Below are positions 1 through 64,000 of a DNA stretch of 64,000 nucleotides, piece after piece. The notes beneath the pieces are model-generated. The model saw nothing but the letters and a program-made list of their open reading frames with translations. It did no database searches and was not told the origin of the DNA. A program made the translations under genes and the position numbers. The stretch lies in contig NIVC01002647.1 of NCBI GenBank assembly GCA_002269645.1, forward strand, positions 1-64,000, written 5' to 3'. The number at the start of each line of letters is the position of its first letter. Position 1 is the first letter of the stretch. The stretch is from Macrostomum lignano (taxonomy: Eukaryota).

Positions 1-559
1 TATTAGTTGAACCATAATACTATGAATAAGTAGATAGGTCATATTCGCGTCCTAAGCTAATTTCAGTTCAGTACAATGTGATTCTACTAGGTTTTTATAT
101 GCCATTTAATTCATAAAATAGCTTGCGCTTTCTTCCTTGCTACTGAACTGAAAGTAAAGTAGTGCAACTGTAACAGTAAGTAGAACTGAAAAAAACGTTC
201 TGCATTTCTTGTATTCAATGTTTCTTATGTCTTTTGCCTTGTTAAACAACTATAAATACCCCATGCTGCTCAAAGTAGTACATTTCTGTTGCTTATGTAA
301 TTGCCTTAACCTACTCTAGCCATACTTTGATAATTCGAATTTGCAAATACAATTGTGCGTTAATTGACTGTTAGAGTGGGTCATAGTTTTGCTTTTTAAT
401 CTGTACTTAGTAACTAATTGTTTTAGTAGGCCACAACCTATAATTCTTTCGGTTATTGTTGCGTTAGAAACACGCGTTTCATCGAGTCAGCAGTGTCATG
501 GAGTATTGTTGCGTCCGAATTCAGAAGGCGGGTCATTGTAATTGAGTAGGCTATGTGTC

Positions 560-998
560 AGAGACATTGAGTGTGTCATAGAGTTACTGCGATTGTCAGA
601 GTCATTCGGTGAGTCATTGTCATTGAATGTGTCATAGAGTAATTAGGTTTGTCATAGAGTCATTGGGTGTATCATTGAGTTATAGGGTAGGTCATTGAGT
701 GTGTCATAGGGTCATTGGGTATGTCATAGGGTTATTGAATATGTCATCGGGTTATTGGGTATGTCATTGAGTCATTGAGTATGTCATAGAGTCATTGTGT
801 ATGTCATAGGGTCATTGGGTATGTCATAGTCATTGTGTATGTCATAGGGTCATTGCGTATGTCATAGAGTCATTGTGTATGTCATAGGGTCATTGGGTAT
901 GTCATATAGTCATTTTGTATGTCATAGGGTCATAGGGTCATTGTGTATGTCATAGGGTCATTGGGTATGTCATAGAGTCATTGTGTATGTCATAGAGT
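560..998. repeat. ~20-bp minisatellite (GTCATTGGGTATGTCATAGG-like), about 20 degenerate copies
   Basis: Repeated gtcattg(g/t)gtatgtcatag(a/g) units read directly. Confidence 0.9.
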
Positions 999-1065
999 CA
1001 AGCAGTCAGCAGGTGAGTGATAGGTTACCTTGTTATTAATGGAATGAATTCGCTTGTCCCCGCAG

Positions 1066-1747
1066 CCGAAGCCGCCCTCCAAAGCGCCATTTTAATGCTA
1101 ACGATAGAGGGCCCCAGCAATGCGGAAGCCGCCGCAGTCGGCAGACGCTTGCAGCAGATGGCTCTGACTACGTCGGCTAAAACTTCGGCAGCAGCGGTCA
1201 ACACCGGGACAGCTTCCAACACTGCCGACCTCCTTGACCGAATGTTGTGCACGCCGCAGCCGCTGCAGCCGCCACCGCCTCCTCGGCCACCTCCGCCGCC
1301 CATGCTCGGCGCTCATCAGCATCAGCAACCTCAGCAGCCTCAGCAGCTCCACCAGCAGCAGAATCGATGGTTGACCTCCACCATCGCGCACGCGACTGTC
1401 GGGCCAGCCGACCGCGGCGTCAGCACCCCGGAGGCCGTGTCCAACTCCTCTAGCGGCGTGTCGCTCAGCCTGCCGCCAGCAGCGGCATCCGTATGCAAGC
1501 AGCAGCAGCAGCAGACATCTCTAGAGCGGGAGTGGTCCAGGCGTATCTCCGCCGGCCTCTGTCCGCACTGCGACGCCCCGGCTGCCACTGACGAGCAGCG
1601 CCACTTCCACGAGCGCGTGCACGCCATGGACGAGCTGTACCGCTGCCAGCTGTGCGCCTGCCGATTTGCCTATCCCTGCTCTCTAAGGATGCACAACAAC
1701 TTACACGCCAATCGTAGCCTGTTCCTGCAGCAGCAGCAGCAGCATCG

Positions 1748-1780
<33 letters not shown>

Positions 1781-1912
1781 CTATCCAGAGCAGCAGGACC
1801 TCGTGCCGCAACAGATTGCATCTTACCAGCAGCAGCAGCAACAGCAGTACGCTGCCGCTGGAGGTAAAATGACTCTTCCAGCCTCTCATCAGCAGCAGCA
1901 ACAACAGCAGTC
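1066..1912 (+). CDS. Exon of a C2H2 zinc-finger protein with polyQ/polyP tracts; reading frame runs into the downstream LINE
   Basis: Two C2H2 fingers (CPHC...HERVH; CQLC...HNNLH); acceptor-like cttgtccccgcag ending 1065; possible donor G|gtaaaa at 1864. Confidence 0.7.
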
Positions 1913-1964
1913 GCTAATGTGGGACCGAACGGTAAAGCGGACCGATACCCCGATCGGGCCGGTT

Positions 1965-2075
1965 GAGGGTTCGGTGCAGGAGGGCCATCAACCTCCTGTG
2001 GCATGCGACTGCGTCCACGACGCGCCCCTGGACTCCGGAGACTGTAATTCGTCCTACCGGATGACGAAATGTCGC
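1965..2075 (+). ncRNA. Candidate HDV-like self-cleaving ribozyme in the LINE 5' region
   Basis: P2 GCGACT 2005-10 / ATGTCGC 2069-75; P3 GCG 2011-13 / CGC 2021-23; L3 TCCACGA; P1' GCCCCT 2024-29; P1.1 GG 2030-31; P4 TCCGG/CCGGA; J4/2 ACGAA. P1 5' strand imperfect. Confidence 0.6.
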
Positions 2076-2255
2076 TCTTCACGGGGATGCTGCGAAAATT
2101 CCAACCGAATCAACGACGACCCTCCGGCCGCCCCCGATGACAACGCCAACCTACATCGGGTTCTCCGTCTACGCGGAGGCGACAGTAACGTCACAGCCTC
2201 GCCCCGCCAGACCAGAAGCAGCAAAAAGCGAGGAAGGGGACACAGGTCCGGCTCA

Positions 2256-3525
2256 GAGCTCCAGGTCCTCCAGTTCAATTGCAACGGACTGCAGGCCCGC
2301 CGCACGGAGCTAGCCGCAAGACTTGCCCGTACCCAACCCGTCGCTGTCCTGCTCCAGGAGACCAAGCTCCGCCCAGGAGCGGCCATCCACCCGCCACAGG
2401 GTTACCACGTGGCGGCCCGGGAAGACGGCGAGGCCAAACATGATCCCCAGCCCGTCGCCACCGCGAATACCACCCAGGGATCTAACGATGGTATGCCTGC
2501 GGGAGAGGAGGCTCCGACCACCCGCCGCCTCACCCGTCCTAGGTGCCGCCTCCGATGGCCCCAGGACAAGACCGGCTGGTGCAACGGCTGCAGAAGTGGC
2601 CGCTCAGCCTGCTCCAACCGCAACCTCGTGGCCTGCCCCATCTGACGACCCTCTGGTCCACACTCCCCCGGACCCGCCGGAAGCGCGGAGAGCGCCGGAG
2701 AGCGGGCCGGCCGACAAGAAAGCAGGCCAGTGGCACTGTTCGGACTGCAGCAAGGTCATCCGCAGGAACAGCTACAGCGTCCAGTGCACCAGCTGCAGCG
2801 GGTGGCTCCACCTCAAATGCAGCGGCCTCGCTACCGTCAAGCAATATTCAGTGCCATTCGAAGGCCCGTGCTGTAGGCACGCGAACCAGCCCCCAGCTCT
2901 GCGCCGGAACGCTCAAGCCCCCCGACCCGCCGAGGGAGCCAACCGGCCCGACCCGCCGCCCCTTCCTCAACCTGAGGGCGACGCCGAACCTGCCCGAACG
3001 GCCGAAAGCCAAAAAACTGCAAAAACAAACAGCGCCCGACGGGGAGGGGAGGAGTGCTGATACTGGTTCGCGATGACGTCCCCTTTAAGAATCCTGAAGT
3101 CAGCAGGGGCGGCCTGCTCGACTACGCGGCGGTGACCATCTGCCCGGCCGCTGTTGGCCAGATACAATTGGTGGCGGTCTACGCTCCGCCCAATAGCAAC
3201 CAGCGCGCGGAGGACAACTGGCTCCCAGCCTGGTCAGACATACCGGTCGCGCCCCGCACGGTGATTGCCGGCGATTTCAATGGCCATGGACACTGGACAG
3301 CCATCAACCTGAGGACGAGAGAGGAGACAGCATCGAGGGGTGGGCTAGCGACCGGGGCCTCCATCTTGGCAACCGCGAGGATGCCCACACGCGGACCAAC
3401 CCGGCGACAGGCGGCCTGAGCTGCCCGGATATCACTTGGTGTTCCGGCGATCTTGCCGCCCACGTCAGGACGTCGTGGAGCACCTCCGAGGACCTCGGAA
3501 GCGACCACCTGCCTATCACCTTCAA
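2256..3525 (+). pseudogene. LINE apurinic endonuclease domain split by a ~200-codon insertion that contains a PHD finger
   Basis: N-half (QFNCNG...QETKL...GYHVAARED) ends ~2430; WHCSDC..QCTSC..WLHLKC..GPCC at 2731-2875; C-half resumes with GGVLILV at ~3048; several 1-nt frameshifts. Confidence 0.8.
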
Positions 3526-4249
3526 CCTCTCCAGAGACAAGCAGGCCAAACGTCTCCAACGTCAGGCCCAGTGGAGCTACGCGAAAGCGGACTGGACGTC
3601 CTACGCGGCCCGACTGGACGCGGAGGAGGAGACTTTGCAAGGCATCACCACCGCGCAGAAATCGAGCACGGACGCGGACCACCAACAGCTCTGCGACATC
3701 ATCCTCGGAGCAGCGACCGGCAGTATCCCGCGCGGCGCGCGTCGCAATACCGGCAAACCTTTTTGGACCGAAGCGTGTGCCGCCGCTTGCAACCAGTGCA
3801 GCGCCGCGCGGAAAAAGGCCGAGCAGACCAAGACGGTGGAGGACATCTCGGCGTACCACCTCGCCAGACGCCGCGCCGATGAGACTATCAAGGCCGAGAA
3901 GCTCCGCTTCTGGGACGAACGAGTCGCGGAGTTGTCCGTCAACAGCGACCTCTTCGGTCTGGCCCGGGCGATGCGGGGCGAGCCCCCGCCGCCCCCCCCC
4001 CCCAACGCGGCCCTCGTCATCCCGGCCGATGAGACCAGATGCAGCCGGCAGAGGACTGCGGTCACGGACAAGGAGAAAGCGGATGCCTTCTGCACCCTGT
4101 ACGCGGACGTGTCTCGCGTGGAGCGCAGGAGGTCGGATCGCGGGGTCAACAGGTGTGCCTACGCCGCCATCAAAGCGCGCTGCTGCGAGCCCGACCACAA
4201 GCAACAAATCTGTGGCGCCTTCTCCGCCGTGGAACTCAAGCAGGCCCTG

Positions 4250-4852
4250 AGGTCGCTGAAATCCAGGAAGAGCCCCGGCCCGGACGGAGTGTCCAACGAG
4301 ATGCTCAAGCGTCTCCCTGAACGGACCGAGCAGCGACTACTTGACCTGATCAACAAGGCCTGGCTCAGCGGACACTGCCCACACCAGTGGCGCAGGGCGA
4401 CTATCATCCCGATCCCGAAAACGCGGCAAACCGGCTGACGACCCGGGTTCGTATCGCCCGTCGCCCTCACCAGTTGCATTGCCAAGGTCGCGGAACGGCT
4501 GGCGCACCAAAGGCTGAACTTTCTGCTGGAATCCAAGGGCTCTCTCAGCAAAGTCCAAGCTGGTTTCCGCAAAGGACGCTCGTGCGAAGAGCAGATCGCC
4601 CGCATCGCCCAGCTTATCTTCGACGGGCTGGAAGGGACTCCTGCGCTTAGAGCGATCCTCTGTTTACTCGACTTCAGCAGAGCCTACGACAAGGTGTGGC
4701 GGAAGTCTCTGATCTGCAAGCTCGAGAAGCTGGGAGTCCCCGCCTGTGTCCTGCGCTGGACCAACAGCTTCCTCAGCGACAGGAGAGCGCGCGTCCGATT
4801 CGGCAATAGCCTCAGCAGAGAGCGCATCTTCCGGGAAGGCCTGCCCCAAGGG
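4250..4852 (+). pseudogene. Reverse transcriptase, N-terminal half only (no YADD motif)
   Basis: RT motifs from KSPGPDG to GLPQG spread over three frames. Confidence 0.9.
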
Positions 4853-6696
4853 CATAATTTATTTCACCCTATCTTTATCCTGTGTTTGCGTTTTACACTA
4901 TATGTGGATTGTCTGTTGAGTCTTATAAGCTTTTTGATTTCTAATTAAATTGGTCAGGTGTCTAATGCTCCAAGATTTCCTTTGTTCAAAATCTCACTTA
5001 GTTCCTGCCGCAGATACTATAATGGCTAGATTGATCTATATTAGGCATATTTAATTGGTTATAACACTTTCTCTACTTAGGTCAGTAGCAAGGAAGGATA
5101 TGTAAGCTATTTTATGATAAGAAAGGCAGTTAGGTTAGCAGAAGAAAAGCCTTTTTTGCAGCCGGATTGTACATCAGAAAGAGTCGAAGAAGGCAATAAA
5201 GATCTGGCGGAAGGCGCCAATGCCTTAAGCTTGGGCCAATAGACAACTGATGCACTTAGCTTCTAGTGAGTGACCAATCTGGCTATTTATAGCATCCGTA
5301 GTTCCTGTTGAAGTGTCTAACAAACTGGAATTCCTCGGCAGTGACATCTCCATAATCCCAAACAATCCCTAGTTTAACATCGCGCTTGATTCTTTTTTGT
5401 CGGGCTATGTTTTTTTGTGCTGCTAACTGCTTTTGCTTGTGTGTATTTTGCTTTTGCTTAGCTGTTTTTTTCAATTTATGTTTTGTTCTATTTCAGTAAA
5501 CAAGTGTCGCTAGTGCTTGCTTGTTTTGTAAATTTTTATTTAATAATTTAACTGGAACGCTTTCAAAAGTATGATGACGTTTCATTTTTCAAATATAAAA
5601 ATTTTAAATTATAACTGTAATTTGCTTTTTGTACTACTTTCATTTTCGTTCATAGGTTAAAGTGGATTCCGAGAGCCGGCAACTATGCAATGTTTGGCTT
5701 TCACGCCCCTTGTACTACTACCGCAGTAGTATAGTTGTTTTTTATCTTTCGATAGCCTTCGGCCTAGAAACTTTTGTCTCCTTGTCCTCACTTATAAGAT
5801 TTGTCTTTGTCTTTCCAGGAATCGCAACACTTCAATTTAATTCAAACTTTATCGATCCGATTTGTTTGCATTAATTAGCTTTTCGTTTTATTACCGGGTT
5901 CTTTTCAATTAACTGCCAATTTAAAGTTGTTTGTTTTTTTCGCTAAATAAGCTAAATTTTCTTTTGTGTGTAGTCTTACACAGTAGCGAGTCCCCCCCCC
6001 CCGTTTTCCTCAACGTTTGTTTTACTGCTTGAATTGTGTTGATTCTTTTTATTGTTAATACTGCCCAGAGAAATTCCACTTACTAATGTAAGATGTTAAA
6101 ATAAGTCATCATACTTTCTATTCATTACCGCAAAGTCAAAGTAAGCTGGGGCTTAATAAAGTGGCTTAGATTAAAGTTAGAAAATCACGTGATACAATTG
6201 TTATCAGTTAGGGGGTGGTCCATGTACACTCACTGGCGGTCGGATAAATGTACATTGGCAAGAGTTTTTTGAACCGGCTTGGGCGCCATAAAATACCTGG
6301 TATGTGTCTGGGGTTCACGCGCATTTCGCACACTTATGATTTGACGCGTGTTTACACTGCGCTATGCTAAAACTGAAATTTATATCCGACTTGAAGGCGA
6401 AATTAGGCGGGCAGCCACTCCAGTCTAAAATTTGCTATTTCAAGATATAGATACATAAATACTGGGTCCAAATTCTCAAGTCTCTCCTTGGTGCATTTGC
6501 AAATGTAGAAATTGTGAAAGCGTTTCGATACACTAGCTAGCTAGCTAGGACTGTGCGCACAGAATCAAGCAAATTCACTTTTGCAGAGCGGCGACAAGCA
6601 TGTGGAAATGTTGTTTTCGATTTAAACTATCCGAGAAAAAATGTAAAGTTGCATTGTCTGTACTGACTGAATCATAAATAATCAGTGTGACGGCCA

Positions 6697-6898
6697 GGGG
6701 AGACAGTTACGATGCCAGGGGAGGCAGCGGGGATGCCAGGGGAGGCAGTGGGGATGCCAGGGGAGGCAGTGGGGATGCCAGGGGAGGCAGCGGGGATGCC
6801 AGGGGAGTCAGTGGGGATGCCAGGGGGGGCAGCGGGGATGCCAGGGGAGGCAGTGGGGATGCCAGTGGAGGCAGTGGGGATGCCAGGGGAGTCAGTGG
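6697..6898 (+). repeat. 21-bp G-rich minisatellite (GGGGATGCCAGGGGAGGCAGT), left part of an array split by the transposon
   Basis: About 9-10 units, same orientation as the array at 10781-11990. Confidence 0.95.
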
Positions 6899-9800
6899 GC
6901 CTCCCCTGAAGAGAGAGTTTGGTCAATGAAATATACCCTAAAAAATATTGATTTCCCATGAATCTATGACCCAACAGACGTCCAAAAAAGCAATAGTTGA
7001 AATCCTATCGCATTGTCTGCATAGTGTACAGGTATGCTAATTAGTACAGTGATTTTTAGTACCAGGTAGGTACTACAAGAAGAACAAGAAGGTCTGAGAG
7101 AACATGGCAACCATCCTGCAGCAACGAAAATGCTAAAACAAGGTAGAATTTACGTTTCTGTTCATTCTCTGTCACTTATGGTTCATTAATAGTGTTTTTA
7201 TTACCTGTCCATACCTGTGTACACCTGAAAATTATGTTTTTGCACACTATATTGTGCTGAATTCACACCAGGGCGTGTATCTTCACACTTATCATTGTAC
7301 GAGCGTATTTACATGTATATGCTCGTGGCTCAAAATAAATTGAATTCAATATTCTGGCTGCAGACTTTTCTTTCTGTTTCAATAAGCTATTTGGCCCATA
7401 GACATCTCCAGATGATGAGGCAGTCAGAACTAGGAGACAAGTTAATTCCAGTATTTTCTTCAGAACAAAAAGAAATAGCAAGCAGCAGCTGATACACTTT
7501 TACTAAACTTTTACTGAAATTAAAGTTACTGTAAGTGAGACAACTAGCTATGAAAATGAAAAGGGTATATTTGAGTGAGATACTCTAGGTCGACATTTAT
7601 AAGCTGAGTGAAAGCGTACAATACACGATTGAGTGTAATATGGGGTGGGGCGATCAATAATTTGGGGGAATGTACGTATGAGCTACATAAATATGCATGT
7701 AATATATTAGACTAATTGAGCGTGCAGGTAGAAATACAAGAAAGAATAATAAAAAATACCGCGACACTGGCTGCTCCAGAACAATGCCAAACAACAAGCG
7801 CTCACATGAAGAAAATCGAAGATGTGTGTGCATCTTGTGCTTTTGGAAGGGAGACCGACCGCTGACAGCCACTCTTGAAGCGCTGATTGAATGCCATGTG
7901 CTGCCAGGCTTCGCTGACCATCGTGGATTTCTGCCTTTAAGCATCTGCAACTCCTGCAGAATCAAGCTGATGTCACAAAGCAGCCGTGCACCAACACCTC
8001 TGCCGCCAAAAATGCCCTACGAGCAAGTTATTGCAGATCTGCGCTGTCTTCCGCCACTCACTCGCGAACGCCCCGATTGCAACTGCTGGGTGTGCCATGT
8101 GGGCTCCAGCAGAGCCAACAAGAATGTGGCTGTATATCACCCTTTCATGCCAGATGAGTCTGCTGCTGGTATTGCGACGCCACTTGGTCGCCCTCCAAAT
8201 AAGGCACCTGGGCCGATGGGAGACAGTGTCGTCAAACGCTGTGAGACGTGCTCATCGCCAGTGGCACGTGGATTGAGGCACCAGTGTGGACAGGCGGCAA
8301 AACTGCGCTATCTTGATGCCCTAAGCCCCTACTCAAGGGAGCACGTAGCCTGCAGTCTTCTGCGTGAGAAGCTGGGTGTAGCCACCTCTTCTGGCTCCTT
8401 AGCAACTGCAAGCCTGACTTCTGGCACAGGTGGGCGCCCACTCCAAGTTCAAGTGGCTGGTACATCAACTACCGAGATTGCGTCGGTCCAGCATAGCACT
8501 ATGCGAGCCGTAAAGACTGCACTCAACCTCAGCACCAGTCAGACGCTACGTGCGGCTCAAGTGATCAGAGAAGCGTCCGGCAGCAAAAAGGCCGTGCAGT
8601 CTGGGCTGAAGGAGTTTCTGTTTGCTGAAGGTCAGAGTGTCGCCAAGTTTTTTACAGCTGAGCAGCGGCAGTTTTTCCGCAAACAGCCTAATGGACAAGA
8701 GTGTGTGATCGAACGGTCTGTCGTGTTCTGCCGGGATGTATACGCTTTTCTGGCGCATGTCAGTAACTCGAGAGGCACTGCTGAGATGCACCAGAGAGTG
8801 AAACTTGCGATTGATGGAGGAGGCAATTCCTTAAAGGTGTGCGTCAGCGTTACCGTGGATGACAGAGGATGCACTTCGTCTGCCCAATTTAACCGATTTA
8901 TGGACTCTGGAGTGAAAAAGATCCTCATCCTGGCCCTTGTTGAGGATGTCAAAGAATGCTACCAGAACGTTAGTGTACTAATGTCAACCATCGACATCAG
9001 CTCCATTAACTTCACGTTGGCCTGCGATTTTAAACTGGCAAACATAATCAGCGGGATCCAGAGCCATTCTTCATCGCATCCCTGCCTGTACTGTGAGGGC
9101 AGGCCTCCATGGGAAGTACCAGCACAAAGGAGGACGCTCGGCTCAATTCGACACCTGGCAAGTGAGTTTCAGGCAGCTGGTGGACACCAGTCTCTAGCCA
9201 AAAACTTTGCCAACTGCGTCCAGCCTCCACTGCTACCTGGGAGCGATTCTGCTGAACTGCTGGACGTGGTACCACCGCCAGAGCTGCACATGATGCTTGG
9301 CATTGTGAACCGATTGCTTGATGCTCTCAATGCAAGCTGGGGTGGCAACAAGGCCTACGAGTGGGCCTATGAAGCAGGCATCTGCAGGCAGCAGTATCAT
9401 GGAGGTTGCCTGGAGGGCCCAGCGTGCAAAAAGCTCCTTCTGAAGGCGAGTGAGCTGTGGAGCGTGCTGCCTCCACACCTGAAGCTCTACGCAACAGCAC
9501 TTCAAGACTTCAACGCTGTGCGCGAAGCTTGCTTTGGCCAAAGTCTGGCAGCTGATTACAGTCTCTACATTGCTCGCTTCCAGACGACATGTAGGTACCT
9601 CGAGCTTTCAGTTACGCCAAAGATGCACGCGCTTTTTGACCATGTGCCAGCGTTCTGCGGCAAGTATGGCAAGGGGCTTGGCAGCTTTAGTGAACAGGCT
9701 GTTGAATCAGCCCACAGTGACTTCGAAGCCACCTGGCAGCGCTATAAGCGCCCCCTAAATCATCCTCAGTATAGCACGTGTCTACTGCAATCCATCATAA

Positions 9801-10783
9801 ACTATAATTCATTTCACATCTGAGCCAAATATGTCATAACTTGTAACTTGCAAATTCCAATTTACTACTGCCAAGATAACTACAAGTAAACTGTTGAAAA
9901 AAGTAGTTAGTAGTTAGTACATTGGTTTTGCTGTTACATTCAATGGTTGTATTTTGACAACCCACTAAACTCGTATGTTTGTATTGGGTAAAGCAGAAAG
10001 TTGTCGCAGGTTTTAAGGCCTTCTATGAAATGAAGTGCTTGAAGTACATGTAATGGTACTGTATCACAGTAGCTGGAACTTGAATTCGGGTTTGCTCTAC
10101 ATCAGTCAATGCATGTCTTTTTTATTCTGCAGCACACAAGGCTTCCAGAAATTCTGTAGGCTTATCTTCGCAAATTGCAAGAACTTTCTGTTTTACTAAA
10201 TATTGTACTAGCTTTAACAACTATTCTAGCTATTTTACTCTAGTTATTCTACCCGTGTAGTCATTTGCCGCCAAAATAAGCTTGTAATTCCCAATGACCT
10301 CTGCTTATGCTTTCTGTTTTTGCGAAACTTTTCTCTCTTCAATAGTTACTGGCTTTGTTTTGACTCTCAGTGCCAGTCTATCGCTGCACTGCTCCAAAAA
10401 CTTTAAAAAATTGAAAACGTTACTAGGAAAACACAAGCTCCATGTGTAAATTAATCTCAGTCAGGTATGGACAGGTAATAAAAACACTATTAATGAACCA
10501 TAAGTGACAGAGAATGAACAGAAACGTAAATTCTACCTTGTTTTAGCATTTTCGTTGCTGCAGGATGGTTGCCATGTTCTCTCAGACCTTCTTGTTCTTC
10601 TTGTAGTACCTACCTGGTACTAAAAATCACTGTACTAATTAGCATACCTGTACACTATGCAGACAATGCGATAGGATTTCAACTATTGCTTTTTTGGACG
10701 TCTGTTGGGTCATAGATTCATGGGAAATCAATATTTTTTAGGGTATATTTCATTGACCAAACTCTCTCTTCAGGGGAGGCGTG
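6899..10783 (+). mobile_element. Chapaev/Transib-like DDE DNA transposon with ~318-bp TIRs
   Basis: 6899-7217 is the reverse complement of 10462-10780 with no mismatch seen by eye; encloses an intact transposase; right end reads ...GGAGGCGTG followed by GGCC, and GGCC also occurs at the left junction (alternative 4-bp TSD GTGG). Confidence 0.85.
7784..9823 (+). CDS. 679-aa RAG1-core-like (Chapaev/Transib) transposase with N-terminal Chapa-type zinc finger
   Basis: H-x7-C-x2-C...P-x3-C-x2-C N-terminus; AIDGGG (D, 8813), LACDFKL...HPCLYC (D, 9026), ELHMMLG, EGPACKKL, TPKMH..FDHVP, SEQAVESAH (E, 9704) parallel RAG1/Transib motifs; no stops or frameshifts. Confidence 0.85.
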   Translation: MPNNKRSHEENRRCVCILCFWKGDRPLTATLEALIECHVLPGFADHRGFLPLSICNSCRIKLMSQSSRAPTPLPPKMPYEQVIADLRCLPPLTRERPDCNCWVCHVGSSRANKNVAVYHPFMPDESAAGIATPLGRPPNKAPGPMGDSVVKRCETCSSPVARGLRHQCGQAAKLRYLDALSPYSREHVACSLLREKLGVATSSGSLATASLTSGTGGRPLQVQVAGTSTTEIASVQHSTMRAVKTALNLSTSQTLRAAQVIREASGSKKAVQSGLKEFLFAEGQSVAKFFTAEQRQFFRKQPNGQECVIERSVVFCRDVYAFLAHVSNSRGTAEMHQRVKLAIDGGGNSLKVCVSVTVDDRGCTSSAQFNRFMDSGVKKILILALVEDVKECYQNVSVLMSTIDISSINFTLACDFKLANIISGIQSHSSSHPCLYCEGRPPWEVPAQRRTLGSIRHLASEFQAAGGHQSLAKNFANCVQPPLLPGSDSAELLDVVPPPELHMMLGIVNRLLDALNASWGGNKAYEWAYEAGICRQQYHGGCLEGPACKKLLLKASELWSVLPPHLKLYATALQDFNAVREACFGQSLAADYSLYIARFQTTCRYLELSVTPKMHALFDHVPAFCGKYGKGLGSFSEQAVESAHSDFEATWQRYKRPLNHPQYSTCLLQSIINYNSFHI

Positions 10784-11990
10784 GGCCGGGATGCCAGGGG
10801 GGGGGCAGCGGGGATGCCAGGGGAGGCAGTGGGGATGCCAGGGGGGGAGGCAGCGGGGATGCCAGGGGAGGCAGTGGGGCTGCCAGGGGAGGCAGTGGGG
10901 ATGCCAGTGGAGGCAGTGGGGATTCCAGGGGAGGCAGTGGGGATGCCAGGGGAGGCAGCGGGGATGCCAGGGGAGGCAGTGGGGATGCCAGGGGAGGCAG
11001 TGGGGATGCCAGGGGAGGCAGTGGGGATGCCAGTGGAGGCAGCGGGGATGCCAGTGGAGGCAGCGGGGATGCCAGGGGAGGCAGTGGGGATGCCAGTGGA
11101 GGCAGTGGGGATGCCAGGGGAGTCAGTGGGGATGCCAGGGGGGCAGCGGGGATGCCAGGGGAGGCAGTGGGGATGCCAGGGGGGGAGGCAGCGGGGATGC
11201 CAGGGAGGCAGTGGGGCTGCCAGGGGAGGCAGTGGGGATGCCAGGGGAGGCAGTGGGGATGCCAGGGGAGGCAGTGGGGATGCCAGGGGAGGCAGCGGGG
11301 ATGCCAGGGGAGGCAGCGGGGATTCCAGGGGAGGCAGTGGGGATGCCAGGGGAGGCAGCGGGGATGCCAGGGGAGGCAGTGGGGATGCCAGGGGAGTCAG
11401 CGGGGATGCCAGGGGAGGCAGTGGGGATGCCAGTGGAGGCAGCGGGGATGCCAGGGGAGTCAGCGGGGATGCCAGGGGAGGCAGTGGGGATGCCAGGGGA
11501 GGCAGCGGGATGCCAGGGGAGGCAGTGGGGATGCCAGGGGAGGCAGCGGGGATGCCAGGGGAGGCAGCGGGGATTCCAGGGGAGGCAGTGGGGATGCCAG
11601 GGGAGGCAGCGGGGATGCCAGGGGAGGCAGTGGGGATGCCAGGGGAGGCAGTGGGGATGCCAGGGGAGTCAGTGGGGATGCCAGGGGAGGCAGTGGGGAT
11701 GCCAGGGGAGGCAGTGGGGATGCCAGGGGAGGCAGCGGGGATGCCAGGGGAGGCAGCGGGATTCCAGGGGAGGCAGTGGGGATGCCAGGGGAGGCAGCGG
11801 GGATGCCAGGGGAGGCAGTGGGGATGCCAGTGGAGGCAGTGGGGATGCCAGTGGAGGCAGCGGGGATGCCAGTGGAGGCAGCGGGGATGCCAGGGGAGGC
11901 AGTGGGGATGCCAGGGGAGGTAGTGGGGATGCCAGGGGAGGTAGTGGGGATGCCAGGGGAGGCAGTGGGGATTCCAGGGAGGCAGTGGGG
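10781..11990 (+). repeat. 21-bp G-rich minisatellite, right part, about 57 units
   Basis: Tandem GGGGATGCCAG(G/T)GGAG(G/T)CAG(T/C); ORFs here are repeat artefacts. Confidence 0.95.
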
Positions 11991-12994
11991 GAAGGGCAGC
12001 CGCCCTTTCTCACCTGACAGTCGGTGCAGGAGCAAGGTGCTATGCCGCCAGCCTTGTCTCCCAGCTCGCATTTAACCAGACTGGAGTTCATGGGGCACAT
12101 AGTAGAATGGGGTGTTGGGGTGCTGAAATTGGTCCGTTTGTCTGCGACCATTAGACGATAAATGAACTAGTACGAGGTAGTAGTAAACAAATATAATTTA
12201 AGACTATTGATGAATTGTTAATGGACTTCGCTTGTTGTATTTGCAGGGACTAATCGATATTAGTGTGTCTGTGCTTCTGACCTCTGTATTGCAATGGTGT
12301 TTCATGTTTAGAGATTCGAAAAAAAACTCGAAGAACTGCCTTTTCACATTTGTAGCAGTTCTCTCAGTCGCATGGATATCTAACAATTTCGATATTACAG
12401 TTTGTCATCCAACATCATTATCCAACCGATTGAAAAAGCAAAGTTAATTTTTTTCGTATAAATTTATCAATTTTATAATCTGAGGCCTTTTGTCAATTGT
12501 TAATAAAAAGTACAACTTCATTGATTTTTGTGTTATGAATTTGCACAATCCTGTTTTGATCCTTCGCTATTGTTAGTCACATTCGCGAGCACAAGGTAGC
12601 CGCTAGCTCCGCTACTCGTGTAAGTAGCATGTTAAGTAAATACCCAACTGTCTATCGCTTTGACGGCGCACTTCGATATTTCGCACTTCTTTGTTCGCTT
12701 CTGTTCTATTGGCTAAATAGACGATTCAGTCTTTCATCGCCTGCACCCCTTGCTCCTAACCTAATGTCATACTCGTGTGCACTTCCCGATGCTCTGCTGT
12801 TTTCTCCGGGTTCGATGCCTGTTATTTTTTGTTCTAATGTGCTTCTCTTTGGTGTGTCGGAGTCCTAACCTCTGCTTCGCAACTTTTCCGCTCCCTGCGA
12901 ATTTGCATGAATTTTCCTTTTTTTAATTATACTGTCATTGTGGCAAGCGGAGAGCAACATAGCTCCCAGAACTGCAGTTGCCGGGTCAACGCCA

Positions 12995-13203
12995 CCCTCC
13001 CAAATCCTCTGTTGCTGGGCCAGCCTCCCAGACCCTCAGTTGCTGGGCCAGCCTCCCAGATCCTCAGCTGCTGGGCCAGCCTCCCAGATGCTCAGTTGCT
13101 GGGCCAGCCTCCCAGATCCTCAGCTGCTGGGCCAGCCTCCCAGATCCTCAGTTGCTGTGCCAGCCTCCCAGATCCTCAGCTGCTGGGCCAGCCTCCCAGA
13201 TCA
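12995..13203. repeat. 28-bp minisatellite (CAGCCTCCCAGATCCTCAGCTGCTGGGC), about 7 copies
   Basis: Units start at 13021, 13049, 13077, 13105, 13133, 13161, 13189. Confidence 0.9.
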
Positions 13204-14141
13204 CCTGTTATACAGTTTACGAGCGTACATTCTCATCATTTTACACTGATTTCTGACTGCCCAGGTGCCTATGAAGCCCTTAAACACTTGAATAAAACAC
13301 AGCTCCCCTGCGCTTGCCTTGGGCATGTTGCGAATGTCTTCTCTGCTACAACTCCCATTGCTTTGTTTTTATTATCAAATGGCGGGCCTTCTGCCCTTAG
13401 TGTTTTTTTGTAACTAAGATAGTTATTGTACAGAAGAACTGTGCTTTCGTTGTTAGTTTTGTGTTCCTTTCCTGCTTGCTTGTTTCCCTCTAAAAGTATC
13501 TTCTTCTCCTGCCCAGTGCGGCAAGTTATACTCTGGTGAATAATATTCAAATGTATAAGTACATTATATTATGACTAATTTGGTAATGGCTCATTACTTC
13601 TGTTCTTCCTCGATTCACTGCCTGCCTTTCTAGCGGCTCACTAATATTATTACTATTACTGTTATTGTTATTAATAATAAATTGAGATGATTAATTTTTA
13701 GTATATTGGAATAGAGAAAGCCGAGAAAAAGTGTCTACATTCGTGAGTGACCGCATTCAATATTTTCATTTGGATTTGACTCCATTTTTTTTCATTTTTG
13801 CTTTTGTTATTTTGCAATGATGTTGAATTAGGTGCAGATCAGCCTAGCGGCAAACGCATCCGACTCTCTCCTAGAATCTTAGTTTTCTGAACAAAAAACT
13901 TTATAAAGATCAATAGAGCTAAAAGAAAGCATAACATCTTGGTCTGGGAAATCTTAACTTCTTAAAGTCTGCATGCAATAAGATTTATTGAAAATTAATG
14001 TATTATTTATATATACTCGTAGGTGTGCAGACGCATGAAAAAAGGTACTTACAATGTGCATGGATTTACCTGCGTGCCGACACAACACAATATAACAAGT
14101 TAAAATATGCACAAGGTGCAAGGATTTCAAACGTGCAGATT

Positions 14142-14390
14142 TTAAGTTCCCAGACAGAGTCCCAAGCCCGGGAAGAGGCTGTCCGTTTCCTCCGCCAATT
14201 CATCGTGTAATTACGGTATTTCGCGAGCTTCATAATCACGCCGCTCCTTCACGGCCGCATTGTAGGATCTATAATTAAACATTGAAGTATTCACCGTATC
14301 GAGATCCGGTTCGGGGCACCATTGCCGCAAAAGAGTCCCAACTCTGCAGCTTCCAATGTGCTCTAGCTGCTGCTGCTGCTGTTGTATATG
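14142..14390 (-). pseudogene. Decayed small ORF, inverted paralog of 18130-18485
   Basis: LLRQWCPEPDLDT...YNAAVKERRDYEA..*LHDELAEETDSLFPGLGLC; internal TAA at 14211-13. Confidence 0.7.
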
Positions 14391-16252
14391 GTGAACCGCC
14401 CAGAGGGAACACCAATCATCAATACACGAAACTCGTATAGAAGTAGATAGGGGATTATACTCGTACTAATCGTACTAACTAATCGTACTCGTACTAACAC
14501 CTGCTGTTTGCCTGCGTGATTATACAAGTACATATATAAGTATGCAATGTACATATAAAATTTATCACGCTTACGTAGGATGGCGTTTCTACTTGCATAT
14601 TTCTTGTCAGTAGTATAGGCGTATTGGTAATCATTCGCGTTTTTTGCGTCAAATCTGCCTAAAAATTAACAAACTTCTTTGTCCTAAGTGGTGGCAATTC
14701 GTCTGCGGGCATTTATTCTTGTGCTCCTATTATACACTGGAGTCCATTATGTACATCGTCAGCCTCTGTGCGTATCCACCACAACACGAGCGTAACCCCA
14801 AAATAAAGGATCCATGTAATCGAGCCATGCCGGCCCATATGTATACTTTTCTTTATCGGAGACTGGTTAGAATATCTCGAATATTCGGAATGACTTTAAT
14901 TCATACAATAGCCTACAGCTTCTAAAAGCGCGGCCTCTTCAGACCCTTCAAACTCTCTTTCTCTCGCCAAACAATGGGGTGGCGATTGCGTCATCCAAGT
15001 CCCTCCCCTCTGAACAAGACAAGCAGCTTTATAATCACGCAGGCAAACAGCAGGCAAACTTGAAACATTTAAAACTCTTTCAAGTCACGCCTCGCGAATT
15101 CGCAAATTACACCCGCTCCAAAACTATAGTTGGGCAATACGCCCCTATGCCATGATTACATCACCACAGATTCCCCAAGGGTCGATCAGGCCAGCGCCCA
15201 CTTGCGCAACGCTCTGACTTGTGCAACGCCAGGCCCGACCTTCCGGCAATAGGAATGGAAGTCCCCTACGGGGTTTGAATTGAATTGAAATCCCTGGGAG
15301 AGACACTTACGTAACCGCGATTGAGCCTGGACATTGGGCAATCACATCCTCCAGCGGGTGAGCGGACACCTTCAGTCAGAAGTGAAACATTAATCCCATG
15401 TACTTGCATATTTGCATTAATCCCTATCTATACGCTCGTACTAATTTCCTTAATGTGCCTCTATATGTACACTGCATACTTCTATACCGTACCTATGTAC
15501 TTACTGCGTAATGTGCAGATAACGGTTGATTTTGGAGGTGAGGTGGGTGCCAGAGCCAATGCAAATTCAACGCCTATCTATTAATAAATGCATTAGAGCT
15601 CTTCTAATTGGTCCAGACCCTCATTATGATTCATGTAACTCATTATGTAATTCTAATTATATATGTAATCAGTGTACCATTCCCATTTGTAAATTGTGTC
15701 GTACAGAAGCGACCAGTACATATTTCAATATACATGTAGTACGCAGAATTAGCGCTCAACCACCTCTAGCTACTCCACTGTAGCTGTTGTTGTACGCAGA
15801 AGCGCGCGCGCCCAGCCCCCAAGTTTCAATGCATTGGTGTACGCAGGATTAGCTGTTATCATTATCATTACCACAACTGCTACTACTACTGCTACTACTT
15901 CTACTGCTTCTACTGTTGCTGTTGCTACGAGCGTAGCTCTGATGCTGCGATTGCAGCTGCGCCTGCTGATACTCCAGACTCCTTTATATATCCCAGGAAG
16001 AGGATGCAGGGGGTCGCAAATAGAGTGGTGCATCATTTCTTTTTTCCCTGTACTGCATTTGCAGATTAGTGTACGATTGCACACTCAGTCCCCACTTGGT
16101 ATAGAAAAGTTGGGGTCTGAAAATACCCCATCATTTCTGTTCTCATACGGGTCGTAATTGGATCTGAGTGCATCTAGCCAACCGGTAGTGTTGTAGGAAC
16201 GAAAAATGCAGACCGCAGCCTCACCTCCTCGGAGTACAGTCTCTTTCGCGGG

Positions 16253-16262
16253 TATATATAAA
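16253..16262 (+). promoter_or_regulatory. TATA box upstream of the PC4-like ORF
   Basis: TATATATAAA ~115 nt before ATG 16376, followed by an A/C-rich leader. Confidence 0.5.
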
Positions 16263-16375
16263 GGACCACGCAGAAGCTGAAATTTTCAGTAGCAGCGAAA
16301 ATTTCGCTCCGACACTCTCAGTATCAGCGTCAGCAGCAGCAGCAGCTCTCTCTATCTCAGTGAAACTCTGTCAAA

Positions 16376-17075
16376 ATGTCTATTCCACTTGTTGACAACT
16401 ACGTAGTGCGCAGGCCCACATTCGAAACTGATCGAGAACTGATCGAGATTCGGCGTTTCTACACAGACAAGAAAGGCAACAAATAGCACGGTTTTCCTGG
16501 CGTGTTTCTGACTCGCAGCGAGTGGCAGTAGCTCAGGCAGGCGCGCAGGATTATCGAGTCTCTGCGGATCCTCGACTGCTCTCGTCATGAACGGTTTCAG
16601 CTGGGTGAGGGCCATACGATTCTGGAAGTGAAAAAAAAACAGATTTGGCTGCATCGCAACAACCCGTTGCGGCGACGAGAGCGAGCCCTGGAAATACTCA
16701 GTCAAGCTCAACAAAAAATTGTGGACGACTCTGATGGACGCGGACGTTGACTCGCTGTTTGCCTCGCAGTCGCCGCCGCCGCCGCCGCTGCCCAAGACAA
16801 CAACGGCTTCGGAGCCATCATTGTGGTTCAACAGCAACAGCAGCAGCAATGATGGTGACGGCGAGGGCAGCCGCCGCCGCAGTGCTGGCACCCCGCCACC
16901 GATTGAACTGCAGCCGCCGGTGAAGAAGCTTCCTACGACTGACGGCAGCAGCAGCTACAAGTGGTGGCACTCGTTTCCTCCGGACTCGACTGAGCTCGAG
17001 AGCTGGGCTGCCGGCCTGACTGATGAACAGCTTTTTAAGACCCGGCCCATCAGATTGCTGCCTGGGCCGCTGTGA
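16376..17075 (+). pseudogene. Tandem PC4/Sub1-like ssDNA-binding domain protein, intronless and disrupted
   Basis: IEIRRFYTDKKGNK*HGFPGVFLTRSEWQ*L resembles the PC4 IDIR.Y....G...PG.KGISL..EQW..L motif; second degenerate unit KYSVKLNKKLWTTL after a frameshift; TAG at 16484 and 16529. Confidence 0.65.
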
Positions 17076-17610
17076 TCAAGGAGCAGAACAAGCAATTTAA
17101 GCTAATCTGCCGCGACAAGGTCACATGCGTGTCGAGTGAAAATGATTAAGACAATTGCTAAAAAATCTCTTTTAGCGATGACCACGCGTAGTTATAGCCC
17201 ATTGGATGCCTGGCCTGGATGTGCCTCTCCGCCGCATCTAGGCTGCCGCAGCCGCCCCGCGCGACCCAGGACTTGAGCAAAAACAATTTAAAGTTGTTGC
17301 CCAAGACACTGGAGTCCGACTGTGGCGGCTTCAGCTGCTGGGCGTTTTGATGCCATTTCGATGGGTGTTGATGCTGATTAACTCTCAATTGTATAATTTT
17401 TACTTGTGGGAATTTGTTTCTGTGATTATATCAACTCTAATAATGTGAAACTGAAAACCATCTTTTTGAATTGAATAAACTGGCACTGATGATAACATCT
17501 CTGGAATTAAAATGGTCTTATTTCATTTGTTTTGAAATTGAAAATAACCGAGACTTTGAAATTTTATTATTAAAACAGATAGCTATAGATCGCTGTTGTT
17601 GAGTCAGACT

Positions 17611-17714
17611 GACTGACTCGCTGGCTGTGGACAGGCCGGCCGGCAGACTGACTGGCTGGCGGGGGCTGTGAGGCCGGGGGAGCCAATAGGAGGCCGCTCA
17701 GAATCACTATAAAA
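17611..17714 (+). promoter_or_regulatory. Compact Pol II promoter: GC-rich box, CCAAT (17683), TATAAAA (17708)
   Basis: Canonical motif order ~65 nt before ATG 17777. Confidence 0.55.
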
Positions 17715-17776
17715 GAGAGACCCAGCGCGCCGAAAATCTTTTCAAATCGAAATTCGCGATCAACACACTTATCACA

Positions 17777-18485
17777 ATGAACAGCAGCAGCGGCAGCATC
17801 AGCAGCTCCATTGGCGACGAATTCGTAGGCTGGTGCGGTGGCTTTTATTGCGGCAACGAGTGTTGCCAGCCCGGCAACGGTTGTGAATTAATACGCGCCA
17901 ATTAACAATGAAGAATGGGGCGTTGCCACCGCAGCAGCCGAAGAAGCCGCCACCGCCGCCTCCGCCGCCTCCGCCGCCGCAATGTAGAGTCGGACAGCAG
18001 TCTAAATCGGCAGCAGCAGCAACAACATCCGAAGATGAAGAAGACGAGCCGCCGATTGGGTATCAATTTAGCCTCTCGGATGGGGCTGCAGCAGCACAGT
18101 ACTGACGCTGCTAGTGGAAAGGTTGCTGCTGCCGCGGCTGACGACGACGAAGAGGCCGCATACCAAGAATTTTTGCGGCAATGGTGCCGCGAGCCAGACT
18201 TGGACATGGTAAATAATTGCAGATTTTACTATGAATGCATTTTACCCGAAAACTTTTCATTTTCCAACTAAAAACTAATTGCTGATTCAAAATTTCAATG
18301 CATTATAGCGGAAAACTTTCCCCATCCATTCCCTTTTCTAGCTAGCTGACTATTGTTTTGGCAGCCCCTCTGAGGAGCGGGCATACTATGCCGCGAAAAG
18401 GGAGAGGGCTGAGTATGAGGCTGAGCTCCATGATGAGATAGCCGCGGAATTAGACACTTTGTTCCCCGGCTCGGGGCTTTGTTAA
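17777..18485 (+). pseudogene. Small Pro/Ala/acidic-rich gene of unknown function, probably spliced and partly disrupted
   Basis: EFLRQWCREPDLDM|gtaaat ... ERAYYAAKRERAEYEAELHDEIAAELDTLFPGSGLC*; paralog at 14142-14390. Confidence 0.55.
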
Positions 18486-18852
18486 TATTAATGACAATTT
18501 AATGTTGTGTCTGCACGCATTTTTATTTTCATTCACCTTGTACATAGCTTGTTTTTATCAACTGTCGTGTCTGCACTCAATCTAAATTTTCATGCACCTC
18601 GTACTATATCTCGACTTGCTATATCATTAAATGTTGTGTATGCACACATGCGTTATCCATATGCACCTCGCGCATTAGTTTTCAAATAAATTGTTTTGTA
18701 AAATTTGAATATTGTGTTGAGATTTTTACCATTTTTTCGAGTAATAATATTTATAATGAACGAATGAAAAAAAACTATAAAACATTCTGTGTGTAAACAC
18801 TGCGACTGATTATAACCTCAAACTCACCAATTCCAGCTACGTCATCATCATC

Positions 18853-19314
18853 ATGGCTGCTTTAAAGGTGTCGCTGCTGACTGAAGGTGCCCGCTCGCCG
18901 GCCCGCCAGACGATCGGTTCTGTTGGTTACGATCTCTTTGCCTCTGAGGATACTGTTGTCCGGGCCCGGTCGGTTGCGCAGGTGCCTCTCGGAATTTCAA
19001 TCTAAGCGCCTGATGGGACCTACGCTCGGATTGCTGGCCGGTCTGGGCTGGCGTTGCGCAAGTCTATACAAGTGGGTGCCGGCGTGATTGACCCTGACTA
19101 TACTGCGGAATTGACTGTGGTGATATTTAATCATGGCAGTGCGGACTGGTTCATAACTCGGGGCTACCGTATCGCTCAATTAGTTTTGGAGCGTGTATTG
19201 ATTGCTCCCGTAGTTGTAAGGGATCTCTATAGGGGGAATGGCGAAGAGGAGGAGGCTATAATTAGGCCTCAACTTGTTGTTCCCGGCTGTTTTGCTTTCT
19301 GTTTCAACTATTGA
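18853..19314 (+). pseudogene. dut: Intronless trimeric dUTPase with one nonsense codon and a degenerate motif V
   Basis: GYDL, RSGLA, AGVIDPDY, RIAQL motifs in one frame; TAA at 19003. Confidence 0.9.
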
Positions 19315-19834
19315 AATGAAAATATACATGATCTCCACTTTTTCAAATCTAAAACTATGAATGCAATCTTTTTCAGTAAGAATCTCGACTCGTAAGCCTC
19401 TACTAACGGTAGTATAGTGTAATCAGCTACATTTGGTTTTGAGTAATTGAACATATAAATGGAAATATGCATATATAACGTGTTTTGCAAAACTTGGGGG
19501 TTAGTTGACTGATTTGGTAGTAGATGTGATTGTACAACCGCTGGTGCGCACGCACTGACCCACCTTTGCATGTACAGCTGTACACGTAGCAATTAGTGTT
19601 TCGAGTTGGAATTGTACATATACTCTTGTGGGGTTGGCGATTCAAATGCGCAGAGCGGAGGTCGTCCTGTAGATTGGGGATTAATGTAGACACTGTACAT
19701 ATAGAAATTGTCATAGAAGTAGATTAATGCGCAAGTGTACATATAGAAGTATGCACTGTACAATTAGACAATGTGCATATAGAATTGGGGGTAGACATAG
19801 AAGCAGACAATGTACACATACAATTTGGGGTAGA

Positions 19835-20015
19835 TAGGATTAATGTACATATGTGAGTACATGAGATTAATGTACATGTGAGTACATGAGATTAATGTAC
19901 ATATGTGAGTACATGAGATTAATGTACATGTGAGTACATGAGATTAATGTACATATGTGAGTACATGAGATTAATGTACATGTGAGTACATAAATTAATG
20001 TACACATACGAGTAC
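19835..20015. repeat. 26/28-bp tandem repeat (GTACATGAGATTAATGTACAT(AT)GTGA)
   Basis: About 6 copies read directly. Confidence 0.85.
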
Positions 20016-20334
20016 ATATTGAAGTATGCTATGTATATCATGCTTAGGATAGCGTTTTCATATACTACTTACTTCATTTTTCAGATAGTAGTATAATTTG
20101 CGTTTTTTGCGTCAAATCTGCCTTAAAACCCGGCAGTTTCTGCGCGTTACGTAGTTACATGTACTTCGATCTTGCGAAAGGCCTTCTAAGGATTTTGGCG
20201 TTGTGAAATTTCAACCTTAAGAAGCGACCCCTGTCTGCCTCTTGGCTTTAAACAGTTGAGTATACAGTGGACTTTATGGTGGGGAGACAAAGCCAAGAAT
20301 TCAACATGTACATGTATGTCCATTATTTTGAACT

Positions 20335-20588
20335 GCTCATTTTGGCAGTGCAAGCACTCATTTTGGCGCCGCAGGCACTCATTTTGGCGCCGCAGGCACT
20401 CATTTTAGCGCCGCAGGCACTCATTTTGGCGCCGCAGGCACTCATTTTGGCGCCGCAGGCACTCATTTTGGCGCCGAAGGCACTCATTTTGGCGCCGAAG
20501 GCACTCATTTTGGCGCCGAAGGCACTCATTTTGGCGCCGAAGGCACCCAGTTTGGCGCCGAAGGAACTCATTTTGGCGCCGAAGGCAC
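20335..20588. repeat. 21-bp minisatellite (GGCACTCATTTTGGCGCCG(C/A)A), about 12 copies
   Basis: Direct reading; gives the artefactual ALILAPQ ORF. Confidence 0.9.
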
Positions 20589-21164
20589 TATATCAGATAT
20601 TTTGCGACCTGAAGAAAAACTAATGATTACCACAACGGGTCAGAAGGTGGGGTGGGGGTGACAAAGCAGTGGCATACCCCCCTAGCTTTACTGGGGGGAT
20701 GTCCATGCCTGTGAGTGCAATGTGAGTATAAATAAGCGTCACCATCTTCAAACGGTAGCAAAAGCAAATGCTGAGTTCCCAAAACATTTGTGAAAGAGAT
20801 TTGTGAAAAACAGTGCGTTGCAAACGCGAAAAAACTCTTGTGCTCTCATTTCGATACGCTTACTTTTACAATATATTATTTCGACGAAATATTATGCCTT
20901 ACGTCTGTCAAACAAATATTGGAATAAGTATAGTTTGCTAACTTATAAGCTATGCATAGGTAATAAGAGAAGTCACGAAAAGGTTTTCTTCAAAGCAGCT
21001 ATGCACAACAACCAAGTGCTGTTATGTTATATTACCTAAATGTATACTTTTCACTTAGTGATGCTGCCTTGACGTGCTCAGGTTAATTGAGCATTGTGCC
21101 TTGAACCCCATTGAACGACAACGGCGCAAACTGGCAATTTTGCACTGTTTGCAAAATCTTATGT

Positions 21165-21878
21165 CTATTGCTGCTGCTGCTCCGAGCAGAGTTCCACTCT
21201 CTGCTGCCGCAACAAAGCCAACATCAGGCTGCCTATATCAATGCTGCAGCTTCGGCGATGTCCGCAGCGCAACGACGCATCGGAGAATTTCGAGCAGCTG
21301 GTGACTTCTTTATCGCGCTGCCTAGACATATTCTTGAGCTGGTGTAGACTGTCGCTGCCAACCAGTTTGCTGTGGTTGGACATGTTCTTGGACTTATGTA
21401 ACAGTTCTCTTCCAACCGATTTCGAATTCAACTGTCTAGATTTGTCTAGTCGCTCAACTGGTCTCGACTGATTGGAAATTTTTCTAGACCTGTGTAACCG
21501 CTCCGTGCCAACTACAAGTTTGCTGAGATTGGACACATTCTTGGACTTTTGCAGCTGCTCGACACCGATTGGCTTTGACTTGTTGGACCAATTGATTGAC
21601 TCCTGCAGCGGATCGCGACCGATCAGCTTGGAGCCGCTGTATCGGCGGGTGCGCGACGGTTGGAAATTCGGCTGCGCCGCTGGCGGCATGGTGATGCGTC
21701 GGGACGTCGACTGACGACGAGATGCGGACGTCTTGTAGACGGCTAACAGCACCAAGCCGATGACCAGTATAGTCAGTAAGGTTAGCGACACCGACAGGGC
21801 AATGATAGCCCCGTTGCTAATGGTGCTCATGGCCTCGTTATTCTGGACGCGAGCTCTGCGGACTGGATGGTTCAACAT
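21165..21878 (-). CDS. Probable exon(s) of a single-pass membrane protein with a basic repeated cytoplasmic tail
   Basis: Hydrophobic AIIALSVSLTLLTILVIGLVLLAVY followed by KTSASRR; 3-4 repeats like LHKSKNMSNxSKLVG. Confidence 0.45.
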   Translation of the reverse strand: MLNHPVRRARVQNNEAMSTISNGAIIALSVSLTLLTILVIGLVLLAVYKTSASRRQSTSRRITMPPAAQPNFQPSRTRRYSGSKLIGRDPLQESINWSNKSKPIGVEQLQKSKNVSNLSKLVVGTERLHRSRKISNQSRPVERLDKSRQLNSKSVGRELLHKSKNMSNHSKLVGSDSLHQLKNMSRQRDKEVTSCSKFSDASLRCGHRRSCSIDIGSLMLALLRQQRVELCSEQQQQ

Positions 21879-22431
21879 TTCTTTTGACTCCGGGAACTAT
21901 TTCTAACGCACCCTGGTAACTGTCTCTTCATCTTTGACTGTCCAGTTCAGCAGTGCCGGATTAATAGGGCTGCAGATCAGCTAAACTAGACTGTATAGAA
22001 TACTCCTTACTCCTCATGTATGGGGCTGTAGACCTCATTTATTATGCAACTATCCTCTGACTGAAGTCGTTAGAGTGGACTAGTGCTTGAAGTTCAAATG
22101 CGTCTAATCGATGACCTCATTTAATAATTATATCTCTCTGTTTTCAAGACAATTCTACTATCACTAAAAAAATTCCGTTTTCTATTAGCAAAATAACCAG
22201 TGAAAATACAGTACGATTTACCTACCATTCCGTTTTGGAATCACAGTAATCCGCGAAATTCCTTTCTTTACAGAAACTGAAGCGCAATAGAAAACAGAAG
22301 TTGGAGGACATGAACCGAAACTAAATGAATATAATAAGAGTAGATTAACTCAGTTACTCAAATTGATCTTTAGCTTATCGTCCGTCAAGTCAAATGGCAA
22401 TCGATTGTAGGAAGTAACTTAGGCCATAGAT

Positions 22432-24920
22432 ATGATTCTGTGTATCACCATCATTGCCTGCGGCAGTAAGGCACGCATCAGGAAACATGCCAGAAGCTGC
22501 TTTCTTCAGATCCACTTCTTCAATTAGCCGACCCAGGATGTAGTAGCAAACTTAAATCGAGCTCATACCAGAGACGGCAAGGCCGCCTCGGCATCAGGGA
22601 TGGGCGATGAAGAAGAGGAAGACGACTACGAGTCCTACCTGTACTACATTCACAGGTGGCACTGCCCTGACGAGCCGGAAGATGCGCCAATCAGCATCGC
22701 CGGCATGGAGGCCTACATCATGCGGGTGCTGGGCGAGGAGGTCATGCAAATGCGCGACCCGATCGATACTGACATGGCCGCTTTCTACCACGACAATTGG
22801 GACAGCGGCAAGATGAAATTGGCGACAGCGTGAGAAAAACTGTTTTTGCTTCGTCTTGGAGAGTCGCAAGCTCAAAAATCGTGTCCGGTTTCCATTCGTG
22901 CGCATTCGTGTGGGTGTGTTTAGAGCCAACGGAAATGGGCATGACTTTTATTGCCTCCCCATTAGCTGCCTGTCTATTTTCGTCCTGCTTTGCGGCGGAC
23001 ATTCGTCCAAGGCACCCTGCAAACAAGTATCTATTCCACTTTATTTATAATTAGGGATGTAAACTTTACTATGCCTTGTGGAATGGGCCTTCAAAAAGCA
23101 TTAATTATATAAGCAAACCTATTTAACTCAGATTCCAATTTAGCTCTGCACCCCTGCACCCAATCCGCAGAGATTCATTCGCCGACCACAGCCACGAGAA
23201 TGTCCGGCGCGTTCTCGGCTGCGGCCACTTTGTCTTGTGCCTGCTGTACATGACGCTAAACTGCATGGAGGTGCAGGAAGGCCCAGCCTGGCCCTACGCA
23301 AGATTCTGGCCTCGGATGCGGGAGAACCTCTTAGGCACGGGCCTGCTGGACCGGAAGACAACTTGCCACGCTGCTGGCGTCTATCGCTGGATGCAGGGCT
23401 TCCTGTTCAAGAACATCTTCAAGCGTATTGAGGATGACGATCCCTACAAAGAGATCGTGCGTATCCCCCTGACTAAACTGCGCGTAATGAGCAGCCCCTG
23501 CAACCCGAAAGCTGATGAGTCCACTGAGAAATTTAAGCAAAATTACAAGTGAGCTTTCGTTTGTCATGCAAGGTTTCTGTAATTCGTGCCAAACTTCGCT
23601 TACTACGAGTAAAAATGGAAAATAACCGAAGCTAACTTCAATCGTACATGTAAATACCCATGGTCGTACTTCATATTTTAGGAGCTTCAATTTTTAAGGT
23701 TATGATGAAAAATCTCTCTCGGGTGTTCATAGTACTCTGGTAATCTGTTGAATGTGCCGACGGCGTCGGTGTGATGAAGGAATGCTTGGTAGACCAGCTG
23801 AGAATGTCCAACAATTGAGGTTGGCCCACTGTCGAGGTGGGATCAGTGAAACTGGAGCAATTCGCAACAGGGTGTCCATAGTCACCCTGTGTCACCTGTT
23901 GAAAGTCCAGAAGTTCCGTTTGGGTGAAGGCCAGTGATCAATGAAGTCAGAGCTGATGCAGACACAAGTGATCGACGTCCTGATGAACTTTGGAGGCTTG
24001 GAGACGTGCTGATTGGCGCACAGGGGTGTATTGAATGCACAAGTGCTTATGGGAAAAATCCGACCTTCTGGCAGAATTGGTGAATACCTCGACGGTCCCG
24101 GAGGGCTGCAGACTTGATTCTTGTTTGAGAAAGTGCGCACCAAAAAGTTAGCAAAAATGTCAGGGTGGTAGTTCCACGGGCGGAAAAATGACTTGGCATT
24201 CCTACCGTTTCGAGTAATGGGTCATGAATTTTTTCAACAGATTTCGGTCAGACACTTGTCCCTATAAACCTACTGATCATGGATGTACACAGCGGTCCCG
24301 TAAAGTTTGTTGTAAGAACTTTTTCATCAAATAAATCATAAAGTCGTGCTAAAATCACTCAAACTATTCAGCGAATTCCTCTTACTGCACCTGTACGTGA
24401 TGGACGAGATGCACATAATGGAGTCCGATTCGCACCGCGACCAGTATCTGAATCTGATGCGACGCCGAAGCAAGTCCAAGAGCGGCTGGACCCGGCCAGT
24501 TATGGACAAGACGTTCCTCGACCGAGGCGGCTCCCTTCGAGCAGCGATGAGCTCGCGAAGGCGACGTAAAATGCTGGTTGATGTGCGTCTGACTGACATG
24601 TGTCGGGAGCTGGCGGGACCTGTAGCGATTGTCAATTTGCAGGAGGCTCATGAACACTGTCGAAAATCAATGCAAAACAGCGAGTACATGTTAGGAGGAA
24701 AGCCGATATGATCATTCCTCTGTCCCCTGAGCTGCACATGTACGCGCAGGGTGTGTCGGTTTCTAATGTCGTGGTTCTTATCGGCAAGCCCCAGTCCAGT
24801 TTTCGTGCACAAACCCCTGATTAATCGAGCCCAAGGATTTGGCGCCCCAGATTTAGACGAGGTAGCGTAGGGCAAACATAAAATTAGTCCTGTCCATCCG
24901 TATCCCAACAAAAGGGTCAT
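22432..24920 (+). pseudogene. Spliced gene of unknown family with in-frame stops
   Basis: Exon ending ACAGC|gtgaga (22829) joins in frame to tcag|ATTCC (23133) into the 23235 ORF; downstream protein-like frames contain TGA/TAG. Confidence 0.4.
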
Positions 24921-26698
24921 GTTCCATGTTGTATTTTCTATCTTTGGTCTTTCGAAAATATGGTTTTGCTGAGATTTATATTTGGGTTAATACTAAGGTT
25001 TAATTTGTTGAGACTCAGCTTAGATACCATGCAGGACTAAAGTGCTTCGGACCAGAGATATCTGGATTGGAAGGGAACCTGAGGTCCCTGTTCAGACAGT
25101 GCTAGATATTTCTATTGAAAATGCAGCGTGCTCCTTTGGTACACAGAAGAAAGATAAAATATCTTCGTTTTAGGAACCTCGTGCTGAGACTCAACAGTCG
25201 CCGGATTCTCACCAGGAGCAGAAGCAACAGCCCCAGAAAGAGGAAAAGCCGGAGTCAGAAATGCACGAGTCGAAACCGAGTCAGGGTGCTGGCCAAGCAA
25301 AAATTCGAGGCAATGACGGTACAATCCACTTCCCCAAACCGTCGACTGGATCGAAGTCTTGGCGGCGGCGTGGTCGCGGCGCTACTAGTTTAGATGAATC
25401 AACGAATGGCACTGCTGAGCAGCTTCGCTGGCATCGCTGGCACCGGTCAGCAAACTATCGATCCGCCAGCAGCTGGCGCGGCTGGAGCGCTAGTGGTACC
25501 ACAACTCGCATCAGAGAGGTGGACCGTCACTGGCGGCTTGGATGCATCGGCTGCCGACCTGGAATGGTGGTGTCCAAGCGGCTGCCTCGTCAGGTCTCGA
25601 GATCTAAGCAACATAGACGAAGAACGCGCCTCTGCAAGTGGATAACGGTGAAACGCACCGTTCTTGTTCGGCGACTTCTATAAAAGTCGTGCGCAGTCGA
25701 GCGCAGTCGAGCGCCATATACATGTAATGCATTTCTTTGCTCTGACTTTCATTGGTTTTTAATTATTTTAACTAAAATGGATATTTTTGCTAATTCTTAT
25801 TTTCGAATTTTTATTTAAATACTTTCCTTTACTTAAAATCGATATAATTTCATTGCAATCGGCAATTGAGTCATTTCATTTAAAATCAATCTGTATACTG
25901 AGGCGGTAGGCCTTTTTTCAATAGATAGAATGGCAGCGAAGAGTTTGTGCTGCTCTGCGTGTGTATTTATATAATTACAAACAGCGCGAGATTGAGGGGC
26001 CTAGGGAGGTGCGAAAAGGTGGCGTGGCGTGATAGGCTACGCCAATCTCCTCGGCTTAGCGAGCCGGCTAGCTTGGTGCGCACCCACCCCACCTCAGCTA
26101 GACAGAGGTTGGGGGGTTTCCAGTGCGGCCGCACTGGTGCTGCCGGTCGCGGACAGTCTGGCCGCCACAATACCCGATTCTTGCAGTACATGTAGTTAGG
26201 AGATTCTTTAAAGCTACTTCTGGACACTTTCAAGATTATAATTTGCTCAGCTCTATTTCTAAAAGTTCAACTGCAGACGTTACATGTCGCCTACACTTTA
26301 TTTACTATAACGATTGATTCGAACGAAATCTTCCAAAAGCCTATAACTTCGAAAGTCAATACGTCTTAGTACGATCTTGAAGATCTTGGAAAAACTTAAT
26401 TAAAGCTTTGAATTTAGTATATTGCGTCATAGTCTGATCATGTTTTAAAACCCATACATCTATACAAATATAATTCAACCAACGCTTGTTCTGCTTGTAT
26501 ATAAAGTAGCGGATTACTCTACAAGTGAGTGTTAACAAATTGTAGTCAATAAGTACCCACTTTATAATATATATTTTTAATCACACTACTTTACTTGTTT
26601 GAAAACTTTTTAAAAATACTTTGAGAAAATGCAATTGACACGGAATCTCACAAAGCTTGTGGAAGTCGGAGAAAAATCGCATATTTTTTAAATGAACC

Positions 26699-27431
26699 TG
26701 TGGTAGGCCGGTCTACCACTGGGGCTTCGGCAACAGTTGGCGACGTGCGGAACGCCACCCGGCGGACGATTCTTTGACGTCATTTCGGCTCCACCGGTTG
26801 AACTGTCTTCTCCCCCCGTTGTTCCCACCTCCGGCCCCTTCCCTTGGTCCCGCTTTGTTTTGCCGTTTTCCACCCGGGTTTGTCCTCTTTTCCCACCGGT
26901 GTTCCCCCTGTGTTCCCCCTGGTGTCCCCCTGATTGTTTTTTCGCGTTCTTTTGGTATTTAATCTTTGGCGTTGCTTTAGTTTGTCAACCCCCTCCCCCT
27001 TTTCTTCTTTTCTTCTTGGTTGTTTTAGTTTGATCTTATAGGCCGTGACTTTAACTTAGCCTTGTTAGTTTTCTGATAGTTGCACGGCACTGTCTCTCGT
27101 ATTCATCCGTCTAATTGTAGTGTATAACAGTTACTCTATTCGCCTAACTCCATTCATTAGTTAATTAGCTTGTCTTTTATTCAATTAACTTTGTGAGTAA
27201 TAACAATTTCTTAATTACTGACTACCGCAAATTAATCAATAATAATAACGAAATAATAATAATAAGTTCGCAAATATCTTTATAATATTTATTCAGTTGT
27301 TCAGAATCGAAGCCTTTAGTTTCTATTGAGTCATTTGCCCGCGGGGCGTAAAATAACCAGTCAGTCTCATCTCAAAGAAAGCTCTGAGACCCTTGACGTT
27401 CCGTAAAACGACATTTACGGTGGTGGCAGCG
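26699..27431 (+). mobile_element. 5' LTR (~715 bp) and primer-binding site of a truncated LTR retrotransposon
   Basis: TGTGGT...ACGACA (26699-27413); TGGTGGCAGCG at 27421-31 is complementary to the 3' end of eukaryotic tRNA-Leu(AAG/UAG)+CCA; no gag/pol recognised. Confidence 0.5.
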
Positions 27432-27758
27432 CTACTTTACTACTGAGAGTAACACAACTAGCAATCTCGACGAATTACGAGTTTACGGTGTCTGAGGACC
27501 CATCCTGAACGACTCGGGCCGCTACAAGACCGCTCGACTACGATTACGACTACCCTCCCCCCGGAATTGAGGACCCGGCAGACGGAGTATCTAAGGAGAA
27601 GACTCAACACAGCAATTTGTGCAATTTTCCGGCTTTACGAGTGCCGAGAAAATTATGTTTTAATGTTATTATGCCTATGACAATGTGATATTCCAAAAAT
27701 AATTAAAAAATAAACAAATGCTCTAAATAGTCTATTTAGTTCATAGTCTTCACAATAT

Positions 27759-30417
27759 ACGTGTGCGACTTTTTACCGTACGGTTTTTCCCGCCATAAAA
27801 ACCGCATTGTAATGTACAATACATAACAACGCGGTTTTCAATGCGGAATTCGATGCGGGATTTCCCGACATTAATTTAATTTGATTTATTAAGCCCCATC
27901 GATGCGGTAATTGATGCGGGATTTCCCGACATTAATTTAATTTGATTTATTAAGCCCCATCGATGCGGTAATTTATGCGGGATTCAATGCGGGATTTCCC
28001 GACATTAATTTAATTTGATTTATTAAGCCCCATCGATGCGGTAATTGATGCGGGATTCGATGCGGGATTTCCCGACATTAATTTAATTTGATTTATTAAG
28101 CCCAATTGATGCGGTAATTGATGCGGGATTCGATGCGGGATTTCCCGACATTAATTTAATTTGATTTATTAAGCCCCATAGATGCGGTAATTGATGCGGG
28201 ATTCGATGCGGGATTTCCCGACATTAATTTAATTTGATTTATTAATTGCCCCATCGATGCGGTAATTGATGCGGGATTCGAGGGTCTCACTAAAAGACGG
28301 ATCGGATAGGATCAGCTCGGATCGGATCCGATCCGATCCGATCCGAGTGTGACATACTAAAACAAAAACCTTAGTCTAATTCTTTTGCTTCTAAATATTT
28401 GAATACAGTTTAATTTAGAGAATAAAGTCACCTAAGGACTAGAATAAAGGACACCTCGTGCACGCGCAATTAATTTTAATTCTGCAGTCTGTTGCAGCTT
28501 TATTTAAGTGGGTTGGTCGATGGGGCTTAGTTCTAGTGGTAGGCCTAGTAATATTAATAAGCTGGTTGGCTTGTGTTTCTTTTGCGACGACATGCTTAAT
28601 AGCTGGAACAGAAGATTTAAGCATGAATAACAAGAAGTGATGCAAATCAATTTCAATCGCGCATGTACAAATTTTCGGTCAACAACCATCATTCCTTTTG
28701 TTAAACGCTACCGGACGAATAAAAACGACATTATTCACCCGGTACCAGACGAATAATATCCACATTGTTCACCCGATACCGGATGAATTGTCACTGCCTT
28801 CTGCAAAACATTCCTAGTCTTTTTTTAGTCATTCTATTTTAAAGGCTGTTTAAATCTCTTTTCACATTCAGGATTTTGCATCCTCATACTTACTTTACCT
28901 TTTACTCTCTTGAACTTGAATTTTCAACTGTCTAAGGCCTTGGTAGGCCCTTCCTTACAAAAATACATTGTCTTAAACTAATATATTAATATATAATTTA
29001 TACCATGGCATAAGGGAGTATATTACACTCAGTTTTATAGTATTTCAATTTTTAGAGTATAGTATTCTGAATTTCTGGTTTTATTTAATAGGCTATTAAG
29101 TTGCTATTGTTTAGGCCTATATAGCTAAGCATAAAGTATTTTAATTTTCCCATGCTATTTGAATGTCTTTACCATGTTTATATCTTTCAATATACCAAAA
29201 ATAAAATCCCTCATATTTTATTGTGACATTTATTAACAATTGTTGACTGTCTACCAGTTAGGCCTATTCAGATTTACTATCTGAAGTTCCATAATTTATT
29301 GACTTTCTTTCCTTCTCATTTTTCACTTTTTCTCTTTTCTAATATATATATTTGTTAATATTCATATTTGCATTCTTTTGCTAAAATGTACTACTATACT
29401 TTTTTGAAAGTATTCTCCTAAATTAGTTTTCTTCCCATTTTTGTAAATCATTTACTATTTACTACAATAGATCAAAACTGTACTATGCTAAATTTAGTAA
29501 ATATCTAATATTTTAACCAACCTTTCAAAATACTTTCTTTTTAATATGTTATTACTTTGTAAATTTGAATTTATTATCCTTGCTTAATTTGATTTTTGCA
29601 CTTTTTGAATCAAATTAAATTAATGTTGGGAAATCCTGCATTGAATTCCACATCAATTACCGCATCGATGGGGCTTAATAAATCAAATGAAATTAATGTC
29701 GGGAAATCCCGCATCGAATCCTGCATCAATTACCGCATCAATGGGGCTTAATAAATCAAATTAAATTAATGTCGGGAAATCCCGCATCAATTACCGCATC
29801 AATTGGGCTTAATAAATCAAATTAAATTAATGTTGGGAAATCCCGCATCGAATCCCACATCAATTACCGCATCGATGGGGCTTAATAAATCAAATTAAAT
29901 TAATGTTGGGAAATTCCGCATCAAATCTTGCATCAATTACTGCATCAATTAGGCTTAATAAATCAAATTAAATTAATGTCGGGAAATCCCGCATCAAATC
30001 CTGCATCAATTACCGCATCGATAGGGCTTAATAAATCAAATTAAATTAATGTCGGGAAATCCCGCAATGAATCCCACATCAATTACCGCATTGATGGGGC
30101 TTAATAAATCAAATTAAATTAATGTCAGGAAATCCCGCATCAATTACCGCATCGATTGGGCTTAATAAATCAAATTAAATTAATGTCAGGAAATCCCGCA
30201 TCAATTACCGCATCAATTGGGCTTAATAAATCAAATTAAATTAATGTCGGCAAATCCCGCATCAATTACCGCATTGATTGGGCTTAATAAATCAAATTAA
30301 ATTAATGTCGGGAAATCCCGCATCGAATCCCACATTGAAAACTGCGTTGTTATGTATTGTACATTACAATGCAGTTTTTATGGTGGGAAAAATCGTACGG
30401 TAAAAAGTCGCACACGT
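27759..30417. mobile_element. Foldback-like non-autonomous DNA transposon, long TIRs built of 60/72-bp tandem repeats
   Basis: ACGTGTGCGACTTTTTACCG... / ...CGGTAAAAAGTCGCACACGT; TSD CACAATAT on both sides (or 10-bp TCACAATATA if ends are CGTG/CACG); left TIR ~530 bp, right ~830 bp; AT-rich non-coding interior. Confidence 0.85.
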
Positions 30418-30732
30418 CACAATATACTTAAATCCTAAACTAAAGATAGGCCTAACCTATTACCTATGCACCAAAAATTCTAGCATCAAGCTCTCCCATT
30501 AGTATATATAATAGAATTTGGCCCATTTGAATAGGGCTTTGCCTCTAGCATGATATAGATTGACATATATAAGCCCAATGTAATAAAATGTACCTAGCAT
30601 ACAAATTGAAATGAAAAAACAATTTAATATATATAGATTAAATTGGTGGACTTATGGCAGCATGTAGAAGAACAAAAATTTATCTATATAGGCTAATTAA
30701 ATTTACAAAAAAGGTAGAATGTTACAATTTCT

Positions 30733-31183
30733 GGCACAGTCCTAGTTTCCCACATTAAAAAAAGTTATTTTGAGATAAAAATCAACTCAATAAGTTAAAA
30801 CAAGTTAGTCCATAGCAGTCAATAGTCTGCTAAGCTCACTAAATGGTATAATAATGAGCAACCTAGAACAAGAAGTTGCTAAAGGACTTTTCCAAGTAAA
30901 GGCGGCACTAGAAATACTCGTTCAGATATGAATCAAATAGGCCATCACTAGTACCATTTATGTTCTAGAACTTTGCTTTGACATACACCCAAGTCCCTTC
31001 AGTGATAGGGCATATTCATATGCAAAGTTCCTAGTTTGTAATTTCCAACTAGTTCTGGGTTGTTCATTATTATGCCATTTAGTGAGCTCAGTGGACTATT
31101 GACTGCTATAGACTAACTTGTTTTAACTTATTGAGTTGATTTTTAACTCAAAATAATTTAATGTGGGAAACTAGGATTATGCC
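30733..31183. mobile_element. Diverged MITE (~450 bp) with ~140-bp imperfect TIRs
   Basis: GGCACAGTCCTAGTTTCCCACATTAA... vs ...TTAATGTGGGAAACTAGGATTATGCC; flanks CAATTTCT/CAATTTCC. Confidence 0.65.
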
Positions 31184-32644
31184 CAATTTCCATAAAGTAC
31201 AATTAACTTATAAAGTCATTTGTTATTGATTTAATATTTCTAGTTTATTTTTGGTTTAATGTAGTGTTACAGTAGGTTTTCCTGTACAATATGAGATCCC
31301 ACCGGTTGGTACCAAGTTGTTACAGGTGTTATTATTCTCTCTAGTAAATCCTACCGCTAAGTTACCAATGTTGTACTAGGGGTGTTTCCTCTGTCTATAT
31401 CCTAACTGCTGAATCACCAAGTTGTAGTAAAGTATAATTAACTTCTGGGCATAGATCTTAGAATAGGGTCTGAGTATAAGTCTATAAGTATCAATCTAAG
31501 TATAAGTCTAAGAATAAGTCTAGGTATAAGTCTAAGGATTAGTCTAAGTATCTACTTCTATTGGTAGCATTCTTAGTATATGTATTGGTAGTGTTCTTAG
31601 TATATGCCAAGTGGTCTACTATTGGCCTGGAATGTATTTCTCAGAATGACCTTCCTTGTAAATCTTTTGCAGTTATCTAAGTATCTGATCATCTAGTCCA
31701 GTCCTTTAGGCATTCCTAAGATTAGAGGGTCACAGCCTTCTCAATACTGTATATGCATTCCCAAGATCTACTTTGTTTCACTTTGATCTCCTTGGTATTC
31801 TACATATCAGTAGTATCTGTGGTATGATTAACTTCCACTTCACTCTTCGAATTGAAAAATTTACTAAGTCTTGAAAAGATTTCTAAGTAACAGTTTAAAG
31901 CTCAACAAGTAGCAAGACTTGAGACTAATTTAGGAACAGGCAATCAGCCAAGTTGGTGGCTCTCTGGCCAGATCCCGTCTATTTATACTATTTTGATATA
32001 TGCAGTATTAAAAGAAATAGGGCTAAAATTAGTTTTCAGTTTAAAAATACATACAAATTTTACATGAATATTATTATTAAATGTTGGAAGATTAAAACAA
32101 ATAATATGTGAATATTATTCTTGAGTGATTAAACTCGAAATTATTATTGACAAAATATTTACAAAAACTAATATTATTACTATTAGTAGCATTAAGCACT
32201 TGCAATGTAGTTAATAATTATTAAATCTCTATTGCAATCATATTCTTCTTTAAGATCCTAGGATTGAGAAAAATTCTTTAAGATCCTAGGATTATAGATA
32301 CTTGATTTACTAAGATTGATAATTCTGGGATTATCTTTAGCCAAGATATCCCAATCCTAATAACCCAGGATTGACATAAGACTAAGATTTTGTAATCACA
32401 AATACTCGCTAATATAAAAATATTATTTATTATATTAAGAAATTAGCAATTTGTAATTTAATAATTTGTTTATCTTGATCTTTTGCAACTTTTTGTTATA
32501 ATATACATTTCTAGCTAGAAGTTTTTTTGCATATACTAGTATATAGTTTTGTTCAAGCCACTTTTATTCTAGTATATATATGGTATCTTTAGAATTAGAA
32601 TTATAGGTTTTAATTTATCTTATATATATTTTTCTAATTTATAT

Positions 32645-33215
32645 TGATCCAATATCCAATTTGAGCAATTGCAATTGATCCTATGTCCAATCTTAGCAAT
32701 TCCCATTGATCCCATGTCCAATCTGAGCAATCCCTATTCTATTGATCCCATGTCTAATCTGAGCAATCCCAAATGATCCTATGTCCAATCTCAGCAATTC
32801 CTATTGATCCCATGTCCTATCTCAGCAATTCCCATTGATCCCATGTCTAATATGAGCAATCCCAATTGATCCTATGTCCAATCTCAGCAATCCCAATTGA
32901 TCCTATGTCCAATCTCAGCAATCCCAATTGATCCTATGTCCAATCTCAGCAATCCCAACTGATCCCATGTCCAATCTCAGCAATTCCCATCGATCCCATG
33001 TCCAATCTCAGCAATTCCTATTGATTCCATATCCAATCTCAGCAATTCCCATTGATCCCATGTCCAATCTCAGCAATTCCCATCGATCCCATGTCCAATC
33101 TCAGCAATTCCCATCGATCCCATGTCCAATCTCAGCAATTCCCATCGATCCCATGTCCAATCTCAGCAATTCCCATCGATCCCATGTCCAATCTCAGCAA
33201 TTCCTATTGATTCCC
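32645..33215. repeat. ~31-bp minisatellite (CCCATGTCCAATCTCAGCAATTCCCATCGAT) immediately upstream of NECAP
   Basis: About 18 degenerate copies. Confidence 0.9.
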
Positions 33216-33308
33216 ATGTATTTTTTTCCATTGCATGCTCGCACCCCAGCCAGCAATTTGCCGGCAAAACCCAGCGTCTCGTAGAATCTCCCAAGCCACC
33301 AAATCCTC

Positions 33309-34935
33309 ATGGCGGCAGCGGCAGCCCCCAGCGGCTACGAATCGGTCCTGTGCGTGAAGCCGGACGTTAAAGTCTACCGGCTGCCGCCCCGACAGTCCAA
33401 CCGGGCCGTTCGCGCCGCTGACTGGCAGCTGGAATCGCCGGACTGGTGCGGCCGGCTCCGCATTGTGGCGGTGGACAAGCGGCTCTGGCTGCGTCTTGAG
33501 GACAAAACCAGCGGCGACCTGTTCGCCAGGTGCCCGGTTGACGCCTTCCCCGGCGTGGCCATCGAGCCCGTGGCCGATTCCAGCCGCTATTTCGTCATCC
33601 GGGTGCAGGACGACAGCGGCCGGGCCGCCTTTATCGGCATCGGATTCGACGACAGAGGCGACGCGTTCGATTTCAACGTGGCCGTGCAGGACCACTTCAA
33701 GGGGCTCAAGCAGGAGGCGGAGGCTGAGCAGGTGAGAATGTTAAATTATCTTCTTCTTTGCTTTCGCCATCTTTAGTCTAGCTCTGCCGTCTGTCTCAAT
33801 CTCAGCCTTGCTCTCAATCTCAGCCTCAAACTCTCAATCTCACCCTCTCACTCTTAATCTCACCCTCTCAATCTTAATGTCAGTCTCTCACTCTCAATCT
33901 CACCCTCTTAATCTTGATCTCACCCTCTCATTCTTAATCTCAGTCTCTCACTCTCAATCTCAGCCTCTCACTCTCAGTCTCAGTCTCTCACTCTCAATCT
34001 CACCCTCTTAATCTTGATCTCACCCTCTCACTCTTAATCTCAGGCTCTCACTCTCAATCTCAGCCTCTCACTCTCAATCTCAGCCTCTCACTCTCAATCT
34101 CACCCTCTTAATCTTGATCACACCCTCTCACTCTTAATCTCAGGCTCTCACTCTCAATCTCAGCCTCTCACTCTCAATCTCAGTCTCTCAATCTCAATCT
34201 CACCCTCTTAATCTTGATCTCACCCCCTCGCTCTTAATCTCAGCCTCTCACTCTCAATCTGTCTCTCACTCTCAATTTCACCCTCTTAATATTGATCTCA
34301 CCCCCTCGCTCTCAATCTCAGCCTCTCACTCTCAATCTCAGTCTCTCACTCTCAATCTCAGGCTCTCACTCTCAATCTCAGCCTCTCACTCTCAATCACA
34401 GCCTCTCACTCTCAAACTCACCCTCTTACTCTTGATCTCATTCTCGTCTCAATCTCACCCTTTCACTCTCAACTCACCCTATCACTATTGCTTTCACCCC
34501 CTAAATCTTAATATCACCCCCTCACACTCCACTGTCGATCTCATATTCCATTCTCTGTATCTAACAAACCCATTAATCTCATCTCATCGGTGGATATTCT
34601 AATCTCACCCATTCTTCTATCCTTCATGAATATTCACCCAGGCCGCCAAAGAGATGGCCGAAGGTCCCAAGCTGGACCTCAGCCTGAAGGAGGGCCAGAC
34701 GTTTCGCATCGCCATCAACACCGGCCGGGCCGGCGGCGAGTCGGGCAGCGGCGGCGGCGGCTCCCGCTCCCGGCCAAAGCCGGCCGGAGGCGGTGCTGGC
34801 GGCATTTTGCTGCCCCCGCCGCCGGCCCCTGGATCCAGGCACGGCCAGGTGAAACCGTCGACCAATTCCGACCAGGTTGGACTGGCTAAACAGCAGGGCG
34901 GCGGCGGCGGTCTAGGGTGGGACACATTCCAGTAG
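33309..34935 (+). CDS. NECAP: Adaptin ear-binding coat-associated protein; exons 33309-33731 and 34642-34935, 238 aa
   Basis: [74 protein letters not shown]; phase-0 GT-AG intron; C-terminal WDTFQ. Confidence 0.95.
33790..34520. repeat. Intronic CT-rich repeat (CTCTCACTCTCAATCTCAG-like units) in the NECAP intron
   Basis: Direct reading. Confidence 0.85.
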
Positions 34936-35669
34936 GGTTGCCTCGAGTTTCTTCCCTGCAACTCCCCCATCCGGCTCGCCCTAATCAGTCCGATTAAATT
35001 AATAAATTTACGATTATATGGATAACTATTGTTGCCAAAATGAACTGACAATAATTAAATTTCCAATGTATATCGGATGACCGCGACTAATTAGCTGACG
35101 AGGCGTTTAATTTTACTCCCGCCTTTTACCTGGATTATTATAAAGATTTCGCGGACATCCTGGTTAAGTGAATTAGTGAACAGCTAACAATTAATCTGTT
35201 TTGCATAATTATGTTTCATATTATGGCAATTATTATTATTATTTTCTGATTCTGTCGCTCGTGTACTTTCAACTATTATTATTTGACAAAATTCACAAAC
35301 TACTGACAGTAATCAATTGTTTCTAACGGTAGAATTTGGATTCGCAATTGCCGTCATATCAGGCCGGCAAGTTGATTTCTTTGAAACATGAAAATCTTAT
35401 ATTATTCTAATTGTAATATAAATAAGCACTATTGTAGACTTTCTCGGCTCCTCTGGCCCTCGTCACGTGCCTAGGTGTTTTGTCATATTCAAAATTATTA
35501 ATTTTTCTGCACCGCTAATTCAGTAATAGATTGAAAATACTGTTGTGAGAAATATATGTTTATTTATTTATTACCCGATGACTGTGCATGCGCTTAAACG
35601 CAAACTGAACTTTTCTTACTTTCTTTTGAACTCTTCTGTAGCGTATTGGTAACCCAAAACACTGCATTA

Positions 35670-36340
35670 TTACCGCTTCTCCCCTCACTCTCCGCTTCTC
35701 CCCTGACCCTCCGCTTCTCTCCCTCTTACCCTCTGCTTTTCTCCCTCTCACCCTTCGCTTCTCTCTCTTTCCTCTTAACCTCCGCTTCTCTCCCTTCCGT
35801 CTTACCCTCCGCTTCTCTCCCTCTCACCCTCCGCTTCTCTCCTTCCTCTTACCCTCCGCTTCTCTCCCTTCCGTCTTACCCTCCACTTCTCTCCCTCTCA
35901 CCCTCCGCTTCTCTCCTTCCTCTTACCCTCCGCTTCTCTCCCTTTCCTCTTACCCTCCGCTTCTCTCCCTCTCCCCGACGCTTCTCTCCCTCTTACCCTC
36001 TGCCTTTCTCCCTCTCACCCTTCGCTTCTCTCTCTTTTCTCTTAACATCCGCTTCTCTCCCTTGTCTCTCACCCTCCGCTTCTCCCCTGACCCTCCGCTT
36101 CTCTCCCTCTTACCCTCTGCCTTTCTCCCTCTCACCCTCCGCTTCTCTTCCTTTCCTCTTACCCTCCGTTTCTCTCCCTTTCCTCTTACCCTCAGCTTCT
36201 CTCCATTTCCTCTTACCCTCCGCTTCTCTCCCTTTCCTCTTACCCTCCGCTTCTCTCCCTTTCCTCTTACCCGACGCTTCTCTCCCTCTCCCCCGACGCT
36301 TCTCTCCCTCTCACCCTCCGCTCCTCTCCCTTTCCTTCTG
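35670..36340. repeat. Polypyrimidine minisatellite (CCCTCCGCTTCTCTCCCTTTCCTCTTA-like)
   Basis: Direct reading; ORFs here are low-complexity artefacts. Confidence 0.9.
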
Positions 36341-36434
36341 CAGCATTTGAGGAGACTCGTTTCAAATTCCATCCTCGCTACTATTCAGTAGGCGATTTCG
36401 TATTGTCATAACTTAATGCCTAAATTCATTGCAG

Positions 36435-39400
36435 AAACGTTGCCTGTAAAGGTTGAGATGTGCGAGCAGTTAAAGGTGAAGCTGGCCAGCCTCCTGGCCG
36501 AAGGCTGTAACTCATCGCAGTCAGCCAGCCGGCAGCAGCTTCGCAGCTCCAATGCGATCGTCTGCCAAACTCTGGGCGAGCGGCCGCTCAAAGGCTCGCT
36601 TGCTGAGCTGCTGGAACTGGAGGCCTGCCATCTGAGGCCGGCTCTGCATCAGCACCTGCTGCAGCATCAGCACCTGCTGCAGCATCAGCACCTGCTGCAG
36701 CATCAGCAGCAGCAACCGTCTAAAGCGCTTCAATCCGCTTTAACAGCTCTGGAATCTTACCTGGAAAAGCAGCAACAGAAGCAGAAAAAGCAGCAGCAGC
36801 AAGCGCAAATCTTCCTGTCCGGCAGCTGCGATAAGCCTGGCGCTGCCGATGTAGTTCTGTGGTCCAGCCTGAGCCCCCTCCTGCTGCCGCCCGCCTCCCC
36901 TCTGTCCGCCGCCCTGACCAAATCCTTTCCTCGCCTGGCCGGCTGGTTCGGCCATGTGGCCAGATCTCATCCGGGTTTTTTTTCTTTGGGCGGCGACACT
37001 ACGACTGCGTGTAAGCCAGGGTTGCCACAGATACTATACTGTCCGTCAAAAGTTCCGGAACCCTTGCTACGATGTCTTCTAGCGGACATAATTTCAGTCC
37101 GTTTCAATTGTAACTTGATTCAAATGAAAGCTGTGGATCTCAGCTCCATGATGTGGTCAAGAAAAAGTTTATTCGAAGGAGCGCGTGTGAACAGGCCAGT
37201 GTTATGTACATAAAGGTTAGAGAAAAAAGTGAGGAAAAGACAAACAAGCAATTGTCTATGGTTGCTCTCCACCGCGTCTCAGTGCTAACAACCGGCATTT
37301 TGCTAAGCTGGCTTGTTGACGTAGACCCTGTTTTTTACTCTCCCATGAAAGCTGCTGACTGCACAGGAATCCATAAGAGCCTGTTGATTTCAACACAAGT
37401 TTTGGCCATAGACTAATGTTAGCCAGGCTGAACACTGCGCGCAAACCGATTCCTTCCCATGTGTGTTTGCTCCATAGACTCAGCAACCATAGACAATTGC
37501 TTGTTTGTCTTTTCCTCACTTTTTCTCTAGCCTTTATGTACATGGCACTGGCCTGTTCACACGCGCTCCTTCGAATAAACTTTTTCTTGACCACATCATG
37601 GAGCTGAGATCCGCAGCTTTCATTTGAATCAAGTTACAATTGAAACGGACTGAAATTATGTCCGCTAGAAGACATCGTAGCAAGGGTTCCGGAACTTTTG
37701 ACGGACAGTATATAATAACTAGATGAGGCACTCAGGCACATATACTTAGCAAAACAGCTCTCTACTTTCAGTTCAGTAGCAATGAAGAATACATAAGCTA
37801 TTTTATCAAAATAAAGGCGGCTGAAATGACTTTGATAAGTTTAGAAGCCCAAGCTTGCAGGCGTAAACAACTTGCTAATTGGTTCAGCAGTAATGTACAT
37901 TAGCCAGTCCACTGAAATGTACTTGGAAGCTGTAGGCTGGAATTCCGAGAAAGGCAATAAAAAATGGGGCGGGGCGGGGGGGTAGTGTGGTAAAACGCGG
38001 TTGGAGGGTTTAAGCTGGGGGGTAAGAGCGAATAAATGAGCCTCGGCTTAAAAAATACATTAAGATGCTTTAGTTTAACTTACTACTGAACTGAAAGTAG
38101 CTTACACGCAAATGTGCTGAATGGCCTATCTATTTAATTTTGAATCATGCATGTACATTGTTGATCATGTATGTACATTGTGGATCATGCATGTACATTG
38201 TGGATCATGCATGTACATTGTGGATCATGCATGTACATTGTTGATCATGCATGTACATTGTGAATCATGCATGTACATTGTTGATCACGTATGTACATTG
38301 TGGATCATGCATGTACACTGTTGATCATGTATGTACATTGTGGATCATGCATGTAAATTTTGGATCATACGTGGACATGATTCTCATCTATAGTAGTTTA
38401 AAGTTAGTTTTTTAGCGCACTTTAACCTATCTCAAAAGACTATTACACGCCATCATGACTAAATTTGTTGCTATTATTAGGTTAACTTAGCAATTTGACG
38501 ATAAAATGCTTCTGTTTCTACTGTAAGTATTTGACTTAGGTCATTCTGTAATTTATTTTCACATTTATAACAGCAGCAGCCGAGGAGGCTCGAACCCCCG
38601 GCCTCTGGGTAAATGCCTGCGCCGAGCCTGCCTTCGGCTGCCTCCGCGAGCCGGCGCCTCTGCCTCCCACTTCGACGACTGCGGCAGCTGCTGGCCAGCA
38701 ACAGCAGCAGAAGCAGCCGCAAAAGCAGAAATCGAAGCAGCAACAACAGCAACAGCAAAAGCAGCCGGATGAGCAGCAGGATGAGCTGCCCTATCCGGAG
38801 GCCACCCAGGAGGAGCTGGTGCTCTGCCGGGACGCCTTCCTCACCGACAACCCGCTGCGCCCGTTCCCCGCCAAAGGCGGCCGGGCCAACCCAGTGCTCC
38901 CTGTGGCCGGCCGCCGCAACCTGCTGGTGACCAGCGCCCTGCCCTACGTGAACAATGTGCCCCACCTGGGCAACATCATCGGCTGCGTGCTCAGCGCCGA
39001 TGTCTACGCCAGATTTCATCGTCAGCGCGGCGTCAATGTTCTGTACATCTCCGGCACTGACGAGTACGGCACCGCCACAGAGACCAAAGCGCTGGCCGAG
39101 GGCGTCACGCCGCAGCAGATCTGCGACAAATACCACCGAATCCACGCCGACATCTACAGGTGGTTTGGCATTGACTTCGACTATTTCGGCCGGACAACTA
39201 CTGAGCAGCAGACTAGCATAGCGCAGGACATCTTCTGGCGCCTGCACCGGGCTGGTCACGTGATACGCGACTCCGTCAGCCAGCTGTACTGCAGCAAATG
39301 CGAGAAGTTCTTGGCTGACAGGTGAGAAATGCCGTATATGTAAATATTGCCGATTTGTTTGGTTCTGAAGCGGCATTTTCATAGGGTTTTATCAGGAGGG

Positions 39401-40279
39401 CCCGAAAATTCCCCAGGGGGTCGTAGAGTAGAGTCAGATCTGAGTCGCCCCAGAGTCGCTAGAGTCACCAGTGAGCTGTTTTCAATGACTCTTTAGCGAT
39501 TCTTGTCGCGGTAACGCTTTCAACGGGTTTATTGTCCGGCTTATATAGCAGGGTAACGTCAACGTGGATGCCGCAACAAACTCGTCCTCAGGTTCGTGGA
39601 GGGCACCTGCCCGCTCTGTCAGTACGCGGACTGCCGCGGTGACCAGTGCGACAAATGCGGCCGGCTCATCAACGCTGTGGAGCTGATTAATCCCCGGTGC
39701 AAGGTGTGCTCAGCCGCCCCGACTGTTCGCTCGTCTGAGCATTTGTTTCTGGACCTGCCTCGACTGCAGCCGCAGCTGCTGGCTCACCTGGAGTCCGCGA
39801 TGGACGCCCCAGACTCGCAGTGGACTGACAACGCCAAGCACATCACCAGGAGTTGGATTAAAACCGGCCTGCAGCCCAGGTGCATCAGCAGAGATTTGAA
39901 GTGGGGCACCCCGGTACCGCTGGAGGGCTACACGGACAAGGTGTTCTACGTGTGGTTCGATGCGCCTATCGGATACGTCTCCATCACGGCTAACTATACC
40001 AAGGGTGCGGGCCGATGGAGCTTGATTGATTGATCGATCGACAGACAGACAGAAAGACAGACAGACACTAAGACACTAAGACACACAGACAGAACTAAGA
40101 CAGACACTAAGACAGACTGTAAGACAGACGGACAGAAAGATAGACACTAAGACACATAGACTAAAAGACAGACACTAAGACACACATGCAGACAGACAGA
40201 CAGACAGACACCAAAACACAGACTCAAAGACAAACACTAAGACACACATGCAAACAGACACACAGACACCAAAACACAC

Positions 40280-40310
<31 letters not shown>

Positions 40311-40425
40311 TAGACAGACACTAAGACACACGTGCAGACAGACACACAGACACCAAAACACAGACTCATACACAAACACTAAGACACACATGCAGACAGA
40401 CACACAGACACCAAAACACACAGAT

Positions 40426-40464
<39 letters not shown>

Positions 40465-40489
40465 TAGACAGACACTAAGACACACGTGC

Positions 40490-40530
<41 letters not shown>

Positions 40531-40621
40531 CCAAAACACACAGATAGACAGACAGACAGACACTAAGACACACAGACAGAACTAAGACAGACACTAGAAC
40601 AGACACTAGGACAGACACTAG

Positions 40622-40653
<32 letters not shown>

Positions 40654-42990
40654 CTAAGACACTAAGACACACGTGCAGACAGACAGACAGACAGAGAGAG
40701 AAACAGACAGCAACAATCGCTATACACACCGACCGCTCCCCATCCCCTCAGACTGGGAGCAGTGGTGGAAGCGGCCAGACGATGTCACCCTGGTGCAGTT
40801 CATGGCCAAAGACAATGTGCCATTCCACTCTGTGATATTCCCGTCCTGCTGCCTTGGCGCGGCAGACAATTACACGATGGTGAGGCACCTGGTTGCCACG
40901 GAGTACCTGAACTACGAGGACGGCAAATTTTCGAAAAGTCGCGGCGTCGGCGTCTTCGGCAACGACGTCCAGGCAACCGGCATCGAGGCGGACGTGTGGC
41001 GATTCTACCTGCTGTACGTGCGGCCGGAGAGCCAGGACAGCAGCTTCTCCTGGGAGGATCTGATGCTCAAGAACAACAGCGAGTTGCTCAACAATCTCGG
41101 CAACTTCATCAACCGGCCGTTGCAGTTTCTCAAGAAATATTTCGACGCCAAAGTGCCGGAGATCAGTCTGAGCCAGGAGGACCTGCGATTTCTGCACGCC
41201 GTAAATCACGAATTGCAGATTTATATTGACAGCTTGGAGAAGGCCAAGCTCAGGGACGGCCTGCGTAGGGTGCTCAACATTTCCAGGTGGGTGTTATGCA
41301 GATTATTATAAACTGGGGGTTGGTCTCAGATTTACTGCTTGGGGTGTTCAATCGGATCATCATTATACCTATCTGTTAAAGACCCCTTTTAGTGCGTTTA
41401 GAGCCCCTCAGCCCACTATAAGAATCGCCCCTCAGCTCACTATAAGAATCGCCCCTCAGCCCACTATAAGAATCGCCCCTCAGCCCACTATAAGAATCGC
41501 CCCTCAGCTCACTATAAGAATCGCCCCTCAGCTCACTATAAGAATCGCCCCTCAGCCCACTATAAGAATCGCCCCTCAGCCCACTATAAGAATCGCCCCT
41601 CAGCTCACTATAAGAATCGCCCCTCAGCTCACTATAAGAATCGCCCCTCAGCCCACTATAAGAATCGCCCCTCAGCTCACTATAAGAATCGCCCCTCAGC
41701 CCACTATAAGAATCGCCCCTCAGCCCACTATAAGAATCGCCCCTCAGCTCACTATAAGAATCGCCCCTCAGCTCACTATAAGAATCGCCCCTCAGCCCAC
41801 TATAAGAATCGCCCCTCAGCCCACTATAAGAATCGCCCCTCAGCTCACTATAAGAATCGCCCCTCAGCCCACTATAAGAATCGCCCCTCAGCCCACTATA
41901 AGAATCGCCCCTGAGCTCACTATAAGAATCGCCCCTCAGCCCACTATAAGAATCGCCCCTCAGCCCACTATAAGAATCGCCCCTGAGCTCACTATAAGAA
42001 TCGCCCCTCAGCTCACTATAAGAATCGCCCCTCAGCCCACTATAAGAATCGCCCCTCAGCTCACTATAAGAATCGCCCCTCAGCTCACTATAAGAATCGC
42101 CCCTCAGCCCACTATAAGAATCGCCCCTCAGCTCACTGTAAGAATCGCCCCTCAGCGCACTATAAGAATCGCCCCCTCAGCGCAATACAAGAATTGCACC
42201 TCAGCCCACAAGAAGAATCGCCCCTCAGCCCACGAGAAAAATCGCCCCTCAGCCCACAAGAAGAATCGCCCCTCAGCTCTCAAGAAGAATCGCCCCTCAG
42301 CCCACAAGAAGAATCGCCTTTCAGCTCACAAGAAGAATCGCCCCTCAGCCCACAAGAAGAATCGCCCCTCAGCTCACAAGAAGAATCGCCCCTCAGCTCA
42401 CAAGAAGAATCGCCCCTCAGCTCACAAGAAGAATCGCCCCTCAGCCCACAAGAAGAATCGCCCCTCAGCTCACAAGAAGAATCGCCCCTCAGCTCACAAG
42501 AAGAATCGCCCCTCAGCCCACAAGAAGAATCGCCCCAGCCCAGCACAAGAATCGCCCTCCGCCACTACCGAAGCCCCCAGCCACAGCTGGCACTCCCCGC
42601 AACCGCCGCAGGTACGGCAACCAGTACATGCAGCTGAACAAGCCGTGGGCCCAGCTCAGCAACAAGGACACGGCAGCCAGAGCCGCCTCAGTCGTGGCCC
42701 TGGCAGCCAACGTGGCCTGCTTGCTAGGCGCCCTGCTCCAACCCTACATGCCCAGCGTGGCCATTCGGGTTGCTCAGCAGTGCGGCTGCCTGCCAACAAA
42801 ATCTGCCCAGCAACCGCAGGCTGAGTTCGGTGACCGGCCTCCGCTGTTGCCAATTCAGCATCCGATGCGGCGCCTGCTGCCGGCCGGCCATCGAATTGGC
42901 GAGCCCAGCCCGCTGTTTGCTAAAGTACAACGCGACCAGGTGGATGCCATGCGGGCCAAGTTTGGCGGCAACGGGGCACGCGGCGAATGA
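36435..42990 (+). CDS. MARS1: Cytosolic methionyl-tRNA synthetase; exons 36435-37010, 38574-39321, 39592-40004, 40752-41286, 42612-42990; first coding exon not resolved (candidate ATG 35388)
   Basis: GST-like N-domain (ADVVLWSSL...FPRLAGWF), [18 protein letters not shown] (HIGH), zinc knuckles, [26 protein letters not shown] (KMSKS), NNLGNFINR; all four junctions are GT-AG and phase-consistent. Confidence 0.95.
37037..37710. mobile_element. Tc1/mariner-type MITE (~670 bp) with ~230-bp TIRs in a MARS1 intron
   Basis: 37037-37266 is the near-perfect reverse complement of 37482-37710; TA(TA) on both flanks. Confidence 0.85.
38140..38375. repeat. 20-bp minisatellite (ATCATGCATGTACATTGTGG), about 11 copies, intronic
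   Basis: Direct reading. Confidence 0.9.
40040..40705. repeat. (GACA)n-based compound microsatellite, intronic
   Basis: Direct reading. Confidence 0.9.
41403..42560 (+). repeat. 24-bp minisatellite in the last MARS1 intron, two sub-arrays (…CACTATAAGAATCG… then …CACAAGAAGAATCG…)
   Basis: ~32 copies of CCCCTCAGC(C/T)CACTATAAGAATCG then ~15 of CCCCTCAGC(C/T)CACAAGAAGAATCG; explains the 532-aa [11 protein letters not shown]. Confidence 0.95.
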
Positions 42991-44399
42991 CAATTGGCTG
43001 ACAGGCTGCCTTTCTTAGTCACCACATTGCATGAAATTGCGACTAAAAAAACTTGCTATACTACTTCTTCTGATTGTAGCAGTGAGTAGCGCGAGGAGCG
43101 AGCGTGTGTTTTTTAATCTGTTGTATTGCTTCCCCGACCGGAAATAATTGTTCTTTAAATGCGTCAAATAGCACATAAAAAATGAGTTGGGGGGAATCCC
43201 AAAATAACTGTCGAAACGACACGAAATTTGTGAGAATCGACAATTGGTGGCACAGCTTGGCACAAATATAACTGTGCCAAGCTGTGCCAATTGGCACATG
43301 TGACACAATTAAGAATCAAATTTTTAATTGTGCACTGCTGTGCCACAACTGTGCCACAACTGTGCCAGTTGTCTCAGCTATTTTTGAGTGCTTATAATTG
43401 TGCACAACTGTGCCATAAATGTACCATTTGGCACCATACGAGTAAATGTGCAGCTAGAAGCAGTTAAACTAGCGCGTACTGTGCCATTTGGCGTAAATTC
43501 TCCAGACGGCTAGTGAATTTGCAGTTTAAAGCAGTTGAACTAAGCGCATAATATGCTATCTGATGCTGTCATAGTTGACCCGTTAGTCAACTACGAGTTA
43601 TGAAGTGTATGAAGTAGCTAAGATTTGCGAGAGGTCCTTCTCATGTTTAAATGAGGGAAGACAAATTGAAAAGAGTTGTCAATGTAAATTAAACTTTAAA
43701 ATAATGTTGAGCGCGAACATAAACAGATTGAAACAGTTGGAAAAAGGGATGTTGCATAAATACGTATATATTTAATGGGAAGTAGCAAATAGGACAAAAA
43801 ACATGTATAAAACAGGAAAAAGGGGAGGCTGCGGAATTAAAAAATGCATACTAGAAGTTAACGGAAAGAAACATAACAGACAGCGGACATTGGACAGGAA
43901 ACAAAAAACAACGTAATTAAAAAGCGCGGTGCATGAAAATTGTGGTGCCAGCCAAAGAGTTTACACTTCTAATACATTTGAAACTAAAACATGCAATGTA
44001 ACAAATTAACTACTGAGTCGACTACACGTGGCACAGGATTTTAATGTAACAACATGTATACATCTAATGTATTAATTTAAAAAGCACAAACAAACAACTA
44101 GATAAAAAACAAGCAATTAGTGAAACCAACTCCAATACCTCTGTTCCCCTATACTTTTCTAGTTAGACAACAAGTCTGATTCCTGGTGCTATTGTAATTT
44201 ACGAGTCTGGAACTAACTATAGTAATGTAGTTGGTTACTTTATGTGGGAAAGAGCATATTTCCAGGGGAAAACAAAACCAGAAACATGAGGGAGACAGAC
44301 CAAGCTAGACGGGTCCCGCATCTGCCAAACAAGTTTAGTTTTGCTAGATGCAACAGCAGATATCCCGCGCTCAGTCCTCGCGAGTGCATTAGCCGCCTC

Positions 44400-45058
44400 C
44401 GACTGCACAGTGTCAGTGACATTGGCAGCCGCACCTTGACGAAGTTTCTTTACAGGCAAACGTCCGGATTGCTTTTCACGCCGACTGACGGTGATGGAGC
44501 ATCGGACGTAGGCCTTTTCAATCGCTTTCATTGTTTGGGATGTCGATTCCAGCCAGGTAGCAGGCGTGGCCGACCAGGCTCAGTAGCGCGACCGCTCAAC
44601 GACGTTACCAAAATCTCGTCGTCGCTGAAGCACCCCCGCACCATCTCGCGGAGAAGTGCATTGAGGTTGGCCGGAGTCGTTGGTTCTTGATATATCCTTA
44701 CTGGCCATGACCCTGGTCCGAGCGACGTTGGACGTAAAGGCGAAACCGATTGGCTGCAGAGGTGTTTTTTAAGGATTGAAGAGCGATTGAGAGTAACAAT
44801 AGGATATTTGCGCGATCATAAATGAAGGACTATTAATTTCTTACCGTAGTATAATTTCTTTCCATTGTCGTCGACCAGCATGTTGTCAACTGTGACGGCT
44901 GGGTCCACGAGCTGATCTAGATGGACGGCGAGATGCTGCGTGATCTGCTGCTTTAGTTCTTTTGTAATGGCGTCAATCAAACGCGGTTGCGCCATTTTCG
45001 AGCGTCTGAGCAGATCATGCCGCAAGTTGGGAGTGAAAACCTGCCGGTCATCTGCCAA
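44400..45058 (-). pseudogene. Decayed ORF with a BEN-domain-like segment
   Basis: NLNALLREMVRGCFSDDEILVTSLSGRATEPGRPRL then (frameshift) TMKAIEKAY matches the BEN pattern LL..LF...EL...SL.G....R..L.P....AI. Confidence 0.45.
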
Positions 45059-45136
45059 AATCGAAGCTACTGACGTCGCAGCCTCAGTGCAAGTTGCACC
45101 GGGTGTGTGTCAAACAGTTTTGTTAGGTAATTAGCA

Positions 45137-45745
45137 ATAAAAAAGGTTATTTGAGCCAAGTGTGCCAAGAAAGACAAATATATATAACTGTGCCAAATGT
45201 CATAGCTGTGACACAACTGGTACAATTGTAGCAAGTGTGCCAAGTGTGCCAGTCTGTTTTAATAACCAATTAGCTATAAAAAGGATATTCGTGCCAAGTG
45301 TGCCAAGAAGGACAGTCCAAGACAGTTATATAACTGTGTCAAATAGTATAGCTGTGGCACAACTGGTACACTTGTAGTAAGTGCGCCAAGTGTGCCAAAT
45401 GGTTTCCAAGGGGAATTAGCTATAAAAAGGTTATTTGTGCCAGGTGTGCCAAATAGGACATACAAAGACATTTATAACTGTGCTAAATGGTATAGCTGTG
45501 GCACAACTGGCACAATTGTAGCAAGTGTGCCAAGTGTGCCAATTGGTTTCATTGGCCAATTAGCAGTAAAAATACTATTTGTGTCAAGTGTGCCAAATAG
45601 GACATACATCGACATTTACAAACTGTGCCAAATGGCATAGCTACGGCACAATTGGTACAATTGTATCAAGTGTGTCAAATATGACATACAAAGACATTTA
45701 TAACTCTGTCAAAGGGCATATTTGTGGCACAACTGGCACACTTAC
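45137..45745. repeat. ~140-bp diverged tandem repeat rich in GTGCCAA/TTGGCAC; related motifs at 43230-43440
   Basis: About 4 units starting near 45137, 45275, 45421, 45565. Confidence 0.75.
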
Positions 45746-45864
45746 TGTTTTTGAAAGGACAAATATTTTCGGTCGGGTCTAACCTGTTCAAGAGTTTAAG
45801 TTTCAAATCAATAACTAATGGATTGCTAATTTATCAGCATGATGATTTAGACAATTTCGCACCT

Positions 45865-46117
45865 AAACGTCACGGGTTCGATTCGGTGCGCGGCCGATTC
45901 GATGCGTACGGCTGTTCAGTCCAAGGACTGGGGAGTCGCCACACACAGCCTCAGTTACCCCAGCTAATGCTGGCACCCATTTTACAGCTGGGTGAACTGA
46001 AGCAATGCAGAGTTAATTGTCTTGCTCAAGGACACAAATTGTTCCAGCGGGATCGGGAATCGAACCCCTGACCTTCAAGTCGTGAGATCGACGCTCTAAC
46101 CACTGGGCTACAACAAC
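45865..46117 (-). mobile_element. tRNA-derived CORE-SINE
   Basis: A box TAGCCCAGTGG (46110-46100), B box GGTTCGATTCC (46066-46056), then GTGTCCTTGAGCAAGACA.TTAACTC...CAG.TGTAAAATGGG, similar to the MIR CORE domain. Confidence 0.75.
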
Positions 46118-46599
46118 TCACACCTGACAATGAGACTGGTTGTGACAATGAGAAAGTTGCAGGGGTCGCTGTACACCGTGAGAACTGGTGCCTCTGTACA
46201 TGTGACTGTGAGTGCAGCGGAATGGACACGACTGCGCTTGTCCTGACCAGATTAGCAATCCATTGCCTAAGTAATGATAGTTCTTTTTTAAGTGTGCAGC
46301 TCTAAATGCAAACTTGTGTCACCTACGAGTATAGTTAAAAATTAATAGACGACCATGAGTAGTGCTCATTTTGATGGCATTTTTTCGGACACCGCGCCAG
46401 CGACTGATAATGCAGCAGAAGAGAGAAAATAATTGAATTAATGATTGATTTTCGCTGACTTGGTATTGGAAATTGGATTGGATTGAAAATGAAAGGTGAA
46501 TTTTTATATCAGCTTTCTTTTGTCAAATTTTAACCTCTAGTACATGTGGACTATTTATGTAATTATGTAAATTAAATTTTGAAGCTAGGATGGTTCGGG

Positions 46600-46730
46600 C
46601 CATAGACTATAAATCTGTGATGGTTTGGCCATAGACTATAAATCTGTGATAGGGCTTTGGCCATAGACTATAAATCTGTGATAGTTTGGCCTTAGACTAT
46701 AAAGCTGTGATAGGGCTTTGGCCATAGACT
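46600..46730. repeat. Short tandem repeat GGCCATAGACTATAAATCTGTGAT(AGGGCTTT), 4-5 copies
   Basis: Direct reading. Confidence 0.8.
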
Positions 46731-47574
46731 CTACATGTAGAACTGAAATGTTTTAGTCCATGCACCTAACTCGAGAAAATCTGATAACTTGAGAAAATAA
46801 TAACTGGTTCAATATAAAAAAAGTTTGATCTAATTTAGTAACTCAATAATCTCGTTCAAGCTATACATATATGACATAATCAGTTTGTGTTGTATGTCAG
46901 CAGTTTGCTTTCGCTAGCTTGCATCGCAAAATAAAGAATTATCTCGCCAATTCGTGTTTTCTCGGACCATGCAGCTCAAACCGGATCAATTATGCCCAGA
47001 ATTATCACAAAGCTGATTCAACCTGTGAAACAGAAAAAAATTCCATTTAAGAAAACTCACGATTTGCTTTTAAGCACTTTTACGCAAATTTGGGTACGAG
47101 CGTATATGCATATGTTACTTAGAATTAGGACAATTAAGATTAGGCTGTTTAAACTTGCCCTTATGCACAAATGATAAACAAATCAAATAAACAAATGTTA
47201 CAGTATAAACTTCATAGGGCTTGTTGAACTTTAGTTAGACATATCGTTTTTTTCCGTTTCCATTAAAATTACTAAAAAAACAGATATTTCAATCAAGAAA
47301 TTTCGCAAACGTTACTTTAATTACTATATTGGTTAGTAACGCTTTACTGCTATATAATAAAGCACTTTCTTGCATTATACAAACAGTTAGCTGTCTCAGT
47401 GCTACGGGTGCTGCAGAGCTGATTAATAAACAAGTCGTGCTGAATTGCCGATGCAAAGCTATAGCTGCGATATAGCAGAGAGTGAGATCCGAGATGGAGT
47501 CACTCAATGGGCCACCGCTCCCCAATTTTAACCTTTTTAGGGACAAACGATCGTAATAGCAACAAATTGATATC

Positions 47575-47822
47575 CCTCAACCTAACCCTGCCCTAACCCT
47601 ACCCGAACCCTTACCCTAATCTTAACCTATCCCTACCTTAACTCTGCTTTAATCTCAACCTAATCCTACCCTTATCTCAACCTAACCCTACCCTAACCCC
47701 AACCTAACCCTACCCTAACCCCAACTTAATCCTACACCAAAACCCCAACCTAACTCTACCCTAACCCCAACCTAACCCTACCCAACCTCAACCTAACCCT
47801 ACCCTAACCCTACCCTAACCTA
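47575..47822. repeat. Degenerate CCCTAA/CCCTA telomere-like tract
   Basis: Mixed CCTAACCCTACCCTAACCC units. Confidence 0.7.
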
Positions 47823-48078
47823 GGTTGGTCGCAGTCAAAGTTCAACCTAAGTAAGTTAAAACTTAAAGTTTCAAAATCAAAATTATATTTGGCACCGACA
47901 AACACCCTTTTAATGGCTACCATAGCAACAGGCACAGGTTCATTGACCTACATGTTATATCGCAGGCATAGGCAACTCGCTACTATTATTATACTTAACC
48001 TATAGACACGTACTAAGCCTAAGGTTCAAAAAAACTCCTTAAATTGAAAATGCGAGGCAGGCAGTCGCCAAACAAATC

Positions 48079-48379
48079 CTAGCGGTCAGCCCGCGTCAAA
48101 TCCATGTTGCTCTTCGCCATCTCGTCGCGCCTTATCGACAGACTCGGCCAGATTTTCTGCACCTCGCCGCCGCACCGAAAGCAGATCCGGTCGGGCGGCA
48201 CTTCCGGTAGAAAATCGCTGCGCGCCTCGTGGAGTCTGGAGTGGATGAGGATCACCAGGAAGAGGGACAGGAGCAGCAGGATCACGTGGCAGACGGCCTG
48301 CATCGCTCCCAGGGCCATCGAGTTGAGCACGGTGTACATTTTCTTGATGACGACGATGTTGTACTCATCTGAGCTCGCT
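48079..48379 (-). CDS. Probable terminal exon of an unidentified membrane protein
   Basis: GC-rich open frame with hydrophobic VILLLLSLFLVILI, acceptor-like ttactcgtag, stop TAG. Confidence 0.4.
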
Positions 48380-48556
48380 ACGAGTAACTCATTGCTGCTT
48401 TCAGTCGGGAAGATTTCAGTACTTTTGCCAACTATTCTGATAGATACAAATTGATTCAAGCCATAAACTAGCGAAGCTTTTTATTCTTGATTCACGGGAC
48501 AACGCTATGCCCCCGCGAATCCGTGGTTTTACTGCACACTGCACACAACTTGCAGG

Positions 48557-48625
<69 letters not shown>

Positions 48626-48626
48626 G

Positions 48627-48657
<31 letters not shown>

Positions 48658-48720
48658 CTACTACTACTACCACTACTACGTACTACTACCACTACTACTA
48701 CTGCTACCACTACTATACGT
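48557..48720. repeat. (ACT)n trinucleotide microsatellite
   Basis: Direct reading. Confidence 0.95.
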
Positions 48721-50074
48721 ACGCACACGGAATTCGAACCTGTGAATTTTTTGTGCGAAAGCTTCTCACGCGTGAACTGGCCAGCTCCCTGCACCTGTTG
48801 GTAAAAGCCAAGGCAATTAACGGTGTCACCGAAGGCTTTACGCCAGGGTGACCACAGCCCTCCTGCGAGCTTTGTTTTTAGATCGCAGAATCAGGCATCG
48901 AGTGCCTGAGTTGTCTGCATCTTCAGTTTTATTTCCCCACTAAGCCAACAGCGACAATCCGCATGTACAGAGCAATTGCAGCACCTTCAACGTTCCCTGC
49001 AACCCAGAGAGTAAAGCGAGAGTTGGCTTTGTCACAGAGATAAATCTTCTGTTTCAGAGACCTACAGGATCCTGCATTTCGAGCTTTCTCCGTCAAGACT
49101 CTCTGAGGAACGCGGCTTTTTGCCCGACTCACTTGCCGGCGCCACCGCGGCTGCAGCTGCGAAGGAGGCGGTTCGGATGACTAAATGAATGACAATTTTA
49201 TGGCAGTAGTAATAATGCAGGCTGGACTGCTGAATTGCATCTCTCACCTGCCATAGCCAAGATGAGCATCGAGGCTAATAGGGCTTGTGTTTGCTTCAAG
49301 TTCAGCATGGTTGCTCTTTCTTGCTGGCTTCAGTTGAGCTGAGTTTGAGTGGCAATTCGATAAGCTCCAAAACTTTTCGATTCGATCTGTCACTTTAAGT
49401 ACTTTATTAAGGCTTGTTCGCAATGCCAGCTGCTTTGATAAGCAGACCTCATAGGTAAAATCCAGCTGGCCTTGCAGGGCCCTTGGAGCCTGAAGTCAGA
49501 GTTTACGTTCGTTGTTACGAGTTAAGCCGTAAATTCAGATCCTCGTGCCAGTTTCTGTACATTTGGTCTCGTAAATGTTTTAGGTCAATAAAATGAACTT
49601 TGCTAGCAGGTGGTATCAGATCTTTCCATTATAGCATGTACTATAGAGCTTTGAAACTTCGCAACGTTTATGAACGAGCTACATGTTTATGCTTTGGGCC
49701 ATTGACTCCACACAAGTGAACCACAAAGCGGGCCACAAAGCCTTTCTATCACCCCTCGGGGGTCCTTTGAAACTTTACAATAGGAATCCGAACAGCTCAA
49801 GGTTTGCCTCTTCTGAGTTCCCTCTCCCCTCTTCTCTCTCTTCTCTCCTTTCTCCACTCCTCTCCCCAATCCTCTGCTCTCTCCTCTCATCCTACTCCCC
49901 TACTCTCCTCTTCTTTTTTCTCTTCTCTCATCTCTCCTCTTCCCTCATCGCGTCTCTGATCTCGCTTTTCACCCTTCATCTCTTCTCTCACCTCTCACCT
50001 CCTCTTTCCTCTTCTCAAGCCTCTATTCCCTTTCCTCTTTCATCTGGCCCGCAGTAATGATCTTTAAGTCTATA

Positions 50075-50503
50075 AGTCAGTCAGTCAGTCAGTCAGTCAG
50101 TCAGTCAGTCAGTCAGTCAGTCAGTCAGTCAGTCAGTCAGTCAGTCAGTCAGTCAGTCAGTCAGTCAGTCAGTCAGTCAGTCAGTCAGTCAGTCAGTCAG
50201 TCAGTCAGTCAGTCAGTCAGTCAGTCAGTCAGTCAGTCAGTCAGTCAGTCAGTCAGTCAGTCAGTCAGTCAGTCAGTCAGTCAGTCAGTCAGTCAGTCAG
50301 TCAGTCAGTCAGTCAGTCAGTCAGTCAGTCAGTCAGTCAGTCAGTCAGTCAGTCAGTCAGTCAGTCAGTCAGTCAGTCAGTCAGTCAGTCAGTCAGTCAG
50401 TCAGTCAGTCAGTCAGTCAGTCAGTCAGTCAGTCAGTCAGTCAGTCAGTCAGTCAGTCAGTCAGTCAGTCAGTCAGTCAGTCAGTCAGTCAGTCAGTCAG
50501 TCA
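50075..50503. repeat. Perfect (GTCA)n microsatellite, about 107 units
   Basis: Direct reading. Confidence 0.98.
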
Positions 50504-50715
50504 AAAAAAATTAATAAAAAGAAATTAATAAAAAGGTCAAAGCTACAAGCAAGATTTTGTAGTAAAAGTAGACTATTTTTGATATTTATTTAATACGCTT
50601 GAAACATTACAGCGACAACTAAATTTACAGGTGTGAACTCGCTACTCTAAGTAGCATTCGGTGCTTGAACTCAACTATTGACAAGTTTAAATAAAATCGG
50701 TTGCAGTCGGGCAGG

Positions 50716-53055
50716 TCATGCCGGCTTCCCGCCTCCGGCACCGCCGCCGAGAGCTGCTTCATCAAGGGCCAGCAGGGCCCGGTGCTGGGCCAGCAGCGAC
50801 TGCGCCTGGCGCACAGTCGGCATGTCGATCATCTGGCCGTCGAATACGAAGGCGCCGGCGCCTGCAGACGAGTGGCGCTCGAACTCCTCGCAGAGTCGCT
50901 CGGCCCAGGCGACTCGAGAGGTCACGGGGGAGAAGGCGGCGTGGCACGGTTCGAGCTGCGACGGGTGGATTATCTGCAACAGGTGGGGTGGATTATCTGC
51001 AACAGGTGGGGTGGATTATCTGCAACAGGTGGGGTGGATTATCTGCAACAGGTGGGGTGGATTATCTGCAACAGGTGGGGTGGATTATCTGCAACAGGTG
51101 GGGTGGATTATCTGCAACAGGTGGGGTGGATTATCTGCAACAGGTGGGGTGGATTATCTGCAACAGGTGGGTGGATTATCTGCAACAGGTGGGTGGATTA
51201 TCTGCAACAGGTGGGTGGATTATCTGCAACAGGTGGGTGGATTATCTGCATCTGGAGGATCATCTTGTTGGATTAAAGCTCGTCAATAAAATTCACCTGC
51301 TTCCCAGTGAACCCCATGGCTCGGCCCTCGTTGCACTGCCGCTTCAGATGTTCAACATCTTTGATGTCGATTTCGACCATGTCGATGGCTAACAACCGGC
51401 GCGACCTCGCGGCCAGGGCGAACTGGGCCCGGGCGTGCCGGGTTTCCAGGCCGTCGCGGCTTCGCTCGACGCCAACGGAGGCGCAGAAATCGTCGGAGCC
51501 GAACACGCAGCCGACAGGGTGCAGCAGCCCGCGCTGCCTGCTGGCCGACATCGCCGAGTCCAGAATCTGCGGCATGGCCAGCAGGGCCGCAGCCGACTCG
51601 ATCATGAGGATGAGCGGCACGGCGCTGTTGGGTCCAGACGGTGGTCGGCGCCAGTGGCGCTCGAGTTGGCCGGACAGCCACGCGACATCGTCGGCGCTTT
51701 CGACCTTCGGCAGGACGAGAACGTCCGGGGGCCTGAGACGGGTTGGGAATGGGAGACTGTGAGATTCTCATGAGTAGACTGTGCGATTCTCATGAGTAGA
51801 CTGTGAGATTCTCATGAGTAGATTGCCCAATTCTCATGAGTAGACTATGAGATTCTCATGAGTAGACTATGAGATTCTCATGAGTAGACTGTGAGATTCT
51901 GATGAGTGAATTGTGAGATTCTCATGAGTAGACTGTGCGATTCTCATGAGTAGACTATGAGATTCTCATGAGTAGACTGTGAGATTCTGATGAGTGAATT
52001 GTGAGATTCTCATGAGTAGACTATGAGATTCTCATGAGTAGACTGCCCGATTCTCATGAGTACACTGCGATTCTCATGAGTAGACTGTGAGATTCTCATG
52101 AGTAGACTGGGCGATTCTAACGAGTAGACTGGATAATATTTTGACTAGATTAGGCGATCAACATTAGACACGAGAATTCGAAGGATTTTTCTCACCTGGC
52201 AGAGTCCATCACGCACCGGACGTCTTCCTCGGCCAGCTGCTCTGCCTCGGCCGGCGGGTTGACCCGGACAGCCACGGACCGGCCGCCACCGAGCAGTTCG
52301 GGCAGCCGCAGCTCCGTCAGGGCGCGCCTGGCGCCCTCCCTGTCGACAGGAAGATTTTATAAATAAAATTCTGTTCTAACTACTTTTCTTTCTGTAAAGT
52401 AAGTAGCAAGTAAATAAAATTAGCAGCTAATTTTGCTCAATGGGTTAAAGATAACAATGGGGTGGTGGGTGCTCTGTGAGTCTGTGGGTCGGTGGATGTT
52501 CTGTGGGGTGGTGAGTGTTCTGTGGGGTGGTGGGTGTTCTGTGGGGTGGCGGGTATTCTGTGGGGTGGTGGGTGTTCTGTGGGGTGGTGGGTGTTCTGTG
52601 GGGTGGTGGGTGTTCTGTGGGGTGGTGTGTATCAAGTGACTGACTTTGCTATCAACGAAGCAGTTGCTAGCTTTGCACTTGTGTTGTGGAAGTGAAGATA
52701 GAGCAATAACGATTTTAGCAAGTCAGGAAGAAAAATAAATAACAGTCAATACTACTACTTAATTGCAAGTAGCATAGTAGTATACGTGTACAGTGGATGG
52801 ATACTATTTATCAATCTACCTCGCTGCAGCTTTGGCTGCAAAGGCCACGCCGTCTTCCAGGTCCAACACTGGTAGGTCTGGCAGCGGACGACGAGATGCC
52901 AACTTGGACAGCATCTTCTCTGAGCTGGCGGGCACATACATGAAGGAGCGGGCCACCAGTGTATGGCTACCAAATTGACGAGCTACCATGCGGTACAGTC
53001 TTGGCAACTGTCGCCATGGCAACAGCTGGCCTAAATGTGCAGATTGAGCTTGCAT
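50716..53055 (-). CDS. CLYBL: Citrate lyase beta-like / citramalyl-CoA lyase; exons 53055-52820, 52339-52196, 51732-51297, 50973-50716; 357 aa with mitochondrial-type presequence
   Basis: RSFMYVP, LDLEDGV, VRVN, LPKVES, MIES, FGSDDF, AIDMV, GRAMGFTGKQ-IIHPSQ, FDGQMIDMP; GT-AG junctions phase-consistent. Confidence 0.93.
50964..51250 (-). repeat. 22/23-bp tandem repeat of the CLYBL intron-3/exon-4 junction, 13 copies
   Basis: Minus-strand unit ACCTGTTGCAG|ATAATCCACCC(C). Confidence 0.95.
51755..52125. repeat. ~22-bp minisatellite (GTGAGATTCTCATGAGTAGACT) in CLYBL intron 2
   Basis: About 16 copies, each with the palindrome CTCATGAG. Confidence 0.9.
52470..52628. repeat. GGGTGTTCTGTGGGGTGGT-type repeat in CLYBL intron 1
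   Basis: Direct reading. Confidence 0.85.
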
Positions 53056-53583
53056 GAAGTTTTTACCATGGTTTAACCAGTATGTGAGGCAGTGAGAAAT
53101 TTTAAATTGAAAGCAAAAATTTTAGATACATGAATTTGGCATGTATTTTTATAATATCACATTCTGCTTTTTGTTTGTTAAAATCTATTTGCACTGCTAA
53201 AAACTTGCTAATATAAAGAACCTTTAAAATTTATTACATTAAAATAACACATTTGATAATAAATAAAATATAATAATTATAGTTTTCATCTGTCTTGATA
53301 TTTCTATAACTATTTAAATGTCACTACAATGTCTCAAATGTCTATTTTATAGGTCAATTAAAAGCACTTATTTTAGACATAGAAATTGATATTTAATTTT
53401 ATACCAAATTTTAAATATAAAAAACCAATGCAATAGGCATACACAATAGCTCAGAAAGAGACATACATTGTCACCTTCTAAACTATGGTAGTAATATGGT
53501 TTATGTTATTTGATTGATTGTTCAAATATACAAACTGCTATAATCAATAGACAAGGCAATGTTATCAATTGATCCCTATTATT

Positions 53584-54437
53584 TAGTGTTCGGCCGTAAT
53601 TACGGCTACGGCTACGGCAAATTACGGCTACGACACTTTTGAAGCCGTATTTTCATTACGGATTACGGTTATGGACATATTTTGAGCTTACGGTTACGGT
53701 TACGGATTACGGAGATTTTTCTAGACTTGCTGTAATTGGTAGCCGTAACAAAAATTATTTATTTTTAACTGTTTAGTGTTATAAAAAATTTTTTTTTATA
53801 TCAACTTCAACCAGTTTTCATTTTGTTTTACTAGTTATTATTATTTTTTACTTTTGTTAAGTTTCTAAATATCTACAAAACTTTTTGAAAACGAAAAATG
53901 AATTTTTTCACAAATTTTCTCATTAGGCATCCGGCATAGCATAGCATAGCGATAGCATGATAGCAGCGAGACAGAGAGAGCCAGTCAAAGCCTGCAAGAG
54001 ACTAAGAATCTGGCATTCTTATTTCTTAGCCATATGTAGCATTTAGCTCCTTAGCATATTGTAGCGAAACAAAACAGAATCACAACACAGAAAACTGAAA
54101 AAGGCACCAAGCACACAATTGCATACAACAATGCTATAGAATACTTAGATAAAGATATTATATTTACGAAAAAAATAAATTAATATTAATGCATGAACGA
54201 ACAACAAGTACGTTTTATTGCTATCCTTTTATCCTTTTTATCTGTCCTTTTCTGTCTGCCCCACTTTTCATGCAAAAATATCAATTTTTGTTATACATTA
54301 CGGCTACGGTTACGGCAAATTACGGTTACAGACTTTTTTAGCCCGTAATGACGGCAAAATTTGGCTACGGAAGTTGCTTCTTTCTTACCGCTACGGTTAC
54401 GGTTACGGAGGTCAAAACTCGCGGCGGCGGAACACTA
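53584..54437. mobile_element. Non-autonomous hAT element (854 bp)
   Basis: TIR TAGTGTTC(G/C)GCCG; perfect 8-bp TSD CTATTATT; clustered subterminal TACGG(C/T) repeats at both ends. Confidence 0.9.
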
Positions 54438-55286
54438 CTATTATTGTAGCCAAGGGACAAGGGTCAAGTTGTACTAAGCAGCTCTTTAAATATGGCAGAC
54501 TAAATGCAATGTGCCCAACAAAGCTAACTCTCCTTATCTTTGCCTAGACACTTGAACCTTGACAAATTAATGTTAGCTAATTTTTAAATTGCATTAGATT
54601 GTCATCTACAAAATATCCCTTGGTCATAATAGGGCAACTAACTGGGTTTATCTTCTACCAGGTTGCAGATGGTATGCATGTATGCTAGAAAGTTTCCGGC
54701 ATACAAAATGGCAACTCAAAGTCCTTGGCATACACAAACAATATACACAACCCCAGGTGCACTTTGTTGGCATACATTATTGGTATATATATAGAAGTAA
54801 CACAACCATATGTACTTTTTTGGCATACAAATTTTGGTGAATAAATTTATGTAGTGCATGAAAATTGTAATGTAAATTAACATTTTTTATGTAAAGTAAA
54901 GGAAAATTTATATAGTCTAGAGAGTCAGGGATAAACTTTTTGCTTTTTAAAAATTAACAATAAATAAAATTAGTATAAATTTTAGTATATTGGATTATTG
55001 CTAAGAGTGTCAACTTTGAATTACTTTTTCTATAGGTATAATTTAAGTTTGTTTAAAATGAAAATATTTGTAATATTTTAAAAATACTTTTCATATGGAA
55101 ACCTTTCTTAGAAAACTCTACTTATGAAAACCAAATGACCTTTTTAGGAGGATTTTTTGGCATACATTTTAGGGCATTTTTTTGTTTTTGGCGTACACTG
55201 GCACACATTTAGGTGAGCTAGGATTCTTTTTCTGGTGTACACTACTACACGATCCACAACCTGGATCTTCTAGTCCTCTATAGTCT

Positions 55287-55876
55287 CCATAGTCAGGAAG
55301 GTGTCCGTACGCCGGAATTTTCCGGCGTACATCAGCCCCCCCCCCAAAAATGGCGTACAGTTTCGCGTACACACGGTCCGAAAAATGGCGTACAGAGTTC
55401 TTGGCGTACACAACACAGTTTTCGCATGCAAAAATCTGTCCAAAAATCGGCCTACAATATTTGCATGTGATTGGCGTAAGAACAAACGTTTAAAAAACCT
55501 GCAAACAACCCAATTACTTTGACAAAGTATTGTATATCGTTCAATTTTAGTGAATTGGTAAATCTATTTTCATCTTTAAAACGCTGAAATTACGTAAATT
55601 TTGAATCTGATTTATTGTTAACAAAACTTTACTAAAGTCTCTGTCAGAATCGTTGTCTGAAAACAAATGAACTTTTTATTGGGTAATTAATACGTAAATT
55701 TTAAATCTATAAATTGGAGCGTTTTTTTGGGTCCTCAATTTTGGCGTACGCTTTTTTGGGCTATTCAATTTTGGCGTACCTCAGAAAGCGCTTTTTTAGG
55801 GTTTTCAATTTTGGCGTACACAACATTTTTTCTTAATTTTCATTCCGGCGTACACTGGACACCTTCCTGACTATGG
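55287..55876. mobile_element. MITE (590 bp) with 20-bp TIR and 8-bp TSD (hAT- or P-like)
   Basis: CCATAGTCAGGAAGGTGTCC / GGACACCTTCCTGACTATGG; TSD TATAGTCT on both sides; internal GGCGTAC repeats. Confidence 0.9.
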
Positions 55877-57637
55877 TATAGTCTTGACAATTCTGATATT
55901 TTATATTTGCCTTCCATACTGAAGCAATACTAAATACAAAGCTAGACTACTACTAGAATTTAACATTTTCAAAGAAGTAGGTGTAGGCCCAACTATCTTA
56001 TTAAAAATAAAAATGGTAATATAGAAGTATGTACATAGATTTTAGTATCTGATTAAACTATTAAACCTAACTGAAATATAGTTAAAAACTTAAAAACTGC
56101 AAAACCTGATCCTTAATGCAATGAGTATAGTTCTATGGGCTTAACATTGACATTTCTGCATATTTCTATTTTTTATAATATATAACATATAAAGTATTTA
56201 AAAAATGGACTAGGCCTCTTCATTGATAAGGCCTGATAAAGACTGTTACAGTATAAAAACGTATAGTTTTAGCGCTAAATATGAGTTTCAATCAGGCTTC
56301 AAATCTGTATGCCTAGCTACTGTAGGCCTGTACTGTATGCGTAGCTGAAGCCTGCTATATTAATGTTGCCTGTGTTTACACTCTCCATTTGCAGTATTGT
56401 CAGTAGTGGTTGTAAATTGGCTCAAATTGACTTATTGTTTCTTATAAAATTTAACATTTGAACTGAGATAAACTTTCTAGAAAGCAACGATTATAACAAA
56501 AAGTCATTACGGGATTTCAGAATTTTCGTCTACCATAGCTAATGAGTTGCAGAAACCTTGAGTTTTTATTATTAAAAATTTGCCTGGCTCTACTTCTTCG
56601 CAAGGACAACTCAAGTAGACTCAACGCTACTTGATTATTAGTCCTTGATTTTCCGTTGCTTATTTATTGTATTCTGGCTTTTATTGAACTAATAAAATTA
56701 ATTTATTTTTTTTATATTAGTTATTTTTTTGGAATCTAATCAGCAAATTAAATTATTTATCATCATTATCATGTAGATTCGATCGATTATGCAAGGACAT
56801 CTATGACTCAAGTCGTCCATGGTATTGTGGCAAATACGTGCATCATGCGACTGGTGTAAATACCACAGGGAGAGCACCCTTTTGCAAAGCGCATGGTTCG
56901 AACAGGATGGGGCTGTATTTGTTATATATGTACAGTAGATTGAGTAGGTTTAAGTAAAATACTTTAAGCCGTTCTTGGGTTTGAACTGCTGCATGCATGT
57001 CTATTTATTATCACGAAGTTACACGAAGTTAATCTTGAAAAACGCATGTCCTCAAAGGGGCCTGTACAGGTAATTGTCTACATGTAATTATAATTCGATT
57101 GCTTCCATACACATTGGTTGAGTGGAGAAAAATTATTATAGAAAATCCAGTAAATATATACCTAGCGCGCGTACTACACTGTACTTTGGTGCGACGAAGA
57201 ATCAAGGAATCAGCGAATAATTCCTTGAATTTAAAACCAGTATAGATATTGTAAAGAGCAGACGTGCAATTACATACACCTACATGTATATACTTATCTA
57301 TCTGGCGTTGCAAAACTACTAATCACTGCTCACTAGTTTCCTGAAGCAAGTTCCACCTCACTGAGCAGTAAATTGCACCTTTCATGTAGAAGTTTTTTGC
57401 TGCCGAACTGGTATATTATTTTTCACCCCATCCTGCATTGACTTGAGCCGACTCGTATGGAGCCAATGAAATGCATTTATCATTGCGGCTTTACCTGCGA
57501 ACGATATCAGCTGGCCAATCATCGCCACATAGCCGATATGAGGAGATGAAGCTAGGAACCTGATCAGAAATAATCAGAACCGGAAACATTGCCAGAGAAA
57601 GCAGCTTAGCAACCAAAATTAATTCAAAATTTGAGAA

Positions 57638-58729
57638 ATGAGAGTTCTACCGATGGAAACAGTCGAGGCAGACGCCAATCCGAGTAGTGCGGCGTCGCAG
57701 CAGCCTACAGCTACCTTCGCCAGCAGCAGACATTGTTGCAGCGGACGCAGTCTGCGAGACAGTGGCTCCAGAGCTCTGCAGATGGCCCTGGCCGAACTGC
57801 GTGCACCTGGACTGAGCAACGCGATTTCGTCCAGCCACCAGCTTCACGTGAGAGCCGCTTGGCTGCTGGCCTTCCTCACATCTCTGGCCGTCATGCTGTA
57901 CCACCTGACCTCGCTAACCCGTAAGCTCTTGTCCAACGAAGTGTCAACTCGGCTAGAGGCCGAGAGCATCGATTTCGACATGCCCGATCTGTACTTTTGT
58001 CCCGAGGCGCCAATGTCTGGCAGTAGATTTCTCAACCTTAGCCGGGAAAACTCAACTATGTTGGCCGCCTGGATGAACAATACGAGAAAAAAGTTCGCAG
58101 AATTCGTGTCCGACGCACCTGCCGGGCCGGACTATCGGAATCAGTTTCACAGAGAACACCTGGCCGATGCGGTTGTCCACTCAGTTCCATTCTGGTTTCT
58201 AGCCAGCAGGTTGGCGCATTCAATCGAGCAGTTCGTTGTTTATGCCGCCATTGTGGACGCCAGCCAGGGCCTGGTAGGAGCCACGCAGATACCCGTCGAA
58301 GCGTTCGACCATCCGGAGCACATTCGCTGCTTTCGAGCCATCCTTTCGATCGAAAACCGCAGTCGACTGCGCACGGTCGATGCGTACGTTGAGTTTGTGC
58401 TGATGCTGGACCGCTATCACCCTTGGATGCCTCGGGGAGAGTACTCGGCCCCTAGCATCAACGGCTTGAAAGTGTCCGATTGGACTCTGGCAGAGTCGCC
58501 AGCGTCATCAAAAGCTGTTGGTGTTCGCCTCTACCTGCCGCCCGTCGGCGAGTATCCGAGCCACTTTGCAAGCCATTTTTTGCTGCAGCTAGGCAGCCTG
58601 AATCTTACCGGTCTAAGCGACTACCTAGTAGTGAATAATCTGGCCACTAGGTGGGTAGCCGACTTTATTGTTGCCAGTCCAGCCACGGCCTGTCGATACA
58701 AGGACCGTTGTGTCACGTTATTGACGTAG
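57638..58729 (+). CDS. Divergent DEG/ENaC (amiloride-sensitive channel-like) N-terminal part; TM2 not found, may be a pseudogene
   Basis: pre-TM1 PGLSNAI...RAAW, TM1 LLAFLTSLAVMLYHL, DMPDLYFCP (FPAVTIC equivalent), RCFR, GVRLYLPPVGEYP...LQLGSLNLTGL. Confidence 0.6.
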   Translation: MRVLPMETVEADANPSSAASQQPTATFASSRHCCSGRSLRDSGSRALQMALAELRAPGLSNAISSSHQLHVRAAWLLAFLTSLAVMLYHLTSLTRKLLSNEVSTRLEAESIDFDMPDLYFCPEAPMSGSRFLNLSRENSTMLAAWMNNTRKKFAEFVSDAPAGPDYRNQFHREHLADAVVHSVPFWFLASRLAHSIEQFVVYAAIVDASQGLVGATQIPVEAFDHPEHIRCFRAILSIENRSRLRTVDAYVEFVLMLDRYHPWMPRGEYSAPSINGLKVSDWTLAESPASSKAVGVRLYLPPVGEYPSHFASHFLLQLGSLNLTGLSDYLVVNNLATRWVADFIVASPATACRYKDRCVTLLT

Positions 58730-58824
58730 TGACTATGACCCTTAAAAGGGCCGTTTTGACGAGAGTTGTCGTAAGTCGTTGTAGTCCCAAAATGAATCGA
58801 AGTCAATTCTTGCAAAGTGGATTA

Positions 58825-59271
58825 TGTAGCGGAGCACTTGGCGTATAAAGGCAGGAAACTAATGTCAATGCAAAACTTATAGCGTTCTGGGCACTGGCGG
58901 CTGCAACAATGGTTTTGAAGGTAATAAGAATATGAAGTCGAGTGGCAGGCGAAGGATACAATGGCGACGCAACGTGGCGAGTGGTGGCGACGAGCACAGT
59001 GGAGGCAGTGAGTAGCAAGTAGACAGGCAGATGAGTAGTGGTGAGATTGGCGTTAGCCGTGGCAGTACACAGTGAAGTAACAGTGTGTAAACAGGCTGGC
59101 CCAGACAGAGGAGCCGTGGCGAGAGATAAGGAGGCTCGAGGCAGCCAGGAGAGAGAAGGAAAACAAGAACCAGACGCCACGAAGGAACACAAGAGCCGCG
59201 AAGTGAGGAGGCCCCCCGCCCGCCGCCAGGCGGGGGTTAATAAAGGAGCGCGGAGGGGTTAGCACGAAACA
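58825..59271 (+). mobile_element. Probable solo LTR (447 bp)
   Basis: Starts TGT, ends ACA; TATAAA near the 5' end and AATAAA ~30 nt before the end; no clean TSD. Confidence 0.4.
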
Positions 59272-59674
59272 TGAGTGGAGTTTTCATTGGCTGGTTAAAG
59301 AACTTGAAATTATCGATCGTGCAAGTTTTCTACGGTCGCATGAAGGGATTGCAAAGTACGCAGTGATTTAGCGATGGACACAGATTCGTTGGGCACTACT
59401 ACAAGTAAACGTTAAAATAAACGATTGGAGAATTTAAAATGAGAATTTGTAGAGGAAATGCAGTCCAACGGCCCTTTTGCGGAACCACCTTAAACTGGCA
59501 ACGTCACAGTTGTCACAGGCGCGCCTACTATGTGAGCTGCAGATCGGAAGCGCTTTGGCCGAGCAGGGACTCGGCAATTCCCTTCGTTAAGCAGGGCCTG
59601 GCAACTCCATATGACGGCATTCACAGGCCAGCCTGGTCGTTCCTGTCCGACTTAGCCAGCGCGCCCGACTTGAG

Positions 59675-59855
59675 TGAGTGGGTGACTGACTGACTGACTG
59701 ACTTGAGTGAGTGGGTGACTGACTGACTGACTGACTGACTGACTGACTGACTGACTGACTGACTGACTGACTGACTGACTGACTGACTGACTGACTGACT
59801 GACTGACTGACTGACTGACTGACTGACTGACTGACTGACTGACTGACGGACTGAC
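59675..59855. repeat. (GACT)n microsatellite
   Basis: Direct reading; reverse complement of the (GTCA)n family. Confidence 0.95.
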
Positions 59856-61768
59856 AAGTTTGAGTATATTTGCCGCCTCGACGCGCTGTACAGAAGAGCA
59901 ATGGAGAATAAATACTGGAAATCCTGCGATGCTCTCATAAATCTCTCATTCTTAGGTGGCGTATTGTCTGACTTCAGAAAAACATATAAGAAGGCGCTTT
60001 GCAAATTGCTTAAATGCAGTGATCGAAAACTTGTTTTCCGCACCGAAAATATTGGTAGCGTGCAGTTAACAGACTCGATCGAGTCGGTGGTTGAACTCGC
60101 TCTCTTAAGGCCGTTTTTTGCCAATTCCGCTACGCTGATCGTGATCAAATTATTTCCTAATACTAAAAAACCAGGTGACACCAGCACATGAGAGCAAGGA
60201 AGCAACTGCGATTAATGACCCATCTGCTTGGGTGTGAAACTTATAATTGTGACAGCGAACCGATTCAGCTGTTCAAAGTACGTGTTACAGTGTAATCGCG
60301 GTAGATATGAATGTAAACATATGACCATTACCATTAACTTAAGACTCGATATTGAAGCCTCCCTATATAGTAAAATGCAAAAAATCAACTTGATTTTGCA
60401 GCTAGTTGCAGCAGTGGGGTAAAGCGCGAGCTCAGAGCAACCGTAAGCTGTTCGGCCAGCGGCCCAATTTTTACCCATACGAATGTATAACTATAGGTTT
60501 CTTTCTGTAGGTTTTAATCTTTACCGGACTGAATCGAATCGGCTTTGAACTTTACACTTACTGTTCTTTATAAAATAAAATAAATATATATATTGATTGT
60601 TTTGCTAACTTAAATTCATTTGGGCCCCGATGACGTTTGTGTGACGACGAAACGCGTTGGCAAAAAAAATTGGCGTTTGCTTTCTTGCTTTTCATGCGTG
60701 GAGCAGCATTCAGTTCCTTATCTATTACCAGGTAACTCTGGTTTTGCGATTGCAACTTGGCTTATTTCTAATGTAAACGAATTTACTCCAATACCAAAAT
60801 TTATGCGGTTTTTGAAATGACACCGGAAAAATACAAAGTTGTCATGGGGACGTAACGATGAAAACTAGCGCAAATTTAACTAGCGAAAAAGAAAATCTTA
60901 ATAAATGTAAAACCAGGGAGTTACGAGCCTAGAATATAACTCTTGTTTTAGAATAGTATTTTTAGTGTATTGGATTCTTTATTTTTGTAGAAACTTAAAA
61001 AAGAAACCTTTATCCATACTTTGTAATTCTTACTGCAGTTTTTCGCTATCTCGTAGACCATTTTCCGCATCTTACGATGTACCATGCCACCCACATAGCC
61101 ATTGCTGGATGGACGGGATCTTATTTCTATCTTTGTGACTATTTTATATATTTATTGTTATGTTGTTTTCATGAGGTTTTCTGTGATTCGGCTCAGAACA
61201 GAGGTTTTATTCAATCAATGTATTTGTTATAGCAGCTTATATGGTATTTTTGTAGATATTAGAATTTTTGTTGATGTTTAAGTAGACATTTTTGAGATAT
61301 TTAACTAATTTATACAGACAGCTATTTCTCGTGCTAATATAAAATATAACTTTTTAAAAAGCAATGGCTAGTCTTATTGTACCATCAATGATTTTAAATA
61401 TGAGTACCTTTAGGAGCCACTCTAAAATAGATTACTCTTGATCAGTAGTTTGTTATCACAAAAAAATTTATTATTTCATGCAAAAAATAAAAATCAATTT
61501 AAAGTATATTTGAGAGAAAAAAATATTAACTCTAAGACAAAGTAAAAATGCATAAATTTTTTAATTTACAGTCAACAGTAACTAGTCCATTCTTTCTATT
61601 GTTGAATTCATGTGTGAGGCCAGACGCAAAATACTGCATGCAAGAGAATTAGCGCAATTCCATTCAGCCTTGCCCCAGTCCCAAGAGAAGCGTCAATCAG
61701 GCCAGACACGCTGGCACATACCGTGGCTGGAGTTTCTGATGCACTAATTTTTAATAATAAAAGTGCAG

Positions 61769-63782
61769 CAGCAGCGCCGAGCCAATGACGGAGATCGAGG
61801 CGGGCCCGAGCGACAGTCGCAGCCTGCTGCGCAAGCGCTTCGAGGCCGACTTCACTTTTAAGCCGAAGATCAGCAGCAACAGTCAGAAGCTGACGGAGAA
61901 CCTGACCAGCGACTTTCTCACCCGGCAGCAGATTCACATCGAGAAGCAGAAGAAGCACGTAAGAGTAAAACTTTCATTTGTTTATAATTAAGTTTTTTAT
62001 CTCGGAAAAGTAAAGCAGTCCCGCAAATTATAATTTTTAATACAGAAAAAACGATTGGAAAAGCATGAAAAAAATGTGAGATTTTTGTCTATCTCAATTT
62101 TTCTTTTTTTTATCGATGCCTTTTATCAACTGCTTCTCTTAGTTCGACTTTTCTAATTCGATTTTATTTTCTTCGTACGCTCGTAGTAAAGCTTTTTTAT
62201 AGTAGCAATAGATATAAATTTTGATAAAACATGCATTTGAGGCATTTATGAAGAATTAGCTCCTAAAAGGCAAGTTTCCTTTGAACTGAACATTGCGCGC
62301 TTGAAATAAGCACCAAATATTTTTTGACAGTTCTAGCTCTTAATAGGATTGCTTTCTCCTGAGTTCCGTAATTTCCCTTCGGGAGAGAAGAGGAGAGAAA
62401 GGAGAGGAGAGAGAGGAGAGAGGAGAGAAGAGAGAGGAGAGGAGAGAGAGGAGAGAAGAGAGAGGGGAGGAGAGAAAGGAGAGGAGAGAAAGGAGAGAAG
62501 AGAGAGGGGAGAGGAGAGAAAGAGAGGAGAGGAGAGGAGAGAGAGGAGAAGAGAGAGAGGAGAGGAGAGGAGAGAGGAGAGAAGAGAGAGGAGAGAGGAG
62601 AGAAGAGAGAGGAGAGAGGAGAGAAGAGAGAGGAGAGGAGAGAAAGGAGAGAAGAGAGAGGGGAGAGGAGAGGAGAGAGAGGAGAGGAGAGAGAGGAGAG
62701 GAGAGAAAGGAGAGAAGAGAGAGGAGAGAGGAGAGGAGAGAAAGGAGAGGAGAGAAAGGAGAGAAGAGAGAGGGGAGAGGAGAGAAAGAGAGGAGAGGAG
62801 AGGAGAGAGAGGAGAAGAGAGAGAGGAGAGGAGAGAGGAGAGGAGAGAAAGGAGAGAAGAGAAGAGGAGAGAGGAGAGGAGAGAAAGGAGAGGAGAGAAA
62901 GGAGAGAAGAGAGAGGGGAGAGGAGAGAAAGAGAGGAGAGGAGAGGAGAGAGAGGAGAAGAGAGAGAGGAGAGGAGAGAGGAGAGGAGAGAAAGGAGAGA
63001 AGAGAAGAGGAGAGGAGAGAGAGGAGAGGAGAGGAGAGAGGGGAGAAGAGAGGAGAGGAGAGAGGAGAGAGAGGAGAGGAGAGAGAGAGGAGAGGAGAGA
63101 GAGGAGAGGAGAGAGAGGAGAGGAGAGAGAGGAGAGGAGAGAAAGAGAGGAGAGGAGAGAGAGGAGAGGAGAGGAGAGAAAGAGAGGAGAGAAGAGAGGA
63201 GAGAAGAGAGGAGAGAAAGAGAGGAGAGGAGAGAGGAGAGAGAGGAGAGAAGAGAGGAGAGAAGAGAGGAGAGGAGAGAGGAGAGAAGAGAGGAGAGGAG
63301 AGAGGAGAGAGAGGATGACACAAACCTCGAGCGGGCAGGATTGCTGTTTAAAAATTTTTAAAACGACCCGAGGGCCGGATAGAGAGGCAAATTCGCGGGC
63401 CGGAGTCTGCCGACCCCTGCGGCATACACATTGAGCACTCCCAAAGTCTCTGAGCAGCCGCCCCCAACCCGCACAGTACGAGCAGGCCCTGCAGTCATCC
63501 GAGTCTCTGCTGGATCGGCCGCGGAGAGTTCGGCTCAGCTATGCGGGCAGCTCGCAGCCGCAGCAGGCGGCCAACTCCGACAGCTCCGACGATCAGTCAA
63601 ACAACGAAGCGACAACAGGCGGCAGCGGCAAGAATAAAAAGCAGAAAAAGACCAAGCAGCAGCAGCAGCAGTCCGTCCTGGGCTCGCAGCCGCCCGGCGA
63701 CATTCCTCGGCCTTCAGCGGAGGAGCCGAAAAAGCGCAGCCGATCGCTGCCGCCGAAAGCCAACAAGAAGGCGCAGCAACAG
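61769..63782 (+). CDS. Two internal exons (~61769-61958 and 63495-63782) of an unidentified gene continuing beyond the window
   Basis: RFEADFTFKPKISSNSQKL...KQKKH|gtaag joins in phase 0 to ctgcag|SSESLLDRPRRV...KKAQQQ|gtgaaa. Confidence 0.55.
62382..63315. repeat. (GGAGA)n-type purine-rich intronic satellite
   Basis: Direct reading; ORFs are artefacts. Confidence 0.95.
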
Positions 63783-63812
63783 GTGAAATTTTTGCATTTA
63801 ACACTGGGCTTG

Positions 63813-64000
63813 GGATACCTGGCATACCGGGGATACCTGGCATACGGGGAATACCTGGCATACGGGGAATACCTGGCATACGGGGAATACCTGGCATACG
63901 GGGAATACCTGGCATACGGGGAATACCTGGCATACGGGGAATACCTGGCATACGGGGAATACCTGGCATACCGGGGATACCTGGCATACGGGGAATACCT
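63813..64000. repeat. 18-bp minisatellite (GGGGAATACCTGGCATAC), runs off the window
   Basis: Direct reading. Confidence 0.95.

What the first reader, a model, noticed from the sequence alone, without database searches (positions are those of the whole stretch)
2061..2260. Ubiquitin C-terminus mimic (LHRVLRLRGG) directly upstream of the LINE endonuclease: possible DUB-processed leader
Seen: 2151-2180 encodes LHRVLRLRGG, 9 of 10 identical to the ubiquitin C-terminus LHLVLRLRGG. It is in frame with an ATG at 2061 (40-aa leader) and ~25 aa before the APE start. No ubiquitin fold precedes it. Established: cellular deubiquitinases cut after LRLRGG, and cytopathic pestiviruses use ubiquitin inserts to process polyproteins; Ingi/L1Tc-type LINEs place a 2A ribosome-skipping peptide at this same position. 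Inference: this family may use a host DUB site in place of 2A, freeing the EN-RT protein from whatever N-terminal sequence it is translated with. I am not aware of a description of this in LINEs but cannot search the literature.
Basis: partly seen in the sequence, partly recalled or inferred. Interest (0 to 1): 0.85.

Follow-up and report, generated by a model that had tools for sequence, protein, structure and literature searches.

The report
Ubiquitin-tail motif replacing 2A in LINE
A truncated flatworm jumping gene (LINE) carries a near-perfect copy of the last ten residues of ubiquitin at the spot where its relatives carry a self-separating 2A peptide, and a second diverged element keeps the same motif; whether host enzymes cut there is untested.

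Summary
Window 2151-2180 (+) encodes LHRVLRLRGG, 9/10 identical to ubiquitin residues 67-76, about 5e-5 expected per window by chance. No ubiquitin body precedes it.

The organism is Macrostomum lignano. Window 1920-4854 is a LINE fragment truncated at both ends. It replaced 533 bp of a C2H2 zinc-finger gene paralogue. The reading frame is therefore open from the host ATG at 1044, not only from the ATG at 2061.

About 20 relatives were examined. Nearly all carry a 2A/StopGo peptide (…LLLRAGD(V/I)ExNPGP) upstream of the endonuclease. The closest ones share the layout leader, 2A, Arg-rich linker, endonuclease. Here the NPGP signature is absent (RLRGGDSNVTASP).

One independent, strongly diverged element (locus L004) ends its 59-aa leader with LLHVMRLRGG. 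Most of its shared codons differ synonymously from the window's, and the flanks do not align. So the motif looks like a selected trait of this lineage, not decay in one copy.

Cleavage by host deubiquitinases is plausible but unproven. It is weakened by the missing ubiquitin fold, because bare LRGG peptides are poor substrates for deubiquitinases. Whether the motif arose from a remodelled 2A N-terminal half or from capture of a ubiquitin 3' end is unresolved. I found no prior description.

The parts
1044..1919 (+). 5' part of a host C2H2 zinc-finger/polyQ gene (two fingers at 1560-1622 and 1644-1706), cut off after ...QQQSLM. It is not part of the LINE and is fused in frame to it.
   Evidence: Window 565-1919 aligns to the paralogous locus L002 5471-6876 at 90%. 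The intact paralogue P0037/PAA93933.1 continues SLM|QQRSPHECPQCGRGYVRAGNLRNHMRRFHPY* with no intron. The junction sequence is shown.
1920..4854 (+). LINE fragment of 2935 bp, sense orientation, truncated at both ends, with no poly(A) and no target-site duplication. It replaces 533 bp of the host locus (L002 6877-7409).
   Evidence: junctions CGCTAATG|TGGGACC and CCAAGGGCA|TAATTTATTT. Pfam finds Exo_endo_phos, Exo_endo_phos_2 and RVT_1. It is 41% identical to the full-length LINE protein P0001. The rest of the element is not in the window.
1920..2150 (+). LINE N-terminal leader or 5' region. It is in frame with the endonuclease, has no stop, and contains an internal ATG at 2061. It is Cys-rich and has no recognisable fold.
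2151..2180 (+). The ubiquitin-tail motif LHRVLRLRGG (ubiquitin residues 67-76 with L69R).
   Evidence: The same motif (LLHVMRLRGG) ends the leader of the diverged element L004.
2181..2204 (+). DSNVTASP, the position where relatives have D(V/I)ExNPGP. The 2A signature is absent here.
   Evidence: Alignment of 15 2A regions from relatives and the HMM hit AhLa.lLLLrAGD / ANLHrVLRLRGGD. No NPGP occurs anywhere in the six frames of the window.
2205..2258 (+). Basic linker RQTRSSKKRGRGHRSGSE between the motif and the endonuclease.
   Evidence: P0006, P0010 and P0014 have Arg-rich linkers of about 40 aa at the same place.
2259..2426 (+). N-terminal segment of the AP endonuclease (LQVLQFNCNG...LLQETKL...GYHVAARED).
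   Evidence: Pfam PF03372, E 8e-6. Alignment A2 gives 47-50% identity to P0010 and P0014.
2427..3041 (+). Insertion of about 205 aa inside the endonuclease. It holds a Cys4 knuckle C-x11-WCxGC-x6-C (2544-2612) and a PHD-like finger (2731-2874, a different frame in the window but in frame in L003/P0038).
3042..3532 (+). Remainder of the AP endonuclease (GRGGVLILVRDD ... GDFNGH ... SDHLPI), with one frameshift at about 3294 in the window.
   Evidence: Pfam PF14529 and PF03372. L003 has +G at 3294, which restores the frame.
4271..4854 (+). N-terminal part of the reverse transcriptase, cut after FREGLPQG. It has two indels at about 4418 and 4456 relative to L003.
   Evidence: Pfam RVT_1, E 4e-14..

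Best explanation
The ten codons belong to the N-terminal leader of a single-ORF, APE-type LINE. Its group has the layout leader, 2A, optional PHD finger, endonuclease with a Cys4 knuckle insertion, RT, RNase H.

In this flatworm lineage the StopGo/2A signature DxExNPGP has been lost. The site reads as the ubiquitin tail instead: LH(R)V(L/M)RLRGG, followed by a basic linker and the endonuclease. The motif is kept under protein-level selection in at least two diverged elements.

The mechanism I think most likely is that it does the job 2A does in relatives, separating the short leader (or any adventitious upstream sequence) from the EN-RT protein. It would do so post-translationally, through cleavage after GG by host ubiquitin-C-terminal hydrolase or USP-type proteases.

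Shown: the sequence, its position, 2A in relatives, absence of NPGP, and conservation in L004.
Inferred: selection, functional equivalence to 2A, and cleavage by host deubiquitinases.

The copy in the window is itself dead. It is a fragment truncated at both ends that replaced the 3' end of a host C2H2 zinc-finger gene in Macrostomum lignano. That accident created a chimeric ORF, which GenBank annotates as a hypothetical protein.
For: - Motif real and far beyond compositional chance.
- Same architecture as the nearest relatives. P0006, P0010 and P0014 have leader, 2A, Arg-rich linker, then APE N-terminus; P0010 and P0014 are 47-50% identical in that APE segment. More distant relatives have 2A-PHD-APE. 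Published LINE 2As sit in this same N-terminal region of ORF2p (PMC3708506).
- The independent element L004 was retrieved through its knuckle motif, not through the ubiquitin tail. Its 59-aa leader starts at an ATG 12 codons after an in-frame stop and ends in NLLHVMRLRGG. Leader versus leader scores 40, reached by 6 of 5000 shuffles, and only the motif aligns. Seven of the nine shared residues use different codons (CTA/CTG, CAT/CAC, GTT/GTC, CGT/CGG, CTA/TTA, CGC/AGA, GGA/GGG). The conservation is therefore at the protein level.
- The inserted copy was young. In the duplicate locus L003 the LINE ORF is unbroken from 1920 to about 3990, and the window's frameshifts are 1-2 nt indels. RLRGGDSNVTASP is thus the sequence of the then-active element, not later decay.
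- Typical 2A N-terminal halves match the ubiquitin tail at only 3-4 of 10 positions, against 9/10 here (hand comparison of the sequences).
Against: - No ubiquitin fold precedes the motif.
- Deubiquitinases need an exosite contact with the ubiquitin body and hydrolyse LRGG peptides very poorly (bioRxiv 10.1101/2020.01.30.926881). From my own knowledge, RLRGG/RLKGG reporters for viral proteases have low background in uninfected mammalian cells.
- Only two lineages carry the motif, and both sequences in hand are defective. The window copy is truncated, and L004 lacks the APE N-terminus and has frameshifts.
- No further copies could be retrieved.
- In the window element, cleavage would expose an N-terminal Asp. 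By the Arg/N-degron rule (established knowledge) this is destabilising.
- The 2A HMM aligns weakly to the same residues (0.9 bit, E about 0.02). Part of the resemblance may therefore be inherited from 2A rather than from ubiquitin.
Confidence: 0.35

Rival explanations
1. Inert relic of 2A. The motif is what is left of the N-terminal half of the family's 2A peptide (…A-H-L-A-L-I-R-L-R-A-G-D…). It was remodelled by a few substitutions, and the likeness to ubiquitin is coincidental. The lineage simply lost StopGo and makes an N-terminally extended EN-RT protein, with no cleavage.
For: - It occupies the same position as 2A in collinear relatives.
- The 2A HMM places AhLa.lLLLrAGD on ANLHrVLRLRGGD as the best site in the leader, E 0.013-0.024.
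- P0010 already reads IRLRAGD, one A>G change from RLRGGD.
- Inactive, mutated 2A-like sequences are common in LINEs (PMC3708506).
Against: - Getting from a typical 2A half (3-4/10 identical to the ubiquitin tail) to 9/10 needs about five directed changes.
- L004 keeps LH-V-M-RLRGG across saturated synonymous sites while the rest of the leader is unalignable. A neutral relic would not do that.
- L004 lacks the D after GG.
Confidence: 0.2
2. A selected motif with a different job. The conserved LH-V-x-RLRGG would be a binding or regulatory element, for example a mimic of the ubiquitin beta5/tail surface (H68 and V70 are part of the Ile44 patch), an RNA- or ribosome-interacting basic stretch, or a localisation signal. 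It would not be cleaved.
For: - Conservation in two diverged elements.
- The residues kept (H, V, L/M, R, L, R, G, G) are the solvent-exposed or tail residues of ubiquitin, whereas the buried L69 is replaced or deleted (sequence comparison plus established ubiquitin structure).
- The missing fold argues against efficient deubiquitinase cleavage.
Against: - No direct evidence for any partner.
- The position is exactly where relatives place a separation signal.
- The invariant GG is best explained by a protease or hydrolase site.
Confidence: 0.2
3. Captured ubiquitin gene fragment without function. A 5' template switch onto an abundant (poly)ubiquitin mRNA, or another recombination, added the 3' end of a ubiquitin coding unit to the LINE 5' region. 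Only the tail is still recognisable.
For: - 9/10 identity to ubiquitin.
- Weak extra echoes of ubiquitin upstream: D-x-N before LH in both elements, EDG and GETITIE in L004 against LEDG and GKTITLE.
- LINE 5' ends are plastic (PMC3708506).
Against: - The ubiquitin body versus either leader is not above shuffles (620 and 1588 of 5000 shuffles score as high), and Pfam finds nothing.
- A neutral fragment would not keep only the last 9-10 residues intact in two diverged elements.
- I could not compare with the M. lignano ubiquitin gene.
Confidence: 0.1
4. Pure chance match in a GC-rich, Arg/Leu/Gly-rich reading frame.
For: A genome-wide scan covers thousands of windows. At 5e-5 expected per window, a 9/10 hit somewhere in a genome is not impossible.
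Against: - It is in the coding frame of the element and at the 2A position.
- It recurs in L004, which was found independently of the motif. Leader-versus-leader alignment is reached by only 6 of 5000 shuffles.
Confidence: 0.03

Closest known systems
2A / StopGo peptides in the N-terminal region of ORF2p of single-ORF APE-type LINEs (L1Tc/Ingi: Heras et al. 2006; Rex1, Crack, L2, CR1 and Ingi clades: Odon et al. 2013, PMC3708506)
   Same: Same place in the protein: a short leader, then the signal, then a linker or PHD finger, then the endonuclease. The nearest relatives of this element carry canonical 2A there. The residues L-x-L-R-x-G-D overlap the N-terminal half of 2A.
   Different: The defining D(V/I)ExNPG|P is absent (DSNVTASP), so co-translational peptide-bond skipping cannot be expected. 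The sequence matches ubiquitin far better (9/10) than any 2A does.
Natural ubiquitin fusion precursors (polyubiquitin, UBA52, RPS27A) processed by cellular deubiquitinases
   Same: The sequence LRLRGG lies directly before the protein to be released. A basic stretch follows the GG, as in RPS27A (from my own knowledge).
   Different: Those precursors contain the whole 76-residue beta-grasp domain, which deubiquitinases need. Here only residues 67-76 are present.
Ubiquitin-coding inserts in cytopathic pestivirus (BVDV) polyproteins
   Different: The pestivirus inserts are complete ubiquitin monomers or multimers captured from host mRNA. Here there is no ubiquitin body and no evidence of recent capture.
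LXGG / RLRGG cleavage sites of viral papain-like or OTU proteases (coronavirus PLpro, arterivirus PLP2, tymovirus PRO)
   Same: A short linear ubiquitin-tail-like motif that works as a polyprotein cleavage site without any ubiquitin fold.
   Different: Those sites are cut by a protease the virus itself encodes. This LINE group encodes only APE, RT, RNase H and zinc fingers.

Membership tests
2A / StopGo recoding peptide | C-terminal signature D(V/I)ExNPG|P | tested here: not met
   The window reads RLRGG-DSNVTASP. No NPGP occurs in any of the six frames of the window. Relatives do have it.
2A / StopGo recoding peptide | Location in the N-terminal region of LINE ORF2p, upstream of the APE domain | tested here: met
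   The motif lies 26 aa upstream of the APE start. This is collinear with P0006, P0010 and P0014 and with PMC3708506.
2A / StopGo recoding peptide | Sequence similarity of the upstream (tunnel-interacting) half to family 2As | tested here: inconclusive
   An HMM of 15 relatives' 2As hits ANLHrVLRLRGGD at 0.9 bit, E 0.013-0.024 for this one leader. Ubiquitin's own tail also aligns to the same HMM region, at -1.9 bit.
Ubiquitin / ubiquitin-like domain | Beta-grasp fold of about 70 residues N-terminal to the diglycine | tested here: not met
   No Pfam ubiquitin hit at E<=10. Ubiquitin body versus the leaders is not above shuffles (620 and 1588 of 5000). No other ubiquitin-like stretch appears in any frame. 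AlphaFold models have pLDDT 41-44 with no fold, which is weak evidence from single sequences.
Ubiquitin / ubiquitin-like domain | C-terminal tail L-R-L-R-G-G | tested here: met
   The window has LHRVLRLRGG and L004 has LLHVMRLRGG.
Deubiquitinase-processed linear ubiquitin fusion | Cleavage after Gly76 by host deubiquitinases | not testable with these tools
   This needs reporter or biochemical assays. The literature says LRGG peptides without the ubiquitin body are very poor deubiquitinase substrates.
Viral LXGG site cut by an element-encoded papain-like or OTU protease | A cysteine protease domain encoded by the same element | tested here: not met
   Pfam finds only Exo_endo_phos, RVT_1 and PHD in the window. 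The full-length relatives P0001 and P0024 add only RNase H.
APE-type non-LTR retrotransposon (LINE) | AP endonuclease followed by reverse transcriptase in one sense-strand ORF | tested here: met
   Pfam PF03372, PF14529 and PF00078. It is 41% identical to the 1420-aa protein P0001 (APE-RT-RNase H) over 62% of the query. The clade (Ingi/Vingi, Nimb or I-like) was not assigned, because no reference RT library was available.

The most novel reading that the evidence does not exclude
A flatworm LINE lineage has exchanged co-translational StopGo (2A) for post-translational cleavage by host deubiquitinases acting on a bare ubiquitin tail of about 10 residues with no beta-grasp domain. The motif may have evolved in situ from the N-terminal half of 2A by a few point mutations (…IRLRAGD… to …LRLRGGD…). 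That would imply that some cellular ubiquitin-tail proteases can process linear LRLRGG sites in vivo. It would also mean retroelements can use them as a portable 'self-cleaving' tag.
Probability: 0.25. Interest if true: 0.8.

Novelty: new variant of a known kind. Interest (0 to 1): 0.55.

Why it matters
Single-ORF LINEs are known to free their EN-RT protein from upstream sequence with 2A peptides. A lineage that replaced 2A with a ubiquitin-tail motif would be a second, host-dependent solution to the same problem.

It would be a natural experiment on how little of ubiquitin a deubiquitinase needs. It would also be a possible new short separation tag for biotechnology.

Even if the motif is not cleaved, it appears to be a short motif under selection at the most plastic end of a retrotransposon. 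It is directly testable with GG>AA reporters, and M. lignano has established transgenesis (from my own knowledge).

The practical annotation point is smaller. GenBank proteins PAA56246.1 and PAA91395.1 are host-gene/LINE chimeras, not genuine proteins.

Tried and rejected
- The long ORF 1044-2648 as a LINE 'ORF1-like' region fused to ORF2. Rejected: 1044-1919 is a host C2H2 gene, shown by the LINE-free paralogue L002/P0037.
- An intron starting at 1916 (GTGGGA). Rejected: the paralogous gene is 972 nt for 323 codons plus stop, so it has no intron. Its 3' exon sequence is nowhere in the window.
- 'Decayed 2A in an old dead copy' was my working idea. It was weakened because the duplicate locus L003 has an unbroken LINE ORF of about 690 codons and the window's frameshifts are 1-2 nt indels. 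L004 also conserves the motif.
- Hidden ubiquitin body in other frames or a diverged fold. Nothing found with tblastn, Pfam, shuffle tests or two AlphaFold runs.
- More copies of the family. There are none in the window. Three word-index protein searches gave only the same-locus cluster, P0001 and P0039, and the last gave nothing. The viral contig scan gave nothing. The metagenome scan gave 11 more distant loci, all of those with readable upstream sequence being of the 2A type.
- MAFFT alignment A1 of the window and L004 conceptual proteins misplaced the motif and was not used.
- RT-based clade assignment was not possible. There was no reference set, and the supplement of PMC3708506 is not held.
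- Identifying the organisms behind SRR31628394 and SRR24660096 from the literature returned nothing.

Full report
**1. What the sequence shows**

Window 2151-2180 (+) encodes LHRVLRLRGG. tblastn with ubiquitin aligns ANLHRVLRLRGG to STLHLVLRLRGG and finds no other ubiquitin-like piece in any frame of the region. From the six-frame composition, a match of 9/10 or better to LHLVLRLRGG is expected 5e-5 times per window. One is observed, and the next best matches are 6/10. The ATG at 2061 is in frame, and the endonuclease begins at 2259, 26 residues after the GG.

The frame does not begin at 2061, though. It is open from ATG 1044 to the stop ending at 2648.

**2. Where it sits**

An exhaustive HMMER search with window 1902-2646 found a near-identical protein, P0005. 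Its cluster holds three GenBank entries from Macrostomum lignano:
- PAA56246.1 (P0005)
- PAA91395.1 (P0038, 982 aa)
- PAA93933.1 (P0037, 323 aa)

P0037 shares the N-terminal 290 residues, which carry two C2H2 fingers and polyQ. After ...QQQSLM it continues QQRSPHECPQCGRGYVRAGNLRNHMRRFHPY*, whereas the window continues WDRTVKRT....

The locus of P0037 (L002) has no intron there. It aligns to the window as follows:
- Window 565-1919 matches L002 5471-6876.
- Window 4855 onward matches L002 7410 onward.
- Window 1920-4854 therefore replaces 533 bp of host DNA.

The junctions have no poly(A) and no target-site duplication. The element stops inside the reverse transcriptase after FREGLPQG, and its remainder is not in the window.

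So the upstream 'leader' beyond 1920 is a host gene fused in frame by accident. The LINE is truncated at both ends. L003 (the locus of P0038) is the same insertion at 99.4% identity, so all GenBank occurrences of the motif are duplicates of one event.

In the LINE region L003 differs from the window by five substitutions and six 1-2 nt indels. With L003's bases the LINE frame is unbroken from 1920 to about 3990. The copy was therefore young when fixed, and RLRGGDSNVTASP reflects the active element, not later decay.

**3. What the relatives have at that place**

The closest full-length protein, P0001 (41% identity, APE-RT-RNase H), was called from an internal Met. Its contig reads ...LASLLLMRAGDIELNPGP-PHD finger-...-APE in the same frame upstream.

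Of the other proteins found with the window's N-terminal region, nearly all that extend far enough upstream carry a 2A or a clearly 2A-derived motif:
- P0006: ALLLLRAGDVERHPGP
- P0010: HLALIRLRAGDIELNPGP
- P0011, P0014, P0025, P0028, P0029, P0032, P0033, P0035 and P0039 likewise

Eleven further metagenome loci are more distant. Seven have readable upstream sequence, and all seven show 2A-PHD-APE.

P0010 and P0014 are the nearest in the APE N-terminus (47-50% identity). Together with P0006 they have exactly the window's layout: leader, signal, Arg-rich linker, APE N-terminus, Cys4 knuckle insertion, rest of APE. This matches the published picture of 2A in the N-terminal region of ORF2p of single-ORF LINEs, sometimes with a PHD finger between 2A and APE (PMC3708506).

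The window has no NPGP in any frame.

**4. Is the motif a lineage trait or a one-off?**

One hit of the exhaustive search, P0036, was found through the knuckle motif RCRLRWPTDRDTWCTGCRSGRTGC (54% identity to window 2505-2615). It comes from a 1110-nt Logan contig, L004.

Its ORF starts at an ATG 12 codons after a stop. After 59 residues it reads ...EDHNLLHVMRLRGG, followed by the knuckle, a PHD finger and the middle of the APE. It has frameshifts and lacks the APE N-terminus.

Apart from D-x-N-x-LH-V-(L/M)-RLRGG the two leaders do not align. The leader-versus-leader score is reached by 6 of 5000 shuffles and consists of the motif only. The bodies alone are at chance.

Seven of the nine shared residues use different codons. 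The conservation is therefore at the protein level across long divergence.

**5. Origin**

Two routes remain open.

*(a) Remodelling of 2A.*
- An HMM of 15 relatives' 2A regions aligns AhLa.lLLLrAGD to ANLHrVLRLRGGD as the best site in the leader (0.9 bit, E about 0.02).
- P0010's IRLRAGD is one A>G change from RLRGGD.
- However, ordinary 2A halves match the ubiquitin tail at only 3-4 of 10 positions.

*(b) Capture of the 3' end of a ubiquitin coding unit.*
- Identity is 9/10, and there are faint echoes upstream (D-x-N; EDG and GETITIE in L004).
- These echoes are not significant (620 and 1588 of 5000 shuffles score as high), Pfam finds nothing, and two single-sequence AlphaFold runs gave no confident fold (pLDDT 44 and 41).

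**6. Mechanism**

The position and the invariant GG make a separation site the most economical reading. Host ubiquitin-tail proteases would cut after GG and release the EN-RT protein from its leader, or, as in this chimera, from 370 residues of unrelated protein.

The main objection is biochemical:
- Deubiquitinases use an exosite on the ubiquitin body and hydrolyse LRGG peptides very poorly (bioRxiv 10.1101/2020.01.30.926881).
- No ubiquitin fold is present here.
- The element encodes no protease of its own.

I therefore rate the explanations as follows:

| Explanation | Confidence |
|---|---|
| Deubiquitinase cleavage | about 0.35 |
| Conserved motif with another role | about 0.2 |
| Inert 2A relic | about 0.2 |
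| Functionless ubiquitin capture | about 0.1 |
| Chance | about 0.03 |

**7. Comparison and novelty**

The motif works like 2A in placement, but it fails the defining NPGP test. It has the ubiquitin tail but fails the fold test. It resembles viral LXGG sites but lacks the cognate protease.

Four literature searches found 2A in LINEs and ubiquitin inserts in viruses, but no ubiquitin-tail motif in a LINE. I rate it a new variant of a known kind, namely the N-terminal separation signal of single-ORF LINEs. The interest is moderate until more copies and a cleavage assay exist.

Noticed in passing
window 1044-2648 (and L003 8001-10961): GenBank 'hypothetical proteins' PAA56246.1 (521 aa) and PAA91395.1 (982 aa) of M. 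lignano are chimeras. They join the 5' part of a C2H2 zinc-finger/polyQ gene to a LINE fragment. The intact paralogue is PAA93933.1, which has a third finger and a stop.
   Followed up: yes
window 2427-3041; also P0001, P0006, P0011, P0012, P0017, P0024, P0026, L016: The AP endonuclease of this LINE group carries a large insertion between the GY...AAR strand and the GGV.ILVR strand. The insertion holds a conserved Cys4 knuckle, C-x11-WCxGC-x6-C. L016 has three such knuckles in tandem. In the window/L003 and L004 lineage a PHD finger, which relatives place upstream of the APE, also lies inside this insertion.
   Followed up: partly
window 2624, 2992, 3294, 3991, 4418, 4456: Six 1-2 nt indels distinguish the window from the 99.4%-identical locus L003, and these cause all the LINE frameshifts in the window. 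They look like assembly indel errors or very recent mutations in one duplicate.
   Followed up: partly
L004 445-470: L004 reads ...GCTAETNPGPRP between the knuckle and the PHD finger. ETNPGPR is identical to the end of P0039's 2A. This may be a displaced 2A remnant and hints at a domain rearrangement in this lineage. The window has DPLVHTPPDP in the same knuckle-to-PHD interval.
   Followed up: partly
window 560-1024: A satellite with a 20-bp unit (AGAGTCATTGGGTATGTCAT, about 22 copies) lies directly upstream of the host zinc-finger gene. The same array is present at the paralogous locus L002.
   Followed up: partly
window 6296-12102: About 5.8 kb is present in the window but absent from the paralogue L002. 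It contains a 679-aa ORF (7784-9823, no Pfam hit) and 21-bp tandem arrays of GGGATGCCAGGGGAGGCAGTG at 6693-6899 and 10788-11990 (57 copies, GC 0.72). It may be another mobile element.
   Followed up: no
window 57638-58726: An ORF here has an amiloride-sensitive sodium channel (ASC) domain fragment, Pfam E 8e-10. It is probably an exon of a host gene.
   Followed up: no
L016 1807 and window 1920: The N-terminus of P0010 reads MEASCSWDRC..., and the LINE part of the window begins WDRT.... If this is homologous, the window copy lacks only a few codons of the element's ORF, and the true leader is longer than 40 aa. It may be coincidence.
   Followed up: no

Follow-up and report, generated by a model that had tools for sequence, protein, structure and literature searches.

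Positions 15503 to 20155 of the analysed window, the first 64,000 nucleotides of contig NIVC01002647.1 of Macrostomum lignano, are probably a dead, polymerase-deleted chimera of two elements, A and B, of a Polinton/Maverick-derived family. The family, known from assembled DNA, has its genes divided between two ~10-kb elements, each of which likely supplies in trans what the other lacks. The cassette in the window is real and of viral type. The original prediction of a decayed Polinton/adintovirus-like element was borne out in that the region is multicopy, fuller copies carry a pPolB gene and the dUTPase is unlike host DUT. Its placement in the cargo region of one large element was not: the polymerase is carried by one ~10-kb element and the integrase/capsid genes by another, and what remains in the window is a chimera of the ends of both, with deletions.

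Structure of the window copy

The element ends at 15503 and 20155 and not at the predicted boundaries of 14142 and 20125. A clean 6-bp target duplication is absent, the left flank reading GTACTT and the right flank TACATG, with GTACTT seen again 5 nt outside the right end. The left end (15503–15856, plus strand) is a terminal inverted repeat of the B type, that of the capsid/integrase segment, with 67–80% identity to B-segment ends. Its first letters are ACTGCGTAATG, which is ACTACG with one change, an exact B-type subterminal motif is located at 15534, and A ends show no match to this end past the first 31 nt. The divergent promoter region of segment A follows (15901–16375), recognised by motif scan and by 75–78% identity to the stretch that precedes the PC4-like gene in C157, C1263, C471 and C694. 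The tandem PC4-like gene (16376–17186, plus strand), predicted to encode an ssDNA-binding protein of ~270 aa in open copies, is broken by stops and frameshifts, the first two stops being at 16484 and 16529. The sole polymerase trace in the window is a 49-aa fragment of the pPolB N-terminal region on the minus strand (17185–17331; tblastn 86% identity, E 8e-25). The Ser/Cys-rich orphan gene of segment A (17683–18271, plus strand; ATG at 17777) is also broken and shares 56% identity with its C157 counterpart in a 138-aa alignment (E 3e-29); the window piece has no Pfam match and another copy gives only a low-complexity match below the cut-off. The intronless dUTPase gene (18853–19257, plus strand) is 91% identical over 135 aa to a family copy, carries a stop at 19003 and has its C-terminal tail replaced beyond 19257. 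The A-type right end region (19258–20155, minus strand) contains a 25/27-nt repeat array (19838–20017) and finishes with the terminal 31-mer ACTACGTAACGCGC... at 20125–20155. A B-type end is thereby joined to A genes, an arrangement shared with the C89 twin, the C19 paralogue and C1438.

The predicted series of short ORFs proved to be mostly pieces of three broken genes (the ~270-aa PC4-like gene, the ~230-aa orphan and the dUTPase), accompanied by older relics, mostly on the minus strand. The orphan 3′ end and the spacer before the dUTPase of segment A form one such relic at 14050–14400 (minus strand), with 66–73% nucleotide identity to A copies at 14050–14257 and a 12-aa match to the orphan C-terminus at 14298–14333 (E 0.004). 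A degenerate A-type terminal-repeat relic, oriented like a right end, occupies 14540–14693; its best matches are A-type ends (~70% over 150 nt), and a 36-nt direct repeat (92%) links 14630–14665 with 20093–20128. An older, frameshifted dUTPase relic is found at 15110–15394 (minus strand; tblastn 42% over 113 aa, E 3e-9) and is paired with the plus-strand dUTPase by inverted repeats I1, I3 and I15; it forms a long branch in the tree and was left uninterpreted.

Each ORF had been assigned its own TATA/CCAAT promoter. TATAWAWR matches at 16253 (PC4-like gene), at 17708 (orphan, with CCAAT at 17683) and at 15990 on the minus strand, in divergent orientation, agree with this, but the dUTPase has upstream only the non-canonical TATAAAAC at 18776. 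The minus-strand TATA faces the place of polB in fuller copies and is presumably linked to that gene. The claim of an AATAAA near each ORF does not hold for the dUTPase, behind which neither AATAAA nor ATTAAA stands on the plus strand. Between 13.9 and 20.2 kb polyA words are at chance level (16 against 21.3 expected), as is CCAAT (17 against 14.2 expected from the window mean), while TATA words number 15 against 7.1 expected, with hits that overlap in part.

The dUTPase and the PC4-like protein

The dUTPase is intronless as predicted (Pfam dUTPase E 5e-30, one internal stop). In the phylogeny it groups with family copies (support 96/99), to which it is 91–95% identical, against 41–53% identity to other Polinton dUTPases and 42–43% to the candidate host DUT (C52, C600). 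A single-copy region with a processed copy of host DUT is ruled out by this grouping, by the 42–43% identity to the host gene and by the further copies found in the genome.

The ORF from 16376 was confirmed as PC4-like (Pfam PC4 E 7e-5), with a score below the cut-off in the broken window copy; an open copy from another locus reaches 25.4 bits, where the cut-off is 25. Its two-unit organisation is supported by the predicted model of the open copy, which displays two β4-α units (pLDDT 82.7). The best structural match of this model is Pur-alpha (Z 11.0, rmsd 3.9, 120 aligned). Over residues 1–67 it also matches human PC4, with Z 6.5, rmsd 1.5 and 66 aligned; a separate comparison gave PC4 with E 4e-3 and probability 1.00. 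The protein is predicted to adopt a PC4/Pur/Whirly ssDNA-binding fold, with the two units in tandem. Searching by words for the PC4-like domain gave no result; a profile search returned at least 300 proteins at E ≤ 0.001, many with 2–4 repeats.

Segment A and segment B

Segment A encodes pPolB (PF03175 at 60.7 and 46 bits, cut-off 25.8), to which one subtype adds the tandem PC4-like protein, the orphan and the dUTPase; it has no integrase and no capsid gene. A linked polB is indeed present in fuller copies, with integrase and capsid genes instead on separate elements. The PC4-like and dUTPase genes are missing from many A copies, so neither is needed in cis on every A. The polB gene contains three GT-AG introns, joined out in public-run contigs in 3, 2 and 4 of 4 runs; these joints are to be read as suggestive, since run types were guessed and one was guessed to be DNA. 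A P-element reading (THAP/P transposase in two copies, between 2.2-kb repeats carrying the dUTPase) was rejected because the transposase lies in a nested element, which has 30-bp inverted repeats and a 7-bp duplication of its own.

Segment B encodes an integrase (rve 34.5 bits, cut-off 32.6; weak C-terminal chromodomain match) and a double-jelly-roll capsid protein, whose model (pLDDT 93) has the PBCV-1 capsid as best Foldseek match (E 2.6e-17, TM 0.61) and whose homologues carry the name F54H12.2-like. Judging from sequence, it likely carries packaging genes as well. Candidates for a minor capsid protein, a protease and an ATPase sit in the expected module, are 26–36% similar to ORFs of monopartite elements of the same genome and give only weak P-loop matches in Pfam; their labels follow reference ORFs that we labelled ourselves, in part by position. 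The morphogenetic module keeps the same order across 24 B loci, although parts of it are deleted in some of them. Segment B is represented in short-read contigs from four studies (4 of 4 runs), which have no joints. No relatives were found in viral_contigs. Metagenomes yielded 12 loci at 31–40% capsid identity, too short or distant to reveal a split, and three capsid proteins (P0068–P0070) are 79–80% identical, with no genomic context.

Ends, target duplications and selection

The terminal inverted repeats measure ~280–1200 bp and are longer where inner parts are duplicated. A perfect 6-bp target duplication with unique flanks bounds 35 of 40 copies, comprising every one of the 19 A elements, which have no integrase, and 16 of the 21 B elements (the other 5 lack it), and extends to 7 bp in only 1 of the 35. 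The 40 omit C3085 and C4430, which repeat the C2786 insertion site, and C175 and C392, whose right flanks lie outside the DNA fetched. Family ends start ACTAC and those of the sister lineage ACTACTA. A and B of one lineage draw a hypervariable, lineage-specific 31-nt end from one shared pool. In the first 31 nt A3 and B3 show 7.9 differences, against 8.1–8.2 within each class and 15–17 across lineages; the next 40 nt show 29 differences between A3 and B3, and past 31 nt the A and B elements of a lineage have no relationship in their subterminal repeats. All 16 A3 and all 3 A2 elements have a B end of their own lineage as the nearest one.

The sister lineage, represented on the A side by 3 elements only, was known first as A only; B-only elements were then found, as predicted, and it has the same A/B split and the same gene order. 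The A2–A3 and B2–B3 comparisons are both near synonymous saturation (pS 0.67–0.71). Both halves have been under purifying selection after the split. Within-lineage dN/dS, from non-independent pairwise values, is 0.10 for the exonuclease region of polB in 24 copies; the capsid gives 0.25 and 0.09 (7 and 5 copies) and the integrase 0.22 and 0.13 (9 and 5 copies). Between lineages, capsid dN/dS is 0.04. The 'within2' and '3vs2' rows for polN1 and polPalm1 were excluded because their identity bins included diverged window-lineage copies. A stop is present in the aligned stretches of 4 of 7 window-lineage capsid copies, and many assembled copies have stops or frameshifts.

Separation of the two segments

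A full-length family member, joining A and B, is absent from the data examined. Family polB and integrase share a contig at 3 of 56 integrase loci (set against 100 polB loci), the nearest pair being 45 kb apart, so that none of the 56 has a polB within 40 kb. In fetched DNA, within a 15-kb range, a polB match was found at 0 of 24 B loci and an integrase/capsid-module match at 0 of 30 A bins. Exact B-type subterminal motifs number 64, of which 52 form 26 B–B pairs spanning 7.6–14.3 kb; no full polB stands beside the 12 single motifs in the DNA fetched. The polB loci come from the best 109 of 160 candidates, the integrase loci from the best 115 of 1599 (a scored list that reached unrelated 35–37% integrases) and 100 of the 173 end matches are listed, so a joined copy could be missed. 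Most copies measure 8.3–11 kb, the two segments adding to ~20 kb, and 9 of 10 sister-lineage B copies fall at 10.3–10.6 kb. The longer copies inspected contain, where identified, nested elements or internal duplications.

Proposed mechanism and alternative explanations

The family is likely a two-segment Polinton whose halves complement in trans. By analogy with Polinton and adenovirus biology, pPolB from A would carry out protein-primed strand-displacement replication of both segments, starting at the shared 31-nt ends, while the PC4-like protein would coat the displaced single strands and the dUTPase would exclude uracil. The B integrase would insert both A and B, and the B capsid module would package both. 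Palindromes that have no genes, minis with polB alone and A/B chimeras, the window copy among them, may be defective template-switching products that keep the ends and ride along. Tentatively, the pair may be a bipartite dsDNA virus of an animal with a double-jelly-roll capsid, in which two ~10-kb segments with one polymerase and one integrase are packaged in particles and have been kept through the divergence of two lineages, the shared hypervariable 31-nt cassette setting A/B pairing.

It is somewhat unlikely that A and B complement each other as an intracellular two-part transposon whose capsid genes no longer make particles. The stops and frameshifts of many copies, including the window-lineage capsids, fit that reading, as does the record of the listed public runs, none of which is entered as RNA; the capsid dN/dS within and between lineages and the retention of the whole morphogenetic module in one order argue against it. 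Less likely again, A and B would be defective derivatives of a ~20-kb monopartite Polinton, exogenous or outside the assembly, whose inverted repeat would be as short as 31 nt and whose subterminal regions would differ, and from which snap-back replication would yield A–A and B–B forms. The A/B-ended chimeras count here against the bipartite reading, being also expected from internal deletion of a joined A+B genome. Gene-less ~9-kb palindromes show that snap-back is common, the summed sizes lie inside the Polinton range, and the locus and end counts cover the best candidates. Yet a joined copy occurs at none of the 56 integrase loci or 64 B-type ends, an identical split and gene order recur in two lineages at synonymous saturation, B sizes are uniform and purifying selection acts inside each half.

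It is very unlikely that the two segments are parasites in their own right with no obligate pairing, A being a replicon or satellite that has pPolB and lacks a capsid, and B an element that lacks a polymerase and uses those of the host or of other Polintons. The unrelated subterminal repeats of A and B would suit such independence, and the genome holds many monopartite Polintons as possible helpers. As helpers, however, these were rejected because their polB is unrelated and their ends differ: three of their polBs give no significant match to the polB of the family (best E 0.05), and the three elements with readable ends start AGTAGT. Terminal variants are, moreover, common to A and B of one lineage, and in each of the two lineages the genes of A and those of B make up an exact complement. 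An origin in host genes, a processed DUT copy or an assembly artefact has a negligible probability. The candidate host DUT is likewise intronless over the stretch seen and palindromes from long reads can be artefacts, but the family is multicopy, its dUTPases stand apart from host DUT, its target duplications have unique flanks and B is found in short-read contigs of four studies.

Comparison with known systems

In the cited part of PMC5499653, Polintons/Mavericks are defined by pPolB and an rve integrase in one element; neither segment alone is a Polinton by this definition, and the pair would work like one. The descriptions drawn on here give Polintons terminal inverted repeats of 100–1500 bp, a target duplication of 5–8 bp and a length of 13–25 kb. 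With Polintons, Mavericks and adintoviruses, as portrayed in the relevant parts of PMC8502044 and bioRxiv 2023.08.22.554363, the family shares pPolB (pfam03175), the rve integrase, the double-jelly-roll capsid and likely the minor capsid, protease and ATPase genes, together with terminal inverted repeats and a 6-bp target duplication. In contrast to Polintons so described, polymerase and integrase are never in one family element among the copies examined, each element measures 9–11 kb, the ends start ACTAC and combine a hypervariable shared 31-mer with segment-specific subterminal repeats, and polB has three spliceosomal introns.

Bidnaviruses and the Drosophila Vesanto virus, described in the cited parts of PMC8502044 and PMC8363768 as parvovirus-like ssDNA viruses, are similarly segmented: one segment carries pPolB, and the termini of the segments match or resemble each other. 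In contrast, the present family is integrated and encodes an rve integrase along with a double-jelly-roll capsid. The Acheta domesticus segmented densovirus, as the cited part of PMC10267136 presents it, is likewise a DNA virus of a usually monopartite kind with replication genes on one segment and capsid genes on another, but is a non-integrating ssDNA parvovirus with no target duplications. Complementary segments with matching termini, here the 31-nt ends, are a feature of segmented DNA viruses; the family is known from genomic copies. Non-autonomous Polintons are linear, with terminal inverted repeats and an incomplete gene set, and depend on a helper. Transpovirons and linear plasmids, in the cited parts of PMC5499653 and PMC11161782, are comparable in being linear and helper-dependent, with terminal inverted repeats and a partial Polinton gene set. 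Unlike all of these, the family has no autonomous family helper among the elements found and consists of selected complementary halves in two lineages.

The literature searched, which excludes Repbase, subscription journals and supplements, yielded no description of a bipartite or polymerase-less Polinton, nor of Macrostomum Polintons. A nematode survey, in the part cited, retained a block only if the five core genes all lay inside 20 kb, a filter by which split pairs would be missed. If true, the stable split of replication from integration/capsid functions would be a case of segmentation in a double-jelly-roll dsDNA lineage. It would serve as a genomic model of how defectives that complement one another give rise to multipartite viruses, and would offer a concrete counterpart to bidnaviruses and Vesanto, the segmented viruses with pPolB. 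Integration would here lift the penalty usually paid when a cell must receive both segments.

In alpha adintoviruses, in the description cited, an OTU domain is N-terminal to the pfam03175 polymerase, and candidate Cys and His motifs were picked out by eye and considered for such a domain here. A VSR-like motif, also recognised by eye, is positioned within the family polB, as in the marine pPolB2 of the published account in its cited part.

Genes and bounds of the window copy

The cassette originally predicted is real and belongs to a Polinton family divided over two segments, of which the window holds a decayed copy. The copy runs from a B-type end at 15503 to an A-type end at 20155, with no clean target duplication at the insertion, the two types being those of segment A (~10 kb, with pPolB) and segment B (~10 kb, with integrase and capsid genes). 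It retains, in broken form, a PC4-like gene starting at 16376, an orphan gene starting at 17777 and a dUTPase at 18853–19257, which is intronless as first described and carries one stop; polB is gone save for a 49-aa fragment. The many short separate ORFs of the original prediction resolve into pieces of these three genes, next to older relics, which lie on the minus strand and include a second dUTPase (15110–15394). The TATA box proposed for each gene is found upstream of the PC4-like and orphan genes, with one opposite-facing at 15990, while CCAAT and polyadenylation words are no commoner than elsewhere in the window and none of the latter lies downstream of the dUTPase. A perfect 25-nt inverted repeat (14500–14524 and 15030–15054, 505 nt apart) lies inside the older relic region. 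The dUTPase is not a processed copy of host DUT: it displays 42–43% identity to the candidate host DUT and clusters with the family copies.

Gene content of segments A and B

Fuller segment A copies such as C157:54556–64414 display the order repeat, dUTPase, orphan, PC4-like, divergent pPolB, repeat. The pPolB scores above the Pfam cut-off and contains three GT-AG introns at identical positions in the window lineage (A3/B3) and in a sister lineage with ACTACTA ends (A2/B2); the introns appear to be joined out in contigs of 3, 2 and 4 of 4 public runs, whose types were guessed, one as DNA. UniRef polymerases of 99% identity bear the host name Macrostomum lignano. The PC4-like domain is modelled as two tandem β4-α units, nearest to Pur-alpha, in agreement with the two units first proposed. 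Homologues of this tandem gene (28–31% identity, E 5e-8 to 2e-6) lie directly upstream of integrase in three monopartite Polintons of this genome, which join polymerase and integrase in one element (L073, L078 and L121, on C114, C393 and C531), and term look-ups in PMC8502044, PMC11161782 and 10.64898/2026.10.13.758929 returned no mention of 'PC4'. In a second window-lineage A subtype (L090, L106 and L141, on C566, C1396 and C260) polB is kept and ~4 kb of short unassigned ORFs replaces the PC4-like, orphan and dUTPase genes.

Segment B has the same ends as A and encodes an integrase with rve above cut-off and a major capsid protein predicted to fold as a double jelly roll. Its further ORFs are putative minor capsid, protease and ATPase genes, labels drawn from modest similarity. 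Segment B elements carry no polymerase and no A element examined carries integrase or capsid genes, the two gene sets being mutually exclusive within the examined data. Of polB, capsid and integrase, the genes to look for in fuller copies, pPolB is found there and the other two lie on other elements; the decayed Polinton- or adintovirus-like piece proposed is a Polinton-family member, but one whose family genes are divided between two elements.

Terminal repeats and target duplications

The dUTPase DNA has 49 genome matches, many in inverted pairs, and comparison of loci revealed common boundaries, namely terminal inverted repeats beginning ACTACGTA with 6-bp target duplications. The end pattern gave 173 genome matches (100 of the 173 among the matches listed) versus 0 for a reversed control. 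Perfect duplications flank 19/19 bounded A elements and 16/21 bounded B elements, and their presence at integrase-less A argues that the enzyme inserting A works in trans.

Sequence common to A and B of one lineage is limited to the first 31 nt, where, across 40 elements (e.g. window 15503–15533 and 20125–20155), variable blocks lie between an invariant ACTAC and a T run. Left and right 31-nt ends are identical in 31 of the 40. The 11 window-lineage B copies have 11 different left ends (mean 8.1 differences), while the following 40 nt differ by 0.5. A3 and B3 ends differ at 7.9 positions, equal to the within-class value, against 15–17 across lineages, and the nearest B end was of the same lineage for 16/16 A3 and 3/3 A2 ends. 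Judged by sequence, the A and B ends of one lineage are one pool, hypervariable though they are. By eye, some blocks resemble reverse complements of adjacent blocks. A subterminal motif, GGAGGTG(A/G)GGTGGGTGTCA, follows the 31-mer on segment A in the sister lineage (A2) but on segment B in the window lineage (B3), a placement hinting at former end swaps between segments.

A second lineage and purifying selection

The sister lineage was at first known as polB and PC4-like elements alone; a matching B segment was predicted and ten were then found, with the gene order of window-lineage B and no polB. Between lineages both halves approach synonymous saturation (pS 0.67–0.71), with dN/dS of 0.04–0.13. 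Copies of the same lineage give ratios of 0.10 (polB exonuclease region), 0.24 (dUTPase), 0.09–0.25 (capsid) and 0.13–0.22 (integrase), from pairs that are not independent and a sister A lineage of three copies only.

Separate segments or a joined genome

The family is probably bipartite, its two segments complementing in trans; that it is also a particle-forming virus is a more tentative reading, falling slightly short of an even chance. Less probably, A and B are defective derivatives of an ordinary ~20-kb joined Polinton, a reading whose chief evidence is the chimeras joining a B-type end to A genes. These are consistent with recombination between segments, and a deletion within a joined A+B genome could produce them too. 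Besides the window copy, chimeras comprise its 99% twin (G000:C89:822001–842000), which has an additional ~4.6-kb retroelement within the orphan gene (window ~18010–18020), a paralogue (C19:502777–521659) and one on C1438. The paralogue has flanks of 89–96%, chimeric ends identical in type and an additional A-type end at the site matching window 14742; the chimeric ends shared within paralogous flanks make the window insertion older than the C19 duplication. Bearing on a joined genome are 56 family integrase loci (72–100% identity; 115 of 1599 candidates scored) and 100 family polB loci (109 of 160 scored), which share a contig three times, at 45, 168 and 466 kb. In retrieved DNA within 15 kb, polB matched at 0/24 B loci and integrase or capsid module at 0/30 A bins. 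Exact window-lineage B-type ends number 64; 52 of them form B-B pairs spanning 7.6–14.3 kb, and the 12 unpaired belong to B copies, contig ends, one gene-less site or chimeras that keep A accessory genes. The genome's monopartite Polintons differ from the family, their ends starting AGTAGT (three with readable ends) and their polymerases (three tested) being unrelated.

In the window's right flank, an open 237-aa ORF (21165–21878, minus strand), also on C89, has a predicted hydrophobic stretch, 19-aa-like repeats and weak Pfam matches.

Proposed mechanism and known systems

By analogy with Polinton and adenovirus biology, the segment A polymerase of a bipartite family would prime at the ends common to both segments, the PC4-like protein may bind displaced strands, and the segment B integrase and capsid module would respectively insert and package both. 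Terminal-protein priming is covered in the consulted part of PMC11161782. A Polinton, as defined in the accessible text of PMC5499653, has polymerase and integrase; thus neither segment alone qualifies, and the A and B pair works like one Polinton. Bidnaviruses and Vesanto virus, in the portions consulted of PMC8502044 and PMC8363768, are pPolB viruses whose genome segments have matching termini, though their DNA is single-stranded. A bipartite Polinton was not found in the open-access texts covered, including parts of PMC8502044, bioRxiv 2023.08.22.554363, PMC11131425, PMC11161782 and 10.64898/2026.10.13.758929.

Gene-less and nested elements

Elements of 7.6–10 kb that have the family's ends but lack its genes occur at L025, L022 and L019 (on C657, C982 and C1526) and on C1299, C356, C816 and C1705. 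Those at L025, L022 and L019 each form a near-perfect palindrome between 6-bp target duplications, and the gene-less elements are likely snap-back defectives still able to integrate. A P-superfamily transposon (THAP and P transposase, with an open frame of 941 aa in one copy), with 30-bp inverted repeats beginning CACAGACC and a 7-bp duplication, is nested at L017 (4287–7768) and L014 in a deleted A segment, each long repeat of which carries the dUTPase.
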